Virus record (IMG/VR): IMGVR_UViG_3300020464_000022
Location: 1 to 26,969 of that record
Length of the DNA: 26,969 nucleotides
From: a virus
Lineage: Duplodnaviria; Caudoviricetes
Direction: 5' to 3' (one strand)
This document shows positions 1 to 26,969 of this stretch, piece after piece. The notes below the pieces were generated by a model. The model was not told where the DNA came from, searched no databases, and saw only the letters and a program-made list of their open reading frames with translations. Positions within the stretch are counted from its first letter, which is position 1, and each line of letters opens with the position of its first letter. A program made the translations under genes and the position numbers.

Positions 1-575
1 TCAAATTGCTGGTCTGCACTGTTGCAAAGCGGAATTGCGTTTTTAATCCCACCAGCTACAGACGGACCTCCTGGCTCTGCAAAATCCTGTGGTTGCCATT
101 GTCTTGGACCGAGCGGTACCTTTGCAGGTCCTATAAAAAGTGGCTGGCCACCAGGGGCAGATTGCAAACTGGAGTAACCAACATATGCCCCAAACTCACC
201 AGGCCTGCTAACCTGAATCGGTCGCACTTCTATTGTTGGACCCTCTAAACGCCAGTCAGTAGTGGGCTGACCCTGCTCCTCCATCTTTTCAGGCTCTAAA
301 GCCTCATATTTTACTTGCACATGCCAAAGGAATTTGTCTATGCGTTTAACATCATATTTGGCTGCAACTGCGATGCCATCGTAATCTGTGCCGAATTCAT
401 ATTCTGTGCCTTTTTCTGGAATTCGGTCTGTGCCATCATTTGCGGCAGCTATATCCTGAACACCGTGGTCCTCTGAATCTGTTTCAACTAAAAAGGCAAC
501 AGCATAGTTAGCCTTTCCGGCCTTGTTAAGCGTACCGCTCCAATCCTCTGTGCGTCTAACTTTTGTAATAGCCAT
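1..575 (-). CDS. Tail-region protein following tape measure (3' end truncated by window edge)
   Basis: Not in the ORF track. ATG at 575 with AGGGA just upstream, 10 nt after the TMP stop; reads MAITKVRRTEDWSGTLNKAG... and stays open to base 1. Synteny suggests a distal tail/hub protein. Confidence 0.7.
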   Translation of the reverse strand, partial: MAITKVRRTEDWSGTLNKAGKANYAVAFLVETDSEDHGVQDIAAANDGTDRIPEKGTEYEFGTDYDGIAVAAKYDVKRIDKFLWHVQVKYEALEPEKMEEQGQPTTDWRLEGPTIEVRPIQVSRPGEFGAYVGYSSLQSAPGGQPLFIGPAKVPLGPRQWQPQDFAEPGGPSVAGGIKNAIPLCNSADQQF

Positions 576-584
576 TTAATCCCT

Positions 585-2120
585 CTATGGAACCAGATTA
601 ACAACTGGTAACGTGGCACCTGTGTTGTTCGCAATCTGTGATAGTAGTTGATTTGTTTGCTGCTGCAATCGCAACACGTGCTGTTGGTATTGCTGCTGGG
701 CTTGTCCTTCACGTTGAATAGACAATCTAGCAGAAACCTCCGCCATAGTACCAAGACCGACAGCCTCCACGGACTTAAGTGTGTTTTGAATCTTCTCTGC
801 AATATTAGAGGCTTTAATAAGCTGTTGTATAGCCTGAGCCAATCCCTGATTGAATGTATCAACGTCAATGAATGTCGAGCCTGTTAAATCGTCAATCGTT
901 GTTGCAAGCTCTACAAGCCCTGTAACAGCTTCTTCAAAGATCTGAATTGGTGTTCTAAATTGTTTTTTAAGAGCTTCTGCCTTTGTGCGTAACTCCTGCA
1001 TTCGCTGTGCATGTACAGCGGCAGCCTCTGCTGCATTTAGCTGAGCAGTCATTTCCTGTTCTAGCTGTGCGGTTAAGGCTTGTGAGGATGATTCTGCCTG
1101 GTCCATAGCCAAACCAACAGAAACAAATAAACCTGTAAAACCAACCAAAGCGGTTAAAAACGGATTAGCCACCGCCAGCAGAGCAATCTTGGCTGCGAGT
1201 TGTGAAGCGAGCAACGCATTTACCGTCTTTAATACGACCGACAACATCTTAAAAGCAGCTACTAAAGAAATCACCACAGCAGTCAGAGTACCGATATTCA
1301 CAATTAGATGCCTGATGAAAGGCTCTGTGCTATTAAAGGCTGCAATGATTTCCGTCATTATCAAAATTAGCGGAGTCAACGCCATTGAAAGTGTTGCAGC
1401 AATCGCCAGCTTGAAGCCATCCCACGCTGTAGCTAATTCGTGTGTTTGATCCTGCCAATCCTCCATCGCCTGCAACATGTTTTCCGAAACAGGACCGTGA
1501 AGATACTGGAATCTGTCAATAAGCTCTTGTATTGCATCAGTACCCTGTGCAGCAAGATTCGTTAAACTAATCCCCACCTCATCACCAAACAGCGTCACAA
1601 TTAACGCTGTTCTGACGCTAGCATCTTGAAGTTTATTCAGGGCGTCAAAGATCATTAGCAGCTGCGTGTCTGGACTTTGTGCAGCTAAGTTATTAATATC
1701 CAGGCCGAGCTGTTTAAATATATTTGCTTGCATTCCAGTAGGGGACATAATCGCATCAAATACAGCTTTTTGTATCTTTGCCAGAATCTCCGGCACTTTC
1801 TGTGCATCCACGCCAAACTGTTGCATCGAAAACTGCAAGCCCATGAATTGGCTTGTGAGCATGTCAAAACCTCTGGCGGTTTTAACAATCTTATCCATTT
1901 TGGCTGAGAGCTGATCCAGGAATGAGATCATTTTTTTGAAGCCAACAAAAGACGCAACAGCTTTGATTGCGCTTTTGCCCATTTCTTTTAGATCATCATT
2001 TACCTTTTTAGATTTATCGCTGAAACCCTTCAGATTACCGCCGCTTTTCTTCATCTTCTGGTCGAACGGCTTTGTGCGAGCCGTCAAAGTAGCAACCATA
2101 GATCCGAGATTTGCAGCCAT
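585..2120 (-). CDS. Tail tape measure protein
   Basis: 511 aa, Ala/Gln/Leu-rich and helical, typical N-terminus (LGSMVATLTART..FDQKM), hydrophobic central segments, directly after the chaperone pair. Confidence 0.9.
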   Translation of the reverse strand: MAANLGSMVATLTARTKPFDQKMKKSGGNLKGFSDKSKKVNDDLKEMGKSAIKAVASFVGFKKMISFLDQLSAKMDKIVKTARGFDMLTSQFMGLQFSMQQFGVDAQKVPEILAKIQKAVFDAIMSPTGMQANIFKQLGLDINNLAAQSPDTQLLMIFDALNKLQDASVRTALIVTLFGDEVGISLTNLAAQGTDAIQELIDRFQYLHGPVSENMLQAMEDWQDQTHELATAWDGFKLAIAATLSMALTPLILIMTEIIAAFNSTEPFIRHLIVNIGTLTAVVISLVAAFKMLSVVLKTVNALLASQLAAKIALLAVANPFLTALVGFTGLFVSVGLAMDQAESSSQALTAQLEQEMTAQLNAAEAAAVHAQRMQELRTKAEALKKQFRTPIQIFEEAVTGLVELATTIDDLTGSTFIDVDTFNQGLAQAIQQLIKASNIAEKIQNTLKSVEAVGLGTMAEVSARLSIQREGQAQQQYQQHVLRLQQQTNQLLSQIANNTGATLPVVNLVP

Positions 2121-2123
2121 GTA

Positions 2124-2462
2124 TTAACCGTATACCGCAGCAAGCATTGCCTGCTGCTCCTCAATCGTTAATTCACCAGTTCGAGCCGTTTTACCTTTCT
2201 CATCCACGCCAAATTCATACTTTGGCACATAGTAATCAAAATCAACCATCTCACTTTTTTTAGTAGCAAGCAGGTTTGAAATGACAGAGCAAATGTAGCT
2301 GGTTTGCAACCACTCATCTCCCCAAGCCTCGAACTTGTGAAAATAGACAAACCACTCATCAAACACGTCCGCAGGAATCACCTCAGCAAGTCCATCCACG
2401 TCCCAGGTTCCACACATCCGAGCTAATCGGAATAAGAACCTTCTTCGTGGATGCTGTCGGAG
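2124..2462 (-). CDS. Tail assembly chaperone GT C-terminal part (reached by -1 frameshift)
   Basis: The -1 frame is open from the slippery site at 2462-2468: LRQHPRRRFLFRLARMCGTWDVDGLAEVIPADVFDEWFVYF..., resembling gpT/GT extensions; continuous with track ORF 2124..2417. Confidence 0.85.
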   Translation of the reverse strand, partial: LRQHPRRRFLFRLARMCGTWDVDGLAEVIPADVFDEWFVYFHKFEAWGDEWLQTSYICSVISNLLATKKSEMVDFDYYVPKYEFGVDEKGKTARTGELTIEEQQAMLAAVYG

Positions 2463-2812
2463 TTTTTTTCCAGGTCATCCATGTCTGAATCCGTGAAGCC
2501 GGTATGCTCCATTGCTGCCGCTGCGAGTTTCTGGCTCACTTTGCCATCAAGCTCGCTAAGCTGTCTGAGATCTGCATCAGTCAAAAGACGTTCACCATCA
2601 GAATCAACCAAAGTGGCAACCAACAGCCGCCGCCTTGCATCATCTTTGATTTTGCCCTTTGCAGTCAGTATAGACTTTTCAAAGCGGGACTTTTCAGCCT
2701 CTGTGAGGCTTTGAAGCCTAAAAGTGACATCACCGCATTTGATTTCCGCATATCTCCGCTTAGTCATTCCAAGCAGAGCATCACGGCCAGCAATTTCAAT
2801 CGTCGTCGCCAT
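2423..2812 (-). CDS. Tail assembly chaperone (gpG-like)
   Basis: 129 aa with LLVATLVDSDGERLLT..D..LSELDG pattern; ends ...DDLEKNS over a slippery site; lies upstream of TMP. Confidence 0.85.
   Translation of the reverse strand: MATTIEIAGRDALLGMTKRRYAEIKCGDVTFRLQSLTEAEKSRFEKSILTAKGKIKDDARRRLLVATLVDSDGERLLTDADLRQLSELDGKVSQKLAAAAMEHTGFTDSDMDDLEKNSDSIHEEGSYSD
2462..2468 (-). other. Programmed -1 ribosomal frameshift site A AAA AAC
   Basis: Minus strand GAA AAA AAC is in frame with gpG and fits X XXY YYZ; the -1 frame joins the downstream ORF with no stop. Confidence 0.85.
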
Positions 2813-3098
2813 AATTCACCTCGTCATCTTCCACCACAGCTGGCGGCTGTGTTGGCTTTTTTGCACCTTTTCCAGTAAACTTCTCAGCCTTCTCTCGGAT
2901 TTCCTCAAGAATCTGTTCAGGATACCTCCTGACCATAGAAATAGAATTGTTACGGCTGAGATCCAGGTAACCGGCATGAATGCCGTTCACTCGAATCATC
3001 TTAACATCAGTAATGATTTCGACCAGCTCAAATGAACCGTCAGCCTTTTCTATTTTCTTTCGGGCAGGGTGCGCCTCGATTTTAATTTTAGCCATCAT
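2796..3098 (-). CDS. Hypothetical protein between tail tube and chaperone
   Basis: 100 aa ORF coupled to the tail tube stop (TAATG) and overlapping the chaperone start. Confidence 0.7.
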   Translation of the reverse strand: MMAKIKIEAHPARKKIEKADGSFELVEIITDVKMIRVNGIHAGYLDLSRNNSISMVRRYPEQILEEIREKAEKFTGKGAKKPTQPPAVVEDDEVNYGDDD

Positions 3099-3505
3099 TA
3101 ACTTCCTGCGGTAAATGTAGGTTCAGTTACGCCGTCCCATTTAACATTCATGCGGCTCATCATTACGCCATCAGCTGTAAGCTCTGGTGATGACCAGGAG
3201 CTTACAAAAGCTGTGCCTGCAAGTGTGGCCGCTGTGGATTGGCCGCTTTTTAGTGGGAATGTGACTGTTACAGTGCCAGCCGCATCTGCAATTGGTGGCT
3301 GTGAGTCCGAGTCATAATAAAACTCAGCCTCAAAGTCACCAGGCTCTTGAAGTGAGCCAGCAATATATTCTTTAAAGTTAGTTGAATTTACTGCTGTGAC
3401 ATCGTGAGCCTCACGTGTGAACGTTGTGCCACCGATGCTGCTGTAGGTCGCAGTGAATGAACCAATTGTTAAGGTGGCAGAATTACCTGTTTGAGCCATT
3501 GTCAA
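3098..3505 (-). CDS. Major tail (tube) protein
   Basis: Thr/Ser/Ala-rich beta protein with DVT...KEYIAG.L.EPG pattern; follows the tail terminator. Start probably ATG 3499. Confidence 0.85.
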   Translation of the reverse strand: MTMAQTGNSATLTIGSFTATYSSIGGTTFTREAHDVTAVNSTNFKEYIAGSLQEPGDFEAEFYYDSDSQPPIADAAGTVTVTFPLKSGQSTAATLAGTAFVSSWSSPELTADGVMMSRMNVKWDGVTEPTFTAGS

Positions 3506-3509
3506 TTCC

Positions 3510-3926
3510 TTATGAAGTCGCTTCAGTTAATATAATTTTGAAAGTTAGATTTGTTACAAATGTAGCCTTGTCGCTGGAGTCAATTGGGTCCAGAAATTGA
3601 TGATCCATCGAATCTAAAAGGCACACGTCAACAGACTCATCACCAAAAGTGCCGCTTTCCCCATCCAGTGCAAGCCTTACTTTATCTCCGAGGTCCTCGG
3701 AATCAATATGTGTTTCTGCGAAACAACCAACTAACACACGAACCTCTGAAAGCCCAACCGGCCCAGTTAATCCTTGAATGTGATCGCTTGTAACTTGCAC
3801 ATATGCGATTGCTGGCAACGTTTCCTTCTGGCTTAGCTTATCTGGTCGAATTCGAGTGCCAACAATATCAGTTACATTTGAAACAGTAAGCAGCTTGGAT
3901 CGAATTGCAGGACCGGCTTTAGCCAT
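3510..3926 (-). CDS. Tail terminator/completion protein (DUF3168-like)
   Basis: 138 aa, VGTRIRP...LPAIAY..V..., VRLALDG motifs; synteny. Confidence 0.85.
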   Translation of the reverse strand: MAKAGPAIRSKLLTVSNVTDIVGTRIRPDKLSQKETLPAIAYVQVTSDHIQGLTGPVGLSEVRVLVGCFAETHIDSEDLGDKVRLALDGESGTFGDESVDVCLLDSMDHQFLDPIDSSDKATFVTNLTFKIILTEATS

Positions 3927-4470
3927 TCTTCTTCTTCTGCTCCTTCTTATAAGCCTTTACAACTTCAGCTTCAAACCTTTCACGCGCCTTAGATTTTATC
4001 TTTGAACTTGCCGGAGCTGCGCCTTCTTTTTGCCCCTCACTGAAGTAGTTTGTTCCTGCAACCCAATAGCCACTTGGCTCACTAGACCAGGCATATAATT
4101 CATGCCCTTCCTCAACTAGGTGCGCGTGAGGAGCTATGCTGTAATCATGGCCAACACTTGCTCCAATAATGCCTTTTGATGCCAGCTGGGAAGAATTACG
4201 CCATTTGCTTGAAGGTTTGGTAACAAGGCTTTGTTTAAGAGGACTTTTTTTATTTGCACCTGCTCTCCGGGCTTTTGTACTTTTCGACCATAAATCCCTT
4301 GTTCCTGTTTTTCTGGATTCTGGTGTTTTCTTGCGAATACTCTTTTTTATTTCAGTTGCACCTGCTGAAATTGATGAACGCATTACACGCCGCTGAACAC
4401 TATCCGAAATTGCCTCAAAACCATTAACAACTTGCTTAAAATCTGGAACCTGTAATTTGACTTGTGGCAT
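3919..4470 (-). CDS. HK97 gp10-like neck/tail completion protein
   Basis: Basic protein with AP(H)AHLVEEGH motif; start at 4470 couples to the previous stop (TGATG). Confidence 0.8.
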   Translation of the reverse strand: MPQVKLQVPDFKQVVNGFEAISDSVQRRVMRSSISAGATEIKKSIRKKTPESRKTGTRDLWSKSTKARRAGANKKSPLKQSLVTKPSSKWRNSSQLASKGIIGASVGHDYSIAPHAHLVEEGHELYAWSSEPSGYWVAGTNYFSEGQKEGAAPASSKIKSKARERFEAEVVKAYKKEQKKKNG

Positions 4471-4814
4471 CAGGCATCCTCCTTGCACATCAACCACAGC
4501 TCCTGGTGCTTATCATCTTTGTTAAGTACGCTATGTATGTTAAGGGTCCGCGTAGCCAGATCATCCGTAAACTGCACACGCATCTCTGGCTTTGGCAGGT
4601 TGCCACTCGTTCTCGGTTTGCGAACAATCACCACAGCGTCAACTGTTGCATCAATTCCAACACCGCGCATAGTCTCACTGCCGCCTGTATCCATGACCGA
4701 ACCGGCCACGGTTATCAGATCCGTCCAGGAGTCTGAGATCTGACCGGCAGCATCTGCTGTTGTGCCACGCTGCTGAATCGTCACCCTCTGCCTTAGCTGA
4801 CCGGCTCGTAGCAT
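4470..4814 (-). CDS. Head closure / head-tail adaptor (SPP1 gp16-like)
   Basis: MLRAGQLRQRVTIQQ...DAAGQ...W and ...ELWLMCKE, typical of this family. Confidence 0.9.
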   Translation of the reverse strand: MLRAGQLRQRVTIQQRGTTADAAGQISDSWTDLITVAGSVMDTGGSETMRGVGIDATVDAVVIVRKPRTSGNLPKPEMRVQFTDDLATRTLNIHSVLNKDDKHQELWLMCKEDA

Positions 4815-5398
4815 GTGAATGCGTCTCCGATTTTGAACTGATTGGCAAGTGATTCAACTGCCATTGGCACTTCTGTGAAGCTGCCATTGCTGACCGCTTC
4901 GCGATTTGCAAACCAATGGCCGACTGTGAGCAGAATTGCCTGCTTAATTCCGTCAGGCACATCAGATGCTGACGCATAACCTGCAACAAATCTAACAGCC
5001 ACTGTTTCAGCTTGAAGTCTGGCAGCAGGCCAAACCTTGTCATAAACAGGCTCAATAAATCCTGGCTCTTGGTCTGTCACAACCGAATAATCGGATGATG
5101 AAAAGGTTTGGGAATCACCATTTGTGTCTGTGTAAGTCACACTAGTCACACTGGTTAGCTGGCCCTTTGGTATGAATAGCCGCCTTCTACCAGATGGGAA
5201 TCTATCAACCTTCAAATCATAAGTGGCTAACATAATTTGCCGGTTTGTCATATTTTCAACATGACCAGTAGCTGCTGAAATTAGACTACCAACGAACGTA
5301 TCATAGTAATCATCATCAATCGCCAAATGCGTTTTTGCTTCAGCGGTTGTCACTGGATCTGATGTAGCTGCTGTGTTGATGGATAAGCCGTAGCTCAT
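4793..5398 (-). CDS. Head-tail connector (gp6/gp15-like, long form)
   Basis: PVTTAEAKTHLAID, LISAA..HVE, VPDGIKQAILLTVGHWFANRE motifs. Confidence 0.9.
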   Translation of the reverse strand: MSYGLSINTAATSDPVTTAEAKTHLAIDDDYYDTFVGSLISAATGHVENMTNRQIMLATYDLKVDRFPSGRRRLFIPKGQLTSVTSVTYTDTNGDSQTFSSSDYSVVTDQEPGFIEPVYDKVWPAARLQAETVAVRFVAGYASASDVPDGIKQAILLTVGHWFANREAVSNGSFTEVPMAVESLANQFKIGDAFTCYEPVS

Positions 5399-5586
5399 TC
5401 TTCAGCCTTTTTGTTTTTCTTGGGTTTTACAGCCTTGGCTGGCTGGCTCCGCTTGGGAGCCAGCACAGCTTCAGCCATATGTCGATCAATCAAGCGTTCT
5501 GCCACTTCAGCAGTCACCTCGATAATATCTCCAGCCGAGTAACTAGCTCGGTCTGAAACCATTGAAGTAAGCAGTTTAACTTTCAT
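5395..5586 (-). CDS. Small conserved-type phage protein after capsid
   Basis: 63 aa, MKVKLL...GDIIEV..EVAERLI...AE with Lys-rich tail, a common type immediately downstream of capsid genes. Confidence 0.75.
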   Translation of the reverse strand: MKVKLLTSMVSDRASYSAGDIIEVTAEVAERLIDRHMAEAVLAPKRSQPAKAVKPKKNKKAEE

Positions 5587-5590
5587 AGGT

Positions 5591-6919
5591 CTATGCCTGT
5601 GTTAATTTCTTGATTGGATCTGTTCCGGCATCCAGCACTAGGCCATCATGACGGGAAAATGCTACGAATCCGGTCTGGTCATTGTCTCTGTATCGTTCTT
5701 CTAACCTATAGAGACGAATGGAACCAGCATCACGGATGATGTATTTGGACATGTCGCCAAATACAATCGTGACTTCGCCGGTAGCAATGCTGCTTGCCAT
5801 GTCCTGGTTGACTACCACTGGGAAGCCAAGCAGACGATCTGGCTCAGAAGCACTCAGGCCTGGTTGCCAGAGGTACTGGCCATCAGAATCTTTGAGCTTA
5901 CGAATAGCCAAAATTACATTGTCGTGCATCATAAAGCCAACACTAGGACCATTTCGGTAACTAGGATCGACACTATGAACAAGATCAATGATCTCATCAG
6001 CAGTGATTGCTGTTGCAGATGCAGCTGTAACGCCAGCACCAGCACCAGTCACGATACCTTGAGGCTTGCTGGAAGCATCGCCAGTGGTGAAGTGTTCAGC
6101 CGTAATACGACCGATCCGCTCACCAAGCATCGCGCCAACTTCGTTTGCTAGGTTGAAGGCACTGTCAGCCATCAACTCAGCAGAAACAAGAACACTGTCA
6201 GAGCTATATTTGTAAGCTCCAAGCGTTTTGCTTCCAAACGTTACAGCAGTTTCAGTGATTGCAGCGTTTTCAGCAAGCAATCGGCCTTTGTTGCCGGTGT
6301 CGTTTACAGTTGGCCAAGGAATGTTGTTGCCGGAAGCTGTACGCAAAATACGAGCAACTCGGCGAGGACCGCCAAAGGCAAGCATTGATTTTTCAAGCTC
6401 GTTTGAGAAGCCCTCTGGGACTAGATAGCCACCAGCAGAGTCTGTTCCAACACTTTGCGCTCGCGACTCAAGAACACCACCAAACCCTGCTTCACAGTAG
6501 GCAGGAGCCTGACCGGAAAGCCGGATCTCGTAGGAGCTTTGGCTTGGATCTACGCCACAACGTTGAGCAGCTTCTCGGTGTCGCTCGGTAATGTCGATAC
6601 CGTTCTGGTGCCTTGCCCATGCCTGAAAAGCAAGCTGGCGAGTTTCTTCATTGATTGGAGAAGCTGCTTGGCTTGTTACTTCACGCTTTGCCTTGTAGCT
6701 TTCAACGTCACGAGCTGCACTGATTTCACTCAGTCTAGCTGCAACGTCAATCTTTTCCTGCTCGGCAGTGATTTCATTAGCAATTGCATCATATCGTTCG
6801 TTGACCTGCTCCCAGGTTTCACGATCTTCAGCAGACCATTCAGATTGGCCATCAGCCAATTCTTTGAGTTGTGCAGCTAACTTGCCGCGCTCCTCTTGGA
6901 GTTGTTTAACATTGTCCAC
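5591..6919 (-). CDS. Major capsid protein, HK97 fold with N-terminal delta (scaffold) domain
   Basis: GGYLVPE, VSAELMADS, LKDSDGQYLWQP, LLGFPVV, FGDMSKY motifs; coiled-coil N-terminus. Start re-called to GTG 6919 (AGGAG 7 nt upstream) instead of 7006. Confidence 0.95.
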   Translation of the reverse strand: MDNVKQLQEERGKLAAQLKELADGQSEWSAEDRETWEQVNERYDAIANEITAEQEKIDVAARLSEISAARDVESYKAKREVTSQAASPINEETRQLAFQAWARHQNGIDITERHREAAQRCGVDPSQSSYEIRLSGQAPAYCEAGFGGVLESRAQSVGTDSAGGYLVPEGFSNELEKSMLAFGGPRRVARILRTASGNNIPWPTVNDTGNKGRLLAENAAITETAVTFGSKTLGAYKYSSDSVLVSAELMADSAFNLANEVGAMLGERIGRITAEHFTTGDASSKPQGIVTGAGAGVTAASATAITADEIIDLVHSVDPSYRNGPSVGFMMHDNVILAIRKLKDSDGQYLWQPGLSASEPDRLLGFPVVVNQDMASSIATGEVTIVFGDMSKYIIRDAGSIRLYRLEERYRDNDQTGFVAFSRHDGLVLDAGTDPIKKLTQA

Positions 6920-7088
6920 GGTTGGACTCCTATAGTTTGAGTCCACCACTTGGCAGCGCATAACAAAAGCGAGCTTCATGGTGGTGATATACAAATCACG
7001 CTCCACGCTTACTCACTTCTTAGCTTTCAACCTGAATTTATAGATGCTGCCTACTTGCCGGATTGCGTTCAGCCGTTCATCTACTTAA

Positions 7089-7117
7089 ATGGTACGCAAC
7101 TATTGATAATTATCAAT
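7089..7117 (-). promoter_or_regulatory. Candidate capsid promoter overlapped by a 16 bp perfect palindrome
   Basis: Minus strand TTGATA-N16-TACCAT; ATTGATAATTATCAAT at 7102-7117 covers the -35. Confidence 0.55.
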
Positions 7118-7119
7118 GG

Positions 7120-7719
7120 TTATCTTTGTTCAAACACATTGCGACCGACCGGCCTTGCGACCGGCAGTGTAATCGGATGTGCAATGGCTTTATTGAATGT
7201 TCCATCGTCTCCACCGCCCACAGCGGCTCCGGCCTCAAGATAGGCCTGAGATATGTAGATATACGACCCAGTGCCTTCGTTGTCGTTGTTGCGGAATCTT
7301 ACTTCTAAATCAGACCAATCGGTTATGTTGCCAGCTTCGGTCGAGGTAAGCGTAAAGTCGTCAATTGTTGTGAATGACGACCCACCCCAAGCACTCGCGC
7401 TGCTGTAATTTTTGGACGCAATCGAACTACTGCCCTCGTAAAGCGTCACACTGCCAGTAATATTAGTAAACCAAGCCTGATACGCTTTGCTGCGAAACAC
7501 AATTTTAACGGTCGAGAGATCCGCTGGCTCTGTAATATCGCTCAGGCTAAAGCGCACACTTGACGTACTTTCGCTCCATGACGAATTAAACTTTATGTAG
7601 TCGGTGTCGTCAGCGGTATCTTCGTCGATGAAGCTATACAAATCCGTTGTTCCTGATGAACTAGTAGTCCATTCAGAATTGCGGCTTACGTCCCCGTCTG
7701 GTCGTGCGTATTGGGTCAT
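7120..7719 (-). CDS. Ser/Thr/Asp-rich beta protein, putative head fibre/decoration protein
   Basis: 199 aa, aromatic and Ser/Thr-rich, then a Gly linker and a basic Pro-rich C-terminal peptide; located in the head module. Function is inferred. Confidence 0.55.
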   Translation of the reverse strand: MTQYARPDGDVSRNSEWTTSSSGTTDLYSFIDEDTADDTDYIKFNSSWSESTSSVRFSLSDITEPADLSTVKIVFRSKAYQAWFTNITGSVTLYEGSSSIASKNYSSASAWGGSSFTTIDDFTLTSTEAGNITDWSDLEVRFRNNDNEGTGSYIYISQAYLEAGAAVGGGDDGTFNKAIAHPITLPVARPVGRNVFEQR

Positions 7720-8027
7720 GTTCTGCTGCTGCCCTCTGAGCCAATTGTGAGCCAGCCATTGATGCTGGTTGAGGCTCCTGCACTCGATACAGTCAACCGC
7801 ACCTTACATGGATTCAATTCAAACGATACACAACCGGCTGCTGTAAGGCTTGCATCACCACCGACCGCAACCCATGTTGTGCCATCATCTGGACTTACTT
7901 CTAGAGCAACTGTGCAGCTATCAAATGTGCCACTAACAAACATGTGGCCAAGACCACCCTCCCAAGTTTGGGCAGAGCTAGAGCCATCGGCAGTCTGTGA
8001 TGTGAATTCTTGTTCAAATGTAGACAA
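7716..8027 (-). CDS. Small beta-sandwich virion protein, putative head decoration/spike base
   Basis: 103 aa, VSGTFDSCTVALEVSPDDGTTW pattern of small phage structural beta-sandwich proteins; AGGA upstream; ATGA overlap with next gene. Confidence 0.6.
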   Translation of the reverse strand: MSTFEQEFTSQTADGSSSAQTWEGGLGHMFVSGTFDSCTVALEVSPDDGTTWVAVGGDASLTAAGCVSFELNPCKVRLTVSSAGASTSINGWLTIGSEGSSRT

Positions 8028-8038
8028 TTTCTAATTCC

Positions 8039-8659
8039 TTAAATCAAACCTAAATCAATTAGCCTGGCTCGCACCTGCACAGCCTCTAGTTCATGGCCTT
8101 CACGCTCCAGAGTTGCAGCCAGTTCCTGCATTGCTTCTTCACTCCGCAGGCCAGTTGTAGTTGCTGTGTATGCAGGATATGTCACAGGACCTACGTCAAA
8201 CAGATCCAAATCGTTGAGCGTACGCACCCAGGTCTTTGATTCTTTTTGTCTTTCTAGCGTTGAACCATCAGTTCTGACAGTAAACGCAAAAGAGCTGCCG
8301 GTTATGTCTCCGCGCTCAATGCTTGTGACCACATCACGGCCAAGCTGTGTATCTGGTACATCAATTGTGTACCTCAGACCGATTTCATCCACTCCAAGCC
8401 GGACCGTTCCAGCAGCCACACGGCCAAGCACGAAATTCTTATCGTGATTAAACAAAGCCCGTGCATCATGGGATTCTTCCAGAGCTGAATCAAATGCACC
8501 AGGCTCAATCCGTTCAACGTAATCATCAGCAAGCCTGAATTCTGTGCCTGGTTCTTCGTCTTGATAAAACACGGCAGCGTATCCGGTAATTTGAGGTGAT
8601 CCATCATCGGATCTGCTCACGGTAATCTTGTGATTTTGTGTAAATCTCTGTTCCATCAA
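8039..8659 (-). CDS. Prohead maturation protease (HK97 gp4 / peptidase S78)
   Basis: ITGYAAVF, ERIEPGAF, ALFNHD, GSSFAF, LFDVGPVTYPAY motifs. Confidence 0.95.
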   Translation of the reverse strand: MMEQRFTQNHKITVSRSDDGSPQITGYAAVFYQDEEPGTEFRLADDYVERIEPGAFDSALEESHDARALFNHDKNFVLGRVAAGTVRLGVDEIGLRYTIDVPDTQLGRDVVTSIERGDITGSSFAFTVRTDGSTLERQKESKTWVRTLNDLDLFDVGPVTYPAYTATTTGLRSEEAMQELAATLEREGHELEAVQVRARLIDLGLI

Positions 8660-10347
8660 ATCAAATCCTTTGCTGTGGTGATTGCTTCCGCTTTGTATTG
8701 TTCCAAAATGGAGTCTACAGAACCCCTGAGCTGATCCGGTTGAACGCTTTGGAGTATGTCGTTTAGATTACGATTCAGGCCAGAATAGAATGAATCAACC
8801 AGTGAATGATGCAAATCAGCATAATCTCTTGAGCTAATCGAACAATAGAGCTTCAATTCGTCATCAAAACGCTGCTGAAATCCTGGCAGAGTATCAGTAA
8901 ACATCTGTTCATCAATCCAAGAACAGAATCTATTAGCTTTTGCCTTCTTGCATCGAGTTTTAACCTGAGCAATCACGCGCGTAATAGCTGCATCAATTGC
9001 TTTGTTGAGGAGATCCCTCATTTGCCGCTCATCATCAGACTCAACCTGCTCATCATCAGACTCAACTTGCTCATCATCTTCAACCTGGTCATCAGAGTCA
9101 TCATCCGCATCTAAATCATCGCTATTCGCCATATTCAGCGGTTGCATGAACTTATCACCAAGTCCATCATCCCTGGGATTCAGTCCAAGAAAAGCTCGCA
9201 CTTCATTTGGGCTTACAATGCCGTTATTGATGCCGATTTGCCCCACTTCATACTGCGTTTTGATGTCAGCCTGAATGAAAGCCCCAACATTATGCTCTGC
9301 AAAGTGCGTCTGGCCCTTTTGTTCATCCGTTGTAAGCAGCTTCAGCCAGACCTCAGATGCAATGGTATTAAGCCAAATGCTCAAACTGGAGTCTAAATAG
9401 CTGCGATTTTCCTGCTCCAGGCTGTTGTATGAGCTTTTTGAATCATCACCGAGCTTATGTGGTGGCAGATTAAAGAACCTGGCGATTTCCTTAACAAGCT
9501 CTTTTCGGACTGGTACCATCTGAGACTGCTCAGGAGTGAACTGCGCCTGGTGGAATTTGGCACCATCGCGGAGCAAAACAGTCTTAAACGAATTATCAAC
9601 GCCTTCATAGGTTTTGCGGAATCCCTGTTCTAGTGTGTCACTTGCCTGCTTGCTCATGCCAAGCGGCACTTCCAGAATTCCACCAATCCTTGCACCATTT
9701 GCAAAGAACTTGGATGCAAACTTGTTTGCTGCCAGAGCCTGTGCAAACGTTTCACGCGCTTTAAATATCAATTCGCAATCTGCATCACCTGCAATGCTGA
9801 TATTCTCCAGGTGCAAGATTGAGGAAGCAGGAAAGTTAAGCAGCTCGCCATTGATCTCAGTAACATAAATCACATCACCATTTGGCATAATGCGCGGTGC
9901 TGTTCGGTCCGGCAAAAGCGGAATCATTTCAAGCGGATTGCCAAATGGGTCACGGTCAATCAGTGCGTAAGCATTGCCCCAGATCAAAGCGTGTACCATC
10001 ATTCGTCGCCAGAATCTGTATGCCGTCATTTGGTGATTAGCTTGCCACCTCACCAGAAACTGTGCAGGATGTTCACGGTCAACCTCACGGCCACGCTCGC
10101 CAAGATCTGCCCGCCTCTTGTAGATGTTCAGAGGTATCTTTGCAACGTCACCAGAGATAAGGCTTACTGCCTGATAGACAGGTGCGAGTGTTAATGCGCG
10201 TGATGCACCAACCATCTCGCCTGCACTGGTTGAATAATCACCAAAAACCTGATTCCAAACGACCGGATCGCCTAATGGTATATTCGGATTTTCTAAGGCT
10301 CGGTGATCCTGACCAGGGTAGACGAACATCTCACCATTTGTAGGCAT
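8656..10347 (-). CDS. Portal protein (HK97 family) with C-terminal extension
   Basis: VYQAVSLISGDVAKIP, WGNAY, FFANGA, IARFFNLPPHKLG, SYNSLEQ, SPNEVRAFLGLNP motifs; extra ~150 aa tail. Confidence 0.95.
   Translation of the reverse strand: MPTNGEMFVYPGQDHRALENPNIPLGDPVVWNQVFGDYSTSAGEMVGASRALTLAPVYQAVSLISGDVAKIPLNIYKRRADLGERGREVDREHPAQFLVRWQANHQMTAYRFWRRMMVHALIWGNAYALIDRDPFGNPLEMIPLLPDRTAPRIMPNGDVIYVTEINGELLNFPASSILHLENISIAGDADCELIFKARETFAQALAANKFASKFFANGARIGGILEVPLGMSKQASDTLEQGFRKTYEGVDNSFKTVLLRDGAKFHQAQFTPEQSQMVPVRKELVKEIARFFNLPPHKLGDDSKSSYNSLEQENRSYLDSSLSIWLNTIASEVWLKLLTTDEQKGQTHFAEHNVGAFIQADIKTQYEVGQIGINNGIVSPNEVRAFLGLNPRDDGLGDKFMQPLNMANSDDLDADDDSDDQVEDDEQVESDDEQVESDDERQMRDLLNKAIDAAITRVIAQVKTRCKKAKANRFCSWIDEQMFTDTLPGFQQRFDDELKLYCSISSRDYADLHHSLVDSFYSGLNRNLNDILQSVQPDQLRGSVDSILEQYKAEAITTAKDLI
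9027..9078. repeat. 21 bp tandem repeat (~2.5 copies) encoding DDEQVES linker in portal
   Basis: gctcatcatcagactcaacct / gctcatcatcagactcaactt / gctcatcatc. Confidence 0.9.
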
Positions 10348-10348
10348 A

Positions 10349-11989
10349 TTAAATTAGCTCCACTGTGTTTGATTCATAGAAATCATAATTTGGCTGCTGT
10401 TCAGTTGAGATAGCTCGGCCGAGTGCCATGATTGCTGCAACAATGCCATCAATCTTCCGGTGATTGTCGGCCTTCGGTTTAACTGGCCTTTTGTTTTGAT
10501 TTACATCAGTCTTTATTTCAACATTTCCTGCTTGCCAACTCAATATCGGATTCTTTGGATGCTGAAGCCCACCGCTCATAACCAGCCGCTCAAACTCTGC
10601 CGTTGGTCCAGCGTAATGCACGATAGTTTGACGATATTGCACGCGAGGGATTCCCGTCTCATCTTCAACGCGCTGCGTGAGTTCTTCTGCATACATTGGG
10701 TCAAAAGCAAGCTCCAGCACATTAAACCGCTCCCCTATTTCTTTAATTGTCGCTTCAACTCGTGAATAGTCTATAACGTTTCCTTCCGTCAGCTCTAAAT
10801 GACCTACATTGGCCCATTCCAAGTAGGGGGATTTGTGATTGTTTTGCTCAGCTGTCTCCTTCGGAAGCCAGAACCACGGCCAGAATCTAAAGCTGCCATC
10901 ATCTTGTGGAAAGCAGGCAACTGCTGCCGTCATGTCTCTGGTTTTCGATAGATCTAAAGCAAGATAGCAATCAGAGCCTTCCAAATCTTCAAGCGTGTAA
11001 TTAACGCCACAGGCATTCCAATCTGATTGCCTCAGCCAGACATTCGTGGATGTAGACCAAACGTTGAGCCTGTACATTTTCCAGTTCTTGAAATCCGTTA
11101 GGCTGCGCTTTGCTCGCTCGTAACTAGTGCGGAATTCCTCACTCTTGATCGTGTGGCCCCAGGATGGATTGGCTTGTTTCCATATTTCCGGCTTACCACA
11201 CTTTTTGTCATTGGAATCTTGCGGTGCGTAGTAGCTTATATATAGAAATTCATCATCTATTATTTCGCCTTTGTTGACCGCTTCACCATAATCCCACTGC
11301 CGTTTACCGTATCCATTTGGATTATTTCCAGCAGTTGAAACCTCAAACCGGATCGGCTCCGCTCGGCTGGCTCCCATATACTCAAGCACTGTTGCAAGAC
11401 GTGAATCTACAACGTGAGTTTCATCAATAATAACCGAGCCATTTAGACCTTCCTGCCCGCTGATATTGTCGCCACTAAGCGTCTGATAGGTGCTGTTTGT
11501 GGGATGGTAAAGTATCACGCCGGTTGCTCTGTTCACGGTGCAAAGATTTGTAAGTACTGGTGACTGCTGCACCATCATACGCGCATGAGTATGAACAATC
11601 TGCGCCTGCTTGCCATCCTTAGCGGCTGAGTAAACTTTCTGCCCTTGCTCGCCATCTGCTGCCATGAGATACAATCCAACCATTGCCGCCGTTGGACTCT
11701 TGCCGTTTTTCTTTGGCACCCAGAGCGAGCACACTTTAAAGCGTCTAACTTCCCTATTCCAATCCTCTGAAAACTTAACCCAGCCAAACAGCCGCATAAA
11801 AAGCTCGTACTGCCAATCCATGATGTGAACCGGCTGGCCTGCATACTCACCTTCATACAAACGCAAATGGTCCTGGACAAATTCAATCATGTGAATGCCA
11901 CGTTCTTCATCTATGCGACATCCGGATTTTGCTGCACGCTCATCAGCAGCATTTTTAATCCAGCGTTTTGTGACCTTATCAATTGGCAC
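10349..11989 (-). CDS. terL: Terminase large subunit
   Basis: Walker A VPKKNGKS, Walker B IIDETH, STAG coupling motif, nuclease LALDLSKTRD and KIDGIVAAIMA. Confidence 0.97.
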   Translation of the reverse strand: MPIDKVTKRWIKNAADERAAKSGCRIDEERGIHMIEFVQDHLRLYEGEYAGQPVHIMDWQYELFMRLFGWVKFSEDWNREVRRFKVCSLWVPKKNGKSPTAAMVGLYLMAADGEQGQKVYSAAKDGKQAQIVHTHARMMVQQSPVLTNLCTVNRATGVILYHPTNSTYQTLSGDNISGQEGLNGSVIIDETHVVDSRLATVLEYMGASRAEPIRFEVSTAGNNPNGYGKRQWDYGEAVNKGEIIDDEFLYISYYAPQDSNDKKCGKPEIWKQANPSWGHTIKSEEFRTSYERAKRSLTDFKNWKMYRLNVWSTSTNVWLRQSDWNACGVNYTLEDLEGSDCYLALDLSKTRDMTAAVACFPQDDGSFRFWPWFWLPKETAEQNNHKSPYLEWANVGHLELTEGNVIDYSRVEATIKEIGERFNVLELAFDPMYAEELTQRVEDETGIPRVQYRQTIVHYAGPTAEFERLVMSGGLQHPKNPILSWQAGNVEIKTDVNQNKRPVKPKADNHRKIDGIVAAIMALGRAISTEQQPNYDFYESNTVELI

Positions 11990-12470
11990 TGGGATTGCGT
12001 TCTCTTGGCTTGATTTTTGTTATTTGGGCAAATGTTTTGTTCACTTGAACACGTGAACGGCTTGAAGGTGTAAGCCCAAACTCCATGAGCCACTTCCGGC
12101 AAGCCTCAGCATTACGCTCACGAACTCTATCCCACTCATGCCGCTTCGTCATTACCTCGCCATCTTTGCCCTGAGTGACCTGCCAGGCGCCGTAACGTTC
12201 ACACATTTCAACGGCTTTAAGATACTCGCTATAGGTCTGACAGTAGATTGCCAGTGCTGTTGCATCTACGCTGGAGAGTATATTTAGCTCAGTAAGTATG
12301 TCACACATCAACTCCCACTCATCGGCTGCTTTACCAATTAAGTGTGGAGGACATTTTGGCCGGTCACCTGGCGCGTCTGGTTCAAATACATTGCGGCGCT
12401 CAGGATGTTTTTTAAAATAGCCTTCGAGCTCCCTTAATGCAGTTGGCTTAGGTTTTCTACCTCTTGGCAT
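11979..12470 (-). CDS. terS: Terminase small subunit (P27 family)
   Basis: MPRGRKPKPTAL N-terminus, LAIYCQTY, EFGLTPSSRSRV. Confidence 0.95.
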   Translation of the reverse strand: MPRGRKPKPTALRELEGYFKKHPERRNVFEPDAPGDRPKCPPHLIGKAADEWELMCDILTELNILSSVDATALAIYCQTYSEYLKAVEMCERYGAWQVTQGKDGEVMTKRHEWDRVRERNAEACRKWLMEFGLTPSSRSRVQVNKTFAQITKIKPRERNPSAN

Positions 12471-12472
12471 TT

Positions 12473-13456
12473 TTAATCCAAAATCTGTTGCTTAATATTC
12501 AATGCAATTTCTTTCATGAAATTAGGGGGAACACAATTCCCTATTCTCGAAATAGCATTTTTACGATTGAAGAACTCAAAATCATCTGGAAAACTGGCAA
12601 GCCGTTTCAATTCATTCATAGAAAAATACCGCTTGCGATCTGGATGAACAATTCCAGTGACACCAATCTCCGACTTTACAATTGTTTGAACTGGCTTATC
12701 CCATTCTGACCACTGCAAACTCATATATCCTCCCTTATGTTTAGTAATTTTCTGAAACAATGTTTTATCTGTGGACCATTTTTTCGGTTGATATTTTGCT
12801 AATTCAGTTAGGCTATCTGGAAGCATCCGATGGTCATCATCATCTAATGATACATTTCTCAATGCTTGTCTAACTGTTTGAATTCCTGATTTAGCCTTTG
12901 GAAAAGATGGTTTAATTTTCAAGTCATTTCTAACACCAATGAAAATCAACCGGGGCCTTGATTGAGGAACATTAAAATATCCAGCATTCAACAGTTTTGC
13001 TTTTACATTGTAACCGGCACGTTTTAATTCGTTCATGATTTCAGCAAAGATCAATTTCATCTTTCCTTTAACCATGCCGGAAACATTTTCCATCACAAAA
13101 ACCTTAGGCTTCATACCTTTAAGCAATCGAATGTATTGTTCAAACAATCTATTCCTGGAATCATTCATTACACGTTTGCCAATAGTGCTAAATCCCTGGC
13201 ATGGTGGTGAGCCATCAAACACATCTAATTCACCTGGTTGAATTCCAGATAATTCTATACATTTATCAACAGACAGGTCTTTAATATCGCCAGCAAACAA
13301 TGTCGTATCAGAGAAATTAGCTCGGTATGTTTTCACAGCATCATCATCAAATTCTACTGCAAGAGCAACATTAAACCCTGCTAACTTATAACCCAATGAA
13401 GAACCACCGCACCCTGAAAATGTTGAAATTACATTAGGCTTACTTTGGGAACTCAT
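12473..13456 (-). CDS. C5-cytosine DNA methyltransferase (orphan)
   Basis: Motif I FSGCGG, IV GSPPCQ, VI ENV, VIII QSRPR, IX/X RLASFPDDF..IGNCVPP. Start re-called to ATG 13456, overlapping the ParB-like gene end. Confidence 0.95.
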   Translation of the reverse strand: MSSQSKPNVISTFSGCGGSSLGYKLAGFNVALAVEFDDDAVKTYRANFSDTTLFAGDIKDLSVDKCIELSGIQPGELDVFDGSPPCQGFSTIGKRVMNDSRNRLFEQYIRLLKGMKPKVFVMENVSGMVKGKMKLIFAEIMNELKRAGYNVKAKLLNAGYFNVPQSRPRLIFIGVRNDLKIKPSFPKAKSGIQTVRQALRNVSLDDDDHRMLPDSLTELAKYQPKKWSTDKTLFQKITKHKGGYMSLQWSEWDKPVQTIVKSEIGVTGIVHPDRKRYFSMNELKRLASFPDDFEFFNRKNAISRIGNCVPPNFMKEIALNIKQQILD

Positions 13457-13934
13457 GACCGCACTCCGGGCATTGAATATAGATAACATCATCAACACAC
13501 ATCTCATCAAATTCTTTACCATCAGCATCAGGTGGCAATGGTAATGATGTTAGACTTTCAAGCAAGTCATTTACGTGCACGTTATTTGAATCAATTTCAG
13601 CGATTAACTCCTGGAGCATTGAATCATTTGAAATAGCCATACTAGATAAGGGATCATGACTTGCAAGAATAAGGTTTGCTTCTTCTTCAGTCACATCTAA
13701 AACCAATACAGGGATTTCTGCATCGTCATCTATTTCTTTTCGCAGATGCCCATCAATTAGAACCAAACCCTTTTTAGTTTCTCTTGCTAATACTGCATCG
13801 GCCCAACCCACCTCATCAAGAACTCCTTGGAGTGCTGTACGTTGTGAGTCAGGATGTTCACGCCAATTCTTAGGATTGGCAATAAGGTCTGAAGCCTTAA
13901 CACGTCTCAGCTCTTTAATTCTATCTTTAATCAT
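13440..13934 (-). CDS. ParB/Srx-like N-terminal domain protein with C-terminal CxxC
   Basis: NPKNWREHP, LIDGHLR, IPVLVLDV..EEA, ending CPECGHEF; typical partner of packaging-linked methyltransferases. Confidence 0.85.
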   Translation of the reverse strand: MIKDRIKELRRVKASDLIANPKNWREHPDSQRTALQGVLDEVGWADAVLARETKKGLVLIDGHLRKEIDDDAEIPVLVLDVTEEEANLILASHDPLSSMAISNDSMLQELIAEIDSNNVHVNDLLESLTSLPLPPDADGKEFDEMCVDDVIYIQCPECGHEFPK

Positions 13935-13968
13935 TTAATACCTTTTTGTTTTTGTGGGGAAAAATACA

Positions 13969-14022
13969 GAGACCTAGAACAATGGTCTCCTGTCGAAAAC
14001 GCTTTTGAAAATATGCCCCCCC
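13969..14022. other. Candidate cos (packaging/nicking) site
   Basis: GAGACC-N9-GGTCTC dyad (13969-13989) plus a 7-G run (minus strand, 14016-14022) in the gap after HNH and upstream of the terminase genes. Confidence 0.5.
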
Positions 14023-14032
14023 TCCCTCCTGG

Positions 14033-14359
14033 TCACTGGCCACTGGCAGTCTTTCGATCGTGGCATCGTTTACACATTGCTTGCCAATTGTCTAGGTCCC
14101 AGAACAGTTGCTTATCTCCTCGATGGGGTTTAATGTGATCTACAACGGTTGCAGGCTCAACCCTACCCCCCTGCTTACATTGTACGCATAGAGGATTAGA
14201 TGCAAGAAAGACAAGCCTAGCCTTGCGCCATCGTGCATCATAGCCACGTGCAGAGGCACTCCCTCTCTTATCTTTTTTTACCGGCTGCTTAACCTTCTTA
14301 CACCGGCACCCTCCTCTTTGATTACAGTAAACACAGAATGTACTGGCAGCTCTTGGCAT
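14033..14359 (-). CDS. HNH endonuclease (terminase-associated, HK97 gp74-like)
   Basis: RGYDARW, PLCVQC, VVDHIKPHRG, NWQAMCKRCHDRKT. Start re-called to ATG 14359. Confidence 0.92.
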   Translation of the reverse strand: MPRAASTFCVYCNQRGGCRCKKVKQPVKKDKRGSASARGYDARWRKARLVFLASNPLCVQCKQGGRVEPATVVDHIKPHRGDKQLFWDLDNWQAMCKRCHDRKTASGQ

Positions 14360-14408
14360 GGATTCATTATGCCTAAGGTGGCAATAATGCAAGAGTAAGG
14401 AGACTACA
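14360..14408. promoter_or_regulatory. Divergent control region with inverted repeat (candidate late promoter)
   Basis: 49 bp between divergent starts; CATTATGCC-TAAGGT-GGCAATAATG dyad (14365-14389); minus strand TTGCAT-N15-CATAAT ending 6 nt before the HNH ATG. Confidence 0.45.
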
Positions 14409-15260
14409 ATGCAAATGCCCTTCTCTCTCAAACATAAACATAACAGCTTCAACTGCCTCACATATAAGCCACATGGTGAGCATTGGTCAGAAGATGTGCT
14501 GCTACTATCTGACCTACACTTTGATAATCCACACTGTGACCGCGACCTACTTAAGAAGCATTTAGACCAGGCAGTAGACCGTAATGCTGCAATTATAGTA
14601 GCTGGAGACTTCTATTGTGCCATGCAGGGTAAGGGGGATCTTAGAGGTAATAAAGAGGACATACGGCCAGAGCATAATGTTGGCAACTATTTAGATAGTC
14701 TAATTACAGAGGCTGTGGAATGGTGGCAGCCATATAAGCACCATTTAGCGATCATTGGCAGGGGCAACCATGAGCAAAGCGTATTAGACAGAAAGGAGGT
14801 AGATCTACTCGGCAACTTTGCTGCAATGATGCGATCCTCTGGAGGCATCACGCAAACAGCTGGATATGCTTCCTTTATTAAGCTGGAGTTTAGATATAAA
14901 CGGCTAATTCAGGCAATGATCTATATGCACCATGGATATGGTGGTGGTAGCCAGTCAACCAGGTCCACTAACCATTGGATGCAGTATATTGGCCAGGTTC
15001 AGGCCGATATGTATTTAGCCGGTCATACACATTGGAAAGAGCATGTGCCATATCGCAGGGCAACATGTAATGGCCACGGTAGGATTGAGTATAAAGACAT
15101 ACACTGCTTACGGCTCGGTACGTATAAGGATGAATACCGCTCCAACAACATGAGTGGCTATCACCACGTCAAAGGCAGAGGACCACGGCCATTGGGTGGT
15201 TACTGGATGACCATGACCAGAGCCAGCCATGCAATGGCATATAAATTCTCTGAATGCTAA
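14409..15260 (+). CDS. Calcineurin-like metallophosphoesterase
   Basis: All five motifs present: SDLH, AGDF, GNHE, HHG, GHTH; AAGGAG RBS. The only credible plus-strand gene. Confidence 0.9.
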   Translation: MQMPFSLKHKHNSFNCLTYKPHGEHWSEDVLLLSDLHFDNPHCDRDLLKKHLDQAVDRNAAIIVAGDFYCAMQGKGDLRGNKEDIRPEHNVGNYLDSLITEAVEWWQPYKHHLAIIGRGNHEQSVLDRKEVDLLGNFAAMMRSSGGITQTAGYASFIKLEFRYKRLIQAMIYMHHGYGGGSQSTRSTNHWMQYIGQVQADMYLAGHTHWKEHVPYRRATCNGHGRIEYKDIHCLRLGTYKDEYRSNNMSGYHHVKGRGPRPLGGYWMTMTRASHAMAYKFSEC

Positions 15261-15475
15261 AGCACCTCACGAGGATCTACTGGTGTATGCCTCTCATAGT
15301 ATTCCATCTGTGCCTGAATAGCCTTTTGCATGTCACTCATCATACGCACCTGTTTATATTGCTTATATAAAGCAATTCCATGAAGTGCAGCATTAGCCGT
15401 GAAGTAGATAAAGCCGGTAAAGAAAAAAAGCCATGCAACCCTTGAGCTGCACAGCTTATGTTGTTTGTCTGCCAT
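15257..15475 (-). CDS. Small single-pass membrane protein
   Basis: 72 aa with one hydrophobic segment (VAWLFFFTGFIYFTANAALHGIALY). Confidence 0.65.
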   Translation of the reverse strand: MADKQHKLCSSRVAWLFFFTGFIYFTANAALHGIALYKQYKQVRMMSDMQKAIQAQMEYYERHTPVDPREVL

Positions 15476-15477
15476 TT

Positions 15478-15525
15478 GCCTGCCCCTATTGTCTGAATAT
15501 TGCTATTCAAATTATAGAAGCAGGC
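15478..15525 (-). promoter_or_regulatory. RBS-occluding hairpin with GNRA tetraloop
   Basis: GCCTGCTTCTAT/ATAGGGGCAGGC stem (2 G-U pairs, minus strand only) with apical TGAATA-GCAA-TATTCA; ends 2 nt before the ATG at 15475. Confidence 0.65.
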
Positions 15526-15531
15526 TTATAG

Positions 15532-15753
15532 CTATTCGATTACTTTCACCACTGGCTTCAATCCGAGGCTTTTTGCCATTTGCATTAAAGTGTCCCACGG
15601 TGAATCAGAATGAAACATTTCCGCGCGATACCAGGTACTTTGTGCCATGCCAGCCTGCTTTGCAGCTGCATTGACAGTTAGCCCTTTTTGCTCGCGTTTA
15701 TTCTGAATCATTATCAATAAATCCATTTTCTTTAGACTAGCCATTAAAATCAT
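15532..15753 (-). CDS. XRE/Cro-like helix-turn-helix regulator
   Basis: KREQKGLTVNAAAKQAGMAQSTWYRAE...TLMQMAKSLGL; start may be ATG 15744. Confidence 0.85.
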   Translation of the reverse strand: MILMASLKKMDLLIMIQNKREQKGLTVNAAAKQAGMAQSTWYRAEMFHSDSPWDTLMQMAKSLGLKPVVKVIE

Positions 15754-16075
15754 CCTCCGTGAATGGAGTTAAAGAAATCTCGTCAACGCCGGTTGGCTCA
15801 TATTCGCACTGCTCAAGATAAGCCAGAAAAGCCTCATCAACTATAATTTGTGGATAGCACTTTACAGCCGATTGGTCATATACGTTGGTGGCCAGAATCA
15901 CCTTGTAAGCGTCAACTTCAATGCCACCTTGCTGCTCATGTATCAGAATCCAGTTCCTAACAAAATCAACAATATCACGTGTCAGCTCCGGCCTGCCGCC
16001 TCCGTCTGCTTCAACGTCTTTAATCTTTTCAAAGTATTTTCTAGTAATCAACACCTTAGTTGTTAGTAATTGCAT
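15737..16075 (-). CDS. Hypothetical acidic protein
   Basis: ATG 16075 preceded by GAGGTGC-N3. Confidence 0.7.
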   Translation of the reverse strand: MQLLTTKVLITRKYFEKIKDVEADGGGRPELTRDIVDFVRNWILIHEQQGGIEVDAYKVILATNVYDQSAVKCYPQIIVDEAFLAYLEQCEYEPTGVDEISLTPFTEDDFNG

Positions 16076-16093
16076 AATGCACCTCACTTAAAA

Positions 16094-16375
16094 TTAAGAA
16101 ATTAAACAATTTAAAGAAACCACATAGATATGAACATGAGCAGCGCGAGGATACCATTTAGTGGTCCTAATGTTCACGTACTTCATGCCCGCACGTTTTC
16201 GTATGATTTCATAACATTCTTCAGCATCATCAAAGCTATCAAAAGCCCACGCGCATTTTGATAATCCTCCTTTAGCTTTACCCCAGCCGGACATTTGAAT
16301 GTCTGTTGCTGTCACAAGATATGTATGCGTTTTGAGTTGCTCTGATGTTCTATCATCTTGTCTAATAACTGACAT
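16094..16375 (-). CDS. Hypothetical phage protein
   Basis: ATG 16375 with GGGAGG RBS; TD..MSGWG.AKGG.S..AWA looks like a conserved core. Confidence 0.7.
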   Translation of the reverse strand: MSVIRQDDRTSEQLKTHTYLVTATDIQMSGWGKAKGGLSKCAWAFDSFDDAEECYEIIRKRAGMKYVNIRTTKWYPRAAHVHIYVVSLNCLIS

Positions 16376-16823
16376 TGCTGGCCTCCCATTCACCATTAAA
16401 CCATTTAGATTGACTGTGACCGGTAAGCCACTCCTTGCATTCTTGCGAAAGTGGTCTTTCTAAAATCTTAATGGCTAAAATATCAAGAATGATCCACACA
16501 AATCTGGAAGCAAATTGGCTTGCACTATAGAGCTTCTCACCCCATATTCTGGTTTCATAAGAACCATAGTTATTGATAAATTCTAAAGGTGAACCATTCC
16601 AATCAAACCTTTCTGCATAATCAACTACCACGTTCCACATTTCAACATCATATTCAGCATAAAAGCTTCTACAATCATGTCCCGTATGCAAATTGACTGG
16701 CGCAATTTCTGGACCTTTGTGACTAAGTAAACTTTCAAAGAATTCATCTATATCAGATGGACAATCCAGATTAGCTCTTTTAACAATACCTTGAATTAAA
16801 CTTTTCTCGTACTTTCCGTACAT
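16362..16823 (-). CDS. Hypothetical acidic/aromatic protein
   Basis: 153 aa; GAGGTGCAAAATG start. Confidence 0.75.
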   Translation of the reverse strand: MYGKYEKSLIQGIVKRANLDCPSDIDEFFESLLSHKGPEIAPVNLHTGHDCRSFYAEYDVEMWNVVVDYAERFDWNGSPLEFINNYGSYETRIWGEKLYSASQFASRFVWIILDILAIKILERPLSQECKEWLTGHSQSKWFNGEWEASNVSY

Positions 16824-16844
16824 TTTGCACCTCGTTTCAAATAT

Positions 16845-17042
16845 TTAGTTAGTCAATAATGTTGTTAGTTTATGAATTACGTCGCAAGTCCGATCCAAAT
16901 CAAAAACAACATTTTTCATTATTTCATCATAGATCTGCTCTTTGCGCTCGTCGTCATATGTTGTCGAGTCGACAATAGTACAAACGATTGCTGATAACAT
17001 ATGCTGCTTCTCGGAAAATATATCCTTTACGCCTTTACTCAC
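16845..17042 (-). CDS. Small hypothetical protein (leader-repeat array)
   Basis: GTG start inside the repeated AGGAGAAATAAAGTGA leader. Confidence 0.75.
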   Translation of the reverse strand: MSKGVKDIFSEKQHMLSAIVCTIVDSTTYDDERKEQIYDEIMKNVVFDLDRTCDVIHKLTTLLTN

Positions 17043-17068
17043 TTTATTTCTCCTCGTTAGTTAGTTGT

Positions 17069-17344
17069 TTAATAACCGTAACATTCGTGTTCTATTTCTT
17101 CATCCAACAGCATTTGATATAAGCTGCTATGTGGTTCGGGATCATCCGGAAAAAACATCTCAGCTTCTTCCATATACTGTCTCTTGATTTCATGATTAAA
17201 GAAGAAAATGAAATCCGCTCCTCCATCACCTTCATTTTCACCTTCAGCAACTCTTATATCGTTTAGATAAATGTCACTCTTATATGCGATACCATGACAT
17301 GTTTCTAAATACTTTGTGTTTTTAACTTTGAATGCTGATTTCAC
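17069..17344 (-). CDS. Small hypothetical acidic protein (leader-repeat array)
   Basis: Start re-called to GTG 17344 in the repeat; contains ENEGDGG. Confidence 0.75.
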   Translation of the reverse strand: MKSAFKVKNTKYLETCHGIAYKSDIYLNDIRVAEGENEGDGGADFIFFFNHEIKRQYMEEAEMFFPDDPEPHSSLYQMLLDEEIEHECYGY

Positions 17345-17369
17345 TTTATTTCTCCTCGTGTTTGTAAGA

Positions 17370-17585
17370 TTAGGACCAACCATAACCGCTGCAGCAACGG
17401 ATATGGTTCATTGTTCTAGCAATCTGGTTTACATCCAAATCACCGTAGCTAAGAATATTACCGAAAATAAAATTCTTACCATTTCTTGATTTGTTGAATA
17501 GAAACTTTTCAAGGTCTCTCAAGTTATGAACGGTTGCAACATATTTATGATCTAAAAATTCGATTTCAATCATAAGAGGTTTCAC
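17370..17585 (-). CDS. Small hypothetical protein (leader-repeat array)
   Basis: GTG start in the repeated leader. Confidence 0.75.
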   Translation of the reverse strand: MKPLMIEIEFLDHKYVATVHNLRDLEKFLFNKSRNGKNFIFGNILSYGDLDVNQIARTMNHIRCCSGYGWS

Positions 17586-17611
17586 TTTATTTCTCCTTGT
17601 GTTGGTGGTTC

Positions 17612-17812
17612 TTAGATTTTAGTTTCCAAGAGTGTGTCGTTTGAATAGGTGAGTTTGTAGTAGTTCAATCCGTGTTCGAATGTTACTGTTGTCGAGCTAC
17701 AACCTGCTGGCTCGTTATCGAATACGGTCATCCAAGTTCCGTCGACGTTTACTTGGTCGCAAGGCTTTAGGCTGTATGGTGCGAAGTGGCGGATGTTGTT
17801 TTGAGTTGTCAC
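17612..17812 (-). CDS. Small hypothetical protein, first gene of leader-repeat array
   Basis: GTG start in the repeated leader; LKPCDQVNVDGTWMTV suggests a small beta-barrel. Confidence 0.75.
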   Translation of the reverse strand: MTTQNNIRHFAPYSLKPCDQVNVDGTWMTVFDNEPAGCSSTTVTFEHGLNYYKLTYSNDTLLETKI

Positions 17813-17842
17813 TTTATTTCTCCTCGTTAGTTGTTGTTAATT

Positions 17843-17874
17843 GTTATATCGGTATTTTAAGCGTTAACGCATAA
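17843..17874 (-). promoter_or_regulatory. Candidate promoter/operator of small-gene array
   Basis: TTAAGCGTTAACGCATAA near-palindrome (17857-17874, perfect 10 bp core) next to -10-like TAAAAT and TATAAC on the minus strand; no good -35. Confidence 0.4.
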
Positions 17875-17916
17875 CATGAACGCCCCAAAAACAGCCAATT
17901 AACCAAAAAAAGGAAA

Positions 17917-18258
17917 CTATTTCTGGTCGACTAATTCAACAATGATCCTGGATAGATTAACCAGATCTTCAAGTTCACAGATAGCAAGCCATTGCTTGCC
18001 GTTCTTTCGATGGAATACTACCGGCACATCGTCAGCCTTTGAATCACTAACCGCCTGTTCAATCCATTTATACATGCTGCCGGATTCGCAGCGTTTACAT
18101 TCAACATGAATGCCGGGAACTCCGGACACGTCGCCATCGTGATTAGCACCACAAAATTGTTGTGACCGATAAGCCTCAACTTTCAAAAGCTGACTGAGCC
18201 TTCTTGAAAGCTCCCTTTCACCAGCCTTACCCTTATTGCGTGACATTCGTCCGCTCAT
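17917..18258 (-). CDS. Holliday junction resolvase-like PD-(D/E)XK nuclease
   Basis: SRNKGKAGERE, GDV, HVECKR, PVVFHRKN..W pattern. Confidence 0.8.
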   Translation of the reverse strand: MSGRMSRNKGKAGERELSRRLSQLLKVEAYRSQQFCGANHDGDVSGVPGIHVECKRCESGSMYKWIEQAVSDSKADDVPVVFHRKNGKQWLAICELEDLVNLSRIIVELVDQK

Positions 18259-18464
18259 TCTAATCCCATGTATTTCATAACTGCTCGACCGTTTACCTCT
18301 TGAGTTGTCAGCCGATAAGTGTGATACAACCTCTTGCCTTCTTTGTCAAAGTGAAATGCCGCAGGAACTCGCATCTGTATGATAGGCTCTTTTGCATAAC
18401 ACTTCTGACCGTCATTCGGACCACCAAACAGCACCATCTTAAAACCATCTGGATTGCTGTTCAT
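18255..18464 (-). CDS. Small hypothetical protein (GGPxDG motif)
   Basis: LFGGPNDG ... HTYRL; start re-called to ATG 18464 to avoid overlap. Confidence 0.65.
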   Translation of the reverse strand: MNSNPDGFKMVLFGGPNDGQKCYAKEPIIQMRVPAAFHFDKEGKRLYHTYRLTTQEVNGRAVMKYMGLE

Positions 18465-18471
18465 CTTGTTC

Positions 18472-18774
18472 TCAGTAGGGCCACTTCTCTGCAAGTACAT
18501 CATTTACACCATCGATTCTACCAAGCCACCGGCCGAACTTACCTGTTTTGTTAGTTGTAATAGCAAACTCGCCATTTTCATCCTGGGCAAATCGTAGCAA
18601 CATCTCGAGCTCATCAGTTGCTTCTTTGAATCCAAGACGACCTCGCTCCGGTGTATTAACTCCATCCAATCTGATACGCACTACACAGAAACAATGAAAG
18701 CCTAAATCAATACGAGCATCAAAGGTGTCACCGTCCACCACCTTAATGACCTTGCAGCGTTTGTACTCACGCAT
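18472..18774 (-). CDS. SNase (thermonuclease)-like OB-fold nuclease
   Basis: VIKVVDGDTF..IDLGF, RIRLDGVNTPE, GKFGRWLG motifs. Confidence 0.85.
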   Translation of the reverse strand: MREYKRCKVIKVVDGDTFDARIDLGFHCFCVVRIRLDGVNTPERGRLGFKEATDELEMLLRFAQDENGEFAITTNKTGKFGRWLGRIDGVNDVLAEKWPY

Positions 18775-18955
18775 AATCACCCTCCGGCTCGTGAATCTTA
18801 TTGTTCATCTTTCTGAGCAACTCCTCCATCTGGCTCATCAGCTGCTTGGCAGCTAGCCTCTCCATAAAAGGCAAGTCCTCGTTAATTTCTTTCATCACCA
18901 AAATACTATCGCACAACAGATCATGTGCCTGCATCATCAATCGTTCTTCAGTCAC
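18767..18955 (-). CDS. Small hypothetical helical protein
   Basis: 62 aa, coupled to neighbours, GAGGGGG upstream. Confidence 0.6.
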   Translation of the reverse strand: MTEERLMMQAHDLLCDSILVMKEINEDLPFMERLAAKQLMSQMEELLRKMNNKIHEPEGDYA

Positions 18956-19212
18956 GATAAATCCCCCTCAAGTTGATCGCGTAATATGCTTTGAGCAAAC
19001 TGCAAATAATGAATGGCTTTGCCAAGATCCTCAATTGCACCTTCAACAGTTCCGGCCTTTAAATCATGCCGGTGCATGTACTTACCAGCATTAAACACAC
19101 AAGCCATAATTGCTGCCTGGTCACCGTATGCGTCACGGAATGTGTCGAAGTATTCAAGATGACCTTCCGGCCTTTTGTAGTGCCTGGCTGGTGTTACTTT
19201 TTCTAAATCCAT
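18952..19212 (-). CDS. DUF3310 / SaV-like protein
   Basis: P.HY, NAGKYMHR...K, EDLGKAIHYL motifs. Confidence 0.8.
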   Translation of the reverse strand: MDLEKVTPARHYKRPEGHLEYFDTFRDAYGDQAAIMACVFNAGKYMHRHDLKAGTVEGAIEDLGKAIHYLQFAQSILRDQLEGDLS

Positions 19213-19236
19213 ATCGCACCTCTTTTAGTTTATAAG

Positions 19237-19390
19237 ACAACTGCCCCCGCTCGCGCCTAAAGGAGGCAAAAGCACAAGCGGGAGCGAGTTGTTAGAGTTA
19301 CACACACGAAACTCTGGCTGTTATTTTGCCACCGGCCAGTGGGCAATGCCTGCCGCCAACAACTAACAACACAGCGGCTAAGCCCGGCAT
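19237..19390 (-). ncRNA. Putative structured multi-hairpin RNA with loops antisense to small-gene leaders
   Basis: Three hairpins (19346-19390, 19294-19315, 19237-19292) plus a possible pseudoknot fill a 182 bp intergenic gap; G-U pairs favour the minus strand. Confidence 0.6.
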
Positions 19391-19394
19391 CAGG

Positions 19395-19676
19395 CTAATT
19401 CGATTCTGGCGCCTGGTCACGTTTCTCTGCCTTTTCAATTTCATCCAGGATAGGTTGCACTAAATCCGTTGGCACTTCATTCTCACCAATAAACCGACCT
19501 TTAAGCTGTTTCCATCTGACAGCATGTTTGACAATGTGACACCAAAAGCGGAGCATACCGACACGCTCCATTCCTATACCATTTGCAAGACCAAATGCCA
19601 TTGATAGCAGTATGGGGCTATTGCTTCGCACCTTAAGCCGGTCGGAGCTGACCGGATCAATAAAGAATAAACGCAT
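19395..19676 (-). CDS. Hypothetical protein downstream of replication initiator
   Basis: 93 aa, TAATG-coupled to the initiator stop. Confidence 0.6.
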   Translation of the reverse strand: MRLFFIDPVSSDRLKVRSNSPILLSMAFGLANGIGMERVGMLRFWCHIVKHAVRWKQLKGRFIGENEVPTDLVQPILDEIEKAEKRDQAPESN

Positions 19677-20563
19677 TAGATTTCCTCCTGTTCAAGTTTG
19701 CTCATCAGTTTAGCTAGCTCCTCACGTTTTGCAAGGAGCTTGTTTTTATCTTTGCGACTAAGTGCACCATTTTTAAGTTGTCGATTTATTTCACCAGCCT
19801 CACGCATGGCCCTTTGATAACGATCATCAGCCAAATGGCCTGTAAGTGGTACTGCACCACCACGATCTTTAGCAGGTGCAGGAAAAATGTTTTTCCAGTT
19901 CATTACCACCGAATGCGTCACAGCCTTTTGCAATTGCTTTACAGTCTTAAACTCAAAACGTTCAACAGCTGCATTAAGCCTCTTAGCTGTAAAGGTTCCA
20001 TGCTCAGCGTTATAGTATTTCTCAAACTCTCTGACGGCTGACATTGCTAATTCAAACTGGTCCTCATCAAGCGCAGCGAAAAAAGATAAAGACCTTATAT
20101 CTTTTCTTTTTATTTTTTCTTTATTCTTATTCTTTCTTATATATTCTTTTTCTTTTAGTGCCGCTCTTGTTCCGTCTTTGTTCCATCCTTGTTCCACTCC
20201 TGTTCCGTCCTTGTTCCGCTCTTGTTCCACTCTTGTTCCAGCTTTTTGATAGTCATCGTTGTAAGTGCTCCAATTGCAAAGGCTTACGTGCGTTCTGTTA
20301 TGTTCCGTTTTTAGAACAATATTACCGAGCAGCTCGAGCTTTTTTAGTAAACGATACGCAGAACTGCGCCCACAATTTAATAGCTCAGAAACTGTAACTG
20401 TGCTTGTTATAAGCTCGCCGGACTCAAGAATAGTACCATCCGGCAATTGACCACGCTTGAAGTTAGCATTCATAAGTAGCCAACACCAAAGCTTCCAGAG
20501 CTTTTCATCTTTAAAGACAGCAGAATGCTCAGATTTTCTCCATAACTTTACAAAGCCATCCAT
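19676..20563 (-). CDS. Phage replication initiator / replisome organiser (wHTH)
   Basis: GFVKLWRK..., LWCWLLMNAN, GELITS...LLKKLELLGNI, NWSTY, then a repeat-encoded linker and Lys-rich tract, as in lambda O-type initiators. Confidence 0.85.
   Translation of the reverse strand: MDGFVKLWRKSEHSAVFKDEKLWKLWCWLLMNANFKRGQLPDGTILESGELITSTVTVSELLNCGRSSAYRLLKKLELLGNIVLKTEHNRTHVSLCNWSTYNDDYQKAGTRVEQERNKDGTGVEQGWNKDGTRAALKEKEYIRKNKNKEKIKRKDIRSLSFFAALDEDQFELAMSAVREFEKYYNAEHGTFTAKRLNAAVERFEFKTVKQLQKAVTHSVVMNWKNIFPAPAKDRGGAVPLTGHLADDRYQRAMREAGEINRQLKNGALSRKDKNKLLAKREELAKLMSKLEQEEI
20164..20240. repeat. Seven 11 bp iterons (core TGTTCC), candidate replication origin
   Basis: ctcttgttccg tctttgttcca tccttgttcca ctcctgttccg tccttgttccg ctcttgttcca ctcttgttcca, adjacent to a very AT-rich tract at ~20095-20157 inside the initiator gene. 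Confidence 0.85.
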
Positions 20564-20580
20564 GACTTTATTCCCCCTTT

Positions 20581-20640
20581 AAAAAAACCGTTGGCCGAGC
20601 TGCTGAACATCAGCGCGTTTCTTATACTCTCGACCAACGG
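20581..20640 (-). terminator. Intrinsic terminator-like hairpin before the initiator gene
   Basis: CCGTTGGTCGAG/CTCGGCCAACGG 12 bp stem followed directly by T7. Confidence 0.75.
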
Positions 20641-20656
20641 CTGGAACTACATCAAC

Positions 20657-21124
20657 CTAGAATGGTATATCGCTGTTTTCAGGCGGCATCTCGCGCGTGG
20701 GCTCGTGTACCTTCAGCGGTTGCGCTGGTGCTGTGCCCTGGTTATCAAGGACCACATAACCCTTCACGCGATTCTGCTCGCCATATGTTTCGTCTTTTTC
20801 GATAGCCAACTTCAATTGGCCGGATAAGCCTTTCAACTCTTTTCCAGAAATAGTGTCACCGGCTTTCAAGCGGTCATGTAAACCAGTGGCCTTGCAAAAC
20901 TGGCTTATCTTAAAATAAGCCTTTTCTGTTTTGACAAGATAATCAAATATCTGAATATGGCCACCTTGGCCATCAAAAATTTTAAGTGTTACCTTCCACA
21001 TTTCATTGTTCGCATGGCTAAACTTATCTTCACCAGCCATAACAGAAAAATCGTATATGCCTTCTGGTAGCACTTTAAAACTGCTTTCCATATCTTTATC
21101 GGCCCATTCTTTAACTAAATCCAT
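20657..21124 (-). CDS. DUF669 protein (putative single-stranded DNA-binding protein)
   Basis: LPEGIYDF, IFDYL...FKISQFCKATG, C-terminal SDIPF tail; follows a Sak4-like ATPase. Confidence 0.8.
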   Translation of the reverse strand: MDLVKEWADKDMESSFKVLPEGIYDFSVMAGEDKFSHANNEMWKVTLKIFDGQGGHIQIFDYLVKTEKAYFKISQFCKATGLHDRLKAGDTISGKELKGLSGQLKLAIEKDETYGEQNRVKGYVVLDNQGTAPAQPLKVHEPTREMPPENSDIPF

Positions 21125-21136
21125 CTTTTCACCTCA

Positions 21137-21976
21137 TTAAGTAAGAGTTTCTTCTATAAAGTTAATACATTTCTTCTGGATATCATTAGGCAATTTAGAA
21201 ATACTATCAACGCCAGCCTTTTCAAGCCACTTGTTAACTGTTGCCTCTGGCACTTCATGATCGGCAATCAGCTTCTCAAGGATCTTTGATTGCTTGGTGG
21301 CCTTACTCTTGGCCTCCACATCACTCCTGCCATACGTATCTGCAAAGGTGTCATAGCTCCAAGGAAAACGCTTACCGACAGGAAAAGCCTCTACACGACT
21401 CTTGCGCACTGTAGCAATCCGCTTTGAGCCTTCAAGCGTAACTTCACACCAAAGGTCTAGCTCATACTCCAGCTTCTCCCAACAATCGAAAGTGTCACCA
21501 ATGACGGTACCATCATCCCACTGTGGCTTTGCATGAGCAACAAGAAGAACATTCATGTCTAGCTGGTCCAGGTTACGTATTAAACGCCGCATCCATTTGA
21601 TGGCTTCCTTCTTATCAGCACCATATTGAGATCCAACGGTTTTCTCTGCTTCGCTGATTTGCACCATCCACCACTTGGTTATGCTATCGAGAATGACCGT
21701 CTTGCGATCATGCTTTTGAGTAATTAGCTGATGGATAGCCTCAACAACCTGCACTGCATCTTGAGAGCCATCGGCCGGTCCCATATATAAAGCACCGGCG
21801 TCTTTGAGTTTATCCAGGTAGTGCGGCTCACTCGCACCATTTTCTACATCTACATAAAAGACATCAGGAAATTCAATTGAACCCCAAGTCTTTCCAACGC
21901 CGGACCGCCCGCTTAACAACATCTTGATTCTTCGGGGTTTTACATTTTCCGGTTTCCGCCCAATTGATAACGTCAT
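21137..21976 (-). CDS. AAA_24 / Sak4-like P-loop ATPase (recombination)
   Basis: Walker A GRSGVGKT, Walker B VILDSIT, NVLLVAH. Confidence 0.85.
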   Translation of the reverse strand: MTLSIGRKPENVKPRRIKMLLSGRSGVGKTWGSIEFPDVFYVDVENGASEPHYLDKLKDAGALYMGPADGSQDAVQVVEAIHQLITQKHDRKTVILDSITKWWMVQISEAEKTVGSQYGADKKEAIKWMRRLIRNLDQLDMNVLLVAHAKPQWDDGTVIGDTFDCWEKLEYELDLWCEVTLEGSKRIATVRKSRVEAFPVGKRFPWSYDTFADTYGRSDVEAKSKATKQSKILEKLIADHEVPEATVNKWLEKAGVDSISKLPNDIQKKCINFIEETLT

Positions 21977-22127
21977 CGCTTAGCACCTCATATTTGGCTG
22001 AGAATCTCCCAGCTTTATCACCAATCCAGTAAATAAAATCTGAACCACTTAATGGCTCACCAGTAAAAATATCTTCAGCGTTTGCATACCTTTCAGCAAA
22101 CAACTTAACTCGTTCCTTCCTTGTCAT
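21873..22127 (-). CDS. Small hypothetical protein
   Basis: AAGGAGG RBS before ATG 22127; 3' end overlaps the ATPase gene by ~100 bp. Confidence 0.65.
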   Translation of the reverse strand: MTRKERVKLFAERYANAEDIFTGEPLSGSDFIYWIGDKAGRFSAKYEVLSDDVINWAETGKCKTPKNQDVVKRAVRRWKDLGFN

Positions 22128-22293
22128 CTGTTTCCTCCTTGTTAACAGAATCTAAAATTTGATCTTGTTCCTCACACATCGACCGCCACCAGCTCGCCCA
22201 AATGTTGAACTGATTCATGACTGTATTAGTTACAACAACCGGCTGAAAAACAACCTCGCCATCATCTCTAAGAATTGGCATTACCACCCTCAT
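22105..22293 (-). CDS. Small hypothetical protein
   Basis: Start re-called to ATG 22293 (GAGGAAAGGG upstream) to remove a long overlap. Confidence 0.55.
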   Translation of the reverse strand: MRVVMPILRDDGEVVFQPVVVTNTVMNQFNIWASWWRSMCEEQDQILDSVNKEETDDKEGTS

Positions 22294-22672
22294 CCCTTTC
22301 CTCAAGCATTCGCTGGAACCAACGAGCCAGGCCAAGACATGATTGGGGTGAGGCATCAGAAATTTGTCGTTTCCGATGGATTGCCACTGCACGCTGTCTG
22401 TTACGTTTAGCCGCAACGTGTGGTTGTGAACATCCAAGGCAGTAAAGTCTATATCCGCCTTGAAATCTAGTGCCGCAGTCTTTGCATCGCCAATAGTTTT
22501 TCCTTTCCTGTTTTGTCTTTGATTCACCTGAAATTACCTTTGCAACAATGAAAATGGACCTGCCGGTTTGCCGCACAATATCAGCTTTAGACAAGCCCTG
22601 ATGATATAAATCTTTAATTGTTTGGCGTTCTTTGACTGTCAGCCTGGTCGGTTTGTTGGCCATATATCTCAT
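22268..22672 (-). CDS. HTH plus zinc-ribbon protein
   Basis: LTVKERQTIKDLYHQGLSKADIVRQTGRS HTH followed by CKDC...CLGC; start may be 22663. Confidence 0.75.
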   Translation of the reverse strand: MRYMANKPTRLTVKERQTIKDLYHQGLSKADIVRQTGRSIFIVAKVISGESKTKQERKNYWRCKDCGTRFQGGYRLYCLGCSQPHVAAKRNRQRAVAIHRKRQISDASPQSCLGLARWFQRMLEERDEGGNANS

Positions 22673-22805
22673 TCCTGAGCTCTGTAATCTCAGCTTCCAT
22701 TTTAGCCACTTGAACTTCCAAACTTCTACAGCGTTTCCTGCAATCGCGCAATCTGTTCATTGAATCTGTTAATTCTGCTCTGAGAATGTAATTGTTGACC
22801 ATCAT
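22614..22805 (-). CDS. Small coiled-coil hypothetical protein
   Basis: ATGA-coupled; heptad pattern LEVQVAKMEAEITELRNE. Confidence 0.6.
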   Translation of the reverse strand: MMVNNYILRAELTDSMNRLRDCRKRCRSLEVQVAKMEAEITELRNEIYGQQTDQADSQRTPNN

Positions 22806-23053
22806 TCACGCTCCAATCTATATTCAAAAGCAAGAGGATCATGTTTAGATCTGCGTTTGCTGATTCTATAACCAAGTTCACGTAATTCTCTTACGCGCCG
22901 AATAGGATCACGACAAATCCTTTTGCCAATCGGACTAGCTGCACGACTGATAGCATGATAATCATGCCAATGGTGATCTGATAATAGATTTAGAATGCGT
23001 TCGGCAGCAGTGCCAGGAGTAACGCGATTAAATAACGATAGTTGCTTGAGCAT
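22802..23053 (-). CDS. Winged-HTH protein, first gene of middle operon
   Basis: ILNLLSDHHWH...RRVRELRELGYRI...EYRL pattern; AAGGAGG RBS. Confidence 0.8.
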   Translation of the reverse strand: MLKQLSLFNRVTPGTAAERILNLLSDHHWHDYHAISRAASPIGKRICRDPIRRVRELRELGYRISKRRSKHDPLAFEYRLERE

Positions 23054-23163
23054 TTTGCACCTCCTTGCATCAAGTCAAATGTAGGTGGCCTCCGTGCCTG
23101 CATTTAAAAATGCCCTACATAATTTCATAGATGAAAGTTTAATTAAAAAGAGGACTTTCGCAC
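23054..23163 (-). promoter_or_regulatory. Candidate promoter, operator and structured leader of middle operon
   Basis: -10-like TAAACT, TTTCAT-N2-ATGAAA dyad (23123-23136), three-way junction 23079-23120 with ACGGAG loop, and SD in a TGCA-AGGAGG-TGCA hairpin. Confidence 0.5.
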
Positions 23164-23178
23164 ATGCCTAAATTGCCT

Positions 23179-23439
23179 TTATTTTGAAATAAGAAACCAA
23201 AGAACAGTTGCAAGTGCAGTCAGGCCGGATCCAAGAGCAAGCCGCACAGCCCAGCGCGTATTGGCCACCTGTGTTTCAAGAATTTGCTCCTGGTGATAAA
23301 TTCGTGCTTCAAGCGATGGCTTGCCATTACCTCTAAATAAATGTGCAATAGGCTTTAGCTCAGCATGAACAGCTTCAACCTTAGTCGTTAGCTGGCTAAC
23401 CTCATTACGTATTAGGTTCAAAACTTCTTGGTCGGTCAT
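23179..23439 (-). CDS. Coiled-coil protein with C-terminal transmembrane helix (lysis-associated?)
   Basis: 86 aa, GNGKPSL motif and hydrophobic C-terminus. Confidence 0.65.
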   Translation of the reverse strand: MTDQEVLNLIRNEVSQLTTKVEAVHAELKPIAHLFRGNGKPSLEARIYHQEQILETQVANTRWAVRLALGSGLTALATVLWFLISK

Positions 23440-23460
23440 CGCATCTTCTTTTTAAAGATA

Positions 23461-23500
23461 CCCCCACACACCGGCTGAAAGGTAAACCGATGTGCAGGGG
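23461..23500 (-). other. Strong intergenic RNA hairpin
   Basis: CCCCTGCACATCGG/CCGGTGTGTGGGGG, 14 bp with 3 G-U pairs only on the minus strand; loop TTTACCTTTCAG. Confidence 0.7.
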
Positions 23501-23538
23501 ATCGAGGTGCCTCGTCTTTGCTCTACTCAATTATCGAG

Positions 23539-23778
23539 CTATTCAATATCTAATTCAATTCGTTCATTTTTCCAGAATGGCAGAATGCCAGTATCAGTAA
23601 TTAGTCTTAGAGCAACATTTGCAACTGCCAGACCGATGGTGACATAACCGGCAATTCTTGGATTTTCAAGAAGCAGCTCCTCCTGGCTAACTAATGTTAA
23701 AACAGCAACGGCTGCTGTTAGTATGTTGACAACCATTGTGCGTGATTTCCACCACGGCTTACTTGCTGAAGATTCCAC
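23539..23778 (-). CDS. Holin-like two-TM protein
   Basis: KPWWKSRT..VN...ANVALRLIT pattern; two hydrophobic helices. Confidence 0.7.
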   Translation of the reverse strand: MESSASKPWWKSRTMVVNILTAAVAVLTLVSQEELLLENPRIAGYVTIGLAVANVALRLITDTGILPFWKNERIELDIE

Positions 23779-24085
23779 TAATCTTATCCTTTATAGAACC
23801 AAACATATCACCGACTTTGAAAGCACTGGATTTCATAAACAGCCAGACTGCACCCATAGCAATTAGAAACCACTTGATAAGGTTTGCTAGTGCATTCCGC
23901 TTTTCAGCAACAGCTTTTGACTTCTCAGCACTCGCACCAATCTTGGCTACTTTGTACTGGTACTTGTTATCTTTCTTTTCGATTTTAGTCTCTTGGCGAT
24001 CAACTCGAATGCTGCCGTTATCCTCAGCCTCACCAACGACAACAACAGGCTGCTGCTTACGCTTACTTCTTCTCTTAAAACCCAT
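23759..24085 (-). CDS. Basic membrane protein (lysis region)
   Basis: 108 aa, Lys-rich, one TM segment (LIKWFLIAMGAVWLFM); TGATG-coupled. Confidence 0.65.
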   Translation of the reverse strand: MGFKRRSKRKQQPVVVVGEAEDNGSIRVDRQETKIEKKDNKYQYKVAKIGASAEKSKAVAEKRNALANLIKWFLIAMGAVWLFMKSSAFKVGDMFGSIKDKISGIFSK

Positions 24086-25086
24086 CAGTAAATCCTTCCG
24101 GCTGGTGGACAGATAACCCAGGCGCCTGTTAGCTGTGCAATTTCTTTAGATTGAACAGGACAGCTTTCAACGAACCACTGTAATTTACGCTTCTTAAATT
24201 CATGTGCTTTGTATTTGCTGATTGCTCCGGGCTTGCTCCGCTCAGCCTCAGACTGCCACGGCCCCATCACAAGCTCATTATATTTGATGCCATGCTTCTT
24301 TAACCATACTTCTGTTATCTTGCGATCCTTTTCAAATCGAGCTGTGATAATTGCCGGGATCGTGTAGTTTCTTGGAAGGTGCAAAGGCACACATGGCTTG
24401 TTATGAGGTGGCTCCTGGTCCTCGCACAAGATGCCATCCATATCAAACGCACACTTTTCAACAAACTTGCTGTTGAAGAAATTCCACTCTAAGAAGTGTG
24501 GAGGTTCTAGCTCAACTCCAACCACGTCTATTTCAACCAGCTTTGCGTGAGGATTCTTGTACACTGCTCCAAACAGGTGTGGCTTTGGAAGTCTATGCTT
24601 CTTGCTTGTTGTTCCGAGCATCACTGTATCATCAACCAGCAACAAACGATTCATTCCATTCTTTACATCTTTAAACCTGCGACCATGCCCGCAATACAAT
24701 ACCTCTTTGGATTCGAGTGTATATAAAGGAAGGTTTAGATGAGTTGCAAGGATGCTGGCTGGAAGCATTCCAGATCTCGGAATACCACAGATTCCAGTAA
24801 CTGATGGTGGAATATGCTTAACCATTTGCAGAGTATCGGCTGCAAGCTGGCTGGTGGTAATCCACCGAGCATTGCTGAAAGCACTGGTAGGCATCAGGTT
24901 GTTTGCCTTTTGCCTCCTTTTATTACAGCCACCGCAAGGCTTCAAGCCAATTGCCTTTGTGACTCCTGCAATGGTGTCACCAAGACCTTTTTTCAGTGAG
25001 CAGTTGCGTCTGGTTGGCTTAGCTTTAACACGACCGCAATTGATGCAAGCCACACCGCTTTCATGCTTATTCCAGATGCAATCCAT
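24085..25086 (-). CDS. Cys-rich N-domain + type I phosphoribosyltransferase + HAD-like phosphatase fusion
   Basis: GLGDT...CGGC.KRR module; PRTase GIPRSG and LLVDDTVMLGTT; HAD motif I FDMDG, II IITAR, III YKA, IV-like FVES. Start re-called to ATG 25086 (TAATG). Confidence 0.8.
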   Translation of the reverse strand: MDCIWNKHESGVACINCGRVKAKPTRRNCSLKKGLGDTIAGVTKAIGLKPCGGCNKRRQKANNLMPTSAFSNARWITTSQLAADTLQMVKHIPPSVTGICGIPRSGMLPASILATHLNLPLYTLESKEVLYCGHGRRFKDVKNGMNRLLLVDDTVMLGTTSKKHRLPKPHLFGAVYKNPHAKLVEIDVVGVELEPPHFLEWNFFNSKFVEKCAFDMDGILCEDQEPPHNKPCVPLHLPRNYTIPAIITARFEKDRKITEVWLKKHGIKYNELVMGPWQSEAERSKPGAISKYKAHEFKKRKLQWFVESCPVQSKEIAQLTGAWVICPPAGRIY

Positions 25087-26333
25087 TAACCAACCTGCAC
25101 ACTCACAGTAACAACATCTGTTTTGCAATTTGTAGTGTTCATTGTTTCTGTCCAGGTCTCTGTGCCATCAAGCGCACAAGCTGCTGGATACGTTTGGCCT
25201 GAATCATACTGCCAGACGATACGCTTACTGCTGTGGCCTATTTCTAATATTTGCAATTCCCATAGAGCGTTATTCGTTGCTAAATCCTCGGAAACGCATA
25301 ACCTAACGGTCGTATATCGCGCACCCTGAAACTCTACGCCAGAAATTTCATAATCACACTCAAAGAACGTGGTTGCATAACCAGCTTCAAATTCCCAGCA
25401 GCAGCCCCATGTCTGCGTGACTGTATAAACATCATCAACATCAGTACAATCCAAACAAAAGCCACCGCCGGTAGTGCTTGGATTGCTATCCTCAAAACCA
25501 TCTAATGTTACATCGAATTCCATTGGCAGCGTATCACTACAGCACAACCGCTGGCAGGCTTCACAGTTGCTGTTTTCGTCTGCTGTACGCTCAAGCCAGA
25601 ATTCTTGTAAACGCATACCATAATCATCATCTGACCTGCTGCCGCCAATGTAGCCATAACCGCCCTTCATACCAACACCGGCCTGTTTTCCACCTTTATT
25701 TGTAATAGCCGCTTCCGCAAAGAACGATGTATCTTGGTCGTCAAATGGTGGCCAAGGATTACCATAAGATGCGCTTGCACTGAAGATGTTCAGCTGCATT
25801 GCAGTCGTTGACTTGCAAACGACAATATAAAGCTCAGGCCATCCGGCTAAATCACCAGAATCCACTTTTATAGTTCCACCAATTTGCGTATCACTGCCAG
25901 AGGATCTGTCATAGAACCGCACTTCAATTGAATCACCTGTGCGGCTGCCATCGTGATCTATATCAACATAGTGAAAGTTATCTTCATCAACGTAGTCCAC
26001 AACCATTCGTGCTGTCGCTGTATCTGTGGCTGTGGCCCACAGAAACTTGGCACCTACTACACAGTTATAAGGACTCTCTGTTATTTCAGTTTTGCAGATT
26101 AAAAAGCCATCACCGCAGGCATAACCGATCTCCCCAAAGGAAACGGTTGAATCAAACGCATCAGCAATCCAAGGAACACTACTGCTTGAAGGCTCCTCTA
26201 TCTCATGCCAGTAAGTGGAATATATATCATTGACCTCTGTTCCACGGCAATCATCGTGATAGATAATACACTCTTTGCAACAGCAATTAGGGTACCACCA
26301 TTTTCTGGACCACCACGGAAAAGGTGCAGGCAT
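25086..26333 (-). CDS. Cys-rich acidic beta protein, putative tail tip/receptor-binding protein
   Basis: About 20 Cys incl. N-terminal PNCCCKEC; aromatic/Thr-rich, lectin-like composition. Start re-called to ATG 26333 (TAATG). Confidence 0.6.
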   Translation of the reverse strand: MPAPFPWWSRKWWYPNCCCKECIIYHDDCRGTEVNDIYSTYWHEIEEPSSSSVPWIADAFDSTVSFGEIGYACGDGFLICKTEITESPYNCVVGAKFLWATATDTATARMVVDYVDEDNFHYVDIDHDGSRTGDSIEVRFYDRSSGSDTQIGGTIKVDSGDLAGWPELYIVVCKSTTAMQLNIFSASASYGNPWPPFDDQDTSFFAEAAITNKGGKQAGVGMKGGYGYIGGSRSDDDYGMRLQEFWLERTADENSNCEACQRLCCSDTLPMEFDVTLDGFEDSNPSTTGGGFCLDCTDVDDVYTVTQTWGCCWEFEAGYATTFFECDYEISGVEFQGARYTTVRLCVSEDLATNNALWELQILEIGHSSKRIVWQYDSGQTYPAACALDGTETWTETMNTTNCKTDVVTVSVQVG

Positions 26334-26969
26334 TATGCAGTCCCACAATCAATAGACAGCTGGATAATTCTGTAGTAATAACTGCCAGAGCTAAGGAGAT
26401 CATCCATAAACTGAGCAACTCCTGCTGTGCCATCAACGCCTTCAAAAAGATACGTGATTGGAGATGTATCAATTCGCCAATTCAAGACGGTTTCAATATC
26501 ACCAGGATGAATGCCATCAAGTGGTGTGAATGTGTCGTGAATATTCCAAACCGCATCAGACTGTGTATAACCAGCCGTATTATTAATGCCAAACAGAATA
26601 AACTTCGCAACTGTCTCACATTCAACCATGTGATATGCACCATTGATTAGCTCTGCGTATCCATAGCTGCCTTCCAAATCACTGCCGTCTGGATGTGTTC
26701 TCGGTCCCTTCGCAAACCTGAATCTACCCCAAGGATCATAAACAGTAATATCACCAGTATCAGTTGCTCCAAGAGTAAGACCATTGTCTGTTGAATCATC
26801 GTTTGCAGGATCAAATGCAAACTCTATTGAATCTGCCTCTGCAAAATAATACTGCACCTCTGTATCAGCGGGTCGCTTGTAGGCTTGGGGATCTTGATTA
26901 AGGCGAAAGCGTACCAGCTTCTCACCATTCCCCTGAATCACAAATCTGCCAGTAAGTGAGTTGCGCTGA
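26333..26969 (-). CDS. Tail-region protein (5' end truncated by window edge)
   Basis: Frame stays open upstream of the track's GTG 26941 to the window end (QRNSLTGRF-VIQG...); acidic beta-type composition. Confidence 0.65.
   Translation of the reverse strand, partial: QRNSLTGRFVIQGNGEKLVRFRLNQDPQAYKRPADTEVQYYFAEADSIEFAFDPANDDSTDNGLTLGATDTGDITVYDPWGRFRFAKGPRTHPDGSDLEGSYGYAELINGAYHMVECETVAKFILFGINNTAGYTQSDAVWNIHDTFTPLDGIHPGDIETVLNWRIDTSPITYLFEGVDGTAGVAQFMDDLLSSGSYYYRIIQLSIDCGTA

Follow-up and report, generated by a model that had tools for sequence, protein, structure and literature searches.

A predicted structured RNA in the replication operon of a tailed phage carries loops complementary to the leaders of a small-gene array

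The CI RNA of phage P4 is a phage antisense RNA comparable to C4, and GcvB pairs with its targets through a seed that is G/U-rich and linear. The shut-off of the earliest genes, in many phages, is usually ascribed to protein repressors. The C4 antisense RNA of P1 and P7 is described as using one loop upstream for specificity and another over the RBS (PMC5320573). GcvB is a chromosomal Hfq-dependent small RNA, and it silences ACA enhancers adjoining the SD (PMC3879156). Two host regulators repress multiple targets: S. aureus RNAIII masks an SD and engages in a loop-loop contact (PMC2837412), and the mycobacterial 6C RNA acts via C-rich loops without a chaperone (PMC6486639). Lambda PreS/LPR1 is described as a phage base-pairing small RNA of the lytic cycle (10.1101/2024.10.31.621285). 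In the titles and abstract openings of the literature, a corpus covering few subscription papers, we found no report of a phage RNA silencing the leaders of the phage's own early genes.

The locus analysed here lies in a stretch of DNA of 26,969 nt from an uncultured marine phage, analysed as a whole and called the window below. It encodes a predicted structured RNA which, compared with C4 (PMC5320573), is likewise a phage RNA with several stem-loops, a variable loop upstream of the SD, one over the RBS and a probable origin by cutting from a longer transcript: loops A and B are complementary to sequences upstream of SDs, and loop C is an anti-SD that is not target-specific. C4 is ~77 nt long, has three stems and is released by RNase P, whereas the element is ~160 nt long with four predicted hairpins. 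Moreover, a pseudoknot is predicted and no closing tRNA-like stem is visible, and the candidate targets are four leaders 1.4-2.3 kb downstream rather than an immunity operon. The likeness to GcvB (PMC3879156) concerns the targets, which are CA-rich, ACA-containing enhancers just upstream of the SD of several mRNAs. The loops of the element are complementary to such ACA-rich enhancers next to the SD; in contrast to GcvB, the element is a phage RNA whose seeds are divided between two loops, and no sequence family connects it to GcvB. Loop C resembles the C-rich loops of RNAIII and 6C, but the specificity of the element seems to come from its GU-rich loops and not from the C-rich one. Finally, the targets of PreS/LPR1 are host genes, whereas the best targets of the element are the phage's own leaders.

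The window comprises most of a tailed phage genome, and nearly all of its genes lie on the minus strand, which is also the coding strand of the element (Table 1). Another member of the same protein cluster resides on a 28,993-base contig, and marine RNA libraries of two studies contain pieces at least 99% alike to the window. GenBank phages yielded no homologue of the element, and the terminase relatives found there are only ~35% identical. Past the DUF3310 gene, the genes follow in the order nuclease, RusA-like resolvase and small genes, with an HTH gene as operon end. Four of the small genes (16845-17042, 17069-17344, 17370-17585 and 17612-17812) have a common 27-nt SD/start repeat; no PHROG family was found for their proteins. 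The leader of the 17812 gene holds the most ACA/AAC/CAA triplets of 45 starts, and a 10-nt leader motif occurs 8 times at up to one mismatch, counting both strands, against 1.9 expected. Because the gene order and the strong promoter consensus in the related locus L097 point that way, the array is probably an early operon. Palindromes are present in the spacer of the duplicated array promoter of L097 (1830-1865 and 2290-2325), and together with the one in the window (17854-17877) they are candidate operators for the HTH protein encoded at 15532-15753. ARAGORN reported 0 tRNA or tmRNA genes in the window. Two further observations concern the replication region. A run of 11-bp direct repeats, like origin iterons, lies within the replication gene (20147-20251), and L001, another related locus, has a different repeat unit at the matching place. 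Upstream of the replication gene, a long branched hairpin followed by a U run (20575-20640, minus strand) has counterparts of similar predicted shape and different sequence in L001 (~1140-1200) and in a third relative, L048 (~8985-9045).

Table 1. Features of the element, its predicted helices and its candidate targets (window coordinates).
Feature	Position	Strand	Remarks
Element, predicted structured non-coding RNA	19229..19391	-	begins right past the stop codon of the 93-aa gene
93-aa gene, no known family	19395..19676	-	directly upstream of the element, just after the DnaD-like replication gene
DUF3310 gene	18952..19212	-	directly downstream of the element; Pfam PF11753, 29.7 bits
Helix P1 (19386-19390 with 19346-19350)	19346..19390	-	encloses hairpin A; in L048 one double change (G-C to C-G)
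Predicted 4-bp pseudoknot (19381-19384 with 19334-19337)	19334..19384	-	P1 bulge to A2 loop; L048 has two changes that keep the structure, one double, one single
Hairpin A with GU-rich loop A (19357-19373)	19352..19378	-	stem with two double changes (C-G to U-A); loop variable between relatives
Hairpin A2	19326..19346	-	one double change (U-A to A-U)
Hairpin B (loop core 19300-19308)	19294..19315	-	core identical in L048; stem not conserved
Hairpin C, long stem, anti-SD loop 19257-19271	19237..19292	-	pair probability 1.00 and 0.95; five double changes
Array of four small genes	17037..17833	-	27-nt SD/start repeat at 17037, 17339, 17580 and 17807
Candidate array promoter	17845..17885	-	palindrome 17854-17877 in spacer; apparent resemblance to the duplicated promoter of L097
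Leader site, gene 17612-17812	17826..17836	-	exact 11-nt loop A complement that adjoins the SD on its 5' side; 13 bp including one G-U
Leader site, gene 16845-17042	17060..17069	-	10-nt loop A complement; rank 2/46
Leader site, gene 17370-17585	17598..17610	-	loop A 11/13, 7-nt perfect run; rank 5/46
Leader site, gene 17069-17344	17356..17367	-	loop B (19298-19309) 11/12; rank 1/46
Extra loop A site, end of gene 17042	16860..16870	-	11 nt; 37-47 nt upstream of the 16823 start
Extra loop A site, inside nuclease gene	18543..18558	-	15/16; 40-55 nt before the 18503 start; sequence changed in L001 and L048
Extra loop A site, near start of gene 15737-16075	16059..16070	-	9 nt

The 182-nt spacer that holds the element shows 0/182 differences between the window and the loci L001 and L047, and the third codon positions of the two flanking genes differ at 19/94 and 24/87 (43/181 in all). 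L001 and L047 are mutually identical over 725 nt, and L046 is the same strain as the window and adds no independent comparison. These substitution patterns indicate that the spacer element is under constraint, with the proviso that the spacer identity with L001 could be a recombination tract, because the identity run extends over 235 nt and the next longest over 65. A diverged copy is carried by L048, which is ~72% identical around the element, and the structural comparison is therefore between only two sequence types, the window type and L048. From one to the other the stems were rewritten, the 9-nt core of loop B stayed identical, the anti-SD core of loop C was kept and loop A was replaced. 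Reading the element as a coding ORF (19298-19444) was rejected, as this frame has neither silent changes in L001 nor a conserved peptide in L048. Relative to the window, L001 has an inserted 283-aa gene before the nuclease (2996-3847), and L048 has an inserted 70-aa gene (5997-6209) and a probable methylase start near 11569.

Two other related loci show no element at this place. L097 shares the gene order of the window and likewise has a CA-rich leader array, with a promoter following RusA, and its 10.9-kb fragment shows no element at the syntenic site; thus the leader motif is a family trait that does not depend on the RNA element. L092 has one small gene at the place of the array, with no CA-rich leader array and no element. 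A covariance model built from the window sequence alone detected L048 at 70.5 bits; model R2, run on 100 of 134 loci (1.09 Mb), recovered L048 only, and the sequence-only model R1 returned nothing in 15 loci. The initial annotation had proposed a check of Rfam membership, which gave no family for the element in scans that included C4, GcvB, RNAIII and 6C; the C4 models had no match in the window at E<=1, nor in either element type at E<=10. Simple patterns were discarded as search tools. A 16-nt loop C pattern hit 43 loci, of which one was real (L016, identical to L001) and the rest looked like ordinary RBSs read in reverse complement; a loop B-gap-loop C pattern hit 34 loci, only the already known one being real; and none of the 30 loci with the leader pattern had a protein link to the window phage. 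A GTDB match (L080) was set aside for want of any other link to this phage, and six of the nine supplementary files of PMC10690425, those searched, contained no match to the motif. On a 1.5-kb viral contig (L119), an unrelated, strongly folded stretch (1267-1458, -82.6 kcal/mol) matched the loop pattern and not the model.

The minus-strand transcript had originally been described as three hairpins. A structured RNA on that strand is almost certainly real, but the three-hairpin description is superseded by four predicted hairpins, an enclosing helix and a likely pseudoknot. Folding both strands, as had been suggested, favours the coding strand in the window (-70.7 versus -54.6 kcal/mol) and in L048 (-62.1 versus -52.1 kcal/mol). 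Helices P1, A, A2 and C and the pseudoknot were derived by hand comparison of the two sequence types. Among the 34 pairs compared, 23 are unchanged, 10 are double changes, 1 is a single change and 0 are broken, a count that leaves out one pair of helix C (bulged in L048) and helix B (not alignable). Since the helices had been hand-picked beforehand, null trials with free helix choice were run on the 5' domain (53 columns, 13 substitutions); its 5 double changes were reached in 0/5,000, 17/5,000 and 39/3,000 trials under three nulls. Two other treatments were abandoned: pair counts from alignment A6, in which six weak, unrelated or reverse-strand matches had been fitted to the model, and RNAalifold on a MAFFT alignment, in which a register error hid the 5' domain. 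The pseudoknot between the P1 bulge and the A2 loop is likely, judging from the two sequence types.

Hairpin A, one of the three hairpins first described, is supported by covariation with L048, but it is missing from the minimum-energy fold and has a pair probability of 0.00 in the window sequence. In that fold, which lies ~10 kcal/mol below the covariation model (taken without the pseudoknot), loop A is buried by pairing with the segment after A2; the buried form may reflect a faulty prediction or a genuine closed state of the RNA. Hairpin C is possibly also a terminator, because a U run follows it in L048; the window has no clean U run and no terminator was called there. A second long hairpin with a pyrimidine/C-rich loop occurs at 23461-23500 of the window (minus strand), and at the same place in L048 (5936-5980) and L092 (~4620-4660). 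The window copy has a loop similar to loop C of L048, and the hairpin probably represents a terminator class of this phage's family.

The pairings of loop A with three array leaders and of loop B with the fourth, proposed from inspection of the window, are all present as claimed. Among 46 start regions, loop A ranks its three leaders 1, 2 and 5 and loop B ranks the remaining one first, so that the two loops specifically favour the four array leaders; loop A places that remaining leader (17344) at 35/46. At the top-ranked site, in the 17812 leader, the duplex energy is -17.0 kcal/mol and the predicted unpaired probability 0.92, and the array leader sites in general are predicted to be open (0.70-0.92). 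On the coding strand, an 11-nt complement to one or other of the four leaders occurs in loop A only, and the 17-mer from 19374 has the most complementary sites of at least 10 nt (5) among 26,953 coding-strand 17-mers. Five of the six loop A sites of at least 9 nt fall within 16.0-18.6 kb, and all six lie no more than ~60 nt from a likely start, a zone that makes up ~14% of the window. The site at 16059-16070 may be a leader, because 3/4 homologues of the gene start seven codons later, and the true start may then be near 16054; a further 9-nt site lies near 629.

How much of this is composition was assessed with the shuffled controls that the initial annotation had called for. Base shuffles of loop A reached 11 nt in 111/19,999 cases, which favours the claim, but dinucleotide shuffles did so in 687/19,980 (3.4%), so that the loop A signal is largely a matter of GU versus CA composition, as the accompanying caveat about CA-rich leaders had anticipated. 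The sites are not independent either, because the targets include two leaders that nearly duplicate each other. Duplex energies computed over the whole genome with G-U pairs allowed proved unspecific (for loop A, the 17812 leader came 2nd on the coding strand; for loop B, the 17344 leader came 12th), and the start-region and Watson-Crick tests were used for this reason. Loop A is a candidate specificity guide. The L048 version of loop A forms only 4-5 nt runs with the four leaders of the window, which means that, unless the model fails, the leaders of the L048-type phage must differ from these. The available 11.6 kb of L048 end before the array, and its 23 start regions, several placed only approximately, contain no strong target (best perfect run 8 nt). 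This loop complements instead an A-rich AUG context, the best of 9 starts being the 16823 start of the window (8 nt).

For loop B, base shuffles reach 11 matches about once in 5,000, and the corresponding region of L048 pairs with the 17344 leader of the window at 11/13. A one-mismatch complement of the loop B core lies at the SD edge in the window (1/2 coding-strand sites), and the array leaders of L097 hold 2/3 of the sites there; the background is not small, because four one-mismatch sites occur on the non-coding strand of L097. Loop C had been proposed to pair with the 23053 start across a 2-nt bulge. The pairing exists but is not specific, that start ranking 5/46 and the array genes 23-28. 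The directly downstream start, of the DUF3310 gene, ranks higher, at 2/46 in the window and 1/23 in L048 (8-nt perfect). By this sequence ranking loop C is a conserved but generic anti-SD and not array-specific, in agreement with the second original caveat. The best perfect match of loop C (13 nt, 24908-24920, minus strand) falls inside gene 24085-25128, at an internal SD-like site ~18 nt before an AUG.

As the best explanation of the observed conservation, compensatory changes, complementarity and target ranks, we infer that the replication operon yields an antisense RNA akin to C4 and GcvB, which would cover the CA-rich leaders of the probable early operon, a reading to which we give an even chance; for antisense control of the array leaders, where the sequences predict repression, the balance is equally level. 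The RNA would likely be made with the replication-operon transcript and be released as a 3'-UTR product ending at hairpin C. P1, the pseudoknot and A2 would form a scaffold that keeps loop A open; this loop would cover three of the leaders, in registers that differ, and loop B the remaining one. By pairing with the CA-rich enhancers just upstream of the SD, the two loops would lower translation of the four small genes, with loop C perhaps adding a generic SD contact, and the early array would be damped once the replication genes are on. Pairing may occur in trans or, because the targets lie downstream on the same strand, in cis within a read-through transcript. A bolder version is tentative and somewhat doubtful: a reprogrammable multi-guide RNA with a conserved, pseudoknotted scaffold, a guide loop (A) that is exchanged in step with the turnover of the small-gene cassettes, and fixed anti-enhancer (B) and anti-SD (C) loops, which would shut off the whole early array and belong to a class of early-gene shut-off RNAs that is widespread among phages and as yet undescribed.

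The ranking of the DUF3310 start by loop C in both sequence types, together with the U run behind hairpin C in L048, suits a cis control element of the replication operon, in which hairpin C would terminate or protect the transcript, the anti-SD loop would pair with the DUF3310 SD and the 5' domain would bind a protein such as an antiterminator, the leader complementarity being a by-product of GU-rich loops. The recurrence of a long pyrimidine-loop stem at 23461-23500, in L048 and in L092 shows that such hairpins recur in the family. We regard this as rather unlikely, because it leaves unexplained why loop A is the single best complement to the array leaders and why loop B picks the leader that loop A misses; moreover, the window has no clean U run. 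A protein repressor could also perform the shut-off, given the palindrome in the array promoter and the HTH gene at the operon end.

Improbable, in our estimate, is a generic anti-initiation RNA directed at host mRNAs or ribosome loading, whose loops would mirror the CA-repeat enhancer, the SD and, in L048, the start-codon context, with the phage's own leaders incidental or secondary. The conserved generic anti-SD of loop C and the A-rich AUG context complemented by loop A of L048 speak for it, and a phage small RNA with host targets is known (10.1101/2024.10.31.621285). An exposed anti-SD would, however, also strike the phage's own middle and late genes, and the exact 11-nt and 11/12 matches are to phage leaders. 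Very improbable is an origin of the complementarity in shared ancestry or in a DNA-level motif (an inverted leader copy or a protein-binding site), with loops that play no pairing role. The excess of the 10-nt leader motif on both strands is in its favour, but G-U pairs and compensatory changes favour an RNA of the coding strand, and the loop B and C sequences persist while the stems are rewritten.

If the antisense reading is true, a compact RNA acting over the shared enhancers of a hypervariable array would amount to a shut-off at the RNA level and would explain why such arrays keep similar leaders, and a scaffold with a swappable loop could serve as a small, programmable repressor of translation. 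Should the targeting prove wrong, the element still represents a structured phage RNA family absent from Rfam. RNA run X3 contains one 166-nt contig of depth 3.1 that spans 19229-19388, along with three more contigs of similar length and depth elsewhere; it is a weak hint only, because the contigs show neither strand nor ends and the library may contain DNA. Runs X1, X2 and X4 contributed no contig from the element, a negative that does not speak against its presence. In a distant complete relative (L094), a small ORF at 13177-13353 encodes what we take to resemble a CsrA-type protein.
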